Assembly (NCBI RefSeq): GCF_055900595.2 | Contig: NZ_CM148325.1 | Reading direction: 5' to 3' (one strand) | Length of the DNA stretch: 64,000 nucleotides | Part shown: positions 1 to 64,000 of the stretch, one piece after another | Layout of the letters: each line of letters starts with the position of its first letter | Position numbering within the stretch: the stretch's first letter is position 1 | Notes under the pieces: model-generated | Told to the model about the DNA's origin: nothing | Database searches by the model: none | The model's input: only the letters and a program-made list of their open reading frames with translations | Program-made: the position numbers and the translations under genes

Positions 1-920
1 GGCTGCTCGATAATTTTGGCTGCGCCCGCTTTTTCCAGCGGTAGCGCATTCCAGTATTGCTGGCGGTCTTTATGTTGAAACGGCACAAACAATGCCGGTA
101 GCCCCGCTGCGGCAATTTCACTCACCGTTAACGCGCCGGAGCGGCAAACAACGACATCTGCCCACGCATACGCTGCCGCCATATCATCAATAAATTCCGT
201 CACTTTATGCTGCGGTTGCCCTGCTTCGGCATATGCCTGTTCAACGGTTTGTTGCGAACCTTTGCCGCTCTGATGCCAGATAGTGACTGAATCGCCCAGC
301 TTTGCTGCAACCTGCGGCATTGTTTGGTTAAGAATACGAGCGCCCTGAGAACCGCCCACTACCAACACACGAACCGGACCTTCACGACCAGCCAAACGTT
401 GCTGCGGCAGTGGCAACGCCAACACATCGGTACGAACAGGATTACCCACCACTTCCGCATTAGGGAAAGCGCCTGGAAACGCCTGCATCACTTTGGTGGC
501 AATCTTCGCCAGCCATTTATTGGTTAAGCCCGCAATACCGTTTTGTTCATGAAGTACAACCGGAATGCCTAACGACCACGCAGCCAGTCCACCTGGACCT
601 GATACGTAGCCGCCCATACCGAGCACCACATCAGGTTTGAACGCTTTCATAATCGCCCGCGCCTGACGCCAGGCGTTAAAGATTCGCAGCGGTGCGGCAA
701 TCAGTGCTTTTATACCTTTACCACGCAGACCAGAGATACGAATGAAATCAATTTCGATGCCATGTTTTGGCACTAAGTCCGCTTCCATACGGTCGGCAGT
801 CCCTAACCAGCGAACTTGCCAACCCTGAGCCATTAGATGGTGCGCAACCGCCAGTCCCGGGAACACATGTCCACCGGTTCCGCCGGCCATCACCATTAAT
901 CGCTTTCCTTGACCACTCAT
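1..920 (-). CDS. murG: MurG, UDP-GlcNAc:lipid I N-acetylglucosaminyltransferase; 3' end (C-terminus) runs off the window start
   Basis: Reverse complement of 841-920 reads ATGAGTGGTCAAGGAAAG..., giving [27 protein letters not shown]. Start overlaps the ftsW stop by 4 nt as expected in the dcw cluster. Not in the ORF track because no stop lies inside the window. Confidence 0.93.
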
Positions 921-2161
921 CGTGAACCTCGTACAAACGCCTGCGCTTTCTCCAGACGCGTTTCATAATCAATACGCAACAGCATCATGATGGCTGTCGA
1001 CATAATAAGTAAGCTCGAACCACCGTAACTGATCAGCGGTAATGTCAGACCTTTGGTCGGTAACATCCCCGCTGCCGCGCCTACGTTAACCAGCGCCTGG
1101 AAACTAAACCAGATGCCAATGGAACAGGCGAGAAAACCGGAAAAACGATGGTCAATTTCTAATGCTTTACGGCCAATCGACATCGCACGAAAAGCGACGA
1201 AGAATACCATTAAAAGTGCCAGCACCACACCGACATACCCCAGTTCTTCGCCGATAATGGCGAAAATAAAGTCAGTGTGTGCTTCCGGCAGATACTCCAG
1301 TTTTTGAACCGAGTTACCTAAACCTTGCCCCCACAGTTCGCCGCGACCAAACGCCATCAGCGATTGCGTTAACTGATAGCCGCTACCAAAGGGATCTTCC
1401 CACGGATTCCAGAATGCGGTAACACGGCGGATACGGTACGGTTCGGCGAGGATCAGTAACACAACCGCTGAAATCCCCATGCCGATAATGGCAATGAACT
1501 GCCACAATTTCGCCCCCGCCAGGAACAACATCGCCAGCGTGGTCACAAACAGCACCACCACCGTACCAAGGTCTGGCTGTGCCAGCAGTAACACTGCCAA
1601 CACCAGAATCACGCCCATCGGTTTCAAGAAGCCGCGCAGGTTATTACGCACTTCGTCGCCTTTACGCACCAGATAGTTGGCGATATAGCAAAACAGCGAC
1701 AGTTTTGTCAGCTCCGCAGGCTGGATACGCAGCAAGCCGAGATCGATCCAACGCGATGCCCCTTTAACAGAGCTACCCACTACCAGAACGATCATCAACA
1801 GGATGATTGAACCGAGTAGCATCGTAGCGCTGTAACGTTGCCAGAACTCCATCGGCAGACGCAGCGTAATGATCGCCAGAATGAACGCCAGGATCAGGTA
1901 GACGCCATCACGCTTAGCGAAGAAAAAGGGATCGTTAGTCAAGCGTTGTCCGATAGGCATTGATGCGGACGTCACCATGATAAAGCCGATCGCCGCGAGG
2001 CCGAAGGTCAGCCACAGTAAGGTGCGATCGTACATGATCAGGCTTTCGGTATCTTTTTCCCGCGAGCCCATCACCCAGCCCTTTAGCGCCGTGGAGATCC
2101 AGACCAGGATACTGAATCCTGGCAGGCGCGGCATTTTCAGGCGAGGGAGAGATAAACGCAT
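917..2161 (-). CDS. ftsW: FtsW, lipid II flippase / SEDS peptidoglycan polymerase
   Basis: ORF-track 415 aa ([22 protein letters not shown]...); second Met gives the 414-aa FtsW length. Polytopic membrane protein in dcw order. Confidence 0.95.
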
Positions 2162-3477
2162 CAACCTAACTCCTTCGCCAGACGGGCAAACTCATTGCCT
2201 CGTTGTTCAAAGTTCTTGAATTGATCAAGGCTGGCACAGGCCGGGGAGAGCAGAACCATATCTCCTGGTTGAACACGCGGAGCCAGCAAGCGCATCGCCT
2301 GTTCCATGGTTTCGGTTTGTTCTGCCACTTCCGGGCGCAGTGCCGCCAGCTGTGCGCCGTCACGACCGAAACAATACAAACGTACGTTATCGCCATTCAG
2401 GTAACGTGCCAGCGGACTAAAGTCCGCCGATTTACCATCGCCGCCCAGCAACAAATGCAGCGTGCCATCTACGTGCAGGCCATTCAGCGCCGCTTCCGTA
2501 CTGCCGACATTGGTCGCTTTCGAGTCGTTAATCCAGCGCACACCGTTATGTTCCAGCACCACTTCAAAGCGATGCGGCAAACCAGTGAACGTAGTTAACG
2601 CTTTCAGGCTACTGGCGCGTGGCAAACCAGCTGCGTCTGCCAGCGCCAGTGCCGCCAGCGCATTGGTGTAGTTATGCTGACCGGAAAGTTTCATCTCTTT
2701 CACGTTCAACACTTTCTCGCCTTTCACCCGCAGCCAGGTTTCACCCTGCTGATGATTCAAGTGATAGTCGCCCATATTGATACCAAAGCTAACGCAGCGT
2801 TCATCCGCACCACGAATCGGCATTGTTAAGGCATCATCAGCATTAACCACGCAAACTTTCGCATTTTCATAAATGCGCAGTTTTGCCGCACGATACTGCT
2901 GTAAACCAAATGGATAGCGATCCATATGATCTTCTGTCACGTTCAGAATGGTCGCTGCCACCGCCTGTAAACTGGAGGTGGTTTCAAGCTGGAAGCTCGA
3001 CAGCTCCAGCACGTACAGTTCGCACTCATCATCCAGCAGCATCAACGCAGGCAGGCCAATATTGCCACCCACACCAACGTTAACCCCCGCCGCTTTCGCC
3101 ATTTCACCCACTAGCGTGGTGACCGTGCTTTTGCCGTTAGAACCGGTAATCGCCACAATCGGTGCTTGTGCTTCGCGACAGAACAGCTCGATATCGCCAA
3201 CGATTTCGATTCCGGCATCAGCGGCAGCGCTTAAGGATGGATGCGCCAGTGCAATACCGGGACTGGCGACAATCAGATCGGCCGCCATCAGCCATTCATC
3301 ATTCAGACCGCCCGTGTGGCGTTCTACGGCTTCGGGTAATTTATCCAGGCCAGGCGGTGTCATACGCGTATCCATAACGCGCGGCGTCACACCGCGAGCG
3401 AGGAAAAAGTCCACGCAAGAAAGCCCGGTGAGGCCCAGGCCGATAATGACGACATTTTTACCCTGGTAATCAGCCAT
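2161..3477 (-). CDS. murD: MurD, UDP-N-acetylmuramoylalanine--D-glutamate ligase
   Basis: 438 aa ORF starting [21 protein letters not shown]; Mur ligase P-loop GSNGKST; position between ftsW and mraY. Confidence 0.96.
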
Positions 3478-3479
3478 GA

Positions 3480-4562
3480 TTAACGTACCTTCAGCGTTGC
3501 CAGACCAATCAGGACCAGCATCAGCGAAATAATCCAGAAACGTACAATGACGCGCGGTTCCGGCCAGCCTTTCAGTTCATAGTGGTGATGAATCGGTGCC
3601 ATGCGGAAAATACGTTGTCCGCGCAGTTTAAAGGAGCCGACCTGCAAAATAACCGACAGGGTTTCAACGACAAACACGCCGCCCATAATCACCAGCAGGA
3701 ATTCCTGACGCAGCAGTACGGCGATAATGCCCAGCGCGCCACCTAACGCCAGCGAACCTACATCGCCCATAAAGACCTGCGCCGGATAGGTGTTAAACCA
3801 CAAGAAGCCCAGCCCTGCCCCGACTATCGCGGTACAGACAATGACCAGTTCCCCGGCGTGTCGCAGATACGGTATGTGTAAATAGCTGGCAAAATTCATG
3901 TTGCCGGTTGCCCATGCCACCAGCGCAAAACCACCGGCGACGAATACAGTCGGCATAATCGCCAGGCCATCAAGACCATCGGTCAGGTTTACCGCGTTGC
4001 CGGTGCCCACAATGACGAAGTAAGCCAGCAGAATGTAGAACAGCCCCAACTGCGGCATCACATCTTTAAAGAACGGGACCACCAGCTGCGTTGCAGGCGT
4101 GTCTTTCCCGGCAAGGTACAAAGCAAAAGCAACACCCAGCGCAATAACCGACATCCAGAAATACTTCCAGCGAGCAATCAACCCCTTGGTGTCTTTACGC
4201 ACCACTTTGCGATAGTCATCAACGAAGCCAATAACACCGTAACCGACCAGCACGACCAACACGCACCAGACATACGGGTTGGACGGGTATGCCCACAGCA
4301 GCACGGAGATCACAATCGCTGTCAGGATCATAATCCCGCCCATGGTCGGCGTACCGCGCTTGCTGAAGTGTGATTCAGGACCGTCGTTACGCACCACCTG
4401 ACCAAAGGAGAGTTTTTGTAAATGAGCAATCATGCGCGGGCCCATCCACAATGAGATGAACAGCGCAGTCAGCAGGCTGACGATGGCGCGAAACGTCAGA
4501 TAGGAAAAGACGTTAAAGCCGGAATAATATTTGACCAAATGTTCGGCCAGCCAAACTAACAT
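3480..4562 (-). CDS. mraY: MraY, phospho-N-acetylmuramoyl-pentapeptide transferase
   Basis: 360 aa hydrophobic [30 protein letters not shown]...; dcw order. Confidence 0.96.
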
Positions 4563-5914
4563 GTCCCATTCTCCTGTAAAGCGCGTACTACCTCTTCCAT
4601 GGCAGCACTACGTGAACCCTTAACTAAAATTGTAATTACCTGTTGCTCAGCAATCAGTGATTTAAGACGTGTGATAAGCGCAGTTTTATCGGCAAAATGT
4701 TCACCAACGCCGCTGGCGGTACTGATAGCATGGCTTTGTTTACCCACACTTAACACGCGGTCAATACCCGCTGCCTTCGCCGCTTCGCCCACCTGTACAT
4801 GGCAGGCCTCGCTTTCAGCGCCCAGTTCCGCCATATCGCCCACCACCAGCACACGGTAGCCCGGCATTTCAGCCAGTACCTGAACAGCGGCGGTCATGGA
4901 GCCGACGTTAGCGTTGTAGGAGTCGTCGAGCAGCAACTGATTTTCCGCCAGTTGAATGGGGAACAGACGGCCAGGAACAGCTTTCAGATTTGCCAGCCCC
5001 GCTTTAATAGCATCAAGCGTTGCGCCCACGGACATGGAGAGCGCAGCGGCTGCCAGAGCATTCGCAATATTGTGACGCCCCGGCAACGGCAGCAGAACAT
5101 CGACGCTACCCGTTGGGGTTTGCAGCGTAAATTCCGTACCGTGCGAGGTCACGTGGATATTGGTGGCGGTGAAATCGCTGTTGTTAGCATTCGGTGAGAA
5201 GCGCCACACTTTGCGTGAGCCAATCACACTCTGCCAGTTCAGCCAGTCGTTGTTGTCGGCATTCATAATGGCGATACCGTTTTCCGGCAGACCGGTAAAG
5301 ATTTCGCCTTTCGCTTTCGCGACACCCGCAAGCGAGCCAAAACCTTCCAGATGCGCCGCTGCCAGGTTGTTGACCAGCGCCGCTTCCGGGCGAGTCAGAC
5401 TCACAGTCCAGGCAATTTCGCCCTGATGGTTCGCGCCAAGTTCAATTACTGCGTAATCGTACTCTGGCGTTAAGCGCAACAGCGTCATCGGTACACCGAT
5501 GTCGTTGTTGAGATTGCCTGCCGTATAAAGCGTGTTGCCACACTGGCTTAAAATCGCCGCCGTCATCTCTTTAACGGAGGTTTTGCCGGAGGAACCGGTC
5601 AGAGCAACCACGCGCGCCGGAACTTGCTGGCGAACCCATGCAGCCAGTTCACCAAACGCCAGACGCGTATCCTTGACGATTAACTGCGGCAGATCGATAT
5701 CCAGCGGACGGCTAACCAGTAGTGCACCCGCACCGCCAGCTTTCGCCTGGTCAGCAAAATCATGGGCATCGAAACGTTCGCCTTTCAGGGCAACAAACAG
5801 GCAGCCCGGCGTCAGTTTTCGCGTGTCAGTGGTTACAGCATCAAGGGTAATATCTGCACCTTGCAGTTCACCGTTGAGAATATCGGTAAGTTGGCTAAGG
5901 GTTACGCTAATCAT
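4556..5914 (-). CDS. murF: MurF, UDP-MurNAc-tripeptide--D-alanyl-D-alanine ligase
   Basis: 452 aa [20 protein letters not shown]...; P-loop TGSSGKTS; overlaps mraY start by 7 nt. Confidence 0.96.
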
Positions 5915-7398
5915 GCAATCACCCCCAGCAGACGCGCCACCGTGACGCGATCGGAGTAGTCCAGACGCTGATTGCCAACAATCTGGTAATCCTCATGACC
6001 TTTGCCCGCGACCAGTACCACATCATTCTCTTTAGCCTGCATAACGGCGCAAGTCACCGCTTCAGCACGGCCTTCCATCACTTTGGCATGTCCGGCATCT
6101 AACATTCCCGCCAGAATATCGTTGATGATAGCGCGCGGTTCTTCGGTACGCGGGTTATCGTCCGTTACCACCGCCACGTCAGCAAATTCTTCCGCAATCG
6201 CGCCCATCAGTGGACGCTTACCTTTATCGCGATCGCCACCACAGCCAAAGACGCACCACAGCTTGCCTGCACAGTGAAGACGTGCAGCCTGCAAGGCTTT
6301 TTCCAGTGCATCCGGCGTATGCGCGTAATCCACCACTACCGTCGGTTTGCCTGGCGCAGTGAACACTTCCATACGTCCACAAACCGGCTGCAGGCGTGCG
6401 GCAGTTTTCAGCAGATCAGCCAGTGGATAGCCCAGCGCCAGCAGTGTCGCCAGCGCCAGCAGCAAGTTGCTGACGTTAAAAGCGCCCATCAGATGGCTTT
6501 CAATTTCGCCATCGCCCCAGCTTGAGCTAAAACGAATAGTCGCACCGCTGTCGTGATAGTTCACTTCAGTCGCTTTCAACCAGCGTCCGTGACAGTTCGG
6601 ATTGATATGACCTTCCATTGATACCGCAACCGCGTCCGGCAGTTTTGCCAGCCAGCGGCGGCCCACTTCATCGTCGGCGTTAATAATCGCCTGACCGCAA
6701 TGATGTTCAGAATAAAGCAGCCATTTCGCGGCTTCGTAGTGTTCCATATCACCATGATAATCAAGGTGATCGCGGCTTAAGTTGGTAAAGACCGACGCCG
6801 CAAATTTCAATGCCGCCACACGGTGCTGTACCAGTCCGTGGGAGGAAACTTCCATTGCGCAAAAAGTCGCGCCCTGATCCACCAGTCCCGCCAGCTCATG
6901 CTGAACATCGACTGCCGAACCGGTGGTATTTTCTGTCGGGATCACTTTTCCCAGCAGGCCGTTACCAACAGTCCCCATTACCGCGCTGGTTTCGCCAAGC
7001 AGTTGGCTCCACTGCGCCAGAAGCTGAGTAGTCGTAGTCTTGCCGTTGGTGCCCGTTACGCCCACGAGACGGAAATTGTCAGAGGGTTCATGGTAAAAGC
7101 GGCCCGCCAGTGCAGATAAACGCTCGTTGAGCTGGCTGAGATAGATGACTGGTACGCCGTGCATTTCACGGATTTCACCGTCGGTCGCCTCATCTTTCGC
7201 CTCTGCAATAATGGCAGCCACACCTTGCGCTATCGCCTGCGGGATATATCGACGCCCGTCCGCCTGATGACCTACTACAGCTACAAAGAGATCGCCCGCC
7301 GCAGCCACACGGCTGTCGAGTGTCATCTCTCGCAGTGCTCGCGAAGGTGCGTCTGGCACCCACGGAGCAAGAAGGTCGCGCAAATTACGATCTGCCAC
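5911..7398 (-). CDS. murE: MurE, UDP-MurNAc-L-Ala-D-Glu--meso-diaminopimelate ligase
   Basis: 495 aa [21 protein letters not shown]...; P-loop GTNGKTT; dcw order. Confidence 0.96.
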
Positions 7399-9151
7399 CT
7401 GTCCCCTCGCCTTGATTAATCACAAATTCATTTTTATCGCCCGTTGTCAGCGCATCCGGCTCGATGTTCATGGTACGCAATACGCCGCCCATGATGGCAC
7501 CAAAGACCGGCGCGGAAACGGCGCCGCCGTAGTATTTACCCGCCTGCGGATCGTTGATAACAACAACCAGCGCGAAGCGCGGCTGACTCGCAGGCGCAAC
7601 GCCTGCGGTATAAGCAATATATTTATTGATGTAGCGACCGTCCGGCCCGACCTTTTTCGCGGTACCGGTTTTAATGGCGATACGATAGCCTTTAATCGCC
7701 GCCTTCACGCCGCCACCGCCCGGTAGCGCCACGCTTTCCATCATATGCACCACGGTGCGAACAATGGACTCCGGGAAGACACGTTCACCGGGAACCGGGG
7801 GATCAACTTTGGTAATCGACAGCGGGCGATAAATGCCATAGCTGCCGATAGTTGCGTAGACTCGCGCTAACTGTAACGGTGTTACCATTAGCCCATAGCC
7901 GAAAGAGAAGGTGGCCCTCTCTATGTCAGACCACCGTTGTTTTTGAGGATATAAGCCACTGCGTTCTCCGACCAACCCCAAATTGGTCGCTTTTCCCAGT
8001 CCAAAACGTGAGTAAGTATCTACTAACGCTGAGGACGGCATCGCTAACGCCAGCTTGGAAACACCGACGTTACTCGACTTCTGTAATACCCCGGTCAGGG
8101 TTAATTCGCTGTAGCGTGCCACGTCTTTGATTTCGTGGCCGTTAATTCGATAAGGAACGGTATTCAGTACCGAGTTTTCTCGCACCACGCCACGTTGCAA
8201 CGCGGTCATCACCACCATCGGTTTAACCGTTGAACCCGGTTCAAACACGTCGGTAATGGTACGGTTACGCATCGCCTCTTTCGGCGTGCCACTCAGATTG
8301 TTTGGGTTGTATGACGGGCTGTTAGCCATCGCCAGCACTTCACCGGTGTTGACATCCACCAGCACGGCGCTACCAGATTCAGCTTTGTTAAAGGCCACCG
8401 CGTTGTTCAGTTCGCGATAAACCAGCGCCTGCAGGCGTTCATCAATACTCAGCGCCAGGTTGTGCGCCGCCTGACTGTCGGTGGAAGAGATATCTTCAAT
8501 TACGCGACCATAGCGGTCTTTACGCACAATGCGCTCACCCGGCTGCCCGGTAAGCCATTTATCGAAACTCTTCTCGACGCCCTCAATCCCCTGACTATCG
8601 ACGTTAGTAAAGCCGATGAGGTGAGCGGTCACTTCGCCGGATGGATAATAACGGCGAGATTCTTCACGCAGATGAATCCCCGGCAGTTTCAGTTTTTTGA
8701 TGTACTCTGCCATGTCAGGGTTTACCTGACGCGCCAGATAAATAAAGCGCCCTTTCGGGTTGGCGTTAATGCGGGCTGAAAGCTGATCCAGCGGAATATT
8801 GAGTGCGTTAGCCAGCGCCTTCCAGCGATCACCGACGCTGATACCGCCAGCGTCATGCACTTCTTTCGGGTCAGCCCAAATCGCTTTTACCGGCACGCTC
8901 ACCGCTAACGGGCGACCAGAACGGTCAGTAATCATGCCGCGGGAGGTGGAAACTTGCTGAACGCGAAGAGAACGCATGTCGCCCTCTTTTACCAGCATAT
9001 CCGGGGAGATAACTTGTAACCACGCTACGCGTCCGAGCAGAAAAGCCAGCGCCAGGAGAATACAGCCGCATAACAACGCAAAACGCCAACTGATAAAGTT
9101 GGCATGTTCTTCCTGACGTTTTGGTTTCTGCGTTTTCGCCGCTGCTTTCAT
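7385..9151 (-). CDS. ftsI: FtsI (PBP3), septal peptidoglycan transpeptidase
   Basis: 588 aa [32 protein letters not shown]...; transpeptidase motifs STVK, SSN and KTGT are present. Confidence 0.96.
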
Positions 9152-9166
9152 GCGTCGCGTTTATCC

Positions 9167-9532
9167 TTATTTTTGCACTACGATATTTTCTTGTGACGGA
9201 TCAACATGCTGCATTTGCAGCTTTTCCGTGGCGATCCTTTCCACCCGGCTATGGTCGCCGAGCGCATTCTCTTCAAGGATCAGGTTGCGCCATTCAATGT
9301 CTAAAGCATCTCGCTCCAGCACCAGTTGTTCGCGCTGAGCGGTCAGCAAACGGGTGTGGTGCGCCGTGGTTACCACGGTCACCGCCGTCAAAATAATGCA
9401 AATGAACAGGCAGAGTGGCAGCTTCCCAAATCGCAATAGATCGTCACCGATAACACCAGGCAATGCATGGCGCTCGTGGCTTCCCATCGATCCTTTAACT
9501 TTGCTTAGAGCTTCTGTCACTCTGCTGATCAT
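9167..9532 (-). CDS. ftsL: FtsL, cell division protein
   Basis: 121 aa [30 protein letters not shown]... with a single TM segment and leucine-zipper-like C-terminus; lies between rsmH and ftsI. Confidence 0.94.
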
Positions 9533-10470
9533 GCGTTCGTCCTCTCTGCAATACGCAGAACTGAACTACGGGCACGAGGGTTCTCAGCCACCTCTTCTTC
9601 GCCCGGCATTAACTTGCCTAGTGCTCGCAGCTGACGGCCACCCAGTTTTTTGAGCTGCTCTTCAGTCATCGGTAACCCTGCCGGAACTTGCGGACCACGG
9701 CTGTTTTCACGCATAAAGCGTTTCACAATGCGGTCTTCCAGCGAGTGGAAGCTGATGATCGAGAGCCTCCCCCCCGGGGCCAGCACGTTGAGCGAGCTTT
9801 TTAGCGCCTGCTCTATCTCCTCCAGTTCACTGTTTACCCAAATGCGCACCGCCTGGAAGGTACGGGTCGCGGGATGTTTAAACTTATCTTTCACCGGCGT
9901 TGCGGCAGCCACGACTTCCGCCAGTTCTTTGGTGCGGGTCATCGGCTGTTCGCGGTTTCGCTCGACAATGGCGCGGGCAATGCGTTTGGCAAAACGCTCT
10001 TCACCATAGGTTTTCAATACCCAGGCGATATCGGCTTCTTCTGCGGTTTGTAGCCATTCAGCGGCTGACTGCCCACGGGTTGGGTCCATACGCATGTCCA
10101 GCGGACCATCGCGCATAAAGGAAAAGCCGCGTTCAGCATCATCAAGTTGCGGTGAAGAGACGCCAAGATCGAGGAGAATGCCGTCGATCTTGCCGATAAG
10201 ATCGCGCTCGGCAACATATTCGCCCAGCGCGGAGAAAGGTCCGTGGATGATGGAGAAGCGCGGATCATCAATAGTCTTCGCAACGGCGATAGCCTGCGGG
10301 TCGCGATCGATCGCCAGCAAACGCCCCTCTTCGCCAAGCTGCGAGAGGATCAGACGTGAGTGACCACCGCGACCAAAAGTCCCATCAATGTAGATGCCAT
10401 CAGGACGGATATTGAGGCCATTAACGGCTTCATCCAGCAGCACCGTAGTATGTTTATAGTTTTCCATCAT
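9529..10470 (-). CDS. rsmH: RsmH (MraW), 16S rRNA m4C1402 methyltransferase
   Basis: ORF-track frame 9529..10599 is N-extended; internal start [19 protein letters not shown] gives the expected 313 aa. SAM-binding [10 protein letters not shown] motif. Confidence 0.94.
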
Positions 10471-10471
10471 T

Positions 10472-10930
10472 TTATAGAGACAAGTCCTGCAGTCGCTCCG
10501 ATAAGTCTCCGGTAGCCAACTGCTCTGCGTCGATATCTTCCTTGACCTGTTGATGCCAGGTTGTTTCATCCCACAGCTCAAACTTGTTGAACTGTCCAAC
10601 CAGCATCACTTCTTTTGTCAGCCCGGCATGTTGCCGCAGTACTGGCGCGATTAATAATCGACCGGCGCCATCCATCTGACATTCGCTGGCATGACCTAAC
10701 AGAAGGCGCTGCACACGGCGCTCAACCGGGTTCATGCTCGACAGACGCGATAATTTTTGCTCGATAATTTCCCATTCAGGCAGGGGGTAAAGCAGCAGGC
10801 ACGGGTGATGAATGTCAATGGTGCAAACCATTTGACCGGCAGCGTTCTCAAGCAGCTGTTCCCGATAACGGGTAGGCACTGATAAGCGCCCTTTGCTGTC
10901 GAGATTGACTAACGTTGCTCCCCGGAACAT
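10472..10930 (-). CDS. mraZ: MraZ, transcriptional regulator of the dcw cluster
   Basis: ORF-track frame 10472..10966 is N-extended; start [19 protein letters not shown] gives 152 aa. First gene of the dcw cluster. Confidence 0.93.
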
Positions 10931-10949
10931 GCCAGCCTCACCCCTTATT

Positions 10950-11040
10950 CCCACTTTGCCCCACAATTTCCCACTGAAAGGAGTTTACGGAGCGGAGGAA
11001 AAGCTTGTCAAGCCAGTCACAAGGCATACCGAGGTAAAAA
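10950..11040 (-). promoter_or_regulatory. mraZ/dcw promoter region with three direct GTGGG repeats (MraZ operator-like)
   Basis: Reverse complement of 10950-10976 is GTGGGAAATTGTGGGGCAAAGTGGG: three GTGGG repeats with 5-nt spacers just upstream of the mraZ start. A TTGACA-N17-GTAAAC promoter-like element lies further upstream on the same strand. Confidence 0.7.
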
Positions 11041-11530
11041 ACCCGATGTTTACGGCTAATATCAGCGTTGTTTATTTTACGTCCAACGTGCGAAGCAAAT
11101 TAACGTTATGAATAGCTGTAAGAAAAAATCCCTCATGGTCATCACCGTTTTAAAATGACTAACTATTTTCCACAGCAAATATAAAGTGTCAGTTTGCGAC
11201 GCGAGCGGCATTTTAGGACATATCTTCCCCAGTTAACAGTCCCTGTTGCGTCTGTGTGGCGCTTGATGCCAGCAGGTTTGCGCAAAAGCAAAGAAAAGTG
11301 TTTGTTAAATCGGCAATTCATCTCTGCATGTAACAAAATAATGCAAAAACGCTCTGTCAATATTGCTTAATTATTGTGAATTTCAGCAGGTGAGTTAATT
11401 AATGGGCGGGTTTAAAAGCATTTATCAATAATAGCCAGGAATAGTCTTATTTACTTTAAGGATATTGATGTCCATTCCCGTACTCGACGCGCCAATGAGA
11501 AATTCACTGGCGCGTATTTTTGTTCGCGGC

Positions 11531-12535
11531 TTAGTTACGGCTGAGCACGCCGCGGCGATAGAGATTACGTTTAATGCGCGTTAACCCAGGTTTTGGCTTA
11601 CGCGGTTCGTCCAGGCTTGCCAGGACAATTTCCAGCACACGCTCTGCGACATCGCGGTGACGTTGAGCCACTGCCAGCACCGGGCACTGTAAGAAGTCGA
11701 GCAGTTCGTTATCGCCAAAGGTGGCAATTGCCAGGTCAGAAGGCAGTTTGCCATCGCGACGCAGCGTGACATCCATCACCCCTTGCAACAACGCAAACGA
11801 CGTTGTGAACAGCGCCTGCGGCATCGGATGCGTTTCCAGCCATTTTTCGAATAACTGGGCAGCCGCCTCCCGCTCATAACTGTTGGCATAAAGGAAATGC
11901 ACTTCGCGCGGATCATCTTTCCAGGCAGTACGGAAACCTTGCTCACGCAAGAAGCTCACAGAAAGCTCCGGCAGCGCGCCAAGATAAAGCACCGTCTCGG
12001 CGGGAAACTTACGTAACTCTTCCGCCAGCATTTCGGCATCATCCTGATCGGCACCAACCACGCTGGTGAAGTGTTCACGATCGAGGGCGCGGTCCAGCGC
12101 GACAATCGGGAACGGGTCGTTAGCCCAGCGTTGATAAAAAGGATGCTCTGGTGGCAACGACGTCGAAACAATAATGGCATCAACCTGACGCTGTAGAAGA
12201 TGCTCAATACAACGCATTTCGTTGTCTGGCTGATCTTCTGAGCAAGCAATCAGCAGTTGATAACCCCGTTGCCGCGCCTGACGTTCAAGATAATTAGCGA
12301 TGCGGGTATAGCTGGTGTTCTCCAGATCGGGGATCACAAGACCAATAGAACGTGTGCGTCCAGCACGAAGCCCAGCTGCCACGGCGTTCGGGTGGTAATT
12401 GTGCTCACGCACCACAGCCATGACTTTTTCAACGGTTTTGTCGCTCACACGGTATTGCTTCGCTTTGCCGTTAATAACATAGCTTGCAGTGGTCCGCGAC
12501 ACTCCCGCTAGCCGAGCGATTTCATCCAGTTTCAC
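11531..12535 (-). CDS. cra: Cra (FruR), catabolite repressor/activator, LacI family
   Basis: 334 aa [37 protein letters not shown]...; N-terminal HTH plus periplasmic-binding-protein-like fold. Confidence 0.95.
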
Positions 12536-12659
12536 AATTGCCCCTTGCGTAAAATGTAAAAACCATAGCCATTGTACTGGTATGGGTTAAATTCATTAAC
12601 ATCTAAGCGCAGAAAATTAACTGCGGCAACTGCTTTTATTCCAGGTTCCCACTGAATTC

Positions 12660-12690
12660 GCAAAAAAAGCCCAACGTGACATGTTGGGCT
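12660..12690 (-). terminator. Intrinsic terminator downstream of ilvH
   Basis: Minus-strand RNA forms AGCCCAAC-ATGTCAC-GTTGGGCT followed by a 7-U run, about 25 nt after the ilvH stop. Confidence 0.7.
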
Positions 12691-12714
12691 GCAAATTGCG
12701 CATTGAGATCATTC

Positions 12715-13206
12715 TCAACGCATTATTTTATCGCCGCGCGAAAGTCCAACTACACCAGAGCGAGCAACTTCCACAATTTTCGCCACATCGCGAATCGATG
12801 CTAAAAATGCATCAAGCTTATCGCTGGTGCCTGCCAGTTGGACGGTGTAAAGCGATGGCGTGACATCGATGATTTGCCCACGAAATATTTCCGTATTGCG
12901 CTTCACTTCGTCACGTCCGTAGCCGCTGGCCTGAATTTTCACCAGCATAATTTCCCGCTCGACGTGCGCCCCCTGCCCCAGCTCGCTCACGCGCAAGACA
13001 TCGACCAGTTTGTGTAATTGCTTTTCGATCTGCTCAAGCACTTTTTCATCGCCCACGGTCTGGATGGTCATACGCGATAATGTCGGATCGTCGGTGGGCG
13101 CAACGGTCAGGCTTTCAATGTTGTACCCACGTTGGGAAAAAAGGCCAATCACGCGGGATAACGCGCCTGATTCATTTTCGAGTAAGACTGATAATATCCG
13201 GCGCAT
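12715..13206 (-). CDS. ilvH: IlvH, acetolactate synthase III small (regulatory) subunit
   Basis: ORF-track frame is N-extended by 10 codons; start [19 protein letters not shown] gives 163 aa. ACT-domain protein immediately after ilvI. Confidence 0.94.
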
Positions 13207-13208
13207 AA

Positions 13209-14933
13209 TCAGGTTCTCTCCGTTTTGCTTAACCACATTTCATCCATTCCGCCCCCGCGAATCTGCATCGGGTAGACGTGCTCACTGCCATCGACGGTAA
13301 CATCAACAAAGACCAGACGATTATTGCGCACCTGTTCCAGCGCCTCGCTAAGTTTGCTTTCCAGCTCTTGCGGATGAGAAATCTGGATCCCAACATGCCC
13401 ATAGGCTTCCGCCAGACGGACGAAATCGGGTAGCGATTGCATATAAGATTGTGAATGACGGCCGGAATAGATCATGTCCTGCCACTGCTTCACCATCCCC
13501 AGATAGCGATTATTGAGATTCACCACCAATACCGGCAACTCGTATTGCAAGGCGGTTGACAGTTCCTGAATGTTCATCTGAATACTGCCGTCACCAGTGA
13601 CGCAAACCACGGTTTCTTCTGGCAGCGCCATTTTGACACCCAGTGCCGCAGGTAAACCAAACCCCATCGTGCCGAGGCCACCAGAGTTAATCCAGCGACG
13701 CGGTTTGTCGAAAGGATAATAAAGTGCGGCGAACATCTGGTGCTGCCCGACATCAGACGTCACGTAAGCGTCCCCCTTCGTCAGCCGCCAAAGAGTCTCG
13801 ATAACCGCCTGCGGTTTAATCTTTTCACTGTGAATATCGTATTTCAGGCACTGACGAGCACGCCACAGTTCAATCTGCTGCCACCAATCGCGGATCTCAT
13901 CCAGCGGTTGATGGGCGGATTCTTGCGACAGGAGTTCAAGCATTTGTTCGAGGACCTGGCGGGCATCTCCAACAATCGGGATATCAGCAGTCACAGTTTT
14001 AGAAATGGAAGTAGGATCAATATCGATATGCAGAACCGTGGCATTTGGGCAGTACTTCGCAAGATTGTTCGTCGTTCGGTCATCAAAACGTACCCCGACG
14101 GCAAAAATCACATCCGCGTTATGCATCGTCATATTGGCTTCGTAGGTGCCGTGCATTCCCAGCATGCCCAGTGCCTGACGATGCGTTGCCGGAAACGCCC
14201 CCAGCCCCATTAATGAGGAAACAACGGGCAGATTCAACGCCTCCACCGTGTCTTTCAACTGCTGATGGCAGCCCGCCGTGATTGCCCCACCGCCTACATA
14301 CACAACCGGTTTTTTTGCCGCCACCAGCGTTTGCAGAGCGCGCTTAATTTGCCCTTTATGTCCGGAGGTCGTGGGATTGTAAGATCGCATACTGACCGAC
14401 TCCGGCCAGACGTAGGGTAATTTGTTCGCAGGATTAAGAATATCTTTCGGTAAATCAACGACCACTGGTCCAGGGCGACCACTTGCCGCCAGCCAAAAAG
14501 CCTTTTTCAGCACCTGCGGAATGTCTTCCGTTTGCTTAACCAGAAAACTGTGCTTCACCACTGGGCGGGAAATTCCCACCATGTCGCACTCCTGAAAGGC
14601 ATCATAACCTATCAACGAGGTCGCTACCTGCCCGGAAAGGACAACTAATGGAATGGAATCCATATAAGCGGTGGCAATGCCAGTAATCGCATTGGTCGCC
14701 CCTGGCCCCGATGTTACCAGCACGACGCCGACTTCCCCGGTCGCGCGTGCCAGACCATCGGCCATATGCACCGCCGCCTGCTCATGACGAACTAATACAT
14801 GATCGATACCACCCACGGTATGCAATGCATCGTAAATATCAAGGACCGCGCCTCCGGGATAACCGAATACTTGTTTAACGCCCTGATCGATAAGCGATCG
14901 GACGACCATCTCGGCTCCAGACAACATCTCCAT
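13209..14933 (-). CDS. ilvI: IlvI, acetolactate synthase III large subunit
   Basis: ORF-track frame N-extended by 4 codons; start [19 protein letters not shown] gives 574 aa. ThDP-enzyme motifs present. Confidence 0.95.
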
Positions 14934-15249
14934 GGCCTGCCTCACTGTTTAACGGAAAAATGTGTAAAACACATTAACCGCCCGATCTTGCTTAAGCAAT
15001 TGGTAGCCAGAGACATAAATACGAGGTAATAAGAATAAACAGGAGGAAAGGTGAAAAGAAACGATAAAATCCTCCATTACGGAGGATTAAATTGATAATA
15101 AATCGGCTAAATCCCACAACTTACAGCAATTTCTCTATTTTTTTAATTAATCCTAAAATAGTGAACTCACACATTCAGAATAAAATTCTATATTCAATAA
15201 AAAATACAGAATAAATCAGTAATCAATATCTGACCTATTCTGCATTCAG
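14934..15249 (-). promoter_or_regulatory. ilvIH promoter and upstream AT-rich control region
   Basis: About 300 bp of very AT-rich DNA between ilvI and the leuO 3' end. From established knowledge this region carries multiple Lrp sites in E. coli; individual sites were not mapped. Confidence 0.55.
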
Positions 15250-16194
15250 TTAGCGTTTGCAAATTGAGACTAATTGCTCTTCCATCCACTGATGGCCTTT
15301 GTCGCGCCCGGCAGCTTCATGCCAGGAGAGATAACAGGTTCTGCTATTTTGTTTTAATGGCAGCGGTAATACCTGTAACTCTAAAGATTCAGCGAACTCT
15401 TCAGCCAGCCAACGCGGCGCAATAGCGACCAGATGCGTTTGCGACACCACGCTCAGTACACTCATCATTGCCATGCCCTGATACGCGATACTGGCTTGTT
15501 TATCTACCGTGTCATACCACGGTTGACTAAATGACGCGAAACGATCGAGCGAAACTGCCGCATGTTGTTCGTTATAAACATCATGTTTCAGTAACGGGCC
15601 TTTAATTGTTGGATGATTTTTGCTGGCTACCAGCACCATTTCATCTTTAAATAATGGCACACTGGTAAATTCAGGACGATGGAAGTCTTCATAACTAATC
15701 ACAAACTCCGTTTCCTGATAACGCAGTTGATGTTCAGTGTTCTGATTTAATGAAGACTTGAACATAACATGTATATTTGGCGCAGTTTGCTCAATGTGAT
15801 TATAAATCTGCGAGGTCAGAATGCTGTCTAACGGACTGCAAACACAAAGATGAAATACACGTTCACTGCTCGCGGGTTCAAAACCTGAACCTGGCAATTC
15901 ATTTTGTACTAATTGCAATGCCTGACGAACTGAACCAAAAAGTTGAAATGCGCGAGCAGTCGGTTGAATGCCACGGCCATAACGAACAAAAAGCTCGTCA
16001 TTAAACATCACCTTCAGGCGTGCAACCGCGTTACTGACCGCAGGTTGCGACATCCCCAGAACATGAGCGGCACGGGTGATGTTTTGCTCCTGCATCACGG
16101 CATCGAAAACGGTTAATAAGTTGAGATCGACCATGCGTAGTTGTGGCTTGCTTAACTCCGCCGTCTCTGGTTGCTCTGTTTGTACCTCTGGCAT
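15250..16194 (-). CDS. leuO: LeuO, LysR-family transcriptional regulator
   Basis: ORF-track frame N-extended by 28 codons; start [30 protein letters not shown] gives 314 aa. LysR HTH and substrate-binding domain. Confidence 0.94.
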
Positions 16195-16789
16195 ACTTAA
16201 CTCCACTGTCACACTTAACTCCCTTTCCCTTATTGGAATGCAGAGAAATAATCCTCGAGAATATGATTTATCATGCATATAAAATAAGAAAAAGGAAAAT
16301 GAGAAAAATTAGGAAAACATAAAGATACGGGTTCTTATAAAAACAGAACCCATTGCCGAGTAAAGAGTCATTTACCGCAGCATAATAATCCATAATGTTT
16401 TTGTTGCGAAAACAATCTAATCATAACTACCGCGAATACTCAATCATCCACAAAATGGATTAAATGTGCTTTTTTAATAATTAATTTATATGTTTAATGC
16501 ATTAATTCTTAACATTAATCGAACAATAATATTCACCAAATGAATATCAAAAAATTAGCAAAACATATAATTCAATACAAATCATCAAGATAGGTTTTGT
16601 AACGCGTGCATTTTATCCCCCTTTTCCTCGTTGATTAGATGCAAAAATTTATTCTGAAATATGTCAACCGATGAAAAGCGTCGGTGGTTAAGCAGAAATT
16701 AATATCGCTTGTTTTAACCACCGCAGCACAATTAGCTAATTTGACGAATGCAGAACTCACTCTGGCGGAACGTTTTTGTTGCGTCAGGG

Positions 16790-16825
16790 TTGACATCCGT
16801 TTTTGTATCCAGTAACTCTAAAAGC
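16790..16825 (+). promoter_or_regulatory. leu operon promoter
   Basis: TTGACA at 16790-16795, 17-nt spacer, TAACTC at 16813-16818, about 35 nt upstream of the leuL start codon. Confidence 0.6.
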
Positions 16826-16852
16826 ATATCGTATTCATCTGGAGCTGATTTA

Positions 16853-16939
16853 ATGACTCACATCGTTCGCTTTATCGGTCTACTACTACTAAACGCATCT
16901 TCTTTGCGCGGTAGACGAGTGAGCGGCATTCAGCATTAA
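16853..16939 (+). CDS. leuL: LeuL, leu operon leader peptide
   Basis: 28-codon [31 protein letters not shown] with four consecutive CTA Leu codons, followed directly by the attenuator hairpin. Confidence 0.93.
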
Positions 16940-16961
16940 GCCAGCACGCAGTCAAACAAAA

Positions 16962-16989
16962 AACCCGCGCCATTGCGCGGGTTTTTTTA
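16962..16989 (+). terminator. leu attenuator (intrinsic terminator)
   Basis: AAAACCCGCGCCATTGCGCGGGTTTTTTT: GC-rich stem plus T-run between leuL and leuA. Confidence 0.92.
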
Positions 16990-17031
16990 TGCCCGAAGCG
17001 AGGCGCTCAAAAAGAGACAAGGACCCAAACC

Positions 17032-19694
<2,663 letters not shown>

Positions 19695-19696
19695 TC

Positions 19697-21713
<2,017 letters not shown>

Positions 21714-21744
21714 TTTGTAAACCGTCCGGCACTCAATCGCCAAA

Positions 21745-21973
21745 AAGAAAAAAGCCAGCAGATAATCACTGCTGGCGTGGCGATTAACACCAATACTCAG
21801 TCACACATGATGTCCGCAAATCAGTAGTCAGAATGACTCCCCTCCCACTGCATCAGCTCTTCAAGCATGGTTAATCGTTGTGGGACGCTTAACCAACGCA
21901 ACCAGCACAACGTCGCTGTCGCGGTAAAATAGTGCTGATAAAACTGACGCATGGGGCACCTCCTTGCTTCATC
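21745..21973 (-). ncRNA. sgrS: SgrS small RNA (sugar-phosphate stress)
   Basis: Minus strand reads GATGAAGCAAGGAGGTGCCCCATGCGTCAG... at the 5' end, contains the conserved seed CATGTGTGACTGAGTATTGGTG (plus-strand 21788-21809), and ends in hairpin GCCAGCAG-TGATTATC-TGCTGGC plus U-run. Divergent from sgrR. Confidence 0.88.
21821..21952 (-). CDS. sgrT: SgrT, small protein encoded within SgrS
   Basis: 43-codon ORF MRQFYQHYFTATATLCWLRWLSVPQRLTMLEELMQWEGSHSDY inside the SgrS transcript, with a GGAGG Shine-Dalgarno upstream. Confidence 0.8.
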   Translation of the reverse strand: MRQFYQHYFTATATLCWLRWLSVPQRLTMLEELMQWEGSHSDY

Positions 21974-22040
21974 GTTAGGAATTATTGACTTAATATAGGG
22001 AAAATAAAATTGCTGACTTTTGCGCAGGAGTTCCCCTTTT

Positions 22041-23696
22041 ATGCCATCCGCTCGTCTGCAACAACAGTTCATCCGCCTGTGGCAATGCTGCGAGGGTAAA
22101 TCGCAGGACACAACGCTCAACGAACTAGCGGAGTTATTGAGCTGCTCCCGTCGTCATATGCGCACCCTGCTCAATACCATGCAGGATCGCGGCTGGCTGA
22201 CGTGGGAAGCGGAGGTCGGGCGCGGTAAACGCTCACGTTTAACATTCCTCTATACCGGGCTGGCGCTTCAGCAACAGCGAGCAGAGGACCTGCTGGAGCA
22301 GGATCGTATCGATCAGTTGGTGCAACTGGTTGGCGACAAAGCGGCTGTGCGGCAAATGCTGGTTTCTCATCTGGGGCGTACCTTCCGCCAGGGGCGGCAC
22401 ATCCTGCGCGTTCTCTACTATCGTCCGTTGCGCAATCTGCTGCCCGGCAGTGCATTGCGCCGTTCCGAAACCCATATCGCCCGGCAAATCTTCAGTTCGC
22501 TAACGCGCATAAATGAGGAAAATGGGGAACTGGAAGCAGACATCGCCCACCACTGGCAGCAAATATCACCGCTTCACTGGCGCTTCTTTTTGCGTCCAGG
22601 AGTCCATTTTCATCATGGTCGTGAACTGGAAATGGACGACGTGATCGCCTCTTTAAAACGAATCAATACGCTGCCGCTCTATTCGCATATTGCGGACATT
22701 GTGTCGCCGACGCCCTGGACGCTGGATATCCATCTCACGCAACCGGACCGCTGGTTACCGTTACTGCTGGGGCAAGTTCCGGCGATGATCCTGCCACGAG
22801 AATGGGAAACCCTCAGTAACTTTGCCAGCCATCCCATCGGCACCGGTCCGTATGCGGTGATCCGCAACAGCACCAATCAACTGAAAATTCAGGCATTCGA
22901 TGACTTCTTCGGTTATCGCGCATTAATCGACGAAGTAAATGTCTGGGTTCTGCCAGAAATTGCCGACGAGCCAGCCGGCGGTCTGATGCTAAAAGGGCCG
23001 CAGGGCGAGGAAAAAGAGATTGAAAGTCGGCTGGAGGAAGGTTGCTACTATTTACTGTTCGACAGCCGCACCCATCGTGGGGCGAATCAGCAAGTCAGGG
23101 ACTGGGTAAGTTATGTGCTTTCTCCAACTAATCTGGTCTATTTCGCCGAGGAACAATACCAGCAACTCTGGTTTCCAGCCTACGGGCTGTTGCCGCGCTG
23201 GCATCATGCCCACCCGGCGCAGTGCGAAAAACCTGCCGGGCTGGAAAGCCTCACCCTGACCTTTTATCAGGATCATATTGAGCATCGGGTGATTGCCAGG
23301 ATCATGCAGCAGATTCTGGCAAGTCATCAGGTCACACTTGAAATTAAAGAGATCAGCTACGATCAGTGGCACGAAGGAGAGATCGAGAGCGATATCTGGC
23401 TTAACAGCGCCAACTTTACGCTGCCGCTGGATTTTTCGCTGTTCGCGCACTTGTGCGAGGTGCCGCTGCTCCAACACTGTATTCCGATCGACTGGCAAGC
23501 CGACGCCGCCCGCTGGCGCAATGGCGAAATGAATCTGGCGAACTGGTGCCAGCAACTGGTCGCCAGTAAAGCAATGGTGCCACTTATCCACCACTGGCTG
23601 ATCATTCAGGGGCAACGCAGTATGCGCGGTCTGCGTATGAACACCCTCGGCTGGTTCGATTTTAAATCCGCGTGGTTTGCACCACCGGATCCATGA
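22041..23696 (+). CDS. sgrR: SgrR, transcriptional activator of sgrS
   Basis: ORF-track frame N-extended by 7 codons; ATG at 22041 gives [43 protein letters not shown]..., 551 aa. N-terminal HTH plus solute-binding-protein-like domain. Confidence 0.94.
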
Positions 23697-23724
23697 TTGC
23701 TGGTTGATAACAAAATCACTACAC

Positions 23725-23835
23725 TAACGCCGTTCTCAACGGGGTGCCACGCTGCCGCGTGCGCTGAGAAAATACCCGTCGAACCTGATCCGGATAACGC
23801 CGGCGAAGGGATTTGAGGCTCCTTCTCAAGTCCTT
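23725..23835 (+). ncRNA. TPP (THI-box) riboswitch in the thiBPQ leader
   Basis: Conserved THI-element blocks AACGGGGTGCC ... CTGAGA ... ACCC ... AACCTGATCCGGATAACGCCGGCGAAGGGA directly upstream of thiB. Confidence 0.85.
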
Positions 23836-23859
23836 TGCCACTCTTCTTTGAGGTGCAAA

Positions 23860-24843
23860 GTGTTAAAAAAATATCTTCCCCTGCTGTTGCTCTGTACAGC
23901 ACCCGCTTTCGCTAAACCCGTTCTGACTGTTTATACCTACGATTCCTTCGCCGCCGACTGGGGGCCAGGTCCGGTGGTGAAAAAAGCCTTTGAAGCCGAC
24001 TGTAATTGCGAACTGAAACTGGTGGCGCTGGAAGATGGCGTTTCGCTTCTCAACCGTCTGCGGATGGAAGGCAAAAACAGTAAAGCCGATGTGGTGCTGG
24101 GGCTGGATAACAATCTGTTAGATGCCGCCAGCAAAACCGGGCTGTTTGCTAAAAGCGGTGTGGCAGCGGATGCCGTTAACGTTCCCGGCGGCTGGAATAA
24201 TGACACTTTCGTCCCGTTTGATTACGGCTATTTCGCCTTCGTCTATGACAAGAACAAACTGAAAAATCCGCCGCAAAGCCTGAAAGAATTGGTTGAAAGC
24301 GATCAAAACTGGCGGGTGATTTATCAGGATCCGCGTACCAGTACGCCGGGCCTGGGCCTGTTGTTGTGGATGCAAAAAGTCTATGGCGATGACGCCCCAC
24401 AAGCCTGGCAGAAGCTGGCGAAGAAAACGGTCACGGTCACCAAAGGCTGGAGCGAAGCCTACGGCCTGTTTTTAAAAGGCGAAAGCGATCTGGTACTGAG
24501 TTACACCACCTCTCCGGCTTATCACATTCTCGAAGAGAAGAAAGATAACTACGCCGCCGCGAACTTCAGCGAAGGTCACTATTTGCAAGTGGAAGTCGCC
24601 GCCCGCACCGCTGCCAGCAAACAGCCGGAGCTGGCGCAAAAATTCCTCCAGTTTATGGTTTCTCCGGCTTTTCAGAATGCGATCCCAACCGGCAACTGGA
24701 TGTATCCGGTGGCAAACGTCACGCTGCCTGCCGGTTTTGAAAAATTGACCAAACCGGCAACCACGCTGGAGTTCACGCCAGCCGAGGTGGCGGCACAACG
24801 TCAGGCATGGATTAGCGAATGGCAACGCGCCGTCAGCCGTTAA
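23860..24843 (+). CDS. thiB: ThiB (TbpA), thiamine/TPP periplasmic binding protein
   Basis: ORF track starts at an upstream TTG; GTG at 23860 preceded by GAGG gives MLKKYLPLLLLCTAPAFAKPVLTVYTYDSF... with a signal peptide, 327 aa. Confidence 0.92.
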   Translation: MLKKYLPLLLLCTAPAFAKPVLTVYTYDSFAADWGPGPVVKKAFEADCNCELKLVALEDGVSLLNRLRMEGKNSKADVVLGLDNNLLDAASKTGLFAKSGVAADAVNVPGGWNNDTFVPFDYGYFAFVYDKNKLKNPPQSLKELVESDQNWRVIYQDPRTSTPGLGLLLWMQKVYGDDAPQAWQKLAKKTVTVTKGWSEAYGLFLKGESDLVLSYTTSPAYHILEEKKDNYAAANFSEGHYLQVEVAARTAASKQPELAQKFLQFMVSPAFQNAIPTGNWMYPVANVTLPAGFEKLTKPATTLEFTPAEVAAQRQAWISEWQRAVSR

Positions 24844-26429
24844 TTCCCGGCTGGTTAATTCCAGGCGTAAGCGCCGCTACGCTTGTGGTGGCGGTTGCAC
24901 TGGCGGCATTTCTCGCCCTGTGGTGGAACGCGCCGCAGGGTGACTGGATGGCAATCTGGCAGGACAGCTACCTGTGGCATGTGGTGCGCTTCTCCTTCTG
25001 GCAGGCGTTTCTCTCGGCGCTGCTCTCTGTCGTACCCGCGATATTCCTCGCCCGCGCGCTCTATCGCAGGCGCTTTCCGGGTCGGCTGGTGCTGTTGCGT
25101 CTGTGCGCAATGACCTTGATCCTCCCGGTGCTGGTTGCTGTTTTCGGCATTCTTAGCGTCTATGGTCGCCAGGGCTGGCTGGCATCACTCTGCCAATCGC
25201 TCGGTCTGGAGTGGACCTTTTCGCCCTACGGCCTGCAAGGCATTTTGCTGGCGCACGTATTTTTTAATCTGCCGATGGCGAGCCGCTTATTGCTCCAGGC
25301 ACTGGAAAACATTCCCGGCGAACAGCGTCAGCTTGCTGCCCAGCTTGGCATGCGCGGCTGGCATTTTTTCCGCTTCGTTGAATGGCCGTGGTTACGGCGC
25401 CAAATCCCGCCGGTTGCTGCGCTGATCTTTATGCTCTGTTTCGCCAGCTTCGCCACCGTGCTGTCGCTGGGCGGTGGTCCGCAGGCGACCACTATCGAGC
25501 TGGCAATCTATCAAGCGCTGAGTTACGACTACGATCCCGCCCGCGCGGCGATGCTGGCGCTGATCCAGATGGTTTGTTGCCTTGGGCTGGTGCTGTTGAG
25601 TCAGCGACTAAGTAAGGCCATTGCGCCCGGCACCACGCTGCTGCAAGGCTGGCGCGACCCGGACGATCGTCTGCATAGCCGCATTTGCGACACGGTGTTA
25701 ATTGTGCTGGCGCTGTTGCTGTTGCTGCCACCGTTACTGGCGGTGCTCGTCGATGGGATAAATCGCCAGTTGCCGGAAGTGCTGGCGCAGCCGGTGCTGT
25801 GGCAGGCGCTGTGGACCTCGTTGCGTATTGCGCTGGCGGCAGGCGTATTGTGCGTGGTGCTGACCATGATGCTGCTATGGAGCAGTCGCGAACTGCGGGC
25901 ACGGCAAAAAATGCTGGCGGGCCAGGCGCTGGAGATGAGCGGCATGTTGATCCTCGCTATGCCGGGGATTGTGCTGGCAACGGGCTTCTTTTTACTGCTC
26001 AACAACACCATCGGCCTGCCACAATCTGCTGACGGCATCGTGATTTTCACCAATGCGTTAATGGCCATCCCTTATGCGCTGAAAGTGCTGGAAAACCCGA
26101 TGCGCGATATCACTGCCCGCTATAGCATGCTTTGTCAGTCGCTGGGCATTGAAGGCTGGTCGCGCTTAAAAGTGGTGGAGCTGCGCGCCCTGAAACGTCC
26201 GCTGGCGCAGGCGCTGGCCTTTGCCTGTGTACTGTCGATTGGTGATTTTGGCGTGGTGGCGTTGTTCGGTAACGATGATTTCCGAACCCTACCGTTTTAT
26301 CTCTACCAGCAAATTGGCTCCTATCGCAGCCAGGACGGCGCGGTCACCGCGTTAATTCTGCTGCTGCTCTGTTTTCTGCTGTTTACCGTGATTGAAAAAC
26401 TACCGGGGCGAAATGTTAAAACTGACTGA
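24819..26429 (+). CDS. thiP: ThiP, thiamine ABC transporter permease
   Basis: 536 aa polytopic membrane [34 protein letters not shown]...; overlaps the thiB 3' end. Confidence 0.94.
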
Positions 26430-27111
26430 TATCACCTGGCTTTATCACCATTTGCCGATGCGTTTTAGCTTAACGGTGGAACCCGGCGAGCAGGTGGCGA
26501 TCCTCGGGCCAAGCGGCGCGGGTAAAAGTACCCTGCTAAATTTGATCGCCGGTTTTCTGACGCCAGCCAGCGGTTCGCTGACTATCGAGGGTATTGATCA
26601 CACCACTACGCCGCCGTCACGCCGTCCGGTGTCGATGCTGTTTCAGGAGAACAACCTGTTCAGTCACCTGACGGTCGCGCAGAACATCGGGCTGGGGCTA
26701 AATCCGGGCTTGAAACTGAACGCGGCGCAGCAGGAGAAAATGCACGCTATTGCCCGTCAGATGGGGATTGATAATTTAATGGCGCGGTTACCGGGCGAGC
26801 TTTCCGGCGGTCAGCGACAGCGCGTGGCGTTAGCGCGTTGTCTGGTGCGCGAACAGCCGATTTTATTGCTCGATGAACCGTTCTCTGCGCTCGATCCGGC
26901 GTTACGTCAGGAGATGCTGACGCTGGTGAGCACGAGCTGCCAGCAGCAAAAAATGACGCTATTGATGGTGTCGCACAGTGTGGAAGATGCGGCGCGGATC
27001 GCCACACGCTCGGTGGTGGTCGCCGACGGGCGCATCGCCTGGCAGGGTAAGACTGAAGAATTGTTGAGCGGTAAGGCGAGTGCTTCGGCAATATTGGGGA
27101 TTACGGGTTAG
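26413..27111 (+). CDS. thiQ: ThiQ, thiamine ABC transporter ATPase
   Basis: ORF-track frame N-extended; start [20 protein letters not shown] gives 232 aa. Walker [10 protein letters not shown] and ABC signature LSGGQRQR. Confidence 0.94.
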
Positions 27112-27118
27112 TATGCAC

Positions 27119-27210
<92 letters not shown>

Positions 27211-27223
27211 CACAGACTATCCC

Positions 27224-27988
27224 CTAAACCCCAACCACTTTCCGCAAAATATCGATATATACCGGCATCAACGGGTGGCGAATTAACACCACCAGCGCCA
27301 CCACGCCGATGGCAGAAATCAACGGTGTCAACCACAACAAATGACCGCGCGACAAATAATGACTTAAACGATCAGTTACCTTGCCGCTGCGCCATAACCG
27401 CCAACACAGCCAGCCGCCAACCCACAAAAACACCGCTGTTGCCAGCAGCAACCACTTAAATTCACCGCTCTGCATCCCGGCAGGAATATCGATCGCCGCA
27501 CCCGCCAGAATCCCCGGCAGGAAGTAAAACGGAGGCCATAACAGGCAGCCGATAATATTTGGCGTAATAAATTTCGCCACCGGGAGATCCAACATTCCCG
27601 CCACCATTGGCACCAGCGGACGCGTCGGGCCGACAAAACGACCGACCAGAATGGTAAACATGCTGTGTTGATGCAACGCATGTTCAGTTTTATCGAGTAA
27701 TGCTTTGTTCTTCTTCAGAAATGACCAGCGATGCAACGGCTTTTTAAAACGCCAGCCCAGCCAGAAGGAGATCCAGTCGCCCAGCAGGCAACCGACGATC
27801 CCTGCCAGCCAGGCGTGCCAGAAACTTAACTCGCCGCTGCCAATCAGCGCCCCCAGTCCCGCCATTAGCACCGTACCGGGTAAAATCAAACCGACCAGCG
27901 CCAGCGACTCCAGAAAGGCCACCAACACCACCGCCATCAATGAATACACGGTGGATTGGGTAATAAAGTGTTCCAGCAATGCTTGCAT
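27224..27988 (-). CDS. yabI: YabI, DedA-family inner membrane protein
   Basis: 254 aa hydrophobic ORF MQALLEHFITQSTVYSLMAVVLVAFLESLALVGLILPGTV... Confidence 0.9.
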   Translation of the reverse strand: MQALLEHFITQSTVYSLMAVVLVAFLESLALVGLILPGTVLMAGLGALIGSGELSFWHAWLAGIVGCLLGDWISFWLGWRFKKPLHRWSFLKKNKALLDKTEHALHQHSMFTILVGRFVGPTRPLVPMVAGMLDLPVAKFITPNIIGCLLWPPFYFLPGILAGAAIDIPAGMQSGEFKWLLLATAVFLWVGGWLCWRLWRSGKVTDRLSHYLSRGHLLWLTPLISAIGVVALVVLIRHPLMPVYIDILRKVVGV

Positions 27989-28073
27989 AATGTGCCTGTC
28001 AAATGGACGAAGCAGGGATTCTGCAAACCCTATGCTACTCCGTCAAGCCGTCAATTATCTGATTCGTTACCAA

Positions 28074-28952
28074 TTATGACAACTTGACGGCTACATCATT
28101 CACTTTTTCTTCACAACCGGCACGGAACTCACTGGGGCTGGCCCCGGTGCATTTTTTAAATACCCGCGAGAAATAGAGTTGATCGTCAAAGCCAACATTG
28201 CGACCGACAGTGGCGATAGGCATCCGTGTGGTGCTCAAAAGCAGCTTCGCCTGGCTGATGCGTTGGTCCTCGCGCCAGCTTAAGACACTAATCCCTAACT
28301 GTTGGCGGAACAGATGTGACAGACGCGACGGCGACAGGCAGACATGCTGCGCCACGCTGGCGATATCAAAATTGCTGTCTGCCAGGTGATCGCTGATGTA
28401 CTGACAAGCCTCGCGTACCCGATTATCCATCGGTGGGTGGAGCGACTCGTTAATCGCTTCCATGCGCCGCAGTAACAATTGCTCAAGCAGATTTATCGCC
28501 AGCAATTCCGAATAGCGCCCTTCCCCTTGCCCGGCGTTAATGATTTGCCCAAACAGGTCGCTGAAATGCGGCTGGTGCGCTTCATCCGGGCGAAAGAAAC
28601 CGGTATTGGCAAATATTGACGGCCAGTTAAGCCATTCATGCCAGTAGGCGCGCGGACGAAAGTAAACCCACTGGTGATACCATTCGCGAGCCTCCGGATG
28701 ACGACCGTAGTGATGAATCTCTCCTGGCGGGAACAGCAAAATATCACCCGGTCGGCAGACAAATTCTCGTCCCTGATTTTTCACCACCCCCTGGCCGCGT
28801 ATGGTGAGATTGAGAATATAACCCTTCATTCCCAGCGGTCGGTCGATAAAAAAATCGAGATATCCGTTGGCCTCAATCGGCGTTAAACCCGCCACCAGAT
28901 GGGCGTTAAACGAGTATCCCGGCAGCAGGGGATCATTTTGCGCTTCAGCCAT
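28074..28952 (-). CDS. araC: AraC, arabinose operon regulator
   Basis: ORF-track frame N-extended by 17 codons; start [49 protein letters not shown] gives 292 aa. Confidence 0.97.
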
Positions 28953-30991
<2,039 letters not shown>

Positions 30992-31001
30992 GGACACGAC
31001 A

Positions 31002-32504
31002 ATGACGATTTTTGATAATTATGAAGTGTGGTTTGTAATTGGCAGCCAGCACCTGTATGGCCCCGAAACCCTACGTCAGGTCACCCAACATGCCGAACAC
31101 GTCGTTAATGCGCTGAATACGGAAGCGAAACTGCCCTGCAAACTGGTGCTGAAACCGCTGGGCACCACGCCGGATGAAATCACCGCTATTTGCCGTGACG
31201 CGAATTACGACGATCGTTGCGCTGGTCTGGTGGTATGGCTGCACACCTTTTCCCCGGCCAAAATGTGGATCAACGGCCTGACCATGCTCAACAAACCGTT
31301 GCTGCAATTCCACACCCAGTTCAACGCGGCGCTGCCGTGGGACAGTATCGACATGGACTTTATGAACCTGAACCAGACTGCACATGGCGGTCGCGAGTTC
31401 GGCTTCATTGGCGCGCGTATGCGTCAGCAACATGCTGTCGTTACCGGTCACTGGCAGGATAAACAAGCACATGAGCGTATCGGCTCCTGGATGCGTCAGG
31501 CGGTATCTAAACAGGATACCCGTCATCTGAAAGTCTGCCGTTTTGGCGATAACATGCGTGAAGTGGCGGTCACCGATGGCGATAAAGTTGCCGCACAGAT
31601 CAAGTTCGGTTTCTCCGTCAATACCTGGGCGGTTGGCGATCTGGTGCAGGTAGTGAACTCCATCAGCGATGGCGATGTTAACGCGCTGGTCGATGAGTAC
31701 GAAAGCTGCTACACCATGACGCCTGCGACACAAATCCACGGCGAAAAACGACAGAACGTGCTGGAAGCGGCGCGTATTGAGCTGGGGATGAAGCGTTTCC
31801 TGGAACAAGGTGGCTTCCACGCGTTCACCACCACCTTTGAAGATTTGCACGGTCTGAAGCAGCTTCCTGGTCTGGCCGTACAGCGTCTGATGCAGCAGGG
31901 CTACGGCTTTGCGGGCGAAGGCGACTGGAAAACTGCCGCCCTGCTTCGCATCATGAAGGTGATGTCAACCGGTCTGCAGGGCGGCACCTCCTTTATGGAG
32001 GACTACACTTACCACTTCGAAAAAGGTAATGACCTGGTGCTCGGCTCCCATATGCTGGAAGTCTGTCCGTCGATCGCTGTAGAAGAGAAACCGATCCTCG
32101 ACGTTCAACACCTCGGTATTGGCGGTAAAGACGATCCTGCCCGCCTGATCTTCAATACCCAAACTGGTCCGGCGATTGTCGCCAGCTTGATTGATCTCGG
32201 CGATCGTTACCGTCTGCTGGTTAACTGCATCGACACGGTGAAAACTCCGCACTCCTTGCCGAAACTGCCAGTGGCGAATGCGCTGTGGAAAGCGCAACCG
32301 GATCTGCCAACAGCTTCCGAAGCGTGGATACTTGCTGGTGGCGCGCACCATACCGTCTTCAGCCATGCGCTGAATCTCAACGATATGCGCCAGTTTGCCG
32401 AGATGCACGACATTGAAATCACGGTGATTGATAACGACACCCGCCTGCCAGCGTTTAAAGACGCGCTGCGCTGGAACGAAGTGTATTACGGATTTCGTCG
32501 CTAA
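31002..32504 (+). CDS. araA: AraA, L-arabinose isomerase
   Basis: 500 aa [42 protein letters not shown]... Confidence 0.97.
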
Positions 32505-32507
32505 GTA

Positions 32508-32610
32508 GCCGCATCAGGTATGTAACGCCTGATGCGACGCTGACGCGTCTTATCTGGCCTACACGTTCCGATTTTGTAGGCCGGATAAGCAAAGCGCATC
32601 CGGCACGAAG
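32508..32610. repeat. REP/BIME palindromic repeats between araA and araD
   Basis: GCATCAGGTATGTAACGCCTGATGCGACGCTGACGCGTCTTATCTGGCCTACACG...TTTGTAGGCCGGATAAGCAAAGCGCATCCGGCA. Confidence 0.8.
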
Positions 32611-32618
32611 GAGTCAAC

Positions 32619-33314
32619 ATGTTAGAAGATCTCAAACGTCAGGTTTTAGAAGCCAACCTGGCGCTGCCAAAACACAACCTGGTCACGCTGACCTGGGGCA
32701 ATGTCAGCGCCGTTGATCGCGAGCGCGGCGTCTTTGTAATCAAACCTTCCGGCGTCGATTACAGCATCATGACCGCTGACGATATGGTCGTGGTCAGCAT
32801 CGAAACCGGTGAAGTGGTAGAAGGTACGAAAAAGCCCTCCTCCGACACGCCAACTCACCGACTGCTCTATCAGGCATTCCCGTCCATTGGCGGCATTGTG
32901 CATACACACTCGCGCCACGCCACCATCTGGGCGCAGGCGGGTCAGTCAATCCCGGCAACCGGCACCACCCACGCCGACTATTTCTACGGCTCCATTCCCT
33001 GTACCCGTAAAATGACCGACGCAGAAATCAACGGCGAATATGAGTGGGAAACCGGTAACGTCATCGTTGAAACTTTCGAAAAACAGGGTATCGACGCAGC
33101 GCAAATGCCTGGCGTGCTGGTCCATTCTCACGGCCCGTTTGCATGGGGTAAAAACGCCGAAGACGCAGTGCATAACGCCATCGTGCTGGAAGAAGTCGCT
33201 TATATGGGGATTTTCTGCCGCCAGTTAGCCCCGCAATTGCCAGATATGCAGCAAACATTGCTGGATAAACACTATCTGCGTAAGCATGGTGCGAAGGCAT
33301 ATTACGGGCAGTAA
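32619..33314 (+). CDS. araD: AraD, L-ribulose-5-phosphate 4-epimerase
   Basis: 231 aa [51 protein letters not shown]... Confidence 0.97.
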
Positions 33315-33317
33315 TGA

Positions 33318-33333
33318 CTGTATAAAACCACAG
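33318..33333 (+). promoter_or_regulatory. LexA (SOS) box upstream of polB
   Basis: CTGTATAAAACCACAG matches the LexA consensus CTGT-N8-ACAG; polB/dinA is a known SOS gene. Confidence 0.8.
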
Positions 33334-33345
33334 CCAATCAAACGA

Positions 33346-33376
33346 AACCAGGCTATAATCAAGCCTGGTTTTTTGA
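33346..33376 (+). terminator. Intrinsic terminator-like hairpin (araD terminator) in the polB leader
   Basis: AACCAGGCT-ATAATCA-AGCCTGGTT followed by TTTTTT, lying between the LexA box and the polB GTG start. Confidence 0.65.
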
Positions 33377-33388
33377 TGGAATTTCAGC

Positions 33389-35740
33389 GTGGCGCAGGCA
33401 GGTTTTATCTTAACCCGACACTGGCGGGACACCCCGCAAGGGACAGAGGTCTCCTTCTGGCTGGCGACGGACAACGGGCCGTTGCAGGTTACGCTTGCAC
33501 CGCAAGAGTCCGTGGCGTTTATTCCCGCCAATCAGGTTCCCCGCGCCCAGCATATTTTGCAGGGTGAACAAGGCTTTCGCCTGACGCCGCTGGCGTTAAA
33601 GGATTTTCACCGCCAGCCGGTGTATGGCCTTTACTGTCGCGCCCATCGCCAGTTGATGAATTACGAAAAGCGCCTGCGTGAAGGTGGCGTTACCGTCTAC
33701 GAGGCCGATGTGCGCCCGCCAGAACGCTATCTGATGGAGCGGTTTATCACCTCTCCGGTGTGGGTCGAGGGTGATATGCGCAATGGCGCTATCGTTAATG
33801 CCCGTCTGAAACCGCATCCCGACTACCGCCCGCCGCTCAAGTGGGTTTCTATTGATATTGAAACCACCCGCCACGGTGAACTGTACTGCATCGGTCTGGA
33901 AGGCTGCGGGCAGCGCATCGTTTATATGCTGGGGCCGGAGAATGGCGATGCCTCCGCGCTTGATTTCGAACTGGAGTACGTCGCCAGTCGTCCGCAGCTG
34001 CTGGAAAAACTCAACGCCTGGTTTGCAACTCATGATCCCGATGTGATCATCGGCTGGAACGTGGTGCAGTTCGATCTGCGAATGCTGCAAAAACATGCCG
34101 AGCGCTACCGTATTCCACTGCGTCTGGGGCGCGATAACAGTGAGCTGGAGTGGCGCGAGCACGGCTTTAAAAACGGCGTCTTTTTTGCCCAGGCCAAAGG
34201 TCGGCTAATTATCGACGGTATTGAGGCGCTGAAATCTGCATTCTGGAATTTCTCTTCATTCTCGCTGGAAACCGTCGCTCAGGAGTTATTAGGCGAAGGA
34301 AAATCTATCGATAACCCGTGGGATCGGATGGACGAAATTGACCGCCGTTTCGCCGAAGATAAACCTGCGCTGGCAACTTATAACCTGAAAGATTGCGAAC
34401 TGGTGACGCAGATCTTCCACAAAACTGAAATCATGCCGTTTTTACTCGAACGAGCGACGGTTAACGGCCTGCCGGTAGATCGGCACGGGGGGTCGGTGGC
34501 AGCGTTTGGTCATCTCTATTTTCCGCGAATGCATCGCGCTGGTTATGTCGCGCCTAATCTCGGCGAAGTGCCGCCGCACGCCAGCCCTGGCGGCTATGTG
34601 ATGGATTCGCGGCCTGGGCTTTATGATTCGGTACTGGTGCTGGACTACAAAAGCCTGTACCCCTCGATCATCCGCACCTATCTGATTGATCCCGTCGGGC
34701 TGGTGGAAGGCATGGCGCAGCCTGATCCAGAGCACAGCACCGAAGGCTTTCTCGATGCCTGGTTCTCGCGGGAGAAACATTGCCTGCCGGAGATTGTGAC
34801 TAACATCTGGCACGGGCGCGATGAAGCCAAACGCCAGGGCAATAAACCGCTGTCGCAGGCGCTGAAGATCATTATGAATGCCTTTTATGGCGTGCTTGGC
34901 ACCACCGCCTGCCGCTTCTTCGATCCGCGCCTGGCGTCGTCGATCACCATGCGTGGTCATCAGATCATGCGGCAAACCAAAGCGTTGATTGAAGCGCAGG
35001 GCTACGACGTGATCTACGGCGATACCGACTCAACGTTTGTCTGGCTGAAAGGCGCACATTCGGAAGAAGAAGCGGCGAAAATCGGTCGTGCACTGGTGCA
35101 GCACGTTAACGCCTGGTGGGCAGAAACATTGCAACAGCAACGGCTGACTAGCGCATTAGAACTGGAGTATGAAACCCATTTCTGCCGTTTTCTGATGCCA
35201 ACCATTCGCGGAGCCGATACCGGCAGTAAAAAACGGTATGCCGGGCTGATTCAGGAGGGCGATAAGCAGCGGATGGTGTTTAAAGGGCTGGAAACCGTGC
35301 GCACCGACTGGACACCGCTGGCCCAGCAGTTTCAGCAGGAGCTATACCTACGTATCTTCCGCAACGAGCCATATCAGGAATACGTTCGCGAAACCATCGA
35401 CAAACTGATGGCTGGCGAACTGGATGCACGGCTGGTTTACCGTAAACGCCTTCGCCGTCCACTGAGCGAATACCAGCGTAATGTGCCGCCTCATGTACGC
35501 GCCGCTCGCCTTGCCGATGAAGAAAACCAAAAGCGCGGTCGCCCCTTGCAATATCAGAACCGCGGCACCATTAAGTACGTCTGGACCACCAACGGCCCGG
35601 AGCCGCTGGACTACCAACGTTCACCACTGGATTACGAACACTATCTGACCCGCCAGTTGCAACCGGTGGCGGAGGGAATACTCCCTTTTATTGAGGATAA
35701 TTTTGCTACACTTATGACCGGGCAACTTGGGCTATTTTGA
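33389..35740 (+). CDS. polB: PolB, DNA polymerase II (B family)
   Basis: 783-codon ORF starting at GTG ([34 protein letters not shown]...); 3'-5' exonuclease and polymerase motifs (YGDTDS) present. Confidence 0.96.
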
Positions 35741-35903
35741 GCAAAAAAAGAGTTCGTCAGATACCATTTTGATGCGTGACGAATGCTTTGCCATCCAGTA
35801 CCATAGCGCCCTTTCCATTCCTGGACCTGAATAACGCCACTACCTCATAAGCAAGGTAGCGGGTGGTTATTGCCTGCAATTAAAGATATAGAGCCGAACA
35901 CAT

Positions 35904-38810
35904 ATGCCTTTTACACTTGGTCAACGCTGGATCAGCGATACAGAAAGCGAATTGGGACTTGGAACCGTTGTCGCGGTGGATGCGCGAACTGTCACTTTAC
36001 TTTTCCCATCTACTGGTGAAAACCGTCTGTACGCACGCAGTGATTCCCCCGTGACCCGCGTGATGTTCAACCCTGGTGATACTATTACCAGCCACGACGG
36101 CTGGCAGATGCAAGTCGAAGAAGTAAAAGAAGAAAATGGCTTGCTGACCTATATCGGTACTCGCCTGGATACTGAAGAGTCCGGCGTAGCCCTGCGTGAA
36201 GTTTTCCTTGATAGCAAACTGGTGTTCAGCAAACCGCAGGACCGTCTGTTTGCCGGGCAGATTGACCGTATGGACCGCTTTGCGCTGCGTTATCGCGCAC
36301 GTAAATATTCCAGCGAACAGTTCCGTATGCCGTACAGCGGCCTGCGCGGTCAGCGTACCAGTCTGATCCCGCATCAGCTCAACATCGCTCATGATGTTGG
36401 TCGCCGCCATGCGCCGCGCGTCCTGCTGGCTGACGAAGTGGGTTTAGGGAAAACCATTGAAGCCGGGATGATCCTGCATCAGCAACTACTCTCTGGCGCT
36501 GCTGAACGTGTACTGATTATCGTCCCGGAAACCTTACAGCATCAGTGGCTGGTAGAAATGCTGCGCCGCTTCAATCTGCGTTTTGCCCTGTTTGATGACG
36601 AGCGTTACGCCGAAGCTCAGCACGATGCTTACAACCCGTTCGACACCGAACAGCTGGTCATTTGCTCGCTGGATTTTGCCCGTCGTAGCAAACAGCGTCT
36701 GGAACATCTCTGTGAAGCCGAATGGGACCTGCTGGTGGTCGATGAAGCGCATCACCTGGTGTGGAGCGAAGATGCGCCGAGCCGTGAATATCAGGCCATT
36801 GAACAACTGGCAGAGCATGTGCCCGGCGTTCTGCTGCTGACTGCGACCCCGGAACAACTGGGGATGGAAAGCCACTTCGCCCGTCTGCGTCTGCTGGACC
36901 CGAACCGTTTCCACGATTTCGCGCAGTTCGTTGAAGAGCAGAAAAATTATCGTCCGGTAGCAGATGCCGTTGCCATGCTGCTGGCAGGTAACAAACTCAG
37001 CAATGACGAACTGAACATGCTCGGTGAGATGATCGGCGAGCAGGATATTGAGCCGTTACTGCAGGCGGCAAACAGCGACAGCGAAGATGCCCAGAGCGCC
37101 CGTCAGGAACTGGTTTCGATGCTGATGGATCGCCACGGCACTAGCCGCGTGCTGTTCCGTAACACGCGTAACGGTGTGAAAGGCTTCCCGAAACGCGAGC
37201 TGCACACTATTAAGCTGCCGCTGCCGACGCAGTATCAGACGGCGATTAAAGTGTCCGGCATTATGGGCGCACGTAAAAGTGCGGAAGATCGCGCTCGCGA
37301 TATGCTCTACCCGGAGCGTATTTATCAGGAATTTGAAGGCGATAACGCCACCTGGTGGAACTTCGACCCGCGCGTTGAGTGGCTGATGGGTTACCTGACC
37401 AGCCATCGCTCTCAGAAAGTGCTGGTGATCTGCGCTAAAGCCGCTACCGCGCTGCAACTGGAGCAGGTACTGCGTGAGCGTGAAGGTATCCGCGCCGCGG
37501 TGTTCCACGAAGGCATGTCGATTATTGAGCGTGACCGCGCTGCGGCATGGTTTGCCGAAGAAGACACCGGCGCGCAGGTGCTGCTGTGTTCGGAAATTGG
37601 TTCTGAAGGGCGTAACTTCCAGTTCGCCAGCCACATGGTAATGTTCGATCTGCCGTTCAACCCGGATCTGCTGGAGCAGCGTATTGGTCGTCTGGATCGT
37701 ATCGGTCAGGCGCACGATATTCAGATCCATGTGCCTTATCTGGAAAAAACCGCTCAGTCGGTACTGGTACGCTGGTATCACGAAGGTCTGGATGCATTCG
37801 AGCACACCTGCCCGACCGGACGCACTATCTACGATAGCGTGTATAACGATCTGATTAACTACCTGGCCTCACCGGATCAAACCGAAGGCTTTGACGATCT
37901 GATCAAAAACTGCCGCGAGCAGCACGAGGCGTTGAAGGCACAGCTGGAACAGGGTCGTGACCGCCTGCTGGAGATCCATTCCAACGGTGGCGAAAAAGCG
38001 CAGGCATTAGCTGAAAGCATTGAAGAGCAGGATGACGATACCAACCTGATCGCCTTCGCCATGAACCTGTTCGATATTATCGGTATCAATCAGGACGATC
38101 GCGGCGACAACATGATCGTACTGACGCCGTCCGATCATATGCTGGTGCCGGACTTCCCGGGCCTGTCGGAAGATGGCATCACCATCACCTTCGACCGTGA
38201 GGTAGCGCTGGCGCGTGAAGATGCGCAGTTTATTACCTGGGAGCACCCACTGATCCGCAACGGTCTGGATCTGATCCTCTCTGGCGATACCGGTAGCAGC
38301 ACGATTTCACTGTTGAAAAACAAAGCGTTGCCGGTAGGTACGCTGTTGGTGGAACTGATTTATGTCGTTGAAGCCCAGGCTCCGAAGCAGTTGCAGCTCA
38401 ACCGCTTCCTGCCGCCGACGCCGGTACGTATGCTGCTGGATAAAAATGGCAACAACCTGGCGGCGCAGGTGGAGTTTGAAACCTTTAACCGTCAGCTTAA
38501 CGCGGTTAACCGCCACACTGGCAGCAAGCTGGTTAATGCCGTGCAGCAGGATGTTCACGCTATCCTTCAGCTGGGTGAAGCGCAGATCGAGAAATCTGCC
38601 CGTGCATTGATTGATGCAGCACGTAACGAAGCCGACGAAAAACTGTCTGCCGAGCTGTCTCGTCTGGAAGCGCTGCGCGCAGTGAACCCGAACATTCGTG
38701 ACGACGAACTGACCGCCATTGAGAGCAACCGTCAGCAGGTAATGGAAAGCCTGGATCAGGCAGGCTGGCGTCTGGATGCCCTGCGTTTGATCGTTGTGAC
38801 GCATCAGTAA
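35904..38810 (+). CDS. rapA: RapA (HepA), RNA polymerase-associated Swi2/Snf2 ATPase
   Basis: 968 aa [33 protein letters not shown]...; helicase motifs [10 protein letters not shown] and DEAH. Confidence 0.96.
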
Positions 38811-38821
38811 CGGAGCCAAAA

Positions 38822-39481
38822 ATGGGGATGGAAAACTACAATCCACCGCAGGAACCCTGGCTGGTTATCCTGTATCAGGATGACCACATTATGGTGGTCA
38901 ACAAGCCGAGCGGTTTGTTGTCTGTGCCGGGGCGTCTGGAGGAGCACAAAGACAGCGTGATGACACGCATTCAGCGTGATTATCCTCAGGCGGAATCGGT
39001 GCATCGTCTGGATATGGCTACCAGCGGCGTGATTGTAGTGGCGCTGACCAAAGCCGCGGAGCGGGAATTAAAACGCCAGTTCCGCGAGCGCGAGCCGAAA
39101 AAGCAATATGTGGCCCGCGTCTGGGGGCATCCATCCCCTGCGGAAGGTCTGGTAGATCTGCCGCTGATTTGCGACTGGCCAAACCGCCCGAAACAGAAAG
39201 TCTGTTACGAAACGGGTAAACCTGCGCAGACGGAATATGAAGTGGTGGAATATGCGGCAGATAATACGGCAAGAGTGGTGTTAAAACCGATTACCGGGCG
39301 TTCGCATCAATTGCGTGTGCATATGCTGGCGCTGGGTCATCCGATTCTCGGCGATCGTTTTTATGCATCACCAGAAGCCAGGGCAATGGCACCACGTTTA
39401 CTGCTACATGCAGAGATGTTGACGATTACCCATCCGGCATATGGCAATAGTATGACGTTTAAGGCACCCGCGGATTTTTAA
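38822..39481 (+). CDS. rluA: RluA, 23S rRNA / tRNA pseudouridine synthase
   Basis: 219 aa ORF MGMENYNPPQEPWLVILYQDDHIMVVNKPSGLLSVPG...HRLDMATSGVIV... (catalytic Asp motif). Confidence 0.95.
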   Translation: MGMENYNPPQEPWLVILYQDDHIMVVNKPSGLLSVPGRLEEHKDSVMTRIQRDYPQAESVHRLDMATSGVIVVALTKAAERELKRQFREREPKKQYVARVWGHPSPAEGLVDLPLICDWPNRPKQKVCYETGKPAQTEYEVVEYAADNTARVVLKPITGRSHQLRVHMLALGHPILGDRFYASPEARAMAPRLLLHAEMLTITHPAYGNSMTFKAPADF

Positions 39482-39494
39482 TAGTCTCGCTAGC

Positions 39495-39585
39495 GCGATT
39501 AGGTAGGCCGGATAAGGCGTTCACGCCGCATCCGGCAATTTGTGCCGCCGGATGCGGCGTGAACGCCTTATCCGGCCTACAATTT
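39495..39585. repeat. REP/BIME: inverted pair of REP palindromes
   Basis: GGTAGGCCGGATAAGGCGTTCACGCCGCATCCGGCA ... TGCCGCCGGATGCGGCGTGAACGCCTTATCCGGCCTAC fills the whole gap between the convergent rluA and djlA. Confidence 0.85.
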
Positions 39586-39590
39586 GAAAC

Positions 39591-40406
39591 TTATTTAAAC
39601 CCTTTCTGCTGCTTTATCAGCTCATAGGCTTGCTGAATTTCCTGCGCTTTCTGCTTCGCCATCTCCATCATCTCAGGCGGCAAACCTTTTGCTACCAGCT
39701 TATCCGGATGGTGTTCACTCATCAGCTTACGGTAGGCACGTTTGATGGTGGTCGCATCATCCGTCGGCTTCACGCCCAGCACATTACAGGCATCTTCCAG
39801 CGTCGGGCCACGCTGCGCTTGCTGCCAGTTACCACCGCCAGATTGCTGCTGATAACCGCCGCCAAACTGTGCACCGCCCTGCATCATGCGCAAAAACTGG
39901 TCAAACTGGGCGCGGGAGATGCCTAACTCTTCGGCAATGACATACAGCACCGCCCGTTCATTCGGATGCAGCGAACCATCAGCAAACGCCGCCTGAATCT
40001 GGATCTCCAGAAACATACGAATTAAGTCAAAACGACCAAAGCAGACACTGCGAAACTGGCGCATCTTTTCGCGCAGCGGGTAATTGTCTGATTTTCCAAC
40101 CCGGAACGCATTTTGCGCCGCAGTACGGGAAGCACCATGAAGGTTCATTCGGTCCATCAACTGGCTGGCGATATGAATATCAGCCTCCGTGACGCGACCT
40201 TTGGATTTGGTTAAATGCCCCATCACTTCAAAAGTGGTGGCAAAAAACAGCGCCTGACGCTCACGCTGGTTGGCGAACCACGCCATTTTACGGCTACGGG
40301 CTTTATCAAACATATGGCCAATTAACAGGCCTAACACTACGCCCCAAAAGCCGCCGCCCATCAGTAAGGCCACGGCCACGCCAATGATTTTTCCCCAATA
40401 CTGCAT
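39591..40406 (-). CDS. djlA: DjlA, membrane-anchored DnaJ-like co-chaperone
   Basis: ORF-track frame N-extended by 15 codons; start [33 protein letters not shown] gives 271 aa, with a C-terminal J-domain (HPD). Confidence 0.94.
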
Positions 40407-40660
40407 ATATTCCCCAAATCGACACACGGATATCAGGGCTATCTCCCACAATATAAAGGTGCTTTTACCGTTTTCCGGCTGCGGTCAATTGTGGGACATC
40501 GCCTATAATTTGCATTATCATACCTGTCATTCAATGCCGTGCCTAACACCACTGACGCTATTCGGACAGGATTAACACTAGCGTAGAGATGACGAGTACG
40601 TTAGTCTCTGACCGTTTGTCACGCGCAACGTTACCGATGATGGAACAATAAAATCAACGT

Positions 40661-43015
40661 ATGAAAAAACGTATCCCCACTCTCCTGGCCACCATGATTG
40701 CCACCGCCCTTTATAGTCAACAGGGACTGGCAGCCGACCTCGCCTCACAGTGCATGTTGGGCGTGCCAAGCTATGATCGTCCTCTGGTACAGGGCGATAC
40801 CAATGACTTACCCGTGACTATCAATGCTGACCACGCGAAAGGGGACTACCCGGATGACGCCGTGTTTACTGGCAGCGTGGATATCATGCAGGGTAACAGC
40901 CGTCTGCAGGCCGACGAAGTGCAGCTCCATCAAAAAGAGGCACCAGGACAACCGGAGCCAGTACGTACCGTTGATGCGCTCGGTAATGTCCATTACGACG
41001 ATAACCAGGTGATCCTCAAAGGGCCGAAAGGCTGGGCGAACCTGAACACCAAAGATACCAACGTCTGGGAAGGTGATTACCAGATGGTGGGTCGCCAGGG
41101 TCGCGGTAAAGCGGACCTGATGAAACAACGTGGCGAAAACCGCTATACCATTCTGGATAACGGTAGCTTTACCTCCTGTCTGCCGGGTTCCGACACCTGG
41201 AGCGTAGTAGGTAGCGAAATTATTCATGACCGCGAAGAACAAGTTGCGGAAATCTGGAACGCCCGCTTTAAAGTGGGTCCGGTACCGATCTTTTATAGCC
41301 CGTATTTGCAGTTGCCGGTGGGTGACAAACGTCGTTCTGGTTTCTTGATCCCGAACGCCAAGTACACCACCACCAACTACTTTGAGTTCTACCTGCCATA
41401 TTACTGGAACATTGCGCCAAATATGGATGCCACCATCACGCCGCATTATATGCATCGTCGTGGCAACATCATGTGGGAGAACGAATTCCGCTACCTCTCC
41501 CAGGCGGGCGCAGGTTTGATGGAACTGGACTATCTGCCTTCCGATAAAGTCTATGAAGATGAACACCCGAACGATGACAGTTCACGTCGTTGGTTGTTCT
41601 ACTGGCAACACTCCGGGGTCATGGATCAGGTGTGGCGTTTCAACGTCGACTACACCAAGGTGAGCGATCCTAGCTACTTCAATGATTTTGATAACAAGTA
41701 CGGTTCCAGTACTGACGGCTACGCAACGCAAAAATTCAGCGTTGGCTATGCGGTGCAAAACTTCAATGCCACCGTTTCAACCAAGCAGTTCCAGGTCTTC
41801 AGCGAGCAGAACACCAGTAGCTACTCGGCAGAGCCGCAGTTAGACGTTAACTACTACCAGAATGATGTTGGTCCGTTTGATACACGCATTTACGGCCAGG
41901 CAGTACACTTTGTTAACACCAGAGACGACATGCCTGAAGCAACCCGTGTTCACCTGGAACCGACCATCAATTTGCCGCTCTCTAATAACTGGGGCAGCAT
42001 CAATACCGAAGCGAAGTTGCTGGCAACCCATTATCAGCAAACTAATCTTGACTGGTATAACTCCAGAAACACAACCAAGCTGGACGAATCCGTTAACCGT
42101 GTGATGCCGCAATTCAAAGTTGACGGCAAAATGGTCTTTGAACGCGATATGGAAATGCTGGCTCCGGGTTATACCCAAACGCTGGAACCGCGCGCGCAGT
42201 ATTTATACGTGCCGTATCGCGATCAGAGCGACATCTATAACTACGACTCGTCTCTGCTGCAATCTGACTACTCTGGCCTGTTCCGGGACCGGACTTACGG
42301 CGGTCTTGACCGTATTGCCTCCGCTAACCAGGTGACGACCGGTGTCACATCTCGCATATATGATGATGCTGCCGTTGAACGTTTTAATATTTCCGTTGGT
42401 CAAATCTACTATTTCACGGAGTCTCGCACTGGCGATGACAACATAACATGGGAGAATGACGACAAAACGGGCTCACTGGTATGGGCAGGCGATACCTACT
42501 GGCGTATCTCCGAGCGCTGGGGGTTGCGTGGCGGGATTCAGTACGACACGCGTCTGGATAACGTAGCCACCAGTAACTCCAGCATTGAATACCGTCGGGA
42601 TGAAGACCGTCTGGTGCAGTTGAACTACCGTTACGCCAGCCCGGAATATATTCAGGCTACGCTGCCTAAGTACTATTCCACGGCAGAGCAGTATAAGAAT
42701 GGTATTTCGCAGGTAGGTGCCGTCGCCAGCTGGCCAATTGCCGATCGTTGGTCAATTGTCGGGGCCTACTACTACGACACCAATGCGAACAAGCAAGCCG
42801 ACTCTATGTTAGGTGTGCAATATAGCTCCTGCTGCTATGCGATTCGCGTCGGTTACGAGCGGAAGCTGAACGGTTGGGATAACGATAAACAACATGCGGT
42901 ATATGACAACGCAATCGGCTTTAACATCGAACTTCGCGGCCTGAGCTCCAACTACGGTCTGGGTACGCAAGAGATGCTGCGTTCGAACATTCTGCCGTAT
43001 CAAAACACTTTGTGA
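40661..43015 (+). CDS. lptD: LptD (Imp/OstA), outer-membrane LPS assembly protein
   Basis: 784 aa [46 protein letters not shown]... with signal peptide. Confidence 0.96.
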
Positions 43016-43067
43016 TTTGTTGATTTACCACGTAATCCGCAGTGCGGTTAATTGAAATGGAAAAAGT

Positions 43068-46161
<3,094 letters not shown>

Positions 46162-46163
46162 CG

Positions 46164-46541
46164 ATGATCAATTCGCCCCGAGTGTGTATTCAGGTTCAAA
46201 GCGTCTACATTGAGGCACAATCTTCACCTGATAATGAACGTTACGTTTTTGCTTATACCGTAACCATACGCAATCTGGGGCGAGCGCCAGTGCAGTTGTT
46301 GGGGCGTTACTGGCTGATCACCAATGGCAATGGCCGTGAAACCGAAGTCCAGGGCGAAGGAGTGGTTGGCGTTCAGCCACTTATCGCGCCTGGCGAAGAG
46401 TACCAGTACACCAGCGGTGCAATCATTGAAACCCCGCTGGGCACCATGCAGGGTCACTACGAAATGATCGATGAAAATGGCGTCCCCTTCAGCATCGACA
46501 TTCCCGTATTCCGACTCGCCGTTCCCACACTCATTCATTAA
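46164..46541 (+). CDS. apaG: ApaG (DUF525 protein)
   Basis: ORF-track frame N-extended; ATG at 46164 gives [39 protein letters not shown]..., 125 aa. Confidence 0.94.
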
Positions 46542-46547
46542 AAGAAT

Positions 46548-47396
46548 ATGGCGACATACCTTATTGGCGACGTTCATGGTTGTTACGATGAACTGATCGC
46601 ATTGCTGCATAAAGTAGAATTTACCCCTGGGAAAGATACCCTCTGGCTGACAGGCGATCTGGTTGCGCGCGGACCGGGTTCGCTGGATGTTCTGCGCTAT
46701 GTGAAATCCTTAGGCGACAGCGTACGTCTGGTGCTGGGCAATCACGATCTGCATCTGCTGGCGGTATTCGCCGGGATCAGCCGCAATAAACCGAAAGATC
46801 GCCTGACACCGCTGCTGGAAGCGCCGGATGCCGACGAGCTGCTTAACTGGCTGCGTCGCCAGCCTTTGCTGCAAATCGACGAAGAGAAAAAGCTGGTAAT
46901 GGCCCACGCAGGGATCACGCCGCAGTGGGATCTGCAGACCGCCAAAGAGTGCGCACGCGATGTAGAAGCGGTGCTGTCGAGTGACTCCTATCCCTTCTTT
47001 CTCGACGCTATGTACGGCGATATGCCAAATAACTGGTCACCGGAATTGCGGGGGTTGGGAAGACTGCGTTTTATCACCAACGCCTTTACCCGTATGCGTT
47101 TTTGCTTCCCGAACGGTCAACTGGATATGTACAGCAAAGAATCGCCGGAAGAAGCCCCTGCCCCACTGAAACCGTGGTTTGCGATTCCTGGCCCTGTCGC
47201 TGAAGAGTACAGCATCGCCTTTGGTCACTGGGCATCGCTGGAGGGCAAAGGTACGCCGGAAGGTATTTACGCGCTGGATACTGGCTGCTGTTGGGGCGGG
47301 ACATTAACCTGCCTGCGCTGGGAAGATAAACAGTATTTTGTCCAGCCGTCGAACCGGCATAAGGATTTGGGTGAGGGAGAGGCGGTCGCGTCTTAA
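46548..47396 (+). CDS. apaH: ApaH, diadenosine tetraphosphatase (symmetrical)
   Basis: 282 aa [46 protein letters not shown]... (metallophosphatase motifs), ending ...[10 protein letters not shown]. Stop overlaps the ccdB stop on the opposite strand. Confidence 0.95.
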
Positions 47397-47707
47397 ATCC
47401 CGTCGAGCATAAAATCTAATGCTCCTTTAATCAAAGTTCGGTGCGCGCTGGCATCGCAAAATTTCGTTCCCAGCGTGTTAACTGGAACAGTTGCAGTCTC
47501 ATGCGTCATGAGCACATATTCTTTGCCGTCTACCAGTAAAAGGATTGGGTTAAGCCGTTCTGGTGGGCGAATATGGCTAAATCGTTCAATAGGTGTTAAT
47601 GGATTAACGATACGGCGATTAATCTCACCAATAATGTCGCTGGTAACATCGATAACAAAGGGCAACGCGGCGTTCCTGCCGCGACTGCGGTATACCGTAA
47701 ATTGCAT
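47393..47707 (-). CDS. ccdB: CcdB-family toxin (gyrase poison), chromosomal homologue
   Basis: 104 aa [44 protein letters not shown]...ATVPVNTLG...DFMLDGI. Shares the MQF-VY N-terminus, FVDV-SDII block, VPV and terminal GI with F-plasmid CcdB as I recall it. Sits 2 nt downstream of a CcdA-like ORF in antitoxin-toxin order. Confidence 0.85.
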
Positions 47708-47709
47708 CG

Positions 47710-47943
47710 CTAGAAGTTCCGGTACTCATCAGAGAAACATCCGGTTTCATCAGCCAATTGATTTAACGCAGCGATAGCTTCTGCATTCTCTTCACGCCAA
47801 CGTGTTGCTGCATGTTTTTTAAGTTCAGCATTGAGCGCAACCGTAAGGGTGGCGCTCATATTTAAGCCTGCATCACGAGCGCGATTGACTAACTCACGGT
47901 CGACGGTGACGGTCACACTTTGTGTGGTACGTTTTGCAGTCAT
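47710..47943 (-). CDS. ccdA: CcdA-family antitoxin, chromosomal homologue
   Basis: 77 aa ORF MTAKRTTQSVTVTVDRELVNRARDAGLNMSATL...RWREENAEAIAALNQLADETGCFSDEYRNF. Resembles F-plasmid CcdA (TVTVD N-terminal ribbon region; RW-EN ... F-DE-R-F C-terminus). Good Shine-Dalgarno (CAGGAGCACGATATCATG). Confidence 0.85.
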   Translation of the reverse strand: MTAKRTTQSVTVTVDRELVNRARDAGLNMSATLTVALNAELKKHAATRWREENAEAIAALNQLADETGCFSDEYRNF

Positions 47944-48028
47944 GATATCGTGCTCCTGTACAATTTATACGTCTTGTATACACGGATATCTGCACGTATC
48001 AGTGATGCCGGAATTCTGATATACAAAC
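47944..48028 (-). promoter_or_regulatory. Putative ccdAB promoter/operator
   Basis: The 85-bp folA-ccdA spacer contains clustered GTATAC-like elements (TGTACA, TTATACG, TGTATACA, CGTATCA, GATATACA), resembling the short palindromic operator repeats of plasmid ccd operons. Confidence 0.5.
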
Positions 48029-50554
<2,526 letters not shown>

Positions 50555-50562
<8 letters not shown>

Positions 50563-51085
50563 GATGTGCCTCCTGCCATTCCAGCAGACGTTGCTTATAA
50601 TGACGCGCCTGCCCTTCGAGGGTTTCGTCGTCACAAATAAAGGTACAGTGCATGGCAAACGGTGGCAGCCAGTTCAGCCCGCAGTAGATTGCCGTCGCCT
50701 GTAGCGGCTGCGACAGCACATCAAAGCCCGGATGCGCGCCAATCTCAAAATGACTTTCCCCGCCGCCGGTCGTCACCGCCCACAGCAAATGTTTACCATG
50801 CAGTGCCGTGCCGCCGTGACCGTAAGCCCAGCCGTGCGAGAAAACTTTATCGATCCAAAGTTTGAGGAGCGGTGGAATGCTGTACCACTGCATCGGGTGC
50901 TGCCAGACGATCAGGTCGGCGCGAGACAACGCCTCCTGCTCGGCAGCAATATCGATATTGAAGTCAGGATAGAGTTGATAAAGAGAGCGAACTTCGACGC
51001 CTTCCAGCGTCCTTGCGTGTTCAAGCATCCGTTTATTCGCATGAGAATGATGCGGATACGGATGCGCATAAATTATGAGGATCAT
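50555..51085 (-). CDS. kefF: KefF, flavodoxin-like quinone oxidoreductase / KefC ancillary subunit
   Basis: 176 aa [45 protein letters not shown]...; overlaps the kefC start by 8 nt. Confidence 0.94.
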
Positions 51086-51192
51086 AGTTAACTCGCGTGT
51101 TTACGCCTTTGTTTTCCCACAAAGTGTAGTCACATATTCACGCAGCTAATAGTCAATAATATTGATTCAAAAAAGGCAGAAATCTGAATAAA

Positions 51193-52524
51193 TTACCCCA
51201 TTCGTTGCCTGCGAATCGTCATATTGCTGGTCTGGGCCAGCGACATCCCCCGTGTCTCTGGCGCAAACGCAATGGAAATCAACAAACCAAACAGCGAGAT
51301 ACCTGCTCCCATCAGCATCGTGTTACTGATGCCGTAATTATTGATAAAGATCGGCAGCGCCCAAGTTGAAACAATGGTGCCAATACGGCTTAAGGACATA
51401 ATAACGCCCACAGCAGAGGCGCGGATATCCGTCGGGAAGAGTTCATTAGGATAGAGCCACTGCAAATTACCCGGCCCGCCAGAGAAAAAGGCATACACCG
51501 CAAAGGCCATCACTACCAGCCAGATCCCCATATCCGGGATCAGCCCCAAAACCGCCAACGCCAGCGTCATCATGGCAAAGCTGCCAATCAACAACGGACG
51601 CCGTCCGGCAGTGTTTAGCCACAGCATCGGCGGAATACAGCCGAGCATAAAGAACAGGCTAATCACCACGTTCCCCAGTGCCGCGTTTTTGCCAACCCCC
51701 AATCCCAGCAGACCAACGATTTGCGGGCCAAAGGTGTAAATAGCGAACATTGGGATCACCTGGCAGGTCCAGATGGCGGCAACAAACAGAACAAAAGGAA
51801 AATGGCGGCGATTAAACAGATCGCGAAAACGGGTTTGCTGCGGCGGCTCTTCGTCGAAAGCCACCGGTTCGCCAAACAGTTTGATCATCATCTCTTCGCA
51901 CTCTTTTACTCGCCCTTTGCGTAACAACCAGCGGGGAGATTCAGGCAGTTCGAATCGACCAATCAAAATCAACAAACAGGGAATCGCTGCGCTACCCAGC
52001 ATCCAGCGCCAGCCGCCTTCCACATCATAAAGCCAATAGCCGACCAAATCGGCGCAGGTCGCGCCGACATACCACATCGCGGCGATAAAGCTGATGGAAA
52101 ACGCCCGCTGACGGGTACTGGAGAACTCAGTGATCATCGAAGTCGCGATGGGATAATCCGCACCGATGACAATGCCGATGAGTACCCGCATCACTAACAG
52201 TTCGACGGGGGATGAGACAAACATCGTCGCCACCGATATCACGCCGATGGCGATGATATCAATGAGGAACATTTTGCGCCGTCCGACTTTATCGGAGATA
52301 TAGCCAAACAGCGATGTGCCAACGAACAGCCCGGCGAGCGTTCCCGCGCCCAGCAAGCCAATCCAGTCAGCGTCCAGTTTCAGCGCCGGAGTCAGTTGCT
52401 CCAGCGCCACGCCAATCATTACCAGTACATAACCATCCAGAAACGGACCACCGCTTCCCCACAGCAAAATGCGGCGGTGAATAGAAGAGAATTTAAGATC
52501 GTCAAAGTTTCTGGACGGTTGCAT
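51193..52524 (-). CDS. yaaU: YaaU, putative MFS transporter
   Basis: 443 aa 12-TM-like ORF MQPSRNFDDLKFSSIHRRILLWGSGGPFLDGYVLVMIGVAL... Confidence 0.9.
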   Translation of the reverse strand: MQPSRNFDDLKFSSIHRRILLWGSGGPFLDGYVLVMIGVALEQLTPALKLDADWIGLLGAGTLAGLFVGTSLFGYISDKVGRRKMFLIDIIAIGVISVATMFVSSPVELLVMRVLIGIVIGADYPIATSMITEFSSTRQRAFSISFIAAMWYVGATCADLVGYWLYDVEGGWRWMLGSAAIPCLLILIGRFELPESPRWLLRKGRVKECEEMMIKLFGEPVAFDEEPPQQTRFRDLFNRRHFPFVLFVAAIWTCQVIPMFAIYTFGPQIVGLLGLGVGKNAALGNVVISLFFMLGCIPPMLWLNTAGRRPLLIGSFAMMTLALAVLGLIPDMGIWLVVMAFAVYAFFSGGPGNLQWLYPNELFPTDIRASAVGVIMSLSRIGTIVSTWALPIFINNYGISNTMLMGAGISLFGLLISIAFAPETRGMSLAQTSNMTIRRQRMG

Positions 52525-52583
52525 GGGTTATTCCTGTTTTTTTTGCAATGAGAGTCAGTACGGCGTTACGTATCAAACCAACA

Positions 52584-52871
52584 TCAGCCGTAACGAAACT
52601 CCACACCAAAGGTGCCGCGCGGGTATTCCCACTGTTCCAGCGCCGACCCCAGCCCCAGAATTCGGCAGGTGCCACACTCCAGACATCCGGCGTAATCGAA
52701 ACGCACGCTGCCGTCATCCTGCTTCTTATACAGACCTGCGGGGCACGCTTTCACCAGCAGCTCCAGCGCCTGTTTATCCGCATCGGCCTTTACAACAATG
52801 TGCGGATGCTCTTCATCGACATTGAATTTATTGACGCCCAGTTTGACGTCCACATTGACGGGAGAAGTCAT
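52584..52871 (-). CDS. fixX: FixX, ferredoxin-like protein
   Basis: 95 aa ORF MTSPVNVDVKLGVNKFNVDEEHPHIVVKADADKQALELLVKACPAGLYK...CLECGTC. Confidence 0.93.
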   Translation of the reverse strand: MTSPVNVDVKLGVNKFNVDEEHPHIVVKADADKQALELLVKACPAGLYKKQDDGSVRFDYAGCLECGTCRILGLGSALEQWEYPRGTFGVEFRYG

Positions 52872-54154
52872 AAAACGGTCACTCCTTTCATGCCATCCTT
52901 GATCAGATTGATGAAGCCCACTTTCTTGCCGTGGCGGAGGATTTTCTTGCGCATCAGTTCCGGCGCGCTGCCGTCAATGGTGAACAGGTCACGCGCCACA
53001 CCCACCGCCAGTTCCGGGTAGCCGCTAAACATGCGTGGGTTATCAAGGAACGCCGGTAGTTTCTGGTACATACGCATATCGCGCAGCGGGCCACTCTCAA
53101 GATGCTGACGATATTCCGCCAGTTTTTGCTTACTAAAATCGTCGCTTTTCATCGCTGAAAGCACGGTTTTTGCAGCAGCTTCCCCGGCGGCAATCGCCAG
53201 ATCCATACCGCGAATAGTAAAACCGAGGTTCATACACATTCCGGCAGCATCACCGGCAATCAACACGCCGTCACCGACCAGCTCCGGCAACATGTTGATG
53301 CCTGCTTCCGGCACTACGTGAGCGGAATATTCCACCAGCTTGCCACCCGCGATCAGCGGTGCAACGGCCGGATGCTGTTTGAAATCTTCCAGCATTTGCG
53401 GTACCGATTTTTTTGCGTCATGCAGATGATGCAGACCGCAAACCAGCCCCAGCGACAGGGTATTTTCATTGGTATAAAGGAAGCCGCCGCCCATCAGGCC
53501 ATCAGTAGGTGATCCCGCAAACAGGCAAGCCGCCCCCTGATTACCCTGCAACTGAAAACGGTCTTCGATAACCGACTTCGGTAACTCGATCAGTTCCTTC
53601 ACGCCAACCGCCACATCCGTCGGTTTGACGCGTTTTGCCATCCCCAGCTTTTCGGCAAGGATGGAATTCACCCCGTCAGCAAGGATCACCGTTTTCGCTT
53701 CAATCACATCGCCATCGGCTTCTACGCCGACAACTTTGCCATCGCGCTGTACGAGGTTATCGACACGAATCCCGGTAATTAACTGCGCGCCCGCCTCTTC
53801 GGCCTGCTCCATCAGCCAGGCATCAAATTTACTGCGCAAAACGGAGTAAGAACGCTGGGATGGCGAGGTTTCGTCGCCATTGCAGTAGTCCATAGTCATC
53901 GCTGACTTTTCCGTCATAAACGCGAGTTTTTCATGGGTGATCAGGCGTTCTACGGGGGCGGATTCGGCGAAACCAGGAATAATGTGTTCCAGACTGTGGG
54001 CATAGAGACGCCCGCCGGTGACGTTCTTGGCACCTGCGGAATTGCCACGCTCGATAACTAACACTTGCGCCCCTTCGCGGGCGAGCACCAGTGCGGCAAC
54101 CGAACCGGCAAGCCCTGCACCGACGATGATGGCGTCAAAGATATCTTCGGACAT
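52868..54154 (-). CDS. fixC: FixC, flavoprotein-quinone oxidoreductase (ETF-QO-like)
   Basis: 428 aa ORF MSEDIFDAIIVGAGLAGSVAALVLAREGAQVLVIERG... (FAD-binding GxGxxG). Confidence 0.94.
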   Translation of the reverse strand: MSEDIFDAIIVGAGLAGSVAALVLAREGAQVLVIERGNSAGAKNVTGGRLYAHSLEHIIPGFAESAPVERLITHEKLAFMTEKSAMTMDYCNGDETSPSQRSYSVLRSKFDAWLMEQAEEAGAQLITGIRVDNLVQRDGKVVGVEADGDVIEAKTVILADGVNSILAEKLGMAKRVKPTDVAVGVKELIELPKSVIEDRFQLQGNQGAACLFAGSPTDGLMGGGFLYTNENTLSLGLVCGLHHLHDAKKSVPQMLEDFKQHPAVAPLIAGGKLVEYSAHVVPEAGINMLPELVGDGVLIAGDAAGMCMNLGFTIRGMDLAIAAGEAAAKTVLSAMKSDDFSKQKLAEYRQHLESGPLRDMRMYQKLPAFLDNPRMFSGYPELAVGVARDLFTIDGSAPELMRKKILRHGKKVGFINLIKDGMKGVTVL

Positions 54155-54204
54155 AAGAGCTCCCTGTCAGCGGCAGGGCCGAAATGCAGCCCTGCCAGAG
54201 TGGA

Positions 54205-55146
54205 TCAACGCGCTAAAGCGGCGGTCAGCGCCGGAAGGATCTTCACGGCGTCACCAACAATGCCGTAATCCGCGAACTGGAAGATCGGCGCATTTTTATC
54301 TTTGTTGATGGCGAAAATAGTTTGCGACGCGTTAGCGCCAACCATGTGCTGGATCTGCCCGGAGATCCCCACCGCCAGGTACAATTCAGGTTTCAGCATC
54401 AGGTTGGAGATACCGACATAGCGTTCGTGCTCCATCCATTTTTCGTTTTCTGCCACCGGACGAGAACAGGCCAGCTCCGCACCTATCGCCTTGCAAAGCT
54501 GTTCTGCCAGCGCAATGTTCTCTTTGCTGCCAATGCCGCGGCCGACGCTGACCACCAGACGGGCTTTATCCAGATCGACGCTGTTGCTCTGGCGCGCCTG
54601 CGTTGCCGTGCGGGTAATCGCCACCGCCGGAGCCTGCCACGCCACGGTGTGTGTTTCGCCAGTACGTGACGCGTCTGGCTGAGCCGCATCAAACGTGCCG
54701 CTGCTGATGGTCAGTACCGCATACGGCGTGGCAATGCGTTCTTCGCCAATCGCCAGACCGCCGTAAACCATGTGTTTCACTGTCGCTTTACCGTCCTGCA
54801 CGCTAACTGCGCTGGCATCGTTCGAAACCGCCGCTTTAAGGCGATAACCCAGTTTTGCCGCCAGTAATTTGCCGCGACGGCTATTCGGCAACAGCACCAG
54901 ACCGTCTGCGCCGTGCTGGCGAATAGTGTCAGCCATGACACCGGCGTAATCTTCGATCATCCGATCGTCCGGTTTGCCGCTTAATGTCCAGACATGATTA
55001 GCACCAAGCTGGATTGCCAGTGCGCCGTCGGCATCATTGAGGACAAAGGTGTTGATTTGATTAGCTAAAGCCTGCGCACCGTTCATCAGTTCCGGCAGAC
55101 GAGAAGGGGTATCGCTGAATACCCAGACTTGAGAAAACGTGTTCAT
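54205..55146 (-). CDS. fixB: FixB, electron transfer flavoprotein alpha-subunit homologue
   Basis: 313 aa [40 protein letters not shown]... Confidence 0.94.
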
Positions 55147-55160
55147 AGCATCCCCTGTAA

Positions 55161-55931
55161 TTAAATGACTTTGCGAAGATTTTCAGCAAATGCGGCGATC
55201 TGTTCTTCGCCGTCACCTTCAATCACGATGCGCTGACGCTCGCGCTGTTTCGGTGCGGCAACCTGTTGTTCAGACCAGGCTTCCACGGCGTTAAAGCCAA
55301 TATCCGCCGCCGACCATACCTGGACTGGCTTTTTCGCCGCGCCGAGAATGGCTTTCATCGAAGGAATTTGTGGGGAATTGATATCAGTGGAAACAGCAAC
55401 AACCGCAGGCAGCGGAATGCTTAAGGTTTCTGTTTCATCTTCCAGTTCGCGCTCAACGGTGAGGGTATCTGCCGTCAGGGAGATAATTTTGCTGACGCCG
55501 TTAACTGCCGGAATATTGAGGATTTCGCCCACCAGCAGACCAACCTGCTGGGCATAAAGGTCGGAAGAACCATCGCCACAAAGGATCAAATCAAAGCCTG
55601 CTTTCTGGGCGGCAGCAGCCAGTGCGGTCGCCGTTTGTTGCGGCAGTGCCTGCTCGAACTGGTCATCAATCACCACAATCAGTTCATCCGGGCCGCGCGA
55701 TAGCACATCTTTACGCCCTTTGGCGTTAGTCAGGGCTTTACCGCCCACACTTAGGGCCGTCACCTGCGCCTCTGCTGCCTGTTGCTTTAGCTGGCAAGCC
55801 GCTTCAATAGCGTTGAGATCGTATTGGCTTATTTTGGCATCGGCTTTACTGAAGTCTAACGAACCATCAGCATTATTGACCGCAATATCCTGTTCATCAG
55901 GCACGCACTTATAGCAAGTAATAATCTTCAT
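55161..55931 (-). CDS. fixA: FixA, electron transfer flavoprotein beta-subunit homologue
   Basis: ORF-track frame N-extended by 21 codons; start [27 protein letters not shown] gives 256 aa. Confidence 0.94.
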
Positions 55932-57918
<1,987 letters not shown>

Positions 57919-57948
57919 TTAACCCACAAAATATCAAGAGGTTGAAAG

Positions 57949-59091
57949 ATGGATTTTAATTTAAATGATGAGCAGGAACTGTTTGTCGCCGGTATCCGCG
58001 AACTGATGGCCAGCGAAAACTGGGAGGCCTATTTTGCCGAGTGCGACCGTGACAGCGTCTACCCGGAACGTTTTGTCAAAGCACTGGCAGATATGGGTAT
58101 CGACAGCCTGCTTATCCCGGAAGAGCACGGCGGGCTGGACGCAGGTTTTGTCACCCTCGCCGCCGTGTGGATGGAATTGGGTCGTTTGGGGGCACCAACC
58201 TACGTGCTGTATCAGTTGCCGGGTGGATTCAACACCTTCCTGCGCGAAGGCACACAAGAGCAGATCGACAAGATTATGGCGTTTCGTGGTACTGGTAAGC
58301 AGATGTGGAACTCAGCGATTACCGAACCAGGGGCTGGCTCTGACGTGGGTAGCCTGAAAACGACTTATACCCGTAGAAATGGTAAGATTTATCTTAATGG
58401 TAGTAAGTGTTTTATTACCAGCAGCGCCTACACCCCGTACATCGTGGTGATGGCGCGTGACGGGGCTTCTCCGGACAAACCTGTCTACACCGAATGGTTT
58501 GTTGATATGAGCAAACCGGGCATCAAAGTGACCAAACTTGAGAAGCTCGGTCTGCGTATGGATAGCTGCTGTGAAATCACCTTTGACGATGTGGAACTGG
58601 ACGAGAAAGACATGTTCGGTCGGGAAGGTAACGGCTTTAACCGCGTCAAAGAAGAGTTCGATCATGAACGTTTCCTGGTAGCTCTCACCAACTACGGTAC
58701 GGCGATGTGCGCCTTTGAAGATGCGGCGCGCTACGCCAACCAGCGCGTACAGTTTGGCGAGGCTATTGGTCGTTTCCAGTTGATTCAGGAAAAATTCGCC
58801 CACATGGCGATCAAATTAAACTCCATGAAAAACATGCTGTATGAAGCAGCGTGGAAAGCAGACAACGGCACCATCACCTCTGGCGATGCAGCGATGTGCA
58901 AATACTTCTGCGCCAATGCGGCATTTGAAGTGGTGGATAGCGCAATGCAGGTGCTGGGCGGTGTTGGGATTGCGGGCAACCACCGCATCAGCCGCTTCTG
59001 GCGTGACCTGCGTGTAGACCGCGTTTCCGGAGGATCTGACGAAATGCAGATCCTGACGCTGGGTCGCGCGGTGCTGAAGCAATATCGCTAA
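57949..59091 (+). CDS. caiA: CaiA, crotonobetainyl-CoA reductase (acyl-CoA dehydrogenase family)
   Basis: 380 aa [53 protein letters not shown]... Confidence 0.96.
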
Positions 59092-59100
59092 GTCCGTGCG

Positions 59101-59190
59101 CTGCCTGATGCGACGCTGACGCGTCTTATCAGGCCTACGGGAGCACGAATGTCGGCCGGATAAAGCGTTTACGCCGCATCCGGCAGTCAT
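59101..59190. repeat. REP/BIME palindromic repeats between caiA and caiB
   Basis: CTGCCTGATGCGACGCTGACGCGTCTTATCAGGCCTAC ... GTCGGCCGGATAAAGCGTTTACGCCGCATCCGGCAG. Confidence 0.8.
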
Positions 59191-59201
59191 GTGCTACATA
59201 A

Positions 59202-60437
<1,236 letters not shown>

Positions 60438-60510
60438 ACGCGTGGCGTCAGTCGGCTTGCCTGACTAGCGCCCGCCCAATAACAAACGAACAAAAATGGA
60501 TAGAGGTGCA

Positions 60511-62064
60511 ATGGATATCATTGGCGGACAACATCTACGTCAAATGTGGGACGATCTGGCTGACATTTACGGTCATAAAACGGCGTTGATTTGTGAATCC
60601 AGCGGCGGAGTCGTTAACCGGTACAGTTATCTTGAGTTAAATCAGGAAATTAACCGCACGGCAAACCTGTTTTATACGCTGGGGATTCGCAAAGGCGACA
60701 AGGTTGCTCTACATCTCGACAACTGCCCGGAATTTATCTTTTGCTGGTTCGGGCTGGTAAAAATTGGCGCAATTATGGTGCCGATTAACGCCCGCCTGTT
60801 GCGCGAAGAAAGCGCGTGGATCCTGCAAAATAGCCAGGCGTGCCTGCTGGTGACCAGTGCGCAGTTCTATCCCATGTATCAACAGATTCAGCAGGAAGAT
60901 GCCACGCAACTGCGGCACATTTGCCTGACAGATGTGGAGCTTCCCGCTGATGATGGCGTGAGTTCGTTTACTCAACTGAAAAATCAACAACCTGCCACCT
61001 TGTGCTATGCACCGCCGCTATCGACTGACGATACGGCGGAAATTCTCTTTACCTCCGGTACCACTTCCCGGCCGAAAGGGGTGGTGATTACCCATTACAA
61101 CCTGCGCTTCGCCGGATATTACTCCGCCTGGCAATGTGCACTGCGTGACGATGACGTCTACCTGACGGTAATGCCTGCGTTTCATATTGACTGCCAGTGT
61201 ACTGCGGCGATGGCGGCGTTTTCTGCCGGGGCCACCTTTGTGCTTGTCGAGAAATACAGCGCCCGCGCCTTCTGGGGACAGGTGCAGAAGTACCGCGCCA
61301 CCGTTACCGAATGCATTCCGATGATGATCCGTACCTTGATGGTGCAGCCGCCTTCTATGAACGATCGGCAACACCATCTGCGAGAAGTGATGTTTTATCT
61401 CAACCTGTCTGAGCAGGAAAAAGACGCATTTTGTGAACGCTTTGGCGTCCGCTTGCTGACGTCTTATGGGATGACGGAAACCATTGTTGGCATTATCGGC
61501 GATCGCCCCGGCGATAAACGACGCTGGCCGTCAATTGGCCGTGCAGGATTTTGCTACGAAGCGGAGATCCGCGACGATCACAATCGTCCGCTCCCGGCTG
61601 GTGAAATCGGTGAAATCTGCATTAAAGGCGTACCAGGGAAAACCATCTTCAAAGAATATTTTCTTAACCCGCAAGCCACTGCCAGAGTCCTGGAAGCCGA
61701 TGGCTGGCTGCACACTGGCGATACCGGATACCGCGACGAAGAGGGCTTTTTTTATTTCGTCGATCGCCGCTGCAATATGATTAAACGCGGTGGCGAGAAT
61801 GTCTCCTGCGTGGAGTTGGAAAATATTATCGCCGCGCACCCGAAAATTCAGGACATCGTGGTTGTTGGTATTAAAGATTCGATTCGCGATGAAGCCATCA
61901 AAGCGTTTGTGGTGCTGAATGAAGGTGAAACATTGAGCGAAGAGGAATTCTTCAACTTCTGCGAACAGAATATGGCGAAATTTAAAGTGCCCTCTTATCT
62001 GGAGATCAGAAAAGATCTGCCACGTAATTGCTCGGGGAAAATAATTAGAAAGAATCTGAAATAA
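60511..62064 (+). CDS. caiC: CaiC, crotonobetaine/carnitine--CoA ligase
   Basis: [33 protein letters not shown]..., 517 aa from the ATG at 60511 (ORF track offers a 522-aa version from 60496). AMP-binding motif [10 protein letters not shown]. Confidence 0.94.
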
Positions 62065-62172
62065 ATGAAACGGCAGGGAACTACCCTGCACACTAATAAT
62101 CACGTTCTAAAACAATATGCATTTTTTGCAGGGATGTTGTCGTCCCTGAAAAAGCAAAAATGGAGAAAAGGA

Positions 62173-62958
62173 ATGAGTGAATCATTACATCTGACCCGCA
62201 ATGGATCAATTCTGGAAATTACCCTTGATCGCCCAAAAGCGAATGCTATTGATGCAAAAACCAGCTTTGAAATGGGCGAAGTATTTCTAAATTTCCGTGA
62301 CGATCCGCAATTACGTGTCGCCATTATTACCGGTGCCGGAGAGAAATTCTTTTCCGCAGGCTGGGATTTAAAGGCGGCAGCAGAAGGCGAAGCACCTGAT
62401 GCTGACTTTGGCCCGGGTGGTTTTGCGGGATTAACCGAAATTTTCAATCTCGACAAACCGGTTATCGCAGCTGTGAACGGCTACGCCTTTGGCGGCGGCT
62501 TTGCACTGGCACTGGCGGCAGATTTTATTGTCTGTGCCGATAACGCCAGCTTCGCCCTGCCGGAAGCCAAACTGGGCATCGTTCCTGACAGCGGCGGTGT
62601 GCTGCGTCTGCCGAAGATCCTGCCGCCTGCTATCGTCAATGAAATGGTGATGACCGGCAGAAGAATGAGCGCAGAAGAGGCGCTGCGTTGGGGGGTAGTC
62701 AACCGCGTGGTTAGCCAGGCGGAACTGATGGATAACGCCCGCGAACTGGCGCAACAACTGGTTGACAGCGCCCCGCTGGCGATTGCGGCGCTGAAAGAGA
62801 TCTACCGCACCACCAGCGAAATGCCGGTAGAAGAAGCGTATCGCTATATTCGCAGCGGCGTGTTGAAACACTATCCATCGGTTCTGCATTCGGAAGATGC
62901 CATTGAAGGGCCGCTGGCGTTTGCCGAAAAGCGCGATCCGGTGTGGAAAGGACGTTAA
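62173..62958 (+). CDS. caiD: CaiD, carnitinyl-CoA dehydratase (crotonase family)
   Basis: ORF-track frame N-extended by 36 codons; ATG at 62173 preceded by GGAGAAAAGG gives [41 protein letters not shown]..., 261 aa. Confidence 0.94.
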
Positions 62959-62963
62959 CAACC

Positions 62964-63554
62964 GTGAGTTATTACGCCTTTGAGGGGTTAATTCCAGTGG
63001 TTCACCCGACGGCGTTTGTCCATCCCAGTGCGGTCTTGATTGGCGATGTGATTGTGGGAGCCGGTGTCTACATCGGCCCACTCGCCTCACTGCGTGGTGA
63101 CTACGGGCGGTTGATCGTGCAAGCGGGAGCCAATATTCAGGATGGTTGCATTATGCATGGCTACTGCGACACTGACACCATCGTTGGGGAAAACGGCCAT
63201 ATCGGGCACGGAGCAATCCTACATGGTTGTGTGATTGGTCGCGATGCATTGGTCGGGATGAACAGCGTGATTATGGATGGCGCGGTCATTGGCGAAGAGA
63301 GCATTGTTGCCGCCATGAGCTTTGTCAAAGCAGGCTTTAGCGGCGAGAAACGCCAGTTGTTGATGGGTACGCCTGCCCGCGCTGTACGCAGTGTTAGTGA
63401 CGACGAGTTACACTGGAAGCAGTTGAATACCAAAGAGTATCAGGATCTTGTCGGCCGCTGCCATGTAGCGTTACATGAAACGCAGCCGTTGAGACAAATG
63501 GAGGAAAATCGTCCCCGTTTGCAGGGGACGACGGATGTGGCGCCAAAGCAGTGA
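62964..63554 (+). CDS. caiE: CaiE, carnitine operon protein (hexapeptide-repeat / gamma-carbonic-anhydrase-like)
   Basis: GTG at 62964 gives [46 protein letters not shown]..., 196 aa (the ORF track starts 7 codons earlier at another GTG). Confidence 0.92.
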
Positions 63555-63559
63555 CATCG

Positions 63560-63642
63560 TCGGATGCGTCGTAAACACCTTATCCGACCTGACTGGAGAG
63601 CAACCGTAGGCCGGATAAGATGCCAGCATCGCATCCGGCAAC
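63560..63642. repeat. REP/BIME palindromic repeats between caiE and caiF
   Basis: GTCGGATGCGTCGTAAACACCTTATCCGACC ... GTAGGCCGGATAAGATGCCAGCATCGCATCCGGCA. Confidence 0.8.
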
Positions 63643-63670
63643 CAGACCGCACGGTATCAACGAAATTAAA

Positions 63671-64000
63671 TTAACGACGCATACTCTTCGACAACATCAT
63701 TTGCCACTTCTGCTCGCGGTTAAGTTCCGTGAGTGGAACGGCAGGAATACGCGGCGTCTTTCTGACACCGACGACTTTTTCCCGACTGTTATTGCGCAGG
63801 CGCGCGTAAATTTGCTCATCGATATCGACCACTTTAACCAGCCGCTGGCACTGGCATCCCCGCCCTTCCAGCTTATTAGGGATCATCTTAACTTCGCAGC
63901 TTATTTCTGTGACTTCCGACAGAATATAAGTCAGGGTATTAACCGCCTTGCTGTGTTCAATATCGAAATGAATAGAGATCTCTCTTGCTATCACCCACCG
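63671..64000 (-). CDS. caiF: CaiF, transcriptional activator of cai/fix operons; 5' end (N-terminus) runs off the window end
   Basis: ORF MIAREISIHFDIEHSKAVNTLTYILSEVTEISCEVKMIPNKLEGRGCQCQRLVKVVDIDEQIYARL...SMRR matches the C-terminal ~107 residues of the 131-aa CaiF as I recall it. Confidence 0.88.
   Translation of the reverse strand, partial: RWVIAREISIHFDIEHSKAVNTLTYILSEVTEISCEVKMIPNKLEGRGCQCQRLVKVVDIDEQIYARLRNNSREKVVGVRKTPRIPAVPLTELNREQKWQMMLSKSMRR

Follow-up and report, generated by a model that had tools for sequence, protein, structure and literature searches.

The three GTGGG direct repeats upstream of mraZ are very probably the operator through which MraZ acts on Pmra in E. coli, and part of a negative-feedback loop; this is the best explanation of the site as a whole. 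All of it is in the literature already: the site, the protein that binds it and how a box is recognized structurally. In the DNA analyzed here (a stretch of 64 kb, hereafter the window), three GTG(G/T) cores are spaced 10 bp from centre to centre, downstream of a -10 hexamer, overlapping a transcription start site (TSS) and upstream of mraZ. The window also encodes a cognate MraZ with two DXXXR motifs and a lysine, the cores are kept while their neighbours drift, and the site matches that of K-12 but for one base of the promoter spacer. A preliminary description of this DNA had taken the layout to be that of MraZ autoregulation, a reading supported by the K-12 identity, the K-12 TSS, the conservation of GTGG and the DNA-contacting residues of MraZ. 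It had also called the principle a known one, rightly: as summarized in PMC7761207 and PMC8475190, Eraso et al. (2014) showed K-12 MraZ to be a repressor of Pmra that binds repeated sequence upstream of mraZ.

The repeat array and the Pmra promoter

On the minus strand, positions 10974 to 10950 read GTGGGAAATTGTGGGGCAAAGTGGG, i.e. GTGGG-N5-GTGGG-N5-GTGGG, as found in the sequence and by a pattern search. Repeat 1 occupies 10970-10974, repeat 2 10960-10964 and repeat 3 10950-10954, and the three pentamers recur with a 10-bp period. The repeat string had been given correctly in the preliminary description but was assigned to 10950-10976, a range with 2 nt too many: its reverse complement starts CA-GTGGG, and the true extent is 10950-10974.

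Along the minus strand, the array is preceded by a -35 hexamer with the perfect consensus TTGACA (11011-11006), an 18-nt spacer AGCTTTTCCTCCGCTCCG (11005-10988), the -10 hexamer TAAACT (10987-10982) and the 7 nt CCTTTCA. From repeat 1 onward the sequence runs GTGGG-AAATT-GTGGG-GCAAA-GTGGG, followed by AATAAGGGGTGAGGCTGGC and the mraZ ATG (10930), which lies 19 nt beyond the end of repeat 3. A purine-rich putative Shine-Dalgarno region, AAGGGGTGAGG (10936-10946, minus strand), is named for its position upstream of this ATG; in the alignment of mraZ upstream sequences, GGGGTGAGG is largely conserved. Among sigma-70-like sites in the cra-mraZ intergenic region, a promoter scan ranked TTGACA-18-TAAACT first, at 10 of 12 positions of the consensus. 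The repeats therefore do sit between a TTGACA-containing promoter and the mraZ start, as had been described. Two weaker promoter-like sites were found by the same scan in the intergenic region, at 11398-11370 and 11192-11165.

We searched both strands of the window for the pattern GTGGG-N5-GTGGG-N5-GTGGG and found a single match, while none of 100 dinucleotide-preserving shuffles contained one. The relaxed pattern GTGG-N6-GTGG-N6-GTGG also had one match in the window, and one of 100 shuffles had a match. Allowing two mismatches added one further match, at 10964-10940. We considered this as a possible fourth repeat and rejected it: it is the same array read one period further on, with GGGGT from the ribosome-binding region as its last unit, and we do not count this unit as a box in E. 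coli.

Transcription start and variation within E. coli

Aligned with a genome in K-12 coordinates, the DNA from the -35 hexamer through the mraZ ATG has one mismatch, which lies in the promoter spacer; everything from the -10 box through repeats and leader to the ATG is identical. The spacer reads TTCCTCCGCTCC in the window and TTCCTCAGCTCC in K-12, which has A for C at this position. Comparison with the published operator had been proposed as a check, and given this near-identity the operator studied in K-12 is the same DNA as that in the window. The window shares its C with nearly all other sequences, and by this comparison the A of K-12 is the derived base.

The start of transcription was taken from an RNA-seq table for K-12. 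It lists the class I forward TSS FWD_(I)-89590, for which the overlap with RegulonDB is flagged YES (PMC4681348 supplement). The table is supplement 1 of that paper, is at nucleotide resolution and is laid out under 'TSS | Left | Right | Overlap with RegulonDB'. We aligned MG1655 89549-89639 with window 11015-10925, which places 89590 at window position 10974. Positions 148 and 77367 of the same table are, we assume, the thrL and sgrS starts in K-12, and on this basis its coordinates were taken as those of K-12.

The base at 10974 is a G on the minus strand, the first base of repeat 1. As a K-12 mapping carried over to the window strain, this start lies 8 nt after the -10 hexamer and gives a leader of 44 nt. 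With +1 at 10974, the repeats fall at +1 to +5, +11 to +15 and +21 to +25. The preliminary description had named a start far from the repeats as evidence against its reading; the K-12 start is instead on repeat 1 itself. The ROSE TSS supplement has no entry for the mraZ promoter locus. PMC7761207 places the E. coli dcw transcription start 38 bp upstream of mraZ, by secondary citation, which corresponds to window 10968. A start there would be 14 nt from TAAACT, an awkwardly long distance for sigma-70. The two sources thus disagree (44 nt by RNA-seq, 38 bp by the secondary citation) and only 44 nt fits the spacing from TAAACT. Both 10974 and 10968 are inside the repeat array.

A start at 10974 makes the repeats the first 25 nt of the mRNA, and the purine-rich leader adjoins the ribosome-binding site. 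The repeats might then act at the RNA level, in a 5'UTR element that folds or binds a protein and so controls how mraZ is translated or how stable its mRNA is. When the RNA of 10975-10900 was folded, the repeats were wholly unpaired, and the folding energy was ordinary (z = -0.35; 71 of 200 shuffles folded at least as well). There is no Rfam match at the mraZ leader at gathering thresholds, and 10-bp helical phasing with a direct-repeat layout is characteristic of a DNA site. We consider action at the RNA level extremely unlikely, and an RNA-structure reading was rejected on the ordinary fold of the leader and the absence of an Rfam match.

To see how the locus varies within the species, we turned to 5,426 complete E. 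coli genomes. The 711-nt cra-mraZ interval matched in 5,423 of them, in one at 100% and in most at 95-99%; just 19 of the 5,423 were at 99% or above. Within the cra-mraZ intergenic region (10931-11530, minus strand), the differences from K-12 cluster in the cra-proximal half, which is about 3% diverged, and the 230 nt nearest mraZ are almost unchanged. For the 91-nt promoter-operator segment (11015-10925), 3,513 E. coli genomes reach at least 99% identity; K-12, owing to its spacer base, falls one band lower (98.9%). For the 30-nt array (10976-10947), the same level is reached in 5392 of 5423 genomes, a count that includes at least two partial matches. For a 37-nt core, 579 E. coli genomes are in the 95-99% band. 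One of these variants that we sampled has a C-to-T change in the discriminator just before repeat 1, with the repeats unaffected.

Only one of the 5,423 genomes, E. coli WS3294A (L083 in our set of loci, NZ_CP035819.1), has a 5-nt deletion, of CAGTG at about position 140 of the locus. The deletion corresponds to window 10972-10976 and removes repeat 1 and the mapped start base, leaving CCTTT-GGAAATT. Either the operator or TSS varies naturally in this genome or the assembly is in error.

Conservation of the array and the spacer across Enterobacteriaceae

To sample the family, a scan with the MraZ protein, one genome per species, gave 80 Enterobacteriaceae loci, among them Escherichia albertii, Citrobacter, Klebsiella, Enterobacter, Kluyvera, Raoultella, Buttiauxella, Cedecea and Siccibacter. 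We tabulated 59 distinct promoter-to-ATG sequences. The exact pattern GTGGG-N5-GTGGG-N5-GTGGG occurs in none of the 80 loci. Taken alone this would mean that the array is not conserved, a reading we rejected, as repeat 3 is GTGG plus a variable base and every locus has the relaxed pattern. Each of the 80 loci has a single copy of GTGG-N6-GTGG-N6-GTGG, always just upstream of mraZ and on the coding strand. In the full set, 83 of 84 loci have one match to the relaxed consensus, which is missing from the WS3294A deletion variant alone.

GTGG is invariant in all three repeats of the 59 distinct sequences. The fifth base is G in 58 of 59 for repeats 1 and 2, and in repeat 3 it is T in 42, A in nine, C in seven and G in one, the E. 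coli window. The spacers between repeats are partly constrained, the one before repeat 2 being T-rich (usually TTT) and repeat 3 always following AAA. Three GTGGG repeats had been described and are present in the window; the conserved unit is GTGG, and only E. coli has a G as the fifth base of repeat 3. On the alignment, the unit under selection in Enterobacteriaceae is GTGG at a 10-bp phase rather than GTGGG.

The distances around the array vary little. Between TAAACT and repeat 1 there are 7 nt in 53 of 59 sequences, of variable composition. Repeat 3 is 18-20 nt from the ATG in 44 sequences and 27-29 nt in the other 15. The longer class has an insertion of about 10 bp, or one helical period, and the phase is preserved. 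It includes Buttiauxella, Cedecea, Siccibacter, Pseudescherichia and others, and has an extra degenerate unit (e.g. GTGGTGGAAAGGGGAATTTAAGGGTGAGG) about 30 nt upstream of mraZ. The loci of this longer class are L055, L057, L058, L061, L064, L065, L067-L072, L074-L076 and L078-L082. By its sequence, the extra unit may be a vestigial or weak fourth box.

One locus in the set, L023 (CACSKA010000010.1), is titled 'Chryseobacterium sp. 18061' and has an enterobacterial mraZ that is 93% identical to the query. Over the last 100 nt before the ATG it is identical to L021 ('Citrobacter sp. 18056'), and the assembly is probably mislabelled or contaminated.

The G-runs of the array and leader could also be read as a G-quadruplex, in the non-template strand or the 5'UTR RNA, that modulates mraZ transcription or translation instead of or besides MraZ. 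A run of GGG-N7-GGGG-N6-GGG-N5-GGGG, GGGAAATTGTGGGGCAAAGTGGGAATAAGGGG (10972-10941, minus strand), overlaps the operator and the ribosome-binding site; it fits the canonical motif of four G3+ tracts with loops N1-7 and is one of just three in the window. A G-quadruplex downstream of the S. aureus mraZ promoter forms in vitro, and its stabilization by ligand affects a reporter (PMC11796246). For E. coli we found no experimental G-quadruplex evidence in the literature. Long G-quadruplex loops predict low stability, and at 5-7 nt the loops here are long enough for low stability to be predicted. Conservation decides the matter. Even with loops up to 12 nt allowed, only one of 58 distinct Enterobacteriaceae sequences has the motif, while all 58 have GTGG at a 10-bp period. 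The motif is confined to E. coli because repeat 3 is GTGGT, GTGGA or GTGGC elsewhere, and the two counts argue for selection on GTGG phasing and not on G3 tracts. A G-quadruplex as the main function was rejected on these grounds and we hold a role for one in modulating mraZ to be very unlikely. At most it would be a by-product, confined to E. coli, of the G in repeat 3.

The same 59 sequences bear on the promoter. Both hexamers are invariant, and the Pmra spacer is as conserved, column by column, as the -35 and -10 hexamers themselves. Variation is found in the DNA before the -35, in the discriminator and in the leader beyond repeat 3. The spacers of sigma-70 promoters are normally not conserved in sequence, and compared with these the invariance of the Pmra spacer points to an extra, unexplained constraint.

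This strong conservation of the 18-nt spacer is a hint that something besides sigma-70 and MraZ may read the promoter. The repeats themselves could likewise belong to another DNA-binding protein, or have arisen by chance in a G-rich leader, with no link to MraZ. The shuffles rule out chance, as does an array that stays invariant from genus to genus between diverging flanks. The site is just upstream of mraZ in 80 of 80 loci, GTG(G/T) boxes also precede mraZ in distant phyla, and the binding of purified MraZ has been published for E. coli, Mycoplasma and Burkholderia sites (sources including PMC7761207 and PMC12957436). We give next to no credence to an array without MraZ.

MraZ, related operators and control of the division and cell-wall genes

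Reading the array as the MraZ operator requires that the window encode a MraZ able to bind it. The mraZ coding sequence (10472-10930, minus strand) specifies 152 amino acids and matches Pfam PF02381 (E = 4e-47). The open reading frame list starts it at a TTG at 10966, a mechanical extension, and identical RefSeq genomes annotate the ATG. An identical RefSeq locus is annotated 'division/cell wall cluster transcriptional repressor MraZ', and every PDB relative of the window protein is named MraZ (Transcriptional regulator MraZ). Some of these entries presumably belong to the 2026 cryo-EM paper. Both DXXXR motifs are present, as D11-S-K13-G-R15 and D87-G-A-G-R91. Over the first 126 residues compared, the protein differs from that of K-12 only in H41 (Y41 in K-12). 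Residue 41 is encoded at window 10808-10810 (minus strand), and the His and Tyr versions are separate in RefSeq (WP_001295770.1 and WP_001295533.1).

The second gene of the Pmra-controlled operon, rsmH (mraW), is at 9529-10470 on the minus strand (PF01795, E = 7e-124), with ftsL- and ftsI-type reading frames further downstream. Upstream of mraZ is the gene for the LacI-family regulator Cra. Elsewhere in the window, Rfam models matched at the gathering threshold for the SgrS sRNA (21747-21973, minus strand), the leucine operon leader (16839-16988, plus strand), a TPP riboswitch (23730-23829, plus strand) and naRNA4 (39506-39577, with equal score on both strands). These are broadly as expected for this part of the E. 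coli chromosome.

The closest known system is the E. coli K-12 Pmra (mraZ1p) operator with its three direct repeats (Eraso et al. 2014, J Bacteriol 196:2053; PMC4010979), which is the same locus. Gene order (cra-mraZ-rsmH-ftsL-ftsI), repeat array, -10 box and distance to the ATG are the same as in K-12. The window differs in the spacer C, shared with other Enterobacteriaceae, and in H41 of MraZ.

GTGG-type boxes in threes have been described for E. coli, B. subtilis and Mycoplasma (bioRxiv 10.1101/2022.02.09.479790). The MBRs of the B. subtilis mraZ promoter region resemble the window in number (three), in being direct repeats built on GTGG and in their 10-bp period. Three copies of GTGG[A/T]G with 4-nt spacers are required there for MraZ repression of the mra operon, and the arginines of the DXXXR motifs are needed. 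In the same preprint, R15A removes the lethality of MraZ overproduction (bioRxiv 10.1101/2022.02.09.479790). Unlike the array in the window, written as a pentamer plus 5, the B. subtilis unit is written as a hexamer plus 4, and the flanks and promoter context differ.

The Mycoplasma sites (AAAGTG[T/G]N3) share GTG(G/T) cores, six spacer nucleotides and a TSS in box 1 just after the -10 (PMC12957436; Fisunov et al. 2016). For the Mollicutes the repeats are given as (AAAGTGKN3). Repeat 3 of the window has this AAAGTGG form and the AAA before repeat 3 is invariant. In M. genitalium there are instead four boxes, T is allowed at core position 4 and MraZ is an octamer (PMC12957436). Cryo-EM of that complex has one MraZ subunit on each GTG(T/G) box, with cooperative binding, an opened ring and the TSS inside box 1; Lys13, Arg15 and Arg86 touch bases in the major groove, and Asp11 and Asp82 position the arginines (PMC12957436). 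Similar to the window, PmraBc of B. cenocepacia has a repeated GTG motif downstream of the -10, overlapping the TSS 'as in E. coli', and purified MraZ bound it in EMSA (PMC7761207). It differs in having four 7-nt repeats, 3-nt spacers and a 100-nt leader, compared with three repeats and a 44-nt leader here (PMC7761207).

These systems suggest how the operator could work. Transcription from Pmra would start at or within repeat 1, and the array would span about +1 to +25 of the mraZ-rsmH-ftsL-ftsI... transcript. Each subunit of a MraZ oligomer would carry a 'cradle' of basic residues (K13, R15 and R91), and one cradle would read one GTG(G/T) box in the major groove. This geometry is that of the M. 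genitalium structure, a Mycoplasma octamer on four boxes, and the E. coli site has three. E. coli MraZ has been reported as a dodecamer. Boxes 10 bp apart are on one face of the helix, so adjacent subunits would be expected to bind cooperatively. MraZ arrayed from the start site into the first transcribed stretch would lie within DNA that RNA polymerase needs, and by steric occlusion may block polymerase binding, open-complex formation or promoter escape. The expected result is lower transcription of mraZ and the proximal dcw genes. As mraZ is the first gene transcribed, the loop would be one of negative autoregulation.

According to PMC7761207 and PMC8475190, repression of Pmra by MraZ in E. 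coli lowers expression from mraZ through murC. An E. coli mraZ deletion is reported in PMC8475190 to have no apparent phenotype, suggesting that the physiological weight of the loop is modest.

For the window itself, the locus is confirmed as intact and canonical, and there is no new biology. What is mildly new is comparative: GTGG at a 10-bp phase, a G in the third repeat that is specific to E. coli, indels downstream that preserve the phase, and an invariant spacer. We think it rather unlikely that E. coli has both a G-quadruplex control layer of its own and a second factor or DNA-shape constraint at the Pmra spacer. If it did, a G-quadruplex would form in the non-template strand and the mRNA leader, analogous to that of S. 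aureus mraZ. Pmra is the promoter for the leading genes of the division and cell-wall cluster, among them ftsL, ftsI, the mur genes and partly ftsZ. Few points are known at which transcription of the bacterial division machinery is controlled, and its operator is one of them.

Follow-up and report, generated by a model that had tools for sequence, protein, structure and literature searches.

In the 64 kb stretch of Escherichia coli DNA analysed here (hereafter the window), the cra (fruR) coding sequence ends next to a hairpin whose run of T residues lies on the strand opposite to that of the gene, and this raises the question of which transcript ends there. The cra gene appears in the list of open reading frames at 11531-12535 of the minus strand, with a 100% match to the annotated cra of E. 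coli genomes, and its stop codon is a TAA at 11531-11533 of the same strand. According to the same list, mraZ lies at 10472-10930, also on the minus strand, to which the ilvIH, cra, mraZ, rsmH, ftsL and ftsI genes of this E. coli window belong. A first-pass annotation had stressed that the only genes flanking the hairpin are on the minus strand, which our coordinates for cra and mraZ confirm, and had proposed that either cra termination is non-canonical or a plus-strand transcript ends at this place. The next transcription unit downstream is that of Pmra and mraZ, from which the 3′ end of cra needs to be insulated. Our promoter scan places Pmra, the promoter of mraZ, at 10982-11011 of the minus strand (TTGACA-18-TAAACT, PWM score 13.4), and the Cappable-seq start site at K-12 position 89590 corresponds to position 10974 of the window.

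The region between the two genes has attracted little annotation. The RefSeq annotation of K-12 places no feature between cra and mraZ, an Rfam scan of 10800-11700 returned noise only, our search of the literature on terminators and intergenic sRNAs at cra/mraZ or fruR/yabB found nothing specific to the locus, and the O157 studies that we looked at leave the cra-mraZ locus unmentioned.

Sequence and folding of the hairpin

The GC-rich hairpin with a plus-strand T-run that had been reported after the cra stop codon is indeed present, at 11488-11524. On the plus strand, it consists of the inverted repeat CGCGCCAATGA-GAAAT-TCACTGGCGCG at 11488-11514, with the arms GCGCCAATGA (11489-11498) and TCACTGGCGC (11504-11513), the loop GAAAT (11499-11503) and an extra C-G pair (11488/11514) that closes the stem, and it is followed at 11515-11524 by TATTTTTGTT. 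The hairpin starts 17 nt 3′ of the cra stop codon, and in the sense of cra it reads CGCGCCAGTGA, loop ATTTC, TCATTGGCGCG, with one G.U pair in the stem. The arms and the loop are as first described, but the perfect pairing implied for the plus strand does not hold. The pair 11495/11507 is an A.C mismatch in plus-strand RNA and a G.U wobble in minus-strand RNA, and the stem of the window strain forms a perfect, G.U-containing helix in the cra-sense RNA only. Accordingly, the 25-nt hairpin folds with a dG of -12.0 kcal/mol on the plus strand versus -15.9 kcal/mol on the minus strand (z scores against shuffles of -4.4 and -5.9, respectively). The 27-nt hairpin at 11488-11514 reaches -14.4 kcal/mol on the plus strand despite its one A.C mismatch, enough for the GC-rich stem-loop of a terminator.

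The two flanks of the hairpin differ in what they offer to each strand. Directly after the stem, the plus strand carries TATTTTTG, which has 6 T in 8 positions, a T-run score of 3.2 and, with these, the U-tract of an intrinsic terminator. Read in the sense of cra, the same stretch (TATTTTTGTT on the plus strand) is the A-rich run AACAAAAATA (11515-11524, minus strand), which lies directly 5′ of the hairpin and is the source of its reverse-terminator look. The tail on the other side, GTCGAGTACGGG (11476-11487, minus strand), lacks a U-tract, as had been noted at first: there is no U-run in GUCGAGUACGGG, and the minus-strand tail GUCGAGUA has 2 T (U) in its first 8 nt, too few for an intrinsic terminator of cra. 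We also considered a two-way terminator and rejected it, given 6 A in the 8 positions before the hairpin and 2 T in the 8 positions after it (cra sense).

As a separate observation, an outer RNA helix could enclose both the A-run and the hairpin at 11476-11530 of the minus strand, pairing CC.CG.AC with GU.CG.GG in E. coli (CCGCGAAC/GTACGGG) and ATTACG with CGTAAT, in six perfect pairs, in E. whittamii. It is suggestive in these two lineages and absent in E. albertii, and we consider its reality doubtful.

To judge how often such a site would arise by chance, both strands of the 64 kb were scanned under strict settings (hairpin of at most 30 nt, dG of -12 or lower, T-run score of at least 3). 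The scan returned four sites in the window, including 11488-11514, whereas 30 dinucleotide shuffles averaged 0.57, and the terminator look of the plus strand is therefore a real feature of the sequence. The other sites were at 16964-16981, which reads as a terminator on both strands, and at 21776-21754. The window also holds normal terminators that are useful as internal comparisons: ilvH is followed by a canonical one at 12669-12689 of the minus strand (GCCCAACATGTCACGTTGGGC + TTTTTTTG), and 16964-16981 is a compact hairpin with T-runs on both strands, that is, a textbook two-way terminator. A different calculation applies if the cra hairpin is taken as pre-existing. With a frequency of A of 0.3, the calculated chance of an A-rich 8-mer in front of it is about 1% per lineage, and over the roughly 30 genera compared below it rises to about 0.3.

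Transcript ends in K-12 and the termination of cra

Where cra transcripts end can be read from the tables that Yan et al. 2018 (PMC6131387) obtained by SMRT-Cappable-seq. This method captures full-length RNAs with a 5′ triphosphate, and for a TTS call it requires 10 or more reads with the same end position, significantly above random. The tables list a transcript of cra (b0080) only, from a TSS at 87968 to a TTS at 89082 on the forward strand of NC_000913.3, flagged novelTTS. The start agrees with the Cappable-seq site at 87969. The homologous K-12 hairpin spans 89049-89076, so that primary cra transcripts end 6 nt past its stem, at the equivalent of window position 11482; by this homology, the cra mRNA of the window strain is expected to end at about 11482, a few nucleotides after the stem. 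If we have read the columns of the table correctly (their meanings were deduced from other rows), 94 reads start at TSS 87968, 20 end exactly at 89082, 6 end near it and 24 pass it, going on by a median of 119 bp, which leaves them within the spacer. These figures come from one dataset and one growth condition.

Mapping of 3′ ends had been named at the outset as the way to check the site, and published K-12 tables bear on it: those of Yan 2018 contain the cra-sense end at 89082, and neither Yan 2018 nor Adams 2021 contains an end on the opposite strand. More precisely, the tables of Yan 2018 have no reverse-strand TTS at 89040-89049, and the Term-seq tables of Adams et al. 2021 have no 3′ end on either strand in 83641-89783, an interval that includes cra itself. 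The latter absence is a weak negative, given the low expression of cra. The locus is likewise missing from the TERMITe supplements.

A transcript end of this kind fits a class that has been described in E. coli. Dar and Sorek 2018 (PMC6061677) found that the 3′ ends of Rho-dependent mRNAs lie just after stable stem-loops without a U-run, with C exceeding G downstream, and proposed a model in which termination occurs diffusely downstream and is followed by trimming to the stem-loop by PNPase and RNase II. They also proposed that terminators can switch between Rho-dependent and intrinsic through their U content, and they found the U-less class not to be associated with upstream A-tracts. The discrete 3′ end of cra, right after a stable U-less stem-loop, is what defines this class. 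In addition, the cra-sense C/G ratio is 1.7-3.0 in 60-nt windows between 11460 and 11361, which gives an excess of C over G by composition, and the cra-mraZ spacer has a GC content of 41%. On these grounds of composition, we propose 11361-11460 of the minus strand, which is untranslated, AT-rich, richer in C than in G and located 40-150 nt downstream of the hairpin, as a candidate zone for Rho loading and termination.

The hairpin is thus most likely the ordinary stem-loop with which the E. coli cra mRNA is capped at its 3′ end. We also think it probable, with a reasonable margin for error, that the element at 11488-11514 of the minus strand (assigned from its folds and from homology to K-12 89049-89076) is the 3′-terminal stem-loop of a monocistronic cra mRNA, a U-less structure to which the RNA is trimmed back after its release downstream, probably by Rho. 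With no U-run behind it, the hairpin itself would probably not stop RNA polymerase efficiently, and the enzyme would run on into the untranslated, AT-rich spacer with its excess of C over G, where it would be released, probably by Rho. The 3′-to-5′ exonucleases PNPase and RNase II could then shorten the tail as far as the hairpin, which would from that point protect the cra mRNA. Rho release followed by trimming appears to be the most likely mechanism because a U-less stem-loop with a discrete 3′ end, a zone of C over G and read-through that ends in that zone occur together. The protective stem-loop model for Rho-dependent mRNAs was reportedly first proposed by Peters et al. in 2012.

The hairpin after cra across the Enterobacteriaceae

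We examined the sequence after the cra stop codon in 80 species of Enterobacteriaceae (82 loci from about 30 genera). A stable, GC-rich hairpin lies 3′ of the stop codon in nearly all of the 82 loci, at a distance of 5-30 nt in most genera and of up to about 50 nt in Klebsiella and Raoultella, and its sequence turns over between genera. About 50 of the loci, including those of Salmonella, Klebsiella and most Citrobacter and Kluyvera, have the hairpin without a run on either side, and the U-less hairpin is the form most often met after cra in this set. The textbook form, with a cra-sense T-run after the hairpin, was found in 23-26 loci, for instance in Franconibacter (AAAGGCGGC...GCCGCCTTTTTTT). 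Nine of these have the two-way form (A-run, hairpin, T-run), and they come from Atlantibacter, Franconibacter helveticus, Dryocola, Phytobacter ursingii and several loci labelled Enterobacter or Lelliottia. An A-run alone is present in eight loci, two of which are borderline, with 4 T after the hairpin, while the other six are the Escherichia lineages: the window strain, K-12, Escherichia sp. MOD1, E. albertii, E. whittamii and Escherichia sp. E1V33. In the sense of cra, every Escherichia shows 1-3 T among the 8 positions after the hairpin, and all six lineages keep at least 4 A next to it, even though the flanking bases have strongly diverged.

These tallies indicate that the element conserved in position is the hairpin at the end of cra, and that the reverse polarity is specific to Escherichia. 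Given that the hairpin is kept and the U-run is variable, it is likely that the mode of termination switches between intrinsic and factor-dependent from one genus to another, and the pattern that can be read from these genomes would be the terminator switch proposed by Dar and Sorek. With regard to the first-pass annotation, its suggestion that cra termination is non-canonical therefore finds support, both in the K-12 end at 89082 without a U-run and in the prevalence of U-less hairpins, with the qualification that such ends form a class already described and are no anomaly. The A-run, for its part, could be what is left of a two-way terminator such as several genera still have after cra, or could be due to chance. 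Its retention across Escherichia hints at some constraint beyond what the explanation by the cra 3′ end covers.

We rejected the identification of the hairpin as a REP element because it is single-copy, occurring at one place per genome in the 4,119 genomes with a match. In Citrobacter koseri, cra is followed by the insert GCCGGATAAGGCG, which we take to be REP-like, and E. coli has no such insert.

Strand under selection and allelic variation in Escherichia

Whether the structure matters as cra-sense or as antisense RNA can be approached by folding a fixed segment, the 70 nt after each cra stop codon, on both strands. The cra-sense RNA was more stable by 3.0 kcal/mol on average (67 loci versus 13), and the controls showed hardly any asymmetry or none, the corresponding values being -0.01 inside the cra coding sequence and -0.66 further into the spacer. 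The nominal p value of 1e-10 overstates the case because the sequences are related, although the direction is clear.

The alleles of Escherichia, taken from 16 metagenome contigs and from sister species, point the same way. Both E. albertii and a metagenome allele, L089, carry CGCGTCAG, which gives a U.G pair in the sense RNA and a C.A mismatch in the antisense RNA, with sense and antisense dG values of -18.8 and -13.1 for L089 and of -20.4 and -11.0 for E. albertii. The stem of E. whittamii shows a compensatory change from C-G to U-A, and the K-12-type and MOD1 alleles fold equally on both strands. Pairing is thus not maintained on the plus strand, where the transitions of the window allele, L089 and E. 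albertii are mismatches, and is preserved as G.U in the cra sense. At the level of sequence comparison, this establishes that the hairpin is selected as a cra-sense RNA structure.

Within E. coli, the A-run is itself polymorphic, being A5 in K-12 and A4G in B2-type strains such as Nissle 1917. The K-12 form, A5, was found as an exact match in 3,170 of 5,426 complete genomes and the A4G allele in 438, with 1,282 more genomes within 1-2 mismatches of the latter. In the B2-type allele, the plus-strand T-run is TACTTTTGTT, and its U-tract, TACTTTTG, is weaker. The hairpin allele of the window strain (12-bp stem, 5-nt loop) is rare, with exact matches in 18 of the 5,426 complete E. coli genomes, and 18 is also the number of genomes that agree with the entire spacer at 99% or more. 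We also observed that the top of the hairpin is a local hotspot of variation, with four substitutions and one indel relative to K-12 within about 12 nt of a spacer that is about 98% identical overall.

Promoters and conserved sequences in the cra-mraZ spacer

Cappable-seq of K-12 maps four cra-sense TSSs in the spacer, at 89143, 89237, 89360 and 89590, which correspond to 11421, 11327, 11204 and 10974 of the window (minus strand). Our sigma-70 PWM recovers three of the four (at about 11325, 11203 and 10975), and on the plus strand of the spacer it finds one moderate candidate, with a score of 7.8. Because there are four start sites in the same sense, the 600-bp spacer can be regarded as a multi-promoter region that feeds mraZ or makes short upstream RNAs.

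Several other sequences in this region deserve mention in their own right. A motif at 11438-11449 of the minus strand, TAAGACTATTCC, lies 70-115 nt after the cra stop codon and is conserved far better than the hairpin, given that the pattern T.[GA]GA....TC[TC] is found there in 80 of the 82 loci and in 3% of shuffles (family consensus TTAAGATAATTCCTTA). It agrees at 12-13 of 14 positions with the published RcsB box, TN(G/A)GAN4TC(T/C)NA, and is a candidate site by sequence match; most loci lack the final A, and the strict match is present in 9 of 82. Relative to a mapped cra-sense TSS, the motif occupies positions -28 to -15, within its spacer. A small hydrophobic open reading frame, MTMRDFFLQLFITLICFARWT, is found at 11077-11142 of the minus strand, downstream of the TSS at 11204, and its FFLQ(I/L)F(I/M)TLIC stretch can be made out in at least 40 of the 82 loci. 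It is probably not a protein, given that its start and stop are not conserved and that variation by codon position is 16/6/21. Since variation is not concentrated at third positions either, the stretch is probably conserved regulatory DNA upstream of Pmra. Between Pmra and the start of mraZ, at 10935-10975 of the minus strand, there are three direct repeats, TGGGA/TGGGG/TGGGA (GTGGGAAATTGTGGGGCAAAGTGGGAAT), which match the reported MraZ operator repeats.

Alternative explanations

The other possibility raised at the outset, a plus-strand transcript that ends at the hairpin, finds no support: we found no annotated gene or RNA family, no opposite-strand 3′ end in the tables of Yan 2018 and Adams 2021 and no plus-strand promoter above chance in the spacer. 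The hairpin and T-run would be competent in sequence, and any plus-strand polymerase that reached them would probably terminate. The simplest form of the proposal is that the hairpin and TATTTTTGTT act as a reverse-facing intrinsic terminator, possibly in addition to their role for cra, and shield the gene from antisense transcription and head-on collisions with polymerases that start on the plus strand at weak or spurious promoters in the AT-rich spacer. Such a terminator would account for the agreement of the site with the definition (-14.4 kcal/mol, 6 T in the first 8), for its rarity (four sites versus 0.57 expected) and for the retention of at least 4 T beside the hairpin in all six Escherichia lineages despite their diverged flanks. 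Escherichia sp. MOD1, where covarying bases lengthen the stem and UUUUGUU follows directly, and the K-12-type alleles, in which both strands fold equally well, are also compatible with it, and a spacer of 41% GC that is rich in promoter-like sites could supply the polymerases. However, the highest score of any plus-strand promoter in the spacer is 7.8, at which 0.7 sites are expected by chance; Yan 2018 shows no opposite-strand 3′ end at 89040-89049, and Adams 2021 has none there either. Furthermore, the T-run is frequently altered within E. coli (TACTTTTGTT in the B2-type, with 438 exact and 1,282 close genomes), the antisense hairpin is crippled by a C.A mismatch in L089 and in E. albertii, which keeps the A-run, while the sense hairpin remains intact, and the polarity with an A-run only is absent outside Escherichia. 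We therefore regard this role as unlikely. A stronger version, which we find quite improbable, would make the Escherichia hairpin a dedicated one-way barrier in the reverse direction: the cra-sense U-run would have been lost, cra would have been left to Rho, and the A-run would be under selection, being kept so that antisense transcripts from the promoter-dense, AT-rich spacer are terminated before they enter cra. If this were true, two co-directional units would here be kept apart by a natural reverse insulator. An unannotated sRNA or antisense RNA gene on the plus strand that uses this terminator would explain the terminator-like 3′ module, and a weak Rfam match to Spot 42 does exist at 11427-11521 of that strand, but its 15.6 bits, against a gathering score of 80 and with E = 3.9, are noise. 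No promoter above chance lies 30-300 nt upstream on the plus strand, K-12 has no annotation at the site, and the sequence upstream of the putative RNA end is conserved as cra-sense promoters with mapped TSSs, all of which leaves such a gene very improbable indeed. An open reading frame on the plus strand at 11465-11584 (39 codons, TTG start) was rejected as a gene; it overlaps the 3′ end of cra and has no support.

A rival of another kind concerns cra itself, namely that weak, non-canonical intrinsic termination takes place at the hairpin, possibly with the help of NusA or NusG, and that neither Rho nor trimming is involved. The discrete 3′ end lies 6-7 nt after the stem, which is the distance expected for hairpin-driven release, and of the reads that get as far as the hairpin, about half end at or near it (26 versus 24 that pass, on our reading of the columns). 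A true cra-sense U-run is found at the same place in many genera, and intrinsic termination is consequently one of the states after cra in the family. Efficient intrinsic termination by E. coli RNA polymerase, however, requires a U-rich tract, and only 2 of the 8 nt that follow the stem are U. Reads that get past the hairpin stop within about 119 bp, which suits a diffuse, factor-dependent release. We consider this mode of termination rather unlikely in Escherichia and continue to favor a stem-loop to which the cra mRNA is trimmed after release downstream.

Relevance and comparison with known systems

The element after cra is unannotated, yet it belongs to a class that has already been described, and a published high-throughput table already lists its 3′ end; its recognition matters little beyond annotation. 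Nevertheless, cra, a global regulator of carbon flux, gains a defined mRNA 3′ end, which explains its separation from the essential dcw (mraZ-ftsZ) cluster downstream, and the locus offers a small, clean example of a hairpin whose position is conserved and whose U-run comes and goes between genera. It also calls for caution in terminator calls made from sequence alone, in that a hairpin with a T-run on the wrong strand can be a by-product of an A-rich stretch beside a sense RNA structure.

Among known systems, the REP and BIME palindromes resemble the cra hairpin in being GC-rich, extragenic palindromes that occur at gene 3′ ends and can stabilise mRNA, but the cra hairpin is single-copy and lacks the REP consensus. 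With canonical intrinsic terminators it shares a GC-rich hairpin of typical size and energy and, on the plus strand, a T-run with 6 T in 8 positions, the difference being that, for the only genes at the Escherichia locus, the U-run lies on the wrong side. Bidirectional terminators combine an A-run, a hairpin and a T-run; the A-run and hairpin half of this arrangement is present after the Escherichia cra, which has no cra-sense T-run, and the flanking genes are co-directional and not convergent. The closest parallel is provided by the protective stem-loops of Dar and Sorek 2018 (Nucleic Acids Res 46:6797), with which the cra hairpin has in common a GC-rich stem-loop before a discrete 3′ end without a U-run, an excess of C over G downstream, a gene of low expression and a longer read-through species. 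It differs from them in the A-rich run directly upstream of the hairpin and in that, for cra, the action of Rho and the trimming are what we infer from these shared features.

Follow-up and report, generated by a model that had tools for sequence, protein, structure and literature searches.

Why do leuD and sgrS lie 33 nt apart in the window (the whole 64-kb stretch of DNA that was analyzed), when the same interval in Escherichia coli K-12 is 1,254 nt long and holds the 1,179-bp setA gene? An earlier note on this DNA had pointed out the close spacing, had placed setA between sgrS and leuD in K-12, and had named assembly collapse as a possible cause. Its statement on K-12 is right, and leuD does not directly adjoin sgrS in that strain. 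The comparisons below indicate that the window very probably carries a widespread setA-less haplotype of the CFT073 type, which arose by one old deletion in the Escherichia lineage and has the glucose-phosphate stress module intact without the SetA pump.

Structure of the leuD-sgrS junction

The features of the locus are as follows.
21108-21713, plus strand: leuD, last gene of leuABCD (RefSeq annotation of an identical record; NCBIfam TIGR00171, 343 bits)
21714-21746: leuD-sgrS spacer, 33 nt, TTTGTAAACCGTCCGGCACTCAATCGCCAAAAA, the deletion junction (K-12 counterpart 1,254 nt with setA)
21747-21973, minus strand: sgrS, 227 nt, CFT073-type allele (Rfam RF00534, 228 bits, full model)
21754-21776, minus strand: SgrS intrinsic terminator hairpin (8 bp, 6 of them G-C, then U6-C-U5)
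21787-21800, minus strand: SgrS base-pairing core CUGAGUAUUGGUGU, the same as in K-12 and the outgroups
21821-21952, minus strand: sgrT, 43 codons plus stop (RefSeq WP_001248772.1, "glucose uptake inhibitor SgrT")
21842-21859, minus strand: approximate haplotype breakpoint, sgrT codons 32-37 (alignment and distances)
21974-22040: divergent sgrS/sgrR promoter region, nearly the same in both haplotypes by alignment
22041-23696, plus strand: sgrR, intact, 551 aa (NCBIfam equivalog NF010149; RefSeq annotation)

The leuD stop codon is TAG at 21711-21713, and it is 33 nt from the SgrS 3' end and 40 nt from the hairpin stem; the distance of about 30 bp from stop codon to hairpin given in the earlier note was a fair estimate. 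Junction boundaries relative to K-12 were placed by eye on a global MAFFT alignment and then confirmed by local alignments. A K-12-type setA cistron about 27 bp 3' of the sgrS terminator is absent, and the spacer runs directly into the leuD stop codon. No setA remnant was found at the leuD-sgrS junction. A tblastn search with K-12 SetA against the whole 64-kb window gave a single match at chance level (E = 9.1), which bears out the observation that no ORF in the interval resembles an MFS transporter. As a direct consequence of the absence of setA, SgrS is not co-transcribed with an efflux pump here, as the note had proposed. The junction is a discrete structural feature, so no chance model was applied to it. 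Over 21400-22300, identity to the E. coli Z0117EC0005 chromosome (NZ_CP098223.1; dog, South Korea) is 100%.

SgrS matches Rfam RF00534 at 228 bits (gathering score 37) over model positions 1-232. Its base-pairing core is single-stranded, is located 5' of the terminator, and is identical in K-12, Salmonella, and Citrobacter. The hairpin has an 8-bp stem and a U-rich tail, UUUUUUCUUU (also given as TTTTTTCTTT), and this rho-independent terminator conforms to a predicted Hfq-binding module. It is the sole intrinsic terminator between the convergent leuD and sgrS genes. A scan of 21500-22150 found no terminator-like site on the plus strand, so the leuD and sgrS units share only the SgrS hairpin. 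Use of this hairpin as a bidirectional terminator that also serves leuD was considered and is not supported, because the plus strand has no T-run after the hairpin and the scan returned no such site.

In the setA-less haplotype, a 7-nt inverted repeat brackets the terminator and U tract: GGCGAUU (21735-21741, sgrS sense, within the spacer) is complementary to AAUCGCC (21779-21785), and K-12 has no equivalent. The predicted 7-bp outer stem could pair only in a read-through sgrS RNA or in the leu transcript. The sole variant at this stem, in E. albertii, keeps pairing only on plus-strand RNA, and one variant is too little for a covariation argument.

Downstream of sgrR, the window has a TPP riboswitch followed by thiBPQ. 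In strain 147, Sakai, IAI39, and 042, a type III effector gene, espY2, is inserted between sgrR and this riboswitch; the gene is absent at this site in the window (empty site 23697-23729), K-12, O18, and CFT073-type B2 genomes. Elsewhere in the window, an Rfam naRNA4 match (a REP-type palindromic element, 39506-39577, both strands, about 71 bits) lies in the rluA-djlA interval, which in K-12 contains yabP/yabQ and a transposase fragment.

Alleles of sgrS, sgrT, and sgrR

The SgrS/SgrT allele of the window is clearly already known, and it was published in 2009. SgrS of CFT073 and O157:H7 shares 88% identity with K-12 SgrS, the sgrT start codon is lost in O157:H7, and an unusual stem-loop in K-12 sequesters the sgrT ribosome-binding site and limits sgrT translation (Horler and Vanderpool, 2009, PMC2760817). 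The A/B1 strains 55989, SE11, ATCC 8739, E24377A, and HS have K-12-type SgrS (PMC2760817), and the synteny figure of that paper appears to indicate setA where it is present. Three of these points were reproduced here: identity of 88.2%, ATT in place of the sgrT start codon in Sakai and strain 147, and a GGGGG Shine-Dalgarno sequence in K-12 only. Because the allele is the one described by Horler and Vanderpool (2009), we rate the setA-less finding as already known.

The window SgrS differs from the CFT073/O18 sequence by 1 nt (position 62, which causes SgrT K14T; 1/226 to CFT073), from Sakai, strain 147, and 042 by 3 nt each, from IAI39 by 4 nt, and from K-12 by 28/227 nt. The SgrT C-terminus of the CFT073/O157:H7 type, EELMQWEGSHSDY, is the same as that of the window, and in O18, Sakai, IAI39, and 042 setA is likewise absent, with leuD 33 nt from the SgrS 3' end. 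The K14T residue, which sets the window apart from the CFT073 type, is also found in E. whittamii and MOD1-EC7003. CFT073 itself has IS200C in the spacer, directly after the run of six T's in the terminator tail of sgrS, and the window lacks this element; the insertion stretches the sgrS-leuD gap to 744 nt and replaces the remaining U-rich tract. Unlike O157:H7, the window has an intact sgrT start. The corresponding codon in Sakai and strain 147 (window 21950-21952) is ATT rather than ATG, from a G-to-T change at SgrS position 24, and RefSeq annotates sgrT in strain 147 and not in Sakai. In IAI39, the last base of the SgrS core (window 21787) has a T-to-C change that turns GGUGU into GGUGC.

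Relative to the K-12 sgrS-setA operon, the window has in common sgrR, the promoter region, the pairing core, the dual function with sgrT, and an Hfq-type terminator, but it has neither setA nor an mRNA made by read-through. Divergence between the two is about 20% in the 3' 40% of SgrS, a part that takes in the terminator loop and the final seven SgrT residues. The U tract is U6-C-U5 in the window and U8 in K-12, and the Shine-Dalgarno sequence is GGAGG in the window compared with the GGGGG stem-loop of K-12. The K-12 operon was reportedly described by Sun and Vanderpool in 2011.

The window SgrT (43 aa) is identical to K-12 SgrT at 35/42 residues (E = 8e-27). The two differ by K14T and G32E and in the final seven residues (the end reads WEGSHSDY here and WDDRNSES in K-12); the earlier note had suspected a C-terminus unlike that of K-12, and rightly so. 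No NCBIfam model matched the 43-aa protein, and RefSeq names an identical protein SgrT. The consensus Shine-Dalgarno sequence of the window sgrT occurs in all other compared genomes except K-12.

SgrR matches NF010149 at 1123.8 bits (cutoff 476) over residues 1-550. The divergent sgrR/sgrS layout is present, with a promoter region nearly the same as that of K-12 (2.6% difference over 21886-22040), and by analogy with K-12 sgrS would be induced in an SgrR-dependent manner under glucose-phosphate stress. In the K-12 laboratory strain record NZ_CP047127.1, sgrR has an internal stop and is listed as a pseudogene. Two patches within sgrR vary among strains. At 23091-23240, over roughly 150-250 bp, the window is 11-19% from every Escherichia sampled (K-12, O18, 147, IAI39, MOD1-EC7003, E. 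whittamii, E1V33, and E. albertii), and K-12 and O18 are only 2-3% apart; this patch has the appearance of a short segment, imported or hypervariable, within the solute-binding-like C-terminal domain of SgrR. The sgrR 3' end (23280-23580) is dimorphic, with K-12 10-14% from the window, O18, and strain 147, and these three 1-4% from one another. This second dimorphic patch indicates that mosaic structure reaches past the setA indel.

Distribution of setA in E. coli and other genera

A 901-bp query across the junction was searched in 5,426 complete E. coli genomes and matched in 5,399. The contiguous setA-less junction was found in 2,159 genomes (about 40%), and the query was split into two pieces in 3,240 (8,639 places in total, equal to 2,159 + 2 x 3,240). 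K-12 setA DNA was found in 3,241 of the 5,426 genomes at 3,242 places, about one per genome with a maximum of two, and was at least 99% identical in 3,228 of the 3,241. Named setA-less strains include CFT073 and NMEC O18 (B2), 042 (D), IAI39 (F), and the phylogroup E strains O157:H7 Sakai and O157-like strain 147, while setA is present in K-12 and REL606. Phylogroup D was represented by 042 in this strain panel. The setA-less junction is therefore ordinary, being common to about 40% of sequenced E. coli and to other Escherichia species, and the rarity implied by the earlier note did not hold up.

These counts bear on two alternative explanations. An assembly collapse, or a recent private deletion in the source strain alone, has nothing in its favor beyond the contrast with K-12. 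The same junction occurs in all 2,159 independent complete genomes, with the same 33-nt spacer in O18, Sakai, IAI39, and 042 and a 31-nt spacer in E. albertii and E. whittamii, and its flanks belong to a diverged haplotype of their own and are not K-12 sequence with setA taken out. This excludes the collapse that the note had raised, and we regard the explanation as a whole as extremely improbable. It is also very unlikely, if marginally less so, that setA has moved elsewhere in setA-less strains, to the chromosome or a plasmid, so that the pump is kept and unlinked from sgrS. Three of the 3,242 setA places are on plasmids, so setA DNA does occasionally occur off the chromosome, but the genomes with setA (3,241) correspond to those with a split query (3,240) and are complementary to the 2,159 with a contiguous junction. 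A contiguous junction together with setA elsewhere is thus possible in at most one or two genomes, and nothing SetA-like is present within the 64-kb window. Because the two sets are complementary, setA is either at the leuD-sgrS locus or absent from the genome, and the rest of the source genome, judging from these counts, would also lack it.

The source lineage is itself rare: of the 5,426 complete genomes, only 8 reach 99% identity or more to the window in two separate regions (21400-22300 and 44000-48000). Mean identity of the window to K-12, O18, and strain 147 is 95.5-96.3% over about 40 kb (about 1400-40700), and the source strain belongs to a rare, deep-branching E. coli lineage, which may resemble the cryptic clades. 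Many E. coli cover only about 84% of the 44000-48000 query and stop just before a chromosomal ccdA/ccdB toxin-antitoxin pair (about 47393-47943, minus strand) between folA and apaH; this coverage pattern marks another presence/absence polymorphism.

For comparison with other genera, the conserved SgrS core was scanned in one genome per GTDB species, giving 47 loci. Three of the 47 (Veillonella, Phormidium, and a Woesearchaeota archaeon) have none of the three genes and look like chance matches. Directly downstream of sgrS, setA is found in Salmonella (arizonae, diarizonae), many Citrobacter, Klebsiella, Raoultella, Enterobacter, Siccibacter, Superficieibacter, and Pluralibacter, and leuD follows setA in the outgroup loci that reach far enough. 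Salmonella, Citrobacter, and Klebsiella have the flanking genes, SgrS core, and terminator architecture of the window but, unlike it, retain setA (77-94% amino-acid identity to K-12 SetA). Since sgrS-setA-leuD is kept in the outgroup genera, it is the ancestral enterobacterial order, and the setA-less state is the result of deletion.

Within Escherichia, setA is also missing from E. albertii, E. whittamii, Escherichia sp. E1V33, and a representative labelled E. coli SCPM-O-B-8794. The sample contained no genomes under the names E. fergusonii, E. marmotae, or E. ruysiae, and among the Escherichia species scanned only Escherichia sp. MOD1-EC7003 had the K-12-type cassette. The four setA-less lineages and the window have a common junction, in which leuD ends in ATGCGTTAG and the spacer in ACTCAATCGCC, followed by the sgrS A-run and terminator. 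The spacer is 31-33 nt in O18, Sakai, 147, IAI39, 042, E. whittamii, E. albertii, E1V33, and SCPM-O-B-8794. Identical breakpoints across species indicate one old event, or one allele that has since spread, and not repeated losses. In the proposed sequence of events, one deletion in an ancestor within the Escherichia lineage would have removed setA together with flanking intergenic DNA, bringing the SgrS terminator to a distance of 31-33 nt from the stop codon of the convergent leuD gene. The resulting haplotype would be the normal one in phylogroups B2, D, E, and F, the deep-branching lineage of the source strain, E. albertii, E. whittamii, and other Escherichia. Either the deletion occurred once before the species split, or the deletion allele was spread between species by recombination.

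The K-12 cassette and expected physiology

The sequence next to the indel was compared in sliding windows among the window, K-12, O18, and strain 147. Over the 3' part of sgrS (21741-21880), divergence between setA-bearing and setA-less genomes is about 22%, compared with 0-0.7% among the setA-less genomes themselves. On the leuD side, the distance between K-12 and O18 climbs from 0.5% to 10-16% over 21500-21713, about the last 200 bp of the gene. At the sgrS 5' end and promoter, divergence between the two classes is down to 1-2.5%, with 1-3% over the sgrS part 5' of the breakpoint, and the alignment has a sharp breakpoint in sgrT at about codon 37 (window position about 21842). The K-12 cassette thus comprises the last 200 bp or so of leuD, setA, and the 3' 40% of sgrS (SgrT C-terminus and terminator). 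Its distance from the sequence typical of the genus is about 20%, equal to that of other genera. It has sharp breakpoints in sgrT and leuD and is found mainly in the A/B1 crown group.

In the 3' part of sgrS, the K-12 type is 19-22% from every setA-less Escherichia, and either type is 17-27% from Salmonella and Citrobacter, while the setA-less Escherichia species are just 0-6.5% apart. K-12 setA forms a long branch by itself, at a distance of 21-23% from each of the genera sampled, and is therefore not a recent import from any of them. Among the 120 homologues listed for the K-12 SetA protein, all are E. coli entries with at least 99% identity except one E. coli entry at 94%. The cassette is an old, distinct allele that reflects either a long-lived polymorphism or homologous re-introduction into A/B1. 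We lean slightly toward re-introduction because B2, D, E, F, and the other Escherichia species are all setA-less.

In its full form, re-introduction is an alternative account of the locus. The setA-less state would be the resident state of the genus, a K-12-type cassette would have re-entered A/B1 and a few other lineages from a diverged setA-bearing relative, and the lineage of the window would never have lost setA itself. The absence of setA from all four non-coli Escherichia lineages sampled and from E. coli B2, D, E, and F is consistent with this account, as are the near-uniformity of setA among E. coli genomes, the abrupt change in divergence within sgrT, and the long setA branch. However, an ancient polymorphism that was retained accounts for the same data, no donor was found among the sampled genera, MOD1-EC7003 also has the cassette, and the signal in the K-12-type 3' end is mixed, partly Salmonella-like and partly unique. 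We consider this account a serious possibility, at slightly less than an even chance. The approximately 20% haplotype divergence and the sharp sgrT breakpoint suggest, about as tentatively, that the K-12 operon is lineage-restricted. The K-12 sgrS-setA operon may then be the exception in Escherichia, a diverged cassette possibly swapped in by homologous recombination, and here too we stop just short of even confidence.

The stress module of the window is complete: SgrR, the sgrS promoter, the pairing core, and a strong terminator are all present, and sgrT is preceded by a good ribosome-binding site. If the pathway operates as in K-12, SgrR would induce SgrS under glucose-phosphate stress, SgrS, assisted by Hfq, would repress ptsG along with its other targets, and SgrT would inhibit PtsG, while the SetA pump would not be made. 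A large fraction of polymerases reads through the K-12 sgrS terminator (about 50% on a plasmid during normal growth), and the read-through RNA is the setA mRNA, which does not bind Hfq (Morita et al., 2015, PMC4509938; PMC9765468). Read-through at the same point in the window would instead run antisense into leuD. The role of SetA in the stress response has been called "elusive"; setA aids recovery only under certain conditions, and a role in alpha-methylglucoside export is not supported (2014 review, PMC4021124). Loss of SetA probably costs the cell little.

The setA-less window is of little weight in itself, since it carries a standard allele with like annotation in thousands of RefSeq genomes. 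Its importance is in how K-12 results are applied: SgrR-dependent setA induction and regulated terminator read-through are not transferable to about 40% of E. coli, including the reference strains CFT073 (UPEC), NMEC O18, Sakai (O157:H7), and 042 (EAEC), or to other Escherichia species. If the K-12 operon is indeed lineage-restricted, the sRNA/mRNA switch by terminator read-through would be a lineage-specific add-on and not a conserved feature across Escherichia, and the diverged haplotype boundary in sgrT would offer a neat example, on a small scale, of how one allele replaces another at an sRNA locus.

Follow-up and report, generated by a model that had tools for sequence, protein, structure and literature searches.

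The araBAD terminator and the LexA-controlled polB promoter probably overlap in the araD-polB spacer of Escherichia coli

RESULTS

Organization of the araD-polB spacer

The window, that is, the whole stretch of DNA that was analyzed, comprises 64,000 nucleotides of Escherichia coli sequence (NCBI RefSeq assembly GCF_055900595.2, contig NZ_CM148325.1), and positions are counted from its first letter. The spacer of interest measures 74 bp (33315-33388) and separates two genes carried by the plus strand. Upstream lies araD, the last gene of araBAD, which encodes L-ribulose-5-phosphate 4-epimerase (32619-33314, with the TAA stop codon at 33312-33314). Downstream lies polB, encoding DNA polymerase II (33389-35740, 783 aa), which starts with a GTG codon at 33389. 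Both coding sequences were delimited with the list of open reading frames (ORFs), and the gene identities are those of the RefSeq annotation of identical E. coli genomes, plus K-12. The K-12 coordinate of a window position p is 99169 - p.

The initial annotation of this DNA had listed, in this order, the araD stop codon, a LexA box, a GC-rich hairpin followed by six T residues, and the polB GTG. All these elements are present in that order, and their positions were accurate to within 1-2 nt. The hairpin with its T-tract is real, but it spans 33345-33374 and not 33346-33376. Except for the LexA box, to which no strand was assigned, the spacer elements described below were read on the plus strand.

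Each hairpin arm contains a Dcm site, CCAGG at 33348-33352 (-18 to -14 relative to the polB transcription start site, TSS) and CCTGG at 33364-33368 (-2 to +3, spanning the TSS). The polB GTG is preceded, at a distance of 13 nt, by an out-of-frame ATG (33376). The reading frame from this ATG has about 64 codons, extends to 33567 and overlaps the polB start; the ATG lies within the plus-strand ORF 33286-33567. A leader ORF starting at this ATG was considered and rejected, as the ATG is found in 48 of 80 species, with ORF lengths from 0 to about 130 codons, and is thus not conserved.

The LexA box

The LexA (SOS) box CTGTATAAAACCACAG occupies 33318-33333, exactly where the initial annotation had placed it, and corresponds to positions -48 to -33 from the mapped polB TSS (see below). 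It is an imperfect CTG-N10-CAG palindrome with an AT-rich center, and its region matches the consensus TACTGTATATATATACAGTA at 14 of 20 positions (manual count). Presumably, it ranks among the weaker functional boxes. The pattern CTGT-N8-ACAG alone has three matches in the 64-kb window, against 0.68 expected. The other two exact matches (23884-23899 and 63907-63922) have GC-rich spacers and, for this reason and given the expected number per window, are probably due to chance. The copy next to polB is validated by its context and its conservation, since a box of this form lies at the same distance from polB in 80/80 species. The literature agrees with this assignment, polB being listed among the E. 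coli genes with a known SOS box (PMC6590174) and among the Salmonella SOS loci common to E. coli (PMC8072944).

The candidate polB -35 element, CAGCCA (33331-33336, placed from the positions of the -10 element and the TSS), shares its first three bases with the CAG of the LexA box, which overlaps the upstream contact region as well. The arrangement is that of other SOS promoters with a LexA box over the -35, with the same operator overlap and a fixed distance between operator and -10. Because the CTG-N10-CAG operator overlaps polymerase recognition elements, repression by occlusion would be expected. What distinguishes polB from other SOS promoters is that its promoter shares DNA with a terminator.

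A hairpin with intrinsic terminator geometry follows araD

The hairpin is built from a 5' arm, AAACCAGGCT (33345-33354), the loop ATAATCA (33355-33361) and a 3' arm, AGCCTGGTTT (33362-33371). Its 10-bp stem combines a 7-bp GC-rich core with three A-U pairs, the loop has 7 nt, and the T6 tract (33369-33374) provides the U6 tail. The segment has a folding energy of -15.7 kcal/mol. Folding of the RNA 33335-33390 confirmed the strong hairpin that had been announced, with -19.4 kcal/mol and z = -4.5, none of 200 shuffled sequences being as stable. The 3' end of araD (33295-33376), which contains the hairpin, folds at -25.1 kcal/mol (z = -4.3).

A GC-rich stem, a short loop and a U-tract directly after it make up the geometry of an intrinsic terminator. 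In addition, the hairpin begins about 31 nt past the araD stop codon, after the final gene of a co-directional unit. An araBAD rho-independent terminator was reportedly described together with the araBAD sequence by Lee et al. in 1986, and the hairpin found here, with its GC-rich stem and U6 at that distance from araD, shows no structural difference from the known one. A simple terminator scan made no plus-strand call at the hairpin, only because three of the Ts pair within the stem. An Rfam scan of 32900-33900 returned no known RNA family.

In the Term-seq data of Adams et al. (2021), obtained from cells grown without arabinose, there was no 3' end in araD or in the intergenic region, and only one internal to polB. 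As araBAD is off without arabinose, termination at the hairpin therefore stays something that we infer despite the missing 3' end. The same observation is what would be seen if the palindrome were kept mainly as polB promoter DNA, in the role of spacer, discriminator and initial transcribed sequence, or as a site for an unrecognized factor or for Dcm, araBAD termination being incidental or minor. The presence of a Dcm site in both arms, CCAGG and CCTGG, also speaks for this alternative, and the textbook combination of stem, loop and U6 speaks against it. The comparison between species described below bears on it more directly.

The polB promoter lies in the hairpin and transcription starts in its 3' arm

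A perfect TATAAT hexamer, overlooked in the initial annotation, is found at 33354-33359, where it comprises the last base of the 5' stem and part of the loop. Just before it come G-15, G-14 and C-13, all in the 5' arm, which would thus double as polB promoter DNA from -21 to -12. Upstream, with a 17-bp spacer to the hexamer, CAGCCA matches the TTGACA consensus at three of six positions and falls short of a -35 element. The polB promoter was not called in a consensus sigma-70 promoter scan, because the -35 is too poor. As far as the sequence goes, these features are compatible with a promoter of the -10-driven or sigma-S-assisted type (C-13, G-14). Together, the hexamer and the 17-bp spacer place the expected start near 33366, within the 3' arm.

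This prediction could be compared with the TSS tables of Kim et al. (2012, PLoS Genet; PMC3415461), who enriched 5'-triphosphate RNA with terminator exonuclease, applied a modified 5'-RACE and kept the reads present in both replicates. The K-12 polB TSS was placed at NC_000913 65803 (minus strand), with a 5' UTR of 23 nt and the upstream sequence GACTGTATAAAACCACAGCCAATCAAACGAAACCAGGCTATACTCAAGCCT. This TSS corresponds to window position 33366, in the 3' arm at 7 nt past the hexamer, and gives a 5' UTR at 33366-33388. In the same study, the polB TSS of Klebsiella pneumoniae was mapped at 69499 (minus strand) with a 24-nt UTR; it lies 8 nt after the Klebsiella TATAAT, inside the 3' arm of that species' own hairpin, and is equivalent to window position 33367. 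The two starts (33366-33367) are mutually consistent and match the prediction from the sequence, and in both the -10 hexamer precedes the TSS by the usual 6-8 nt. Few reads supported them, 2 for E. coli and 4 for Klebsiella, as expected for a LexA-repressed promoter in the uninduced cells that were used.

The position of the TSS bears directly on the nature of the polB leader. The 23-nt leader holds only the UGG and the U-tract of the hairpin, the latter as bases +4 to +9. Transcription starts in the 3' arm, so that polB mRNA contains neither the 5' arm nor the loop and cannot form the hairpin. In line with this, the mRNA counted from the TSS (33366-33425) folds at -12.4 kcal/mol with z = +0.10, so no unusual structure was detected. 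The initial annotation had placed the hairpin in the polB leader and had concluded that the polB transcript must read through a terminator if the SOS promoter overlaps the LexA box. Neither statement is supported, as the -10 is in the loop, the TSS was mapped to the 3' arm in K-12 and Klebsiella, and the leader starting at 33366 lacks the 5' arm. A polB start mapped beyond the hairpin had been named there as the observation that would speak against read-through, and a start past the 5' arm and the loop is essentially this observation.

We have nevertheless weighed whether the SOS promoter could fire upstream of the hairpin, so that polB would depend on read-through of an attenuator. Three features lend themselves to this reading: the TATAAA at 33321-33326 within the LexA box resembles a -10 element, no more than 14 nt separate a strong terminator hairpin from the polB GTG, and Kim et al. 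assigned to polB a second TSS inside araD (K-12 65946, equal to window 33223; 166-nt UTR, 2 reads), whose transcripts must pass the hairpin. Against it, the polB-proximal TSS falls in the 3' arm in two species, and the stretch from the LexA box to the hairpin has no reported TSS. Moreover, the invariant element located 20 bp from the LexA box is the TATAAT of the loop, and no antiterminator pairing stands out, nor does the region match an Rfam leader family. Among the hallmarks of an attenuator, the polB leader presents an incomplete hairpin, and we found in it no sensing element, no special structure and no conserved leader ORF. The putative -10 of the TSS at 33223 reads GATTTT in the window and GATATT in K-12.

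Other sources on polB expression were consulted. A passage of a review (PMC6590174) that cites Dapa et al. 2017 gives RpoS as required for full polB expression, and such a requirement fits the C-13/TATACT-type -10 of polB, as judged from the motif. The supplements of the SMRT-Cappable-seq, ROSE and iModulon studies contained no mention of polB or araD, and a literature text search on the polB promoter and the polB-araBAD terminator returned only off-topic matches (human POLB, polymyxin B).

At the other end of polB, the TSS table of PMC3415461 contains a 21-read hepA/rapA start at K-12 63588 (window about 35581), inside the polB 3' end and with a 324-nt UTR, and a further hepA/rapA TSS closer to hepA, with a 93-nt UTR. 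With a start inside polB, rapA promoters would be embedded in the polB gene.

A common polymorphism in the -10 hexamer

The polB (dinA) promoter of K-12 is the same locus, and its LexA box, both stems, T-tract and GTG are identical to those of the window. The K-12 spacer differs at two bases, one in the leader (33381) and one in the loop (33358, K-12 65811), where TATACT replaces the TATAAT found here. Position 33358 is thus an A/C polymorphism at -8, the A allele giving the perfect consensus hexamer. In a set of 5,426 complete E. coli genomes, the 62-bp allele of the window was matched by 1,973 and that of K-12 by 2,622 at an identity of at least 99%, so that both are common. Across Enterobacteriaceae, TATAAT is the majority state (69 of 80 species). 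As the polymorphic base lies in the loop, it should alter promoter strength or sigma preference and leave the terminator untouched.

When the 701-bp segment 33000-33700 was compared with complete E. coli genomes, only 8 of 5,400 matching genomes reached at least 99% identity, and most fell between 95 and 99%. The window would therefore come from a relatively uncommon E. coli lineage.

Promoter and terminator halves are conserved differently among Enterobacteriaceae

We have compared the polB loci of 80 Enterobacteriaceae species, anchored on the -10 hexamer. A LexA box of the form CTGT-N8-NCAG precedes polB in 80/80 species, as does TATA[AC]T, and the gap between the two is exactly 20 bp in 78/80. 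The box columns -48 to -44 and -35 to -33 are 92-100% conserved. The same range applies to almost every position of the block AACCAGG(C/T)TATAAT (-20 to -7), the exceptions being -8 (about 87%) and -13, which is conserved at 96% where araD is adjacent and at 71% where it is far or absent. The intervening stretch from -32 to -21 varies freely, and the candidate -35 elements are uniformly poor (CAGCAT, CAGCAA and others). The GTG start codon and a leader of 22-26 nt are likewise found in 80/80 species. The GGA at 33378-33380, which the initial annotation had proposed as a weak Shine-Dalgarno sequence, is present, with an SD-like purine triplet in 80/80 species, and we grade it as modest.

The loci were then divided according to the position of araD. 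It is adjacent to polB in 56 species, with a spacer of up to about 230 bp that sometimes includes REP-like repeats. The other 24 loci form a heterogeneous class in which araD is either 0.3-1.1 kb away or, in four loci, undetected, two of these four (L015 and L041) ending at a contig edge, so that araD could still adjoin polB there. The sequence AACCAGGYTATAAT and the LexA box are near-invariant with or without an adjacent araD. The 3' arm and T-tract behave differently, with a conservation of 95-100% in the adjacent class (n = 56) versus 54-88% in the far/absent class (n = 24). They are kept in 55 of the 56 araD-adjacent species, the exception being Pluralibacter gergoviae (L071), which has araD adjacent and no hairpin, and are decayed in about half of the far/absent class. 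At least six of the seven core stem pairs are retained in 54/56 adjacent versus 10/24 far/absent loci. The mean hairpin energy is -14.1 kcal/mol (n = 56) versus -8.5 kcal/mol (n = 24), a difference with a Mann-Whitney p of 2e-5 that ignores phylogeny, the losses representing roughly 5-6 lineages and not 13 independent events.

This pattern favors the alternative that the initial annotation had mentioned last, namely, that the hairpin mainly terminates araBAD. Together with the canonical geometry, it makes the araBAD terminator the most likely role of the araD-polB hairpin. Retention of the 3' arm and T-tract where araD adjoins polB, and their free loss where it does not, with polB and the promoter half persisting, both argue against a palindrome kept mainly for the promoter. 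The finding in favor of that view is that AACCAGG (33346-33352, -20 to -14) stays 92-100% conserved even where the partner arm has decayed. We know of no promoter role for AACC at -20 to -17; G-15, G-14 and C-13 have plausible ones. polB can do without the 3' arm and T-tract, as the lineages devoid of them retain the gene, its LexA box and its -10, which also indicates that the hairpin is not needed for polB regulation, contrary to what an attenuator would imply. Read from this conservation, the LexA box, 5' arm and -10 belong to polB; maintenance of the 3' arm and T-tract goes with an adjoining araBAD. A covariation test of the stem in the 80 species was uninformative, the pairs hardly varying on both sides; there is essentially no covariation to score because the 5' arm, which doubles as promoter, is nearly invariant.

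In Salmonella and in a Citrobacter clade, an opposite-strand ORF of 130-163 aa, convergent with araD, adjoins this gene. There, the 3' arm has drifted differently by species, and the 5' arm and -10 are intact. About 1 kb separates araD from polB in such loci (L008, positions 419-1500, from Salmonella enterica subsp. diarizonae, and L009-L011, L017, L019, L020 and L024), the stop codon of the opposite-strand ORF in L008-type inserts lying about 6 nt from that of araD and being followed by an AT-rich non-coding stretch. A simple scan of the L008-type loci revealed no canonical plus-strand replacement terminator after Salmonella araD, a result that would suit araBAD termination being of minor weight.

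We have also considered whether the hairpin is kept whenever the upstream neighbor is co-directional, whichever gene this is. The outcome was mixed and does not support the rule as formulated: L018, L023, L067 and L026 fit, and in L028, L034, L040, L044, L039, L051 and L053 the neighbor is co-directional but the hairpin is absent. In seven loci from several genera (L018, L023, L067, L039, L051, L053 and L028), the DNA separating araD from the LexA box of polB contains an inserted co-directional ORF of about 205-216 aa. This ORF encodes an N-terminal membrane helix and the motif DQTRKADCAIVAGAGI; in L028 it overlaps the start of the LexA box, and in the others its end lies between a few nt and about 37 nt before the box.

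DISCUSSION

Our results are best explained by a terminator/promoter overlap, in which the araBAD terminator and the polB promoter share DNA and LexA controls polB. We assign this reading a probability of roughly 0.85. It corresponds to two elements of E. coli that are already known, the polB/dinA SOS promoter and the araBAD terminator.

According to the overlap reading, two overlapping signals in the 74-bp spacer would act on different transcripts. A polymerase coming from araBAD would transcribe AAACCAGGCU-AUAAUCA-AGCCUGGUUUUUU, and the RNA would fold into an intrinsic terminator. Termination at this point would insulate polB from a strongly arabinose-induced operon. A polymerase recruited for polB would bind the same DNA, melt it at the TATAAT of the loop and start at 33366/33367 in the 3' arm. 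The resulting mRNA would begin with UGGUUUUUUGAUGGA and, having no 5' arm, would form no terminator. From its position at -48 to -33, we infer that LexA would cover the weak -35 and the upstream contacts and so block polymerase recruitment, and during the SOS response, RecA-stimulated LexA cleavage would lift the repression.

The initial annotation had suggested attenuation or a low basal expression by design. Low basal output retains its place in the overlap reading, whereas attenuation is not needed: LexA repression, the poor -35, the GTG start codon and the modest Shine-Dalgarno sequence would account for it.

An addition to the overlap reading would be an effect of araBAD transcription on polB, either through read-through that raises polB expression or through polymerase traffic across -48 to +8 that displaces LexA or occludes the promoter. 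Every araBAD polymerase crosses the LexA box and the polB -35 and -10 before terminating, which it would do on the polB start site itself, and intrinsic terminators are in general rarely 100% efficient. Furthermore, polB is said to be listed as arabinose-responsive in the arabinose transcriptomics of Stringer et al. from 2014. On the other hand, no arabinose effect on polB was found in the expression datasets examined, and with a hairpin this strong (10 bp, U6), leakage is likely small. We therefore regard such an effect as possible but doubtful. There is a rather slim chance that the overlap makes Pol II expression respond to arabinose catabolism, whether by leakage at the terminator, by removal of LexA or by occlusion of the promoter, or, as a separate matter, that the AACC(AGG) at -20 to -14 is a site for an unrecognized regulator or promoter element.

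That the palindrome is maintained mainly as promoter DNA or as a factor or Dcm site is very unlikely in view of the retention pattern described above. The attenuator has a precedent in E. coli, where an overlap of the frd terminator with the ampC attenuator was reportedly described by Grundstrom and Jaurin in 1982, the terminator of the upstream operon serving as leader attenuator. The two loci are alike in that the terminator of an upstream co-directional operon precedes the next start codon in a very short spacer. In ampC, the promoter precedes the hairpin, and the mRNA therefore carries the terminator and is attenuated; polB, unlike ampC, has its -10 in the loop and its TSS in the 3' arm, and its mRNA escapes the terminator. 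An attenuated polB is thus barely credible.

The overlap has little importance beyond annotation hygiene, in that an apparent leader terminator of an SOS gene turns out to be, most probably, a terminator/promoter overlap. Attenuator scans will produce similar false positives unless the loop is inspected for a -10 or TSS data are checked. Within E. coli, the common TATAAT/TATACT polymorphism could contribute to strain differences in the basal level of Pol II. In the Enterobacteriaceae, a single palindrome would carry two functions under separable selection, its promoter half being invariant and its terminator half being kept only where araBAD adjoins polB.

What the first reader, a model, noticed from the sequence alone, without database searches (positions are those of the whole stretch)
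39482..39590. rluA and djlA are separated only by a BIME; no yabP/yabQ
The convergent rluA and djlA stops are 109 bp apart, and the gap is filled by an inverted pair of REP palindromes. In K-12 as I recall it, this position carries about 1.5 kb with the yabP/yabQ (pseudo)genes. Together with the setA and ccd differences this suggests a non-K-12 lineage, with the BIME possibly marking an ancestral insertion/deletion hotspot.
Basis: partly seen in the sequence, partly recalled or inferred. Interest (0 to 1): 0.3.

Follow-up and report, generated by a model that had tools for sequence, protein, structure and literature searches.

The report
Ancestral REP pair between rluA and djlA
The short, hairpin-filled gap between rluA and djlA is the common and ancestral Escherichia arrangement, and it is K-12 that carries a later 1.5-kb insertion (a decayed virulence-effector gene), so the finding is real but ordinary.

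Summary
The rluA and djlA stop codons are 109 bp apart (39482-39590). The gap holds two inverted Y-type REPs (39503-39536 and 39547-39580) that are 34/34 complementary.

K-12 MG1655 has 1507 bp there with yabP/yabQ. These two ORFs are a frameshifted copy of espY1, a type III secretion effector gene, next to an IS4/Tn5 transposase remnant.

Among 5426 complete E. coli genomes, 3180 have the short REP-type spacer and 2080 have the espY1/yabPQ islet.

E. albertii and a second, more divergent Escherichia genome carry a homologous REP spacer. No other Enterobacterales genome examined has espY1 at this site. The short form is therefore ancestral and the K-12 form is derived.

The two forms share no intergenic sequence. 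The breakpoints sit at the two stop codons.

The most likely role of the REP pair is a shared two-way 3'-end hairpin (RNA stabiliser and partial terminator) for the convergent transcripts. Other genera have a plain bidirectional terminator at this position.

The window's exact allele is rare (8 genomes). It differs from its nearest relative only in the centre of the right REP, which now exactly complements the left REP. This looks like quasipalindrome correction or gene conversion.

Interest is low.

The parts
38822..39481 (+). rluA (pseudouridine synthase), last gene of the rapA-rluA pair; stop TAA at 39479-39481
   Evidence: ORF list. RefSeq annotation of the 99.67%-identical strain Z0117EC0005.
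39482..39502 (.). 21-nt linker between the rluA stop and the left REP; homologous to the same linker in other E. coli and in E. albertii
   Evidence: Alignment A1.
39503..39536 (-). Left REP, Y type (read on the - strand: GCCGGATGCGGCGTGAACGCCTTATCCGGCCTAC)
   Evidence: Y consensus taken from PMC11208160.
39537..39546 (.). 10-nt spacer AATTTGTGCC between the two REPs (15 nt in the majority allele)
39547..39580 (+). Right REP, Y type, the exact reverse complement of the left REP. It is Z2 type in the majority allele and a Y-stem/Z2-centre hybrid in the nearest 112-bp allele.
39503..39580 (.). The REP doublet (BIME/REPIN-like) as a whole: a 78-bp palindrome that folds as one 34-36-bp hairpin in the RNA of either strand. 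Positions 39506-39577 match Rfam RF02564 (naRNA4) above the gathering score on both strands.
   Evidence: Fold energies of -84.3 and -84.0 kcal/mol, z -11.3 and -14.4. Rfam 70.9 and 70.7 bits against a gathering score of 59.5.
39581..39590 (.). 10-nt linker between the right REP and the djlA stop codon
39591..40406 (-). djlA (DnaJ-like co-chaperone), convergent with rluA. Its stop is TAA here and in other BIME alleles, but TGA in islet alleles.

Best explanation
The 109-bp gap is a rare sequence variant of the ancestral Escherichia spacer between the convergent genes rluA and djlA. It is a doublet of inverted REP elements (a BIME). Shown: the REP spacer is present in 59% of complete E. coli genomes, and homologous spacers occur in E. 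albertii and in a second, more divergent Escherichia genome. The K-12 arrangement (38% of genomes) is a derived 1.45-1.55-kb islet that replaced the whole spacer, from stop codon to stop codon. The islet carries espY1, a type III secretion effector with pentapeptide repeats. espY1 is intact in O157 and split by a frameshift into yabP + yabQ in K-12. The islet also carries an IS4/Tn5-family transposase fragment. Inferred mechanism: the REP doublet is transcribed at the 3' end of both convergent transcripts, and in either RNA it forms a very stable hairpin. That hairpin would block 3'-to-5' exonucleases and partly stop read-through into the opposing gene. This is the job done by a simple A-run/hairpin/U-run bidirectional terminator at the same position in Enterobacter and Cedecea, and by two separate hairpins in the islet allele. 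Also inferred: the window's perfectly symmetric Y-Y allele arose in place from a Y/hybrid allele. A short conversion of the right REP centre to the complement of the left REP would do this, by a quasipalindrome template switch or by short-tract gene conversion.
For: Anatomy. K-12 state. yabP is 87.5% identical to EspY1 residues 1-192, and yabQ matches residues 202-244. RefSeq annotates espY1 and the transposase fragment at this site in several strains. EspY1 is ECs0061 of O157 Sakai (PMC4269881). Census: 3180 genomes with the short form and 2080 with the islet. Breakpoints at the stop codons, with no shared intergenic sequence. Outgroups: E. albertii has a 169-bp homologous REP spacer, a second Escherichia genome has 149 bp, the other Enterobacterales spacers read out are 30-170 bp apart from 483 bp in Pluralibacter and 837 bp in Superficieibacter, and none has espY1. 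Hairpin strength. Terminator hairpins in the outgroups and in the islet allele. A 2026 preprint reports REPs in 207 of 704 convergent gene pairs. It reports a dual terminator/stabiliser role for REP325 in the tandem yjdMN operon and proposes a bidirectional one for REPs between convergent genes (bioRxiv 10.64898/2026.03.23.713779). In-place conversion: the 112-bp allele is identical to the window spacer except that GCGCGGGCCGCGTC becomes GCGTGAACGCC. A similar tract appears on the unrelated 116-bp background, giving the 113-bp allele. The exact doublet is found in only 8 genomes and only at this locus. Quasipalindrome template switching is documented in E. coli (PMC7202029).
Against: No expression data were available, so 3'-end formation and stabilisation are inferred from position and structure. 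There is no U-tract after the hairpin on either strand, and the consensus scan finds no intrinsic terminator. Any termination would therefore be non-canonical or Rho-assisted. The islet replaced the BIME in 38% of genomes without obvious harm, so the REPs themselves are dispensable provided some hairpin is present. The converted tract equals both the complement of the left REP and the general Y consensus, so ectopic gene conversion from another Y REP cannot be told apart from a local template switch. The ancestral-state inference rests on two Escherichia outgroups. E. fergusonii and Salmonella were not among the 80 loci returned.
Confidence: 0.8

Rival explanations
1. The window's lineage once carried yabP/yabQ (espY1) and lost it by deletion, with the BIME left as or marking the deletion scar.
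For: The site is clearly variable: there are several length alleles and an IS621 insertion. The islet carries a transposase remnant.
Against: E. albertii and a second Escherichia genome have a homologous REP spacer with the same flanking linkers, and no outgroup has espY1 here. Islet alleles keep no REP at either edge, so a deletion could not regenerate the BIME. No islet remnant exists in the window.
Confidence: 0.04
2. The REP doublet is a selfish or neutral passenger (a REPIN maintained by the RAYT transposase) sitting in a permissive gap between convergent genes, with no role in rluA or djlA expression.
For: Different genera carry different repeat elements, or none, in this gap. REP number varies among Escherichia. 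The whole BIME is replaced in 38% of genomes.
Against: Every lineage examined keeps some strong hairpin directly after both stop codons. The preprint reports higher expression of convergent pairs that have a REP. The exact doublet is not dispersed. This reading is compatible with the element also acting as a 3'-end hairpin.
Confidence: 0.3
3. The element is a nucleoid-associated RNA gene (naRNA4 type) that works with HU to bridge cruciforms and condense the chromosome.
For: Rfam RF02564 naRNA4 matches at 70.9 bits, above the 59.5 gathering score, on both strands. The original naRNA4 report is PMC4550694.
Against: The Rfam model is in effect a Y+Z2 REP unit, so any BIME of this kind matches it; all alleles at this locus do. 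[quoted passage not shown] The window allele folds as one long hairpin, not the two hairpins said to be needed.
Confidence: 0.05
4. The 10-nt distance between the djlA stop codon and the REP stem makes terminating ribosomes stall, lowering DjlA output. The BIME and islet alleles would then differ in DjlA dosage.
For: The stem base lies 10 nt from the djlA stop in all BIME alleles. In the islet allele the first strong hairpin is about 36 nt away. REPs within about 15 nt of a stop codon are reported to reduce translation through ribosome stalling and tmRNA (Liang, Rudd and Deutscher 2015, recalled from memory, not retrieved; one search did not find it).
Against: No data for djlA. This is an add-on to the main explanation, not a replacement for it.
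Confidence: 0.2

Closest known systems
BIME / REP doublets of E. coli (Y, Z1, Z2 REPs; also described as REPINs)
   Same: Each arm is a 34-nt imperfect palindrome with the GTAG/CTAC end, one base off the published Y sequence. The two copies are inverted, extragenic and lie in the 3' region of convergent genes. The family is dispersed, with about 40 or more matching places per genome.
   Different: Classical BIMEs pair a Y with a Z1 or Z2 REP (recalled classification; REP325 is Y+Z2). The window allele is Y-Y with perfectly complementary arms, so it forms one 34-bp hairpin instead of two small ones. The majority allele at this locus is the ordinary Y+Z2 form.
REP325 / naRNA4 (Rfam RF02564)
   Same: The match is above the Rfam gathering score. 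Like REP325, it lies in a 3'UTR, where a dual terminator/stabiliser role has been reported.
   Different: It is a single unit, not six tandem units. It lies between convergent genes rather than inside an operon. Its second REP is Y type, not Z2. Its expression has not been tested.
Bidirectional intrinsic terminators between convergent genes
   Same: The position and the implied job are the same. In Enterobacter cloacae and Cedecea neteri the whole rluA-djlA spacer is a 30-32-nt A-run/hairpin/U-run element.
   Different: There are no flanking A or U tracts in the window. The hairpin is far longer and belongs to a mobile repeat family.
espY1 (ECs0061) / yabP-yabQ islet of O157 and K-12
   Same: It occupies exactly the same chromosomal slot, from stop codon to stop codon.
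   Different: It is absent from the window and shares no sequence with the BIME allele.

Membership tests
REP (repetitive extragenic palindrome), Y type | An imperfect palindrome of about 35 nt that matches the Y consensus, with a GTAG/CTAC tetranucleotide at one end | tested here: met
   Both arms read GCCGGATGCGGCGTGAACGCCTTATCCGGCCTAC. This is one mismatch from the Y string given in PMC11208160.
REP (repetitive extragenic palindrome), Y type | Extragenic and dispersed in many copies in the genome | tested here: met
   It lies between two stop codons. Related genomes reach the 40-piece reporting limit. There are two further Y-like copies in the window, at 27120 and 59151.
BIME (bacterial interspersed mosaic element) | Two or more REPs in alternating orientation separated by short linker motifs | tested here: met
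   Inverted arms with a 10-nt linker.
BIME (bacterial interspersed mosaic element) | Alternation of a Y REP with a Z1 or Z2 REP | tested here: not met
   Both REPs of the window allele are Y type. The majority 116-bp allele has Y+Z2 and the 112-bp allele has a Y-stem/Z2-centre hybrid. The window allele is an atypical BIME derived from a typical one.
REPIN / RAYT system | A cognate RAYT (tnpA-REP) gene in the genome, and copies of the same doublet at many loci | tested here: not met
   The exact 86-bp doublet occurs only at this locus, in 8 genomes. Elsewhere the best matches are two-piece matches at about 88% identity. Presence of a RAYT gene could not be tested, because the source genome is not searchable as a whole.
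Rfam RF02564 naRNA4 | Covariance-model score at or above the gathering threshold | tested here: met
   70.9 and 70.7 bits against 59.5.
Rfam RF02564 naRNA4 | Expressed RNA with two separate hairpins that binds HU | not testable with these tools
   The predicted fold is one long hairpin, not two. No expression or binding data are available.
Rho-independent terminator | G+C-rich hairpin immediately followed by a U tract | tested here: not met
   The hairpin is present, but no terminator-like site was found on either strand in 39300-39800.
espY1 / yabPQ islet | Sequence similar to espY1 or to the K-12 1507-bp spacer | tested here: not met
   tblastn and blastn of the islet and its proteins against the window gave only chance-level hits.
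IS621 natural target site | The 11-nt target ATCAGGCCTAC in a REP | tested here: not met
   Both REPs of the window read ATCCGGCCTAC, one mismatch from the target. The Z2 REP of the majority allele has the exact target and is occupied by IS621 in strain PEC403.

The most novel reading that the evidence does not exclude
The series of alleles at this locus runs from Y+Z2 (116 bp) through Y + Y-stem/Z2-centre (112 bp) to a perfect Y-Y (109 bp). A similar centre conversion appears independently on the 116-bp background, giving the 113-bp allele. This series may record recurrent hairpin-templated (quasipalindrome) correction that turns one REP type into the mirror image of its neighbour. If so, it would be a transposase-independent route by which REP pairs are homogenised and REP types switch. 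As a by-product it removes the IS621 target and creates a much stronger two-way RNA hairpin.
Probability: 0.3. Interest if true: 0.35.

Novelty: already known. Interest (0 to 1): 0.12.

Why it matters
It matters little beyond bookkeeping. The result corrects the direction of the inferred event: K-12 gained an effector islet, and this lineage did not lose one. It shows that K-12's yabP/yabQ are the wreck of the type III effector gene espY1. It also gives one more example of convergent-gene gaps acting as safe landing sites for repeats, insertion sequences and small islets. The small allelic series of REP conversions could serve as a natural example for people who study how REP families stay homogeneous.

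Tried and rejected
1. I searched the window for yabP, yabQ, EspY1 and islet DNA. Only chance-level hits came back. The whole source genome could not be searched with these tools.

2. NCBIfam has no model for EspY1. Pfam gives only a marginal pentapeptide-repeat match.

3. The consensus terminator scan found nothing in the window spacer. It also missed the obvious E. cloacae terminator, so I folded the spacers directly instead.

4. I considered the Rfam naRNA4 match as a lead to a specific sRNA gene and rejected it as a distinct identity. The model is a generic Y+Z2 REP unit, and every allele at this locus matches it.

5. The microRNA-family matches are below their gathering scores. They only reflect a long hairpin.

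6. An assembly artefact (a collapsed or invented palindrome) is ruled out, because eight independent complete assemblies carry the identical allele.

7. A naive position-by-position comparison of the window with strain Z0117EC0005 failed because of two indels. BLAST gives 99.67% identity over 43 kb.

8. A paper search for the report on REPs close to stop codons did not retrieve it. That point is marked as recalled from memory.

Full report
**1. The observation**

In the window, rluA is the ORF 38822-39481 on the + strand. djlA ends at 39591 on the - strand. RefSeq annotates the CDS as 39591-40406 in a 99.67%-identical genome. The stop-to-stop gap is therefore 39482-39590, 109 bp.

The repeat finder reports a 34-nt, 100% complementary inverted repeat at 39503-39536 / 39547-39580, with 10 nt between the arms. 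Each arm is itself an imperfect palindrome. Both arms read GCCGGATGCGGCGTGAACGCCTTATCCGGCCTAC. That is one base from the Y-type REP sequence quoted in PMC11208160. A search for this string finds 4 matches at up to 3 mismatches in the window, against 0.00 expected from shuffles.

**2. The K-12 comparison**

In NC_000913.3 the same two stop codons are 1507 bp apart, with yabP (b0056) and yabQ (b0057) annotated between them.

YabP is 87.5% identical to residues 1-192 of the protein RefSeq calls "T3SS effector EspY1" at this position in O157-like strains. YabQ matches residues 202-244. The break falls in the pentapeptide-repeat stretch. So yabP/yabQ are one frameshifted espY1.

EspY1 is ECs0061 of O157 Sakai, one of the type III effectors screened for host partners (PMC4269881). 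The islet also carries a frameshifted fragment of an IS4/Tn5-family transposase.

**3. How the two forms relate**

The two spacers share no sequence.
- Homology stops immediately after the rluA TAA.
- It resumes inside the djlA stop codon, which is TAA in REP-type alleles and TGA in islet alleles.
- No REP is left at either edge of the islet.

The islet brings its own hairpins. A canonical terminator, AAATCCCCGAGTCCGGGGATTTTTT, lies about 50 nt after rluA. A G+C-rich hairpin lies after djlA.

**4. Census**

| Query | Result among 5426 complete E. coli genomes |
|---|---|
| 409 bp spanning the gap | 3180 genomes cover at least 80% in one place (short REP-type spacer) |
| K-12 1507-bp spacer | 2080 genomes cover at least 80% (islet) |
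| Neither query covered at 80% | 166 genomes by subtraction; these were not examined one by one |

IS-interrupted forms would fall outside both classes. One example is strain PEC403. There IS621 sits in the Z2 REP exactly at ATCAGGCCT^AC, which is the natural IS621 target (PMC11208160).

Lacking yabP/yabQ is thus the majority state.

**5. Polarity**

A scan of one genome per species with RluA returned 80 loci. rluA and djlA are convergent neighbours across the Enterobacterales, and none of the loci has espY1.

| Genome | Spacer | Content |
|---|---|---|
| E. albertii | 169 bp | REP spacer with the same left linker, the same left Y REP and the same right linker as E. coli |
| Second Escherichia genome (labelled E. 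coli, more divergent linkers) | 149 bp | Homologous REP spacer |
| Enterobacter cloacae, E. asburiae, Cedecea neteri | 30-32 nt | The whole spacer is an A-run/hairpin/U-run element, -18 to -21 kcal/mol for the two that were folded |

The REP spacer is therefore ancestral in Escherichia, and the islet is a later replacement. The window's lineage did not lose yabPQ. K-12's ancestors gained espY1.

**6. The window's own allele**

The exact 409-bp and 86-bp sequences occur in 8 genomes only, always at this locus. The alleles compare as follows.

| Allele | Right REP | Relation to the others |
|---|---|---|
| 116 bp (majority) | Z2 type, GCCTGATGCGACGCGGGCCGCGTCTTATCAGGCCTAC | Left REP is Y type |
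| 112 bp (strains 2020CK-00188, N96) | Y-type stems with a Z2-type centre | In 2020CK-00188, identical to the window spacer except in the centre of the right REP |
| 109 bp (window) | Y type, the exact complement of the left REP | GCGCGGGCCGCGTC of the 112-bp allele has become GCGTGAACGCC |
| 113 bp (strain 41) | Z2 stems with a converted centre | A similar centre conversion on the otherwise unchanged 116-bp background |

A clustered multi-base change that perfects an inverted repeat is the signature of quasipalindrome template switching, which is documented in E. coli (PMC7202029). Short-tract gene conversion from another Y REP would give the same product and cannot be excluded.

Because the doublet is not found elsewhere, transposition of a ready-made doublet is unlikely.

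The change has two consequences.
- The RNA of either strand now folds as one 34-36-bp hairpin: -84 kcal/mol, z -11 to -14. The majority allele forms two small hairpins on the + strand: -60 kcal/mol, z -3.8.
- The IS621 target is lost, because both REPs now read ATCCGGCCTAC.

**7. Likely function**

Nothing here measures expression, so the function is inferred.

The element lies in the 3' region of both convergent transcripts, 21 nt after the rluA stop and 10 nt after the djlA stop. It forms a very stable hairpin in both RNAs. It occupies the slot where relatives have a bidirectional terminator. A 2026 preprint finds REPs in 207 of 704 convergent gene pairs. It reports a combined partial-terminator and mRNA-stabiliser role for REP325 in the tandem yjdMN operon, proposes a bidirectional version of that role for REPs between convergent genes, and finds higher expression of such pairs.

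I take that as the most likely role. There is no U tract, so termination, if any, is non-canonical.

The Rfam naRNA4 match (70.9 bits against 59.5) only restates that this is a Y/Z2-type REP unit. The chromosome-condensing role first proposed for naRNA4 (PMC4550694) is contradicted by the same preprint.

A possible extra effect is ribosome stalling at the djlA stop, because the stem starts 10 nt downstream. This rests on a paper I recall but could not retrieve.

**8. Verdict**

The finding is a real feature and is correctly described. It is an ordinary member of a well-known repeat family in its ancestral place. The contrast with K-12 is explained by a known effector pseudogene islet. The only mildly interesting residue is the small allelic series of REP-to-REP conversions.

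Noticed in passing
L003 (NZ_CM168009.1, strain PEC403) 1682-3077: IS621 (IS110 family, bridge-RNA recombinase) is inserted in the Z2 REP of the rluA-djlA BIME. The junctions read ...ATCAGGCCT|TGTATTATCC... and ...ACAGTATCT|ACACGTTGAAAC. The left-hand junction falls inside the published natural target ATCAGGCCTAC. The window allele has ATCCGGCCTAC in both REPs and so lacks the exact target.
   Followed up: partly
L001 (K-12) 1681-3187; L002, L007, L008 islets: The espY1/yabPQ islet is much more diverged among E. coli than its flanks: the K-12 and O157 forms are about 94.6% identical, and 1508 genomes fall in the 90-95% band. Its length varies (1433-1553 bp), and in K-12 the frameshift falls in the pentapeptide-repeat region. 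This suggests an old polymorphism, or fast evolution or decay of the effector gene.
   Followed up: partly
L011, L018, L020 (Citrobacter); L012, L014, L019 (Pseudocitrobacter, Kluyvera, RIT691); L025 (Superficieibacter); L029 (Pluralibacter): rluA-djlA spacers: Almost every genus has a different repeat in this gap. Citrobacter has a conserved 172-bp spacer with an ERIC-like palindrome. Pseudocitrobacter, Kluyvera and RIT691 have GCCCTCTCCC...GGGAGAGGG-type palindromes. Superficieibacter has an 837-bp tandem array of such units. Pluralibacter has a 483-bp spacer bounded by Tn5-like ends (CTGTCTCTTAGTCACAC ... GTGTATAAGAGACAG), which looks like a MITE. The convergent gap seems to be a general safe harbour.
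   Followed up: partly
L092 (NZ_CP187760.1, strain CUVET24-CCU22) 1-653: In this strain the 3' part of rluA appears to be partly duplicated. RefSeq annotates two partial pseudouridine synthase pseudogenes upstream of a normal djlA.
   Followed up: no
window about 47390-47945 (from L004 29394-29944): A chromosomal ccdB/ccdA toxin-antitoxin pair lies between apaH and folA, according to the RefSeq annotation of the 99.67%-identical strain.
   Followed up: no
window about 21100-21975: leuD is followed almost directly by sgrS/sgrT (Rfam SgrS at 21747-21973 on the - strand). No setA gene is annotated between them in the near-identical strain.
   Followed up: no
window 38000-41000: Only 16 of the chromosome records are at least 99% identical over this 3 kb, and most E. 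coli are about 96.7% identical. The window therefore comes from a sparsely sampled lineage. Its closest relatives are the dog isolate Z0117EC0005 and seven human isolates. The phylogroup was not determined.
   Followed up: partly
L001 (K-12) 1681-1738, which is positions 1450-1507 of the query (the djlA-proximal end of the islet): This 58-bp piece of the islet matches at about 91% identity at a second, unannotated place in many genomes; the rows listed for it show only that match and no islet. It was not examined further.
   Followed up: no

Follow-up and report, generated by a model that had tools for sequence, protein, structure and literature searches.

In the 64,000-nt window (the whole stretch of DNA that was analysed), the interval between the core genes folA and apaH is occupied by an islet of two small genes, ccdA and ccdB (Table 1). 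The span 47393-48028 is made up of ccdB, ccdA and an 85-nt leader. The antitoxin gene immediately precedes the toxin gene, in the same orientation and at close spacing, an organization that is found likewise at all homologous loci. The first-pass annotation of the window had recognized two small minus-strand ORFs of 77 and 104 aa, separated by 2 nt and fitting the folA-apaH interval, and had proposed that the stop codons of ccdB and apaH share a TTAA tetranucleotide. The ORF list and the raw sequence agree on the former point, and the raw sequence bears out the latter. This 4-nt overlap between apaH and ccdB is annotated at every sampled E. coli locus with a full-length ccdB and in E. albertii. 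The end of apaH had also been described as different from that of K-12, and it is: the K-12 gene encodes a 280-aa form ending in DLGEAAAS. The 282-aa form of the window is also encountered in E. albertii and at loci where ccd was replaced or deleted. A 100-aa ORF on the plus strand (47475..47777), antisense to ccdB and ccdA, is without support and was taken as a chance ORF. The search for Rfam families gave no match inside the islet.

Table 1. Features of the folA-apaH interval (positions in the window)
Feature	Position	Strand	Description
apaH	46548..47396	plus	flanking core gene; 282-aa form ending GEGEAVAS
apaH stop codon	47394-47396		TAA
TTAA	47393..47396	no strand	overlapping stops of convergent apaH and ccdB; left islet junction
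ccdB stop codon	complement of 47393-47395		TAA
ccdB	47393..47707	minus	intact 104-aa ORF; predicted gyrase-poison toxin of the CcdB family
ccdB codon 35	47603..47605	minus	AAT (Asn); from allele and homologue alignments
ccdA-ccdB gap	47708-47709		2 nt
ccdA	47710..47943	minus	77-aa ORF; CcdA-family antitoxin
leader	47944..48028	minus	85 nt, folA stop to ccdA ATG; presumed promoter/operator
Shine-Dalgarno	47953-47957		AGGAG, 9 nt before the ccdA ATG
GTATAC palindrome	47965-47970		one mismatch
GTATAC palindrome	47976-47981		perfect
GTATAC palindrome	48019-48024		one mismatch
folA stop codon	48029-48031		
folA	48029..48508	minus	flanking core gene; upstream of ccdAB, same strand

The resemblance of the two ORFs to CcdA and CcdB, first recognized from the sequence alone, is confirmed by Pfam profiles, by sequence matches to solved structures and by the predicted fold. 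The profile search that had been proposed as a check returned strong similarities: the 104-aa protein matches the CcdB family PF01845 over model positions 1-101 of 101 (E=8.1e-30) and the 77-aa protein matches the CcdA family PF07362 over model positions 2-71 of 71 (E=1.4e-26). Among solved structures, the toxin is matched over its full length by V. fischeri CcdB (2kmt, E=3e-15) and by F CcdB (1vub, E=3.7e-9). The antitoxin is matched by F CcdA (2adl, E=7.6e-6), the C-terminal toxin-binding fragment 3g7z aligning to its residues 45-76, and weak matches to ribbon-helix-helix proteins of the CopG/MazE7 kind were obtained besides. CcdA is predicted to bind DNA through an N-terminal ribbon-helix-helix part and CcdB through its C-terminal part. 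An AlphaFold2 model of CcdB, built from 24 homologues (pLDDT 83.8), was compared with the PDB using Foldseek. The best 16 matches were all CcdB chains (TM 0.71-0.78), followed by MazF-type toxins, and the fold is thus modelled as a CcdB/MazF-type SH3-like barrel with a C-terminal helix. The possibility that the two genes are chance ORFs in a spacer can be discarded. Nothing speaks in its favour and it is refuted by Pfam E-values of 1e-26 to 1e-30 and by the conservation of the 77-aa/104-aa/2-nt-gap architecture over Escherichia, Enterobacter, Klebsiella and Salmonella.

The relationship with the F-plasmid system is distant. Scored with the F-type NCBIfam equivalogs NF010262/NF010264, CcdB reached 56.1 bits for a cut-off of 147 and CcdA 40.3 for a cut-off of 100. 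Judged from these sequence scores, both proteins are members of the ccd family and not F-type orthologues. The scores lie far under the cut-offs, and particular features of the F system, for instance the W99 contact or the eight-site operator, need not carry over to the window module. The Pfam families and the gene order would be as observed if the F-plasmid ccd addiction module had integrated here, yet this origin can be given next to no credence. It is refuted by the low identity (35-36% for CcdB and 31% for CcdA), by the equivalog scores of both proteins, by flanks that consist of core genes with no plasmid gene among them, and by a search of plasmid sequences. In PLSDB, a single near-identical match was obtained, to an 834-kb sequence labelled "plasmid" on which apaH is present as well; after it, the best plasmid homologue reaches 47.6% identity and the F-type ccdB about 35%. 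A plasmid origin in general was therefore rejected, as no genuine plasmid of PLSDB carries this type.

The window module is very probably a copy of the published chromosomal type II toxin-antitoxin islet of the ccdO157 type found between folA and apaH. It occupies the same locus as in E. coli O157:H7 and the two genes are 98.0% identical to the O157:H7 module over 551 bp of DNA, the protein identities being 94% for CcdB and 99% for CcdA. Wilbaux et al. in 2007 and Mine et al. in 2009 are reported to have dealt with this chromosomal ccdO157 islet at the folA-apaH locus of E. coli O157:H7. Publications of 2007-2009 already covered the islet and where it lies, as well as its patchy occurrence and toxin decay. 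Reviews describe ccdO157 as an islet between folA and apaH and the region as plastic, with a REP sequence in many strains, K-12 type strains among them, and defective copies in some others (PMC2654758, PMC3184786, PMC7167474). The nearest complete genome to the window, that of E. coli Z0117EC0005, is collinear with it and 99.71% identical over 64 kb. The matching stretch, from murG to caiF, contains core genes only, plus the ccd pair, which RefSeq annotates as "CcdA family antitoxin" and "CcdB family protein". The first-pass annotation had assigned the pair to the ccdO157 type and had called it the only addiction-type element in the window; the locus, the DNA identity and the RefSeq annotation support the former statement, and the gene content of the nearest genome the latter.

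The islet is present in 2024 of the 5426 complete E. coli genomes of the collection, always as one chromosomal copy and on no plasmid record. Its place in K-12 is taken by a 77-bp spacer with a REP-like palindrome. The alignment with K-12 and O157:H7 that had been advised accordingly places the module in O157:H7 and the REP spacer in K-12, and the earlier view of an accessory but not new element, with only a short spacer in K-12, stands. Other states of the locus were also encountered, one with a DUF4291 gene, a hypothetical gene and a 59-aa ccdA remnant, another with a ccdB remnant and the TnpR gene of an IS1096 passenger.

Beyond E. coli, the same islet is found at the same locus in E. albertii. 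The same architecture (77 aa, 2-nt gap, 104 aa), at 60-72% identity, is found in the chromosomes of Enterobacter, Klebsiella aerogenes and Salmonella, where it lies by hipBA, between yicS and a LacI-type gene, and near fimbrial genes, respectively. The ccdAB pair of this kind is a mobile two-gene islet of enterobacterial chromosomes. Its synonymous divergence is lower than that of its flanks. Between the window and E. albertii, 15 of 128 synonymous sites differ in ccdAB versus 90 of 304 in the flanks (P=4.5e-5); between the window and O157:H7, 4 of 127 differ in ccdAB versus 17 of 105 in folA (P=8.6e-4). This lower divergence fits a spread by recombination after the divergence of the lineages. 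The alternative is a constraint on the synonymous sites of ccdA, as is reported for the F system (PMC9555053). A recombination breakpoint beside the islet was considered and rejected: the positions at which the window departs from the closest genome are clustered at 54-58 kb and 61-63 kb and not at folA/apaH.

In the leader, a good Shine-Dalgarno sequence precedes ccdA (Table 1) and three hexamers of the GTATAC type are present, compared with a mean of 0.53 in shuffled sequences (P=0.013). The perfect one is polymorphic, some alleles having GTTTAC or GCATAC in its place. Over its 3' 58 nt, the leader shows a single difference from E. albertii while synonymous divergence is about 0.12-0.15, which suggests that the leader is under constraint. 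In the F plasmid, the centre of the operator contains one perfect and two imperfect GTATAC palindromes, and repression needs CcdB to bridge CcdA dimers (PMC5389731). A scan of positions 47200-48700 for consensus sigma-70 promoters returned that of folA and one site within ccdB taken as due to chance, and none in the leader. A scan of the same positions for intrinsic terminators returned none on either strand, including between folA and ccdAB. Read-through from folA into ccdAB is possible, as is an antisense overlap with the 3' end of apaH. By homology with the F-plasmid and O157:H7 systems, ccdA and ccdB would be co-transcribed and translationally coupled. CcdB dimers would attach to GyrA and leave gyrase trapped on cleaved DNA. 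CcdA, the likely protease-labile partner, would neutralize CcdB by wrapping its C-terminal domain round it, and chains of CcdA and CcdB on the GTATAC-like hexamers of the leader would repress the operon depending on the toxin:antitoxin ratio.

The window carries a rare allele of the pair. A set of 11 alleles was compared, the commonest sequence (clone D i2/Nissle type) serving as reference. Relative to this sequence, the window CcdB shows the substitutions F15L, I35N, R45H and A78T together with one synonymous change (4 non-synonymous:1 synonymous), and CcdA shows S76N and one synonymous change. Strain 2020CK-00188 has an intermediate allele that possesses H45 and T78 while keeping F15 and I35. 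F15L and I35N therefore arose last. Strain R32_14_1F encodes the same CcdB as the window together with the consensus CcdA. The I35N haplotype was found in 9 of the 5426 genomes, from dogs, humans and a goat, by means of a 41-mer centred on the codon, for which megablast finds only exact matches across the centre.

The four CcdB substitutions do not affect equally conserved positions. Among the 22 other homologues, down to F CcdB (36% identity), 21 have Ile at position 35 and one has Leu; Asn is confined to the lineage of the window. The alignment is ungapped in this region and position 35 is flanked by the invariant residues R31, R32, P36 and L37. An aromatic residue occupies position 15 in all but one of the 22 other sequences, and that one, an aberrant E. 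coli sequence, has Val. Homologues vary at positions 45 and 78. The equivalent of I35 in F CcdB, I34, has a side-chain accessibility of 0% and is among the five most mutation-sensitive buried residues, and few residues are tolerated less well than Asn at buried CcdB sites (PMC5062330). With regard to the gyrase-contact positions of the F protein, Q2, F3, Y6, S23, I25, G103 and I104 are kept in the window CcdB, N95 is replaced by D98 and W99 by D102. The O157:H7 allele has identical residues at all of these active-site positions, D98 and D102 included. Alternative gyrase contacts within the CcdB family are announced by the title of a further report.

Taken together, these comparisons tip the balance slightly towards a window CcdB that is destabilized or attenuated by the hydrophobic-core substitution I35N, possibly aggravated by F15L, an argument that carries mutational data over from a protein just 36% identical. 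A fully active pair is a serious contender, rated a little short of an even chance. Such a pair would tolerate I35N and the other three substitutions, and its CcdB would equal that of the O157:H7 allele in poisoning gyrase. Activity is favoured by the uninterrupted ORF, by residues at the F active-site positions that match the O157:H7 allele and by the persistence of the allele in the 9 genomes from dogs, humans and a goat. Also counted on this side is the result of Mine et al. in 2009, who are said to have found most natural full-length CcdB variants toxic. In the mutational screen, F CcdB expressed at the highest level tolerated 79% of the substitutions at I34 (PMC5062330), and CcdA can chaperone destabilized CcdB mutants when co-expressed with them in an operon context (bioRxiv 10.1101/2024.10.15.618527). 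Full activity is harder to reconcile with the presence of Ile or Leu at position 35 in 22 of 22 other homologues, with the place of Asn near the bottom of the residues tolerated at buried CcdB sites and with the removal by F15L of an otherwise conserved aromatic residue. The excess of non-synonymous over synonymous changes in ccdB in this lineage also fits relaxed constraint. If CcdB is attenuated, the known decay of ccdBO157 would have been caught in the window copy at an early stage, with the ORF intact and the antitoxin still functional. The toxin of this allele may lack activity without contradicting its assignment to the CcdB family.

Decay of the toxin is visible in many other genomes. 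Sampling of a spread of loci revealed a G95* nonsense codon (in ST131), a +1 frameshift, a 13-bp deletion and a 71-bp remnant in ccdB. Counted with junction 41-mers, the G95* codon is present in 413 genomes, the 13-bp deletion in 259 and the +1 frameshift in 134. At least 806 of the 2024 carriers (at least 40%) thus possess a visibly dead ccdB, a total that is a lower bound drawn from a clonally biased genome collection. The antitoxin gene is an intact 77-aa ORF in 11 of the 11 full-length alleles sampled. The ratios of non-synonymous to synonymous divergence (dN/dS), obtained by the Nei-Gojobori method versus E. albertii, are 0.38-0.53 for ccdB, 0.08-0.12 for ccdA, 0.05 for folA and 0.03 for apaH. 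These results reproduce the published conclusion that the chromosomal toxin is under relaxed constraint, chromosomal CcdB having been reported to evolve neutrally (PMC3920263).

CcdA could be kept for a host function independent of its own toxin, e.g. anti-addiction immunity against CcdB toxins of the same clade or drug tolerance, ccdB being dispensable. The lower dN/dS of ccdA compared with ccdB points in this direction, as does the persistence of an intact and mostly identical CcdA protein in alleles with a dead ccdB; a dead ccdB is carried by at least 806 genomes. An anti-addiction role was shown for the chromosomal ccd of Erwinia, and the title of a 2017 paper states that chromosomal ccdAB contributes to drug tolerance. 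This explanation is nevertheless unlikely. F CcdB evades CcdA-O157 (PMC3920263), the reverse cross-neutralization being the reported one, and ccdA itself is missing or shortened where the locus is in another state. An intact ccdA beside a recently killed ccdB is expected in any case, because ccdA cannot be lost while the toxin is alive. In view of the low synonymous divergence, a recent spread of the islet may also account in part for the low variation of ccdA. A more far-reaching scenario can be drawn from the low dN/dS of ccdA, its integrity in all sampled alleles with a dead ccdB and the significantly lower synonymous divergence of the islet relative to its flanks, within E. coli as well as versus E. 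albertii. CcdA would be selected independently of its own toxin, the islet would still be recombining around Escherichia and be retained as immunity against related incoming CcdB toxins, and the window allele would be a toxin-attenuated, immunity-only form. We regard this scenario as speculative and quite improbable.

What is new here concerns the allele level only, namely a rare allele with a probable core-destabilizing substitution, and an updated census of toxin decay. An intact ORF that combines rarity with a probably destabilizing core substitution offers a cheap test case for the "silent" decay of a toxin. The census of 5426 genomes puts the share of islet carriers with a visibly dead toxin at 40% or more. 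The same-locus islet of E. albertii and the synonymous divergence of the islet, lower than that of its flanks, are of further added value. Additionally, carriers of the islet encode a CcdA-family antitoxin, which is relevant to the use of CcdB-based counter-selection or kill switches in wild E. coli.

Among the known systems, the ccdO157 module of O157:H7 is the closest to the window module, with the same locus and orientation, the same 77-aa and 104-aa genes, the 2-nt gap and the TTAA overlap with apaH. Six amino acids differ between the two CcdB proteins. Relative to the species consensus, F15L, I35N, R45H and A78T are derived in the window lineage, whereas G10S and E28V are derived in O157:H7. 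The window also differs by S76N in CcdA, by three base changes in the leader and by the rarity of its allele. The ccdO157 module is reported not to stabilize plasmids (PMC2654758).

The ccdAB system of the F plasmid (PDB 3VUB, 1X75, 2ADL) shares its families, fold, gene order and tight spacing with the window module. The two CcdB proteins have in common a C-terminal Gly-Ile as well as Q2, F3, Y6, a Ser and an Ile at F active-site positions; the two CcdA proteins have in common a C-terminal R-W..EN.E...G.F.DE.R pattern, and GTATAC-type hexamers are found upstream of both operons. In contrast to the chromosomal window module, the F system is plasmid-borne, and identity is limited to 36% for CcdB and 31% for CcdA. 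F W99 corresponds to Asp102 and F N95 to Asp98 in the window, and the F operator measures 113 bp compared with 85 nt for the window leader. CcdA-F neutralizes CcdB-O157, according to a review.

The best match to the toxin among solved structures (E=3e-15, TM 0.77) is the chromosomal CcdB of V. fischeri (PDB 2KMT, 3JSC, 4ELZ). It shares with the window CcdB the IDF..GI C-terminal pattern and the Asp at the position of F N95. It differs by its host and locus, by an identity of about 34% in the structural alignment and by a Thr at the position of F W99, where the window CcdB has Asp. Finally, the ccdAB module of Erwinia chrysanthemi is, like that of the window, a chromosomal ccd homologue of an enterobacterium, and it is known as an anti-addiction module. 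Whereas CcdA-O157 does not neutralize CcdB-F (PMC3920263), the Erwinia chrysanthemi antitoxin neutralizes F CcdB and protects against post-segregational killing.

The ccdO157-type ccdAB islet between folA and apaH is less diverged at synonymous sites than the genes that flank it. Its synonymous divergence is 2.5 to 6 times below that of folA and apaH, and this deficit is seen both against E. coli O157:H7 (Fisher P=8.6e-4) and against E. albertii (Fisher P=4.5e-5). Such a low value may reflect either a recent spread of the islet by recombination or a constraint acting on its synonymous sites. The leader of the ccd pair is itself polymorphic at its sole perfect palindrome, GTATAC, as observed at the equivalent positions of the sampled E. 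coli loci L008-L010 and L014. GTTTAC replaces it in three ccd alleles, with ccdB frameshifted in two of the three, and GCATAC replaces it in the allele coding for the same CcdB as the window.

The folA-apaH site has alternative occupants. In E. coli fECg99.1 (L017 3604-4984), it contains two other genes, one of the DUF4291 family and one hypothetical, together with a 59-aa remnant of ccdA. In E. coli 2017-02-2CC (L011 1501-2231), a 71-bp ccdB remnant lies beside a gene annotated as 'IS1096 element passenger TnpR family'. Both strains retain the 282-aa form of apaH found in the window.

The window differs from Z0117EC0005, the closest complete E. coli genome, at 184 positions, only 9 of which are located within the first 48 kb. 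The bulk of the others fall into two blocks that span, after coordinate conversion, fixC to caiT and caiC/caiD; such clustering resembles the import of tracts by recombination more than it does point mutation. In the 5' leader of folA, a homopolymer that lies just after the promoter counts 8 nt in the window versus 7 nt in Z0117EC0005.

The gap between rluA and djlA contains an Rfam match to the REP-derived naRNA4 on both strands. Since K-12 holds the yabP/yabQ pseudogenes at this position, the gap would be another variable spot. Separately, the window carries no setA at the junction of leuD with SgrS (Rfam match, 228 bits), the two being 33 nt apart; in K-12, setA is located between sgrS/sgrT and leuD. 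Among 5426 complete E. coli genomes, 2142 share this setA-less junction, O157:H7 being one of them, a frequency close to that of ccd carriage (2024/5426).

Window coordinates of the features discussed
Feature	Position	Remark
leuD-SgrS gap	21714-21746	leuD stop 21713, SgrS 3' end 21747
rluA-djlA intergenic gap	39482-39590	~110 bp
naRNA4 match	39506-39577	
apaH	46548-47396	
ccdAB islet	47393-47943	minus strand
GTATAC palindrome	47976-47981	
folA	48029-48508	
folA leader homopolymer	48523-48530	
First difference block	54000-58500	
Second difference block	61000-63900	

Beyond E. coli, Enterobacter-type contigs (L020/L021 210-3315) carry a ccdAB homologue whose CcdB is 71% identical. A hipBA-like toxin-antitoxin pair, composed of an HTH protein and HipA, is located ~820 bp away, and the two pairs constitute a small cluster of toxin-antitoxin modules.

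Follow-up and report, generated by a model that had tools for sequence, protein, structure and literature searches.

The model protein of the CcdB family is the toxin of the F plasmid (PDB 3VUB, 1X75), a plasmid-borne CcdB on which, in contrast to the chromosomal copies, purifying selection is reported to act. In the published complexes of this protein, GyrA Arg462 is sandwiched by Trp99 of both CcdB subunits, and the toxicity of F CcdB requires its last three residues. Deep mutational scanning has placed W99, G100, and I101 in the active-site class, and substitution of Trp99 is reported to result in a complete loss of toxicity. The Salmonella virulence plasmid pSLT encodes a natural CcdB that lacks Trp99; this protein is of the F type (83% identical to F CcdB) and is inactive by one base (W99R), while the reverse change, R99W, restores toxicity.

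For the chromosomal CcdB of Vibrio fischeri, structures (PDB 3JSC and 2KMT) and complexes with GyrA14 (4ELY and 4ELZ) are available (De Jonge et al. 2010, 2012), and gyrase poisoning through Arg462 of the GyrA dimer is known for this toxin as well as for F CcdB. As relayed by the papers that cite De Jonge et al. (2012), CcdB homologues do not share a conserved Trp99, the V. fischeri toxin has Thr103 at the Trp99 site, and GyrA Arg462 makes two hydrogen bonds to V. fischeri CcdB Asp99. In Escherichia coli O157:H7, the ccd system has been described in the spacer between folA and apaH, where it was termed a genomic islet by itself. Regarding the interplay of chromosomal and plasmid systems, passages of two reviews (PMC3460896 and PMC7354431) state that the CcdA of F, or of the F-related pO157, neutralizes the chromosomal toxin and not the reverse, whereas a passage of another review (PMC10886550) describes the opposite direction, with chromosomal CcdA protecting against F CcdB. 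Van Melderen's group has further published that chromosomal ccd systems are degenerating, with the chromosomal toxins evolving neutrally and the plasmid toxins under purifying selection.

The locus considered here, in a stretch of 64,000 nucleotides of DNA (the window), is the known chromosomal ccdAB islet of E. coli (ccdO157), inserted between apaH and folA. It is the chromosomal ccdO157 system that was described in 2007 by Wilbaux et al. and in 2009 by Mine et al. Its features are as follows.

47375..48010, no strand assigned: ccd islet, approximate extent (comparison with K-12)
47393..47707, minus strand: ccdB, the ccdO157-type chromosomal CcdB toxin (open reading frame, Pfam PF01845, and 94-96% identity to E. 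coli CcdBs at the same locus)
47402..47404, minus strand: codon GAC of Asp102, aligned with F CcdB Trp99 and V. fischeri CcdB Thr103 (alignment)
47414..47416, minus strand: codon GAT of Asp98, equivalent to V. fischeri CcdB Asp99 and F CcdB Asn95 (alignment)
47603..47605, minus strand: codon AAT of Asn35, a candidate destabilizing substitution (other E. coli alleles have ATT for Ile; allele comparison)
47710..47943, minus strand: ccdA antitoxin gene (Pfam PF07362)
47944..48010, minus strand: presumed ccdAB promoter/operator region (sequence features)

The ccdB reading frame is intact, with 104 codons and a stop codon, and encodes a protein that starts with MQFTVY, ends with DFMLDGI, and matches the Pfam CcdB profile over its entire length (positions 1-101 of 101), with a score of 103.6 bits (E=7.3e-30; curated cut-off, 28.6 bits). 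The 77-codon ccdA is also intact (E=1.2e-26 against PF07362), and its product is 30% identical to F-plasmid CcdA. It directly precedes ccdB on the same strand, and only 2 nt separate the ccdA stop codon from the ccdB ATG, so that translational coupling of the two genes is likely. In the RefSeq annotation, the two genes are given as CcdB family protein and CcdA family antitoxin. On one side of ccdAB lies apaH (46548..47396, plus strand), and on the other lie folA and kefC (both on the minus strand), which is the same layout as in the annotated O157:H7 genome. The agreement with ccdO157 of E. coli O157:H7 extends to the insertion site in the folA-apaH spacer, the gene order, the protein lengths (77 residues for CcdA and 104 for CcdB), and the DNA sequence (98% identity). 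The O157:H7 CcdB is 94% identical to that of the window and has the same DFMLDGI tail, differing at six residues (G10S, L15F, E28V, N35I, H45R, and T78A, from the window to O157:H7), while the two CcdA proteins differ at one residue (N76S).

The mechanically called folA frame spans 48029-48643 and holds 204 codons from an upstream in-frame ATG, while the RefSeq folA has the usual 159 codons (480 nt), and the extension is an artefact of open reading frame calling. The long antisense frame at 47475..47777 on the plus strand (100 aa) was rejected as a shadow of ccdB without independent support.

Upstream of ccdA, a Shine-Dalgarno sequence (AGGAG) lies 8 nt before the ATG, and a perfect GTATAC palindrome (47976-47981) lies 33 nt before the gene start. 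The hexamer occurs three times in the whole window, and two of the copies are in the ccd locus, the second one at 47690-47695 within ccdB codons 5 and 6. In the ccd operator of the F plasmid, GTATAC palindromes are known to form the core of the sites that CcdA binds; by analogy, the copy upstream of ccdA may be a candidate CcdA operator site, although the resemblance is suggestive only. A promoter scan of the locus found no consensus sigma-70 promoter upstream of ccdA, and the segment 47944..48010 is presumed to act as the promoter/operator region of ccdAB. The same scan, which also covered terminators, found none in the ccd locus. Elsewhere in the window, Rfam matches comprised expected E. 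coli elements, i.e., the Leu leader (16839-16988), SgrS (21747-21973), and the TPP riboswitch (23730-23829), together with a match to naRNA4 (nucleoid associated, REP derived) at 39506-39577, which scored equally on both strands and is situated in the spacer between rluA-like and djlA-like open reading frames.

The distribution of the islet was described with an 801-nt query across the locus. The full apaH-ccdB-ccdA-folA arrangement was detected in 2,021 of the 5,426 complete E. coli genomes, while the remaining genomes, including K-12, matched the query at the flanks only. Over these 801 nt, the window is 100% identical to strain Z0117EC0005 and 98.0% identical to O157:H7 strains, and the identical CcdB protein was found on 433 contigs of a public collection. 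The K-12 apaH-folA spacer measures 77 bp and contains a REP-like palindrome, compared with about 630 bp in the window. Moreover, the islet has rewritten the last codons of apaH, with ApaH ending in GEGEAVAS in the window and in GEAAAS in K-12, a gain of two residues. At the apaH end of the islet (47375-47396), apaH and ccdB converge and share 4 nt, a TTAA that carries both stop codons, so that a terminator would not fit between the two genes. With respect to O157:H7, synonymous divergence was several-fold lower in the islet (4 changes in 549 nt) than in apaH (17 in 849 nt) and folA (17 in 480 nt), which may indicate that the spread or recombination of the ccd islet is younger than the divergence of its flanks.

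The C-terminal tail of the window CcdB differs from that of F CcdB at the residue that sandwiches Arg462. In a phmmer search against PDB chains, the window protein and F-plasmid CcdB (1vub/3vub/1x75; E=3.7e-9; 34% identity) aligned from one end to the other, and the last ~40 columns of the alignment, including the C-terminal helix, were free of gaps. Against the F CcdB tail, AINLMFWGI, this pairing sets Asp102 opposite Trp99, Gly103 opposite Gly100, and Ile104 opposite Ile101. The two proteins share the Pfam family, the fold, the C-terminal Gly-Ile, and an N-terminal MQF..Y followed by an SD motif, and they are distinguished by Asn95 and Trp99 in F CcdB versus Asp98 and Asp102 in the window. 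The AlphaFold model of the window CcdB (pLDDT, 91.6) is a predicted small beta-barrel of the CcdB/MazF type with a long C-terminal helix (residues 87-102); in a Foldseek search with this model, the top 16 matches were all CcdB structures (TM scores of 0.79 to 0.92), followed by MazF. Considering that the predicted model superposes on CcdB crystal structures (TM scores of 0.81 to 0.92), the placement of Asp102 does not depend on the sequence alignment alone. An earlier sequence-only reading of this DNA had recognized a CcdB homologue with Asp in place of Trp99 and with Gly and Ile retained, had given the F CcdB tail as NLMFWGI, and had considered Trp99-Gly100-Ile101 to be critical in F CcdB. 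The Pfam match, the predicted fold, and the CcdA partner bear out the homologue; the gap-free alignment is unambiguous and confirms the Asp, a residue identity in which chance plays no part; the tail as given agrees with the PDB sequence; and the published work on F CcdB supports the importance of the three residues. The structure-guided comparison that it had proposed likewise places Asp102 opposite Trp99 in the superposition. What had escaped that reading was the identity of the locus as the ccdO157 islet.

In view of pSLT, Asp102 could be regarded as a loss-of-function substitution like W99R, with the chromosomal protein reduced to a nontoxic co-repressor or a remnant. This interpretation draws on the abolition of F-type toxicity by W99R and its recovery by R99W, on the complete toxicity loss reported for Trp99 substitutions, and on the active-site assignment of W99 in the mutational scan. 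The pSLT case, however, lies inside the F subfamily, in a protein 83% identical to F CcdB with an Asn95 background and a single-base change. Among E. coli and Escherichia fergusonii, 26 full-length (104-aa) alleles were inspected, the O157:H7 protein included, and every one of them has Asp102 and ends in D-G-I. These alleles were taken from the public protein collection and include the two most abundant ones (at least 1,000 contigs each) and one from E. fergusonii; conservation was judged on the 26 proteins, considering that the identity bands of a 76-nt megablast search also reflect synonymous change and variation in the apaH tail. In addition, the Asp102 codon (GAC) differs from the Trp codon (TGG) at all three bases.

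The family columns point in the same direction. The window protein was searched exhaustively against 1.84 billion representatives (of clusters at 50% identity), and the 135 near-full-length sequences among the best 150 representatives were aligned. In the column of F CcdB Trp99, the most frequent residues in these 135 nearest representatives were Thr (50), Gln (28), Ser (15), Asp (13), Leu (7), His (5), and Asn (4), and none of the 135 had Trp. The column of window Asp98, which corresponds to F Asn95, had Asp in 129 of 135, and that of Gly103 had Gly in 130 of 135. Conversely, in the 120 clusters closest to F CcdB, position 99 was occupied by Trp in 70 and by Arg in 36, position 95 was occupied by Asn in 88 and by Ser in 16, and Asp was absent from position 95 in all 120. 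On these sequences, the same patch appears to have two non-overlapping solutions, one with Asn/Ser together with Trp/Arg and the other with Asp together with Thr/Gln/Ser/Asp, bearing in mind that the two samples are neighborhoods of two query proteins rather than the whole family, and that intermediate combinations could exist elsewhere.

Asp102 is thus the normal lineage state of chromosomal-type CcdB and not an inactivating substitution, given that it is fixed in the 26 alleles, that its codon is three bases away from Trp, and that Trp is absent from the 135 nearest representatives. Unlike pSLT CcdB, the branch to which the window protein belongs seems never to have had the Trp. The reading of Asp102 as a pSLT-like inactivating substitution was rejected on the branch without Trp, the three-base codon gap, and the V. 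fischeri toxin, which has Thr in this place and for which gyrase binding is reported and complexes have been solved; we consider it most improbable. The O157:H7-type protein reportedly was toxic upon induction in a gyrA+ strain and not in a gyrA R462C strain, as Wilbaux et al. are said to have found in 2007. Passages of the reviews treat the O157:H7 protein, which has the same Asp, as a toxin that needs neutralization by CcdA. On the other side, one review (PMC10886550) describes the O157 toxin as "somewhat attenuated", which is in favor of a loss of function and which would also be compatible with weaker binding to gyrase in this lineage. Nothing ties that attenuation, or the decay described across the species, to residue 102.

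The relatives that the window protein resembles most are chromosomal. Among solved proteins, V. fischeri CcdB was the best match in both sequence (59 bits by phmmer, versus 40 bits for F CcdB) and structure (Foldseek matches to the GyrA14 complexes 4ELZ and 4ELY, with TM scores of 0.88 to 0.92). Its tail, AAIDFLITGI, shares with the window the pattern D-F-[LM]-x-x-G-I and the lack of Trp at the F Trp99 position. The two proteins are about 35% identical and differ in loop lengths around residues 10-15 and 43-50, and the V. fischeri toxin has Thr at the Trp position where the window has Asp, which gives the latter two acidic residues (Asp98 and Asp102) on one face of the helix. The window CcdB carries the signature of the chromosomal branch, i.e., a tail of the form D-[FLM]-[LM]-x-[TQSD]-G-[IFVY], with Asp98 and a nonaromatic residue at the Trp99 position, while the signature of the F-plasmid type (Trp99 with Asn/Ser95 and the tail N-L-M-F-W-G-I) was absent from it. 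Consequently, the window CcdB is assigned to the chromosomal, V. fischeri-like branch and not to the F-plasmid branch. Neither the ccdO157 system nor the absence of a conserved Trp99 from chromosomal CcdBs is new, as both have been published before.

We consider it very probable that the locus encodes a chromosomal ccdO157 toxin of the V. fischeri-like branch, in which Asp102 is normal and the same gyrase site is bound in the alternative manner already published. By analogy with its homologues, the window CcdB dimer would bind the opened GyrA dimer at the site that F CcdB uses, wedging into it and trapping cleaved DNA as presumed for the family. Asp98, as the equivalent of V. fischeri Asp99, would hold GyrA Arg462, a contact transferred from a homologue only about 35% identical, and Asp102, located one turn further along on the same helix face (i, i+4), where F CcdB has its Arg462-touching residue, may provide Arg462 with another acidic contact. 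Asp at this second acidic position was found in about 10% of the chromosomal-type CcdB clusters. As in other members of the family, the 77-residue CcdA, with a ribbon-helix-helix domain and a C-terminal CcdB-binding tail, would neutralize CcdB, and the CcdA-CcdB complex would repress the operon. The sequence-only reading had offered two explanations for the Asp, namely, attenuated toxicity and a different contact geometry with GyrA. The former, as an effect of the Asp, is not supported, considering that Asp102 occurs in every allele inspected, that three bases separate GAC from TGG, and that the nearest subfamily lacks Trp; the latter gains support from Asp98 and its homology to V. fischeri Asp99, and such a geometry had already been published for chromosomal CcdBs.

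It has been suggested in a preprint that topoisomerase IV is an additional target, based on associations of chromosomal ccdAB with non-QRDR mutations in both gyrase and this enzyme, and inhibition of topoisomerase IV has been reported for peptides derived from CcdB (PMC10886550). On this reading, Asp102 could retarget or broaden the toxin, e.g., toward topoisomerase IV (ParC) or toward a different conformation of gyrase, with a target spectrum unlike that of F CcdB. The associations, however, are purely correlative and confounded by phylogeny according to the preprint's own authors, nothing connects them to residue 102, and the closest homologue with solved complexes is seen at the same site of GyrA14. 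We regard retargeting through Asp102 as very unlikely, and the binding of the same gyrase site by a chromosomal-type toxin remains the preferred explanation.

If the toxicity of the window allele is reduced at all, the more plausible cause would be sought not at residue 102 but at residue 35. Asn35 (AAT, 47603-47605) replaces the Ile (ATT) of the other full-length E. coli alleles and recurs only in two minor derivatives; an exact match to the 91 nt around this codon was found in only 9 of 1,814 carrier genomes. In the 135 family representatives, the corresponding column contained Ile (57), Val (54), Ala (20), Leu (3), and Tyr (1), and Asn in none of them. The residue is located in the central strand (31-39) of the predicted model and is equivalent to I34 of F CcdB, for which a side-chain accessibility of 0% has been published and for which the I34E and I34R mutants are aggregation prone. 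Asn at a buried and always hydrophobic core position, from which it is absent across the family column, makes Ile35Asn a candidate for attenuation, and a measurable decrease in stability or toxicity is a tangible possibility, if not quite the expected outcome.

The toxin gene also shows other signs of decay. In a preprint, ccdB was truncated in 19 of 52 carrier sequence types. In our comparison, ccdB was frameshifted in strains IHE3034 and Z0117EC0051 and stopped at codon 95 in TUM1857, by which the whole gyrase-binding tail is removed, while ccdA was intact and identical to that of O157:H7 in all three strains. Between the window and O157:H7, nonsynonymous and synonymous changes numbered 6 and 2 in ccdB, 1 and 2 in ccdA, 1 and 17 in apaH, and 1 and 17 in folA. 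Such a nonsynonymous excess agrees with the published picture of decay and suggests relaxed constraint on ccdB.

These observations raise the prospect that the window allele has decayed and is nontoxic or weakly toxic through Ile35Asn rather than Asp102, with a functional ccdA that perhaps serves as an anti-addiction or regulatory module. The rarity of Asn35, which is confined to this allele lineage and missing from the family column, the burial of F I34 and the behavior of its charged mutants, and the excess of amino acid changes in ccdB over ccdA and the flanks, in line with the documented decay of toxins whose antitoxin is kept, all speak for this possibility. Asn, however, is milder than Glu or Arg, and published data show that F CcdB tolerated 37-79% of I34 substitutions, depending on the expression level, and that CcdA from the operon can chaperone destabilized CcdB mutants. 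Moreover, the ccdB frame is uninterrupted and the allele occurs widely, on 433 contigs, so that it is not obviously a dead gene. On balance, we regard this decay as a serious possibility that falls somewhat short of being probable. It is compatible with the assignment to the chromosomal branch and does not exclude it.

Asp98 and Asp102 might form a two-point salt-bridge clamp on Arg462, which could confer binding energetics or a target range (gyrase versus topoisomerase IV) distinct from those of both F CcdB and V. fischeri CcdB. In a linked scenario, the rare Asn35 allele might be a toxin that is naturally destabilized and either dependent on CcdA as a chaperone or temperature sensitive, partway through the decay of the system; both scenarios are speculative, and we consider them unlikely.

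For the locus itself, the finding matters little beyond correct annotation. Ile35Asn and the 6:2 ratio of nonsynonymous to synonymous changes in ccdB are a further small addition to the published evidence that the chromosomal toxin decays and the antitoxin is kept. The clean split between the two branches in the samples neatly illustrates epistasis where two proteins meet. For the family, the locus calls for caution, as Trp99, although essential in the model protein F CcdB, is not required family-wide; since the chromosomal branch would bind through a conserved Asp, the logic of a "missing catalytic residue" taken from one model protein would misjudge these toxins and wrongly call chromosomal CcdBs dead.

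Follow-up and report, generated by a model that had tools for sequence, protein, structure and literature searches.

Promoters and a probable operator of conserved CGTGT units in the spacer upstream of the chromosomal ccdAB genes of Escherichia coli

Described ccd operators and the locus between folA and apaH

Autoregulation of a toxin-antitoxin operon by its own antitoxin is textbook knowledge, and an operator in front of the chromosomal ccdA gene is therefore to be expected. The closest described system is the ccdAB operon of the F plasmid (Tam & Kline 1989; Dao-Thi 2002; Madl 2006; Vandervelde 2017), in which CcdA dimers bind weakly at sites spaced by about one turn of the helix; bridged by dimers of CcdB, they form a chain that represses and that an excess of CcdB breaks (PMC5389731, PMC3920265). 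The F operator spans 113 bp and contains eight sites (PMC5389731). As in F, the locus described here combines a homologous CcdA of the ribbon-helix-helix type with CcdB; the sites are 12 and 11 bp apart in F and 12 and 10 bp apart here, and in both cases they overlap the -10 and +1 region. The promoter hexamers are also alike, being CTGATT-17-TATACT in F (our own reading of the sequence) and CTGATA-16-TATACT in O157, and by analogy repression would be expected to proceed as in F, with CcdB dimers linking CcdA dimers into chains. The two systems differ in the recognition unit, which is a GTATAC palindrome in F and would be CGTGT(A), in direct and inverted orientation, at the chromosomal locus, and in the number of sites, as three recognisable copies lie within about 28 bp here.

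Two further comparisons are instructive. The omega repressor of pSM19035 is a symmetric ribbon-helix-helix dimer that reads non-palindromic NATCACN heptads in direct or inverted orientation (PMC3920265). The units here are arranged analogously, but their spacing is 10-12 bp, whereas the omega heptads adjoin one another with a period of 7 bp; nor is omega an antitoxin, and it is related to CcdA by fold only. In the operators of Arc, Mnt, CopG and RelB, two ribbon-helix-helix dimers occupy adjacent half-sites over the promoter, and the arm centres of the dyad described below, about 10 bp apart over a -10 box, would suit two dimers on one face of the DNA. The sequences differ, however, the match between CcdA and CopG is weak (E = 0.8), and cooperativity in ccd systems is expected from the toxin bridge and not from dimer-dimer contacts.

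The window, i.e. the whole stretch of 64,000 nucleotides that was analysed, is E. coli chromosome, and its ccdAB genes lie in the interval between folA and apaH, which is the known ccdO157 site. The gene calls and the limits of the spacer proposed in a first-pass annotation of the sequence were borne out by the open reading frames and by Pfam matches to CcdA, CcdB and DHFR:

46548-47396, plus strand: apaH
47393-47707, minus strand: ccdB, toxin and presumed co-repressor (Pfam PF01845, E = 7e-30)
47710-47943, minus strand: ccdA, antitoxin (Pfam PF07362, E = 1e-26)
47944-48028, minus strand: folA-ccdA intergenic spacer, 85 bp, 40% GC (open reading frames, Pfam and sequence)
47953-47957, minus strand: Shine-Dalgarno sequence AGGAG of ccdA, 9 nt before the ATG; the GGAG block is kept in relatives
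48007-48028, minus strand: ancestral folA 3' flank, present also in E. coli without ccdAB (alignment with the ccd-less YSP8-1); contains GAATTC and the fifth GTATAC-like element discussed below
48029-48508, minus strand: folA, dihydrofolate reductase (Pfam DHFR)
minus strand, as ccdB, ccdA and folA: kefC

On the sense (minus) strand the spacer reads TAA-GTTTGTATATCAGAATTCCGGCATCACTGATACGTGCAGATATCCGTGTATACAAGACGTATAAATTGTACAGGAGCACGATATC-ATG, and the CcdB of the window is 94% identical to that of EDL933 over its full length. Among 5426 complete E. coli genomes, about 2020 have ccdAB at the folA/apaH site and the remainder have the folA flank only. The ccd-less genomes match the folA flank of the window from about 48020 onwards; in the alignment with YSP8-1 the common sequence, TAA(T/G)TTTGTATA..GAATT..CGGC, extends to about 48007, so that only about 63 bp before the ATG of ccdA arrived with ccd. 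At the opposite end of the operon, the stop codons of ccdB and apaH overlap in TTAA (47393-47396), the two genes being convergent with no terminator between them, and a strong EDL933 start (55347, plus strand), 7 nt before the ccdB stop, runs antisense into apaH. The C terminus of ApaH (window 47370-47396, compared with L002 600-632) is …GEGEAVAS in ccd-positive and …GEAAAS in ccd-less strains, which places the boundary of the ccd insertion or deletion inside the 3' end of apaH.

Transcription starts and promoters in the spacer

Cappable-seq of E. coli O157:H7 EDL933 has mapped two starts of the antitoxin gene, 54740 and 54778, both in eight of eight conditions, the latter with a relative read score of 127-320 (PMC10469882). 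We checked these coordinates in NZ_CP008957.1, where a folA start at 54238 reproduces the 24- and 35-nt folA leaders of that paper and ccdA starts at 54803. Position 54778 is the A of ACGT-A-TAAATT, 7 nt downstream of TATACT, and 54740 is the A of CCGGC-A-TCAC. For the promoter of the former, P2, a promoter scanner run on the O157 allele and the bTSSfinder output of the paper agree on the boxes CTGATA-16-TATACT. The starts were mapped in EDL933, and the features of P1 and P2 were carried to the window by alignment with O157:

47968, minus strand: homologue of the main ccdA start (EDL933 54778), 25 nt before the ATG
47975-47980, minus strand: -10 box of P2, TATACA in the window, TATACT in O157:H7 and most E. 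coli; overlapped by GTATAC at 47976-81
47997-48002, minus strand: -35 box of P2, CTGATA (scanner and bTSSfinder, via alignment)
48006, minus strand: homologue of the upstream ccdA start (EDL933 54740), 63 nt before the ATG, at the junction of ccd-borne DNA and the old folA flank
48013-48018, minus strand: likely -10 box of P1, judged by its spacing to 54740; CAGAAT in the window, TAGAAT in O157

The software used in the paper places the -10 box of P1 at TATATT instead, equivalent to 48018-48023 of the window (PMC10469882). A consensus promoter and terminator scanner called no promoter in the window's spacer; it was silent also on F, where the promoter is known, and on the ccdA strand of four relatives, and its silence on the window's spacer results from its rule, which demands a final T in the -10 box.

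Starts on the opposite strand are present as well. One, found in eight of eight conditions (EDL933 54788, minus strand there), corresponds to 47958 on the plus strand of the window, 10 bp away from the start of P2 and pointing towards it. The sequence TGATATCGT, which includes the GATATC at 47944-49 and overlaps the start codon of ccdA, resembles an extended -10 box for this antisense start, and strains of the B2 group have GAGATC there, which would destroy that box. A second antisense start, from stationary phase, corresponds to 47971.

One alternative explanation involves no operator, namely that the TATA-containing words of the spacer are the -10 boxes of the overlapping P1, P2 and antisense promoters and that ccdAB is not autoregulated from the spacer. 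Three to four mapped starts lie in or beside the spacer, the GTATAC-like words at 47976-83 and 48018-26 coincide with the -10 box of P2 and with the TATATT box called for P1, respectively, and by our own reading GATATC in TGATATCGT serves the antisense start. P2 is also strongly active in EDL933 despite the intact ccdAB genes of these cells, which indicates that any repression is partial. We nevertheless regard this explanation as unlikely, on account of the conserved sequence described in the following section.

The promoter boxes vary within the species. Exact-seed searches with 40-nt queries in the 5426 complete genomes found the O157 core CGTGTATACTAGACG in 1466 genomes, CGTGTTTACTAGACG in 399 and the CGTGTATACAAGACG of the window in 8. 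In the second allele GTATAC is broken to GTTTAC and the -10 box reads TTTACT (A-11 -> T), and in the third T-7 of the -10 box is replaced by A; the CGTGT arm is retained in all three. Strain PCN033 has the GTTTAC allele alongside intact ccdA and ccdB genes. The window departs from nearly all other E. coli in both presumed -10 boxes, with TATACA for TATACT (47975) and CAGAAT for TAGAAT (48018). Since the importance of A-11 and T-7 in sigma-70 promoters is established, both minority alleles should weaken P2. With the conserved final T of its -10 box lost, P2 may be weak in the strain of the window, and ccdO157 is possibly undergoing decay at the level of the promoter. Wilbaux et al. have, according to a paper that cites them, tied promoter differences to expression differences.

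Transcripts may also enter ccdA from folA. A terminator scan of the folA-ccdA interval found no terminator-like site, which makes read-through plausible. RNA folding of the junction gave a hairpin across the folA stop (48009-48050, minus strand; overall z-score -1.5), which has no U-run and was not counted as a terminator. This hairpin, GAUUCUGG…UCAGAAUU, is kept in ccd-positive and ccd-less strains alike (L002, about 690-730), and the REP hairpin of the ccd-less strains is absent from the window.

GTATAC-like words and conserved CGTGT units

The first-pass annotation had counted at least five GTATAC-like elements in the spacer and had likened them to the short palindromes bound by CcdA-CcdB. 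The five stretches exist on the plus strand, as GTACAA (47958-63), ATACGT (47967-72), GTATACAC (47976-83), ACGTATC (47994-48000) and GATATACAA (48018-26), but their quality is uneven. The only perfect GTATAC of the spacer is at 47976-81; TTATAC (47965-70) and ATATAC (48019-24), 11 and 43 bp from it, have one mismatch, and the other two stretches require two. Three matches with at most one mismatch per 85 bp is the maximum for the window, tied with four other places (124 of 63,916 windows of the scan), and the perfect hexamer occurs three times in the 64 kb. Another of these three perfect copies lies in the first codons of ccdB (47690-47695; sense ACG GTA TAC CGC). The enrichment looked strong in comparison with the whole window but was weak against 2000 dinucleotide-preserving shuffles of the spacer itself, and we did not rely on it. 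Against these shuffles, GTATAC with at most one mismatch was observed three times compared with 1.25 expected (P = 0.10), with at most two mismatches nine times compared with 6.2 (P = 0.08), and the 5-mer GTATA/TATAC four times compared with 0.93 (P = 0.01). The TATA-containing words are thus a real but modest cluster and not five good palindromes.

An operator of the F type, in which CcdA-CcdB would bind about five GTATAC-like hexamers across the whole 85 bp, has some features in its favour. The layout parallels that of F (L005), where ATATAC overlaps TATACT, a plausible -10 box by our own reading, and a perfect GTATAC follows about 11 bp downstream; the palindrome recognised in F lies downstream of the -10 box according to a review (PMC3920265), and in the window GTATAC overlaps the -10 box, with GTATAA 11 bp downstream at the start site. 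As F CcdA discriminates poorly among palindromes (PMC5389731), loose matches might suffice, and the 5-mer is mildly enriched. The balance of the evidence, however, makes such an operator unlikely. Several near-perfect GTATAC palindromes 11-12 bp apart are not found, and the hexamer is conserved neither in relatives, where 1 of 16 non-redundant upstream regions contains it, nor within E. coli, where the 399 genomes with GTTTAC include PCN033 with its intact operon. With one or two mismatches allowed, the enrichment over the shuffles falls short of significance, the fifth element is in DNA shared with ccd-less strains and the first in an unconserved stretch. In place of about 113 bp with about eight sites, about 63 bp are ccd-borne, with a block of 28 bp and three units. 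Finally, the CcdA of the window is 31% identical to that of F, and a serine replaces R4 on the strand that faces the DNA. One IncF plasmid that encodes the same CcdA as F (L001 540-600, compared with L005 350-407) has GCATAC in place of the perfect GTATAC nucleation palindrome and is without the upstream GTATAA, so that even F-type operators vary at these sites.

What does recur upstream of ccdA is a different sequence. A genome scan with a CcdA alignment provided 39 loci, from Dickeya, Pectobacterium, Erwinia, Pantoea, Klebsiella, Serratia, Yersinia, Photorhabdus, Xenorhabdus, Morganella and others, with CcdA proteins 58-68% identical to that of the window; an initial protein search had yielded only relatives at least 66% identical, and the informative loci came from the alignment-based scan. 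The far-upstream DNA of these relatives is 25% identical without gaps, a chance-level value that makes their loci independent contexts, compared with 63% for the operator-like block. In an unbiased 6-mer count from -80 to -1 in the 16 non-redundant regions, CGTGTA/TACACG ranked first (12 of 16, against 0 of 16 controls), and the single GTATAC was that of the window itself; GTATAC as the repeated motif is not supported. In 29 of 32 ccdA relatives from other Enterobacterales a 15-bp dyad, CGTGT-N5-ACACG, begins 35-43 nt before the ATG, and a CGTGYA copy begins 12 nt upstream of the dyad. Conservation in the arms is 92-100% (mean 1.78 bits), against 0.54 bits for the central N5 and 0.61 bits for the surroundings. 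The corresponding features of the window are:

47970-47984, minus strand: dyad CGTGTATACAAGACG, candidate CcdA operator core; 9 of 10 arm positions match the consensus; -16 to -2 of P2
47991-47996, minus strand: third repeat CGTGCA in direct orientation, beginning 12 nt upstream of the left arm; -28 to -23 of P2
47970-47997, minus strand: whole operator-like block (repeat and dyad), 28 nt; -29 to -2 of P2

The right arm is imperfect in E. coli (AGACG), and the columns -11 (G), -10 (T) and -7 (A) of the third repeat are 92-100% conserved across the relatives. A weight matrix built from 13 non-E. coli relatives gave 47970-47997 a score of 22.4 bits, with a runner-up of 11.1 among about 128,000 positions, and in leave-one-out scans the top match fell 48-56 nt before ccdA in 13 of 13 loci; on F the same matrix reached 1.1 bits, i.e. 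nothing. With at most one mismatch the dyad pattern has two matches per 64 kb, as chance predicts, and the chance of such a match within this 85 bp is about 0.003. The centres of the repeat units are 12 and 10 bp apart, i.e. about one helical turn, which puts the three units on one face of the DNA. An insertion scar was rejected as the origin of the dyad because of its fixed distance to ccdA in unrelated contexts.

The five stretches can be reinterpreted on this map. The element at 47976-83 comprises the left arm and the -10 box of P2, 47967-72 the end of the right arm and the transcription start, and 47994-48000 the -35 box and the beginning of the third repeat copy; 47958-63 belongs to the unconserved leader (5' UTR) and coincides with the plus-strand antisense start at 47958, and 48018-26 lies inside the folA-flank DNA common to ccd-less strains. 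Our best reading is that GTATAC would be present mainly as a -10 box inside the dyad and not as a recognition sequence. The expectation of an autoregulation-type repeat before ccdA has indirect support, as a promoter region and a conserved repeat and dyad are where they should be, directly upstream of ccdA and overlapping its promoter, while the motif that had been named is not supported.

Promoter boxes alone do not account for this pattern. The centre of the dyad has the -10-like form TAnnnT in the loci of E. coli, Yersinia, Photorhabdus and Xenorhabdus; those of Erwinia, Pantoea, Klebsiella, Dickeya and Serratia are without it and have a conserved TGTTATGMT, an extended -10, immediately before the first repeat. 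Arm conservation does not differ between the two groups, which makes promoter constraint alone an inadequate explanation. The view that the spacer holds promoters and no operator thus leaves unexplained the near-invariant CGTGT/ACACG arms around a variable centre, their conservation where this centre has no -10 features, and a concerted change of all three copies in one lineage, described below. A host transcription factor might be thought to bind the dyad in place of CcdA; nothing points to it directly, dyads of this size being typical of many regulators. It is highly improbable, as the element travels with ccdAB into unrelated contexts in at least 10 genera, changes along with the beta-strand of CcdA, and has, at up to one mismatch, a single further match in the 64-kb window, as expected by chance. 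A host-factor site was rejected on the same grounds as the scar, i.e. the fixed distance to ccdA in unrelated contexts.

The protein offers a second line of evidence. Residues 8-76 of the window's CcdA align to residues 3-71 of F CcdA, the structure of which is solved (2ADL, 2H3C), with E = 8e-6 and 31% identity, and this alignment together with the Pfam match places a ribbon-helix-helix domain at the N terminus. The beta-strand QSVTVTVD aligns to QRITVTVD of F, and the DNA-facing strand is the same except that S9 stands where F has R4. In Photorhabdus cinerea and Morganella morganii (L023 and L033, about 1441-1470) all three repeats read TGTTTA or its complement (TGTTTA/TAACA), and their CcdA beta-strand is MQTVTMT as against TQSVTMT, with T where the others have S. 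This change is a candidate natural specificity switch, the co-variation of protein and DNA resting here on one lineage with two loci. In a distant CcdA subfamily (36-40% identity; L035, L038, L039, L041 and L042, from marine gammaproteobacteria and a Lautropia metagenome-assembled genome), a TTTACA -35 box and a CATAAT -10 box within the 120 nt upstream of ccdA enclose two or three ATGCGCAT-type palindromes with a spacing of 12 bp. The element therefore appears to be inherited with the module (29 of 32 loci, in unrelated contexts) and to co-vary with the antitoxin, the latter in few lineages. A shared architecture whose words differ and shift with the protein is the pattern that an antitoxin operator should display.

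Proposed mechanism and its implications

Taken together, these comparisons make it probable that the spacer, besides the ccdAB promoters P1 and P2, carries a self-repression operator of conserved CGTGT units, bound by CcdA with CcdB in an F-like manner but with another recognition sequence. The first-pass annotation had therefore named the right kind of element, an ordinary sort of control region, and was wrong in the detail. The gene identities, the starts mapped in O157:H7 and the position and conservation of the repeats are shown, whereas we infer the protein that would bind the repeats and its effect, as follows. Transcription of ccdA begins at two starts, the main one from P2 and an upstream one from P1, the -10 box of which probably lies in the old folA flank. 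The region from the -35 box to +1 of P2 holds three CGTGT(A) units, a direct copy (47991-96) and an inverted pair (47970-84), and ribbon-helix-helix dimers of CcdA would occupy them. Dimers of CcdB would bridge neighbouring CcdA dimers and raise their avidity, as in the F plasmid, and the resulting complex over the -10 box would shut P2. For transcripts that come from P1 or from folA read-through the complex would be positioned downstream, 32-59 nt beyond the folA stop, and might act as a roadblock; an influence on transcription out of folA had also been suggested in the first-pass annotation.

By comparison with F, we infer an operator that is shorter and more sequence-specific but follows the same logic. 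The sequence specificity of F CcdA is low, and by that analogy the conservation of a motif need not equal a recognition code. We offer a wider proposal as a tentative one. The O157-type chromosomal CcdA proteins may use a three-CGTGT operator code that tracks beta-strand position 9 (S with CGTGT, T with CTGTT, N with TGTGT, and the R of F with GTATAC), and coexisting plasmid and chromosomal ccd systems may be transcriptionally independent; the knock-down alleles of the P2 -10 box (A-11 -> T in about 400 genomes, T-7 -> A in 8 including the window) may represent promoter-level decay, or else a handover to the folA-flank promoter and read-through.

The GTATAC rule of the F plasmid is not transferable to the chromosomal ccd family, which has a well-conserved 28-bp block of its own that footprinting and mutagenesis can address precisely. 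What looks like a palindrome is the -10 box of a strong, mapped promoter, and mutating it would confound promoter and operator effects. About 20% of the ccd-positive E. coli genomes, and the window, are altered at two critical -10 positions, which is relevant to the reported evolutionary decay of ccdO157 and to work connecting drug tolerance with chromosomal ccdAB.
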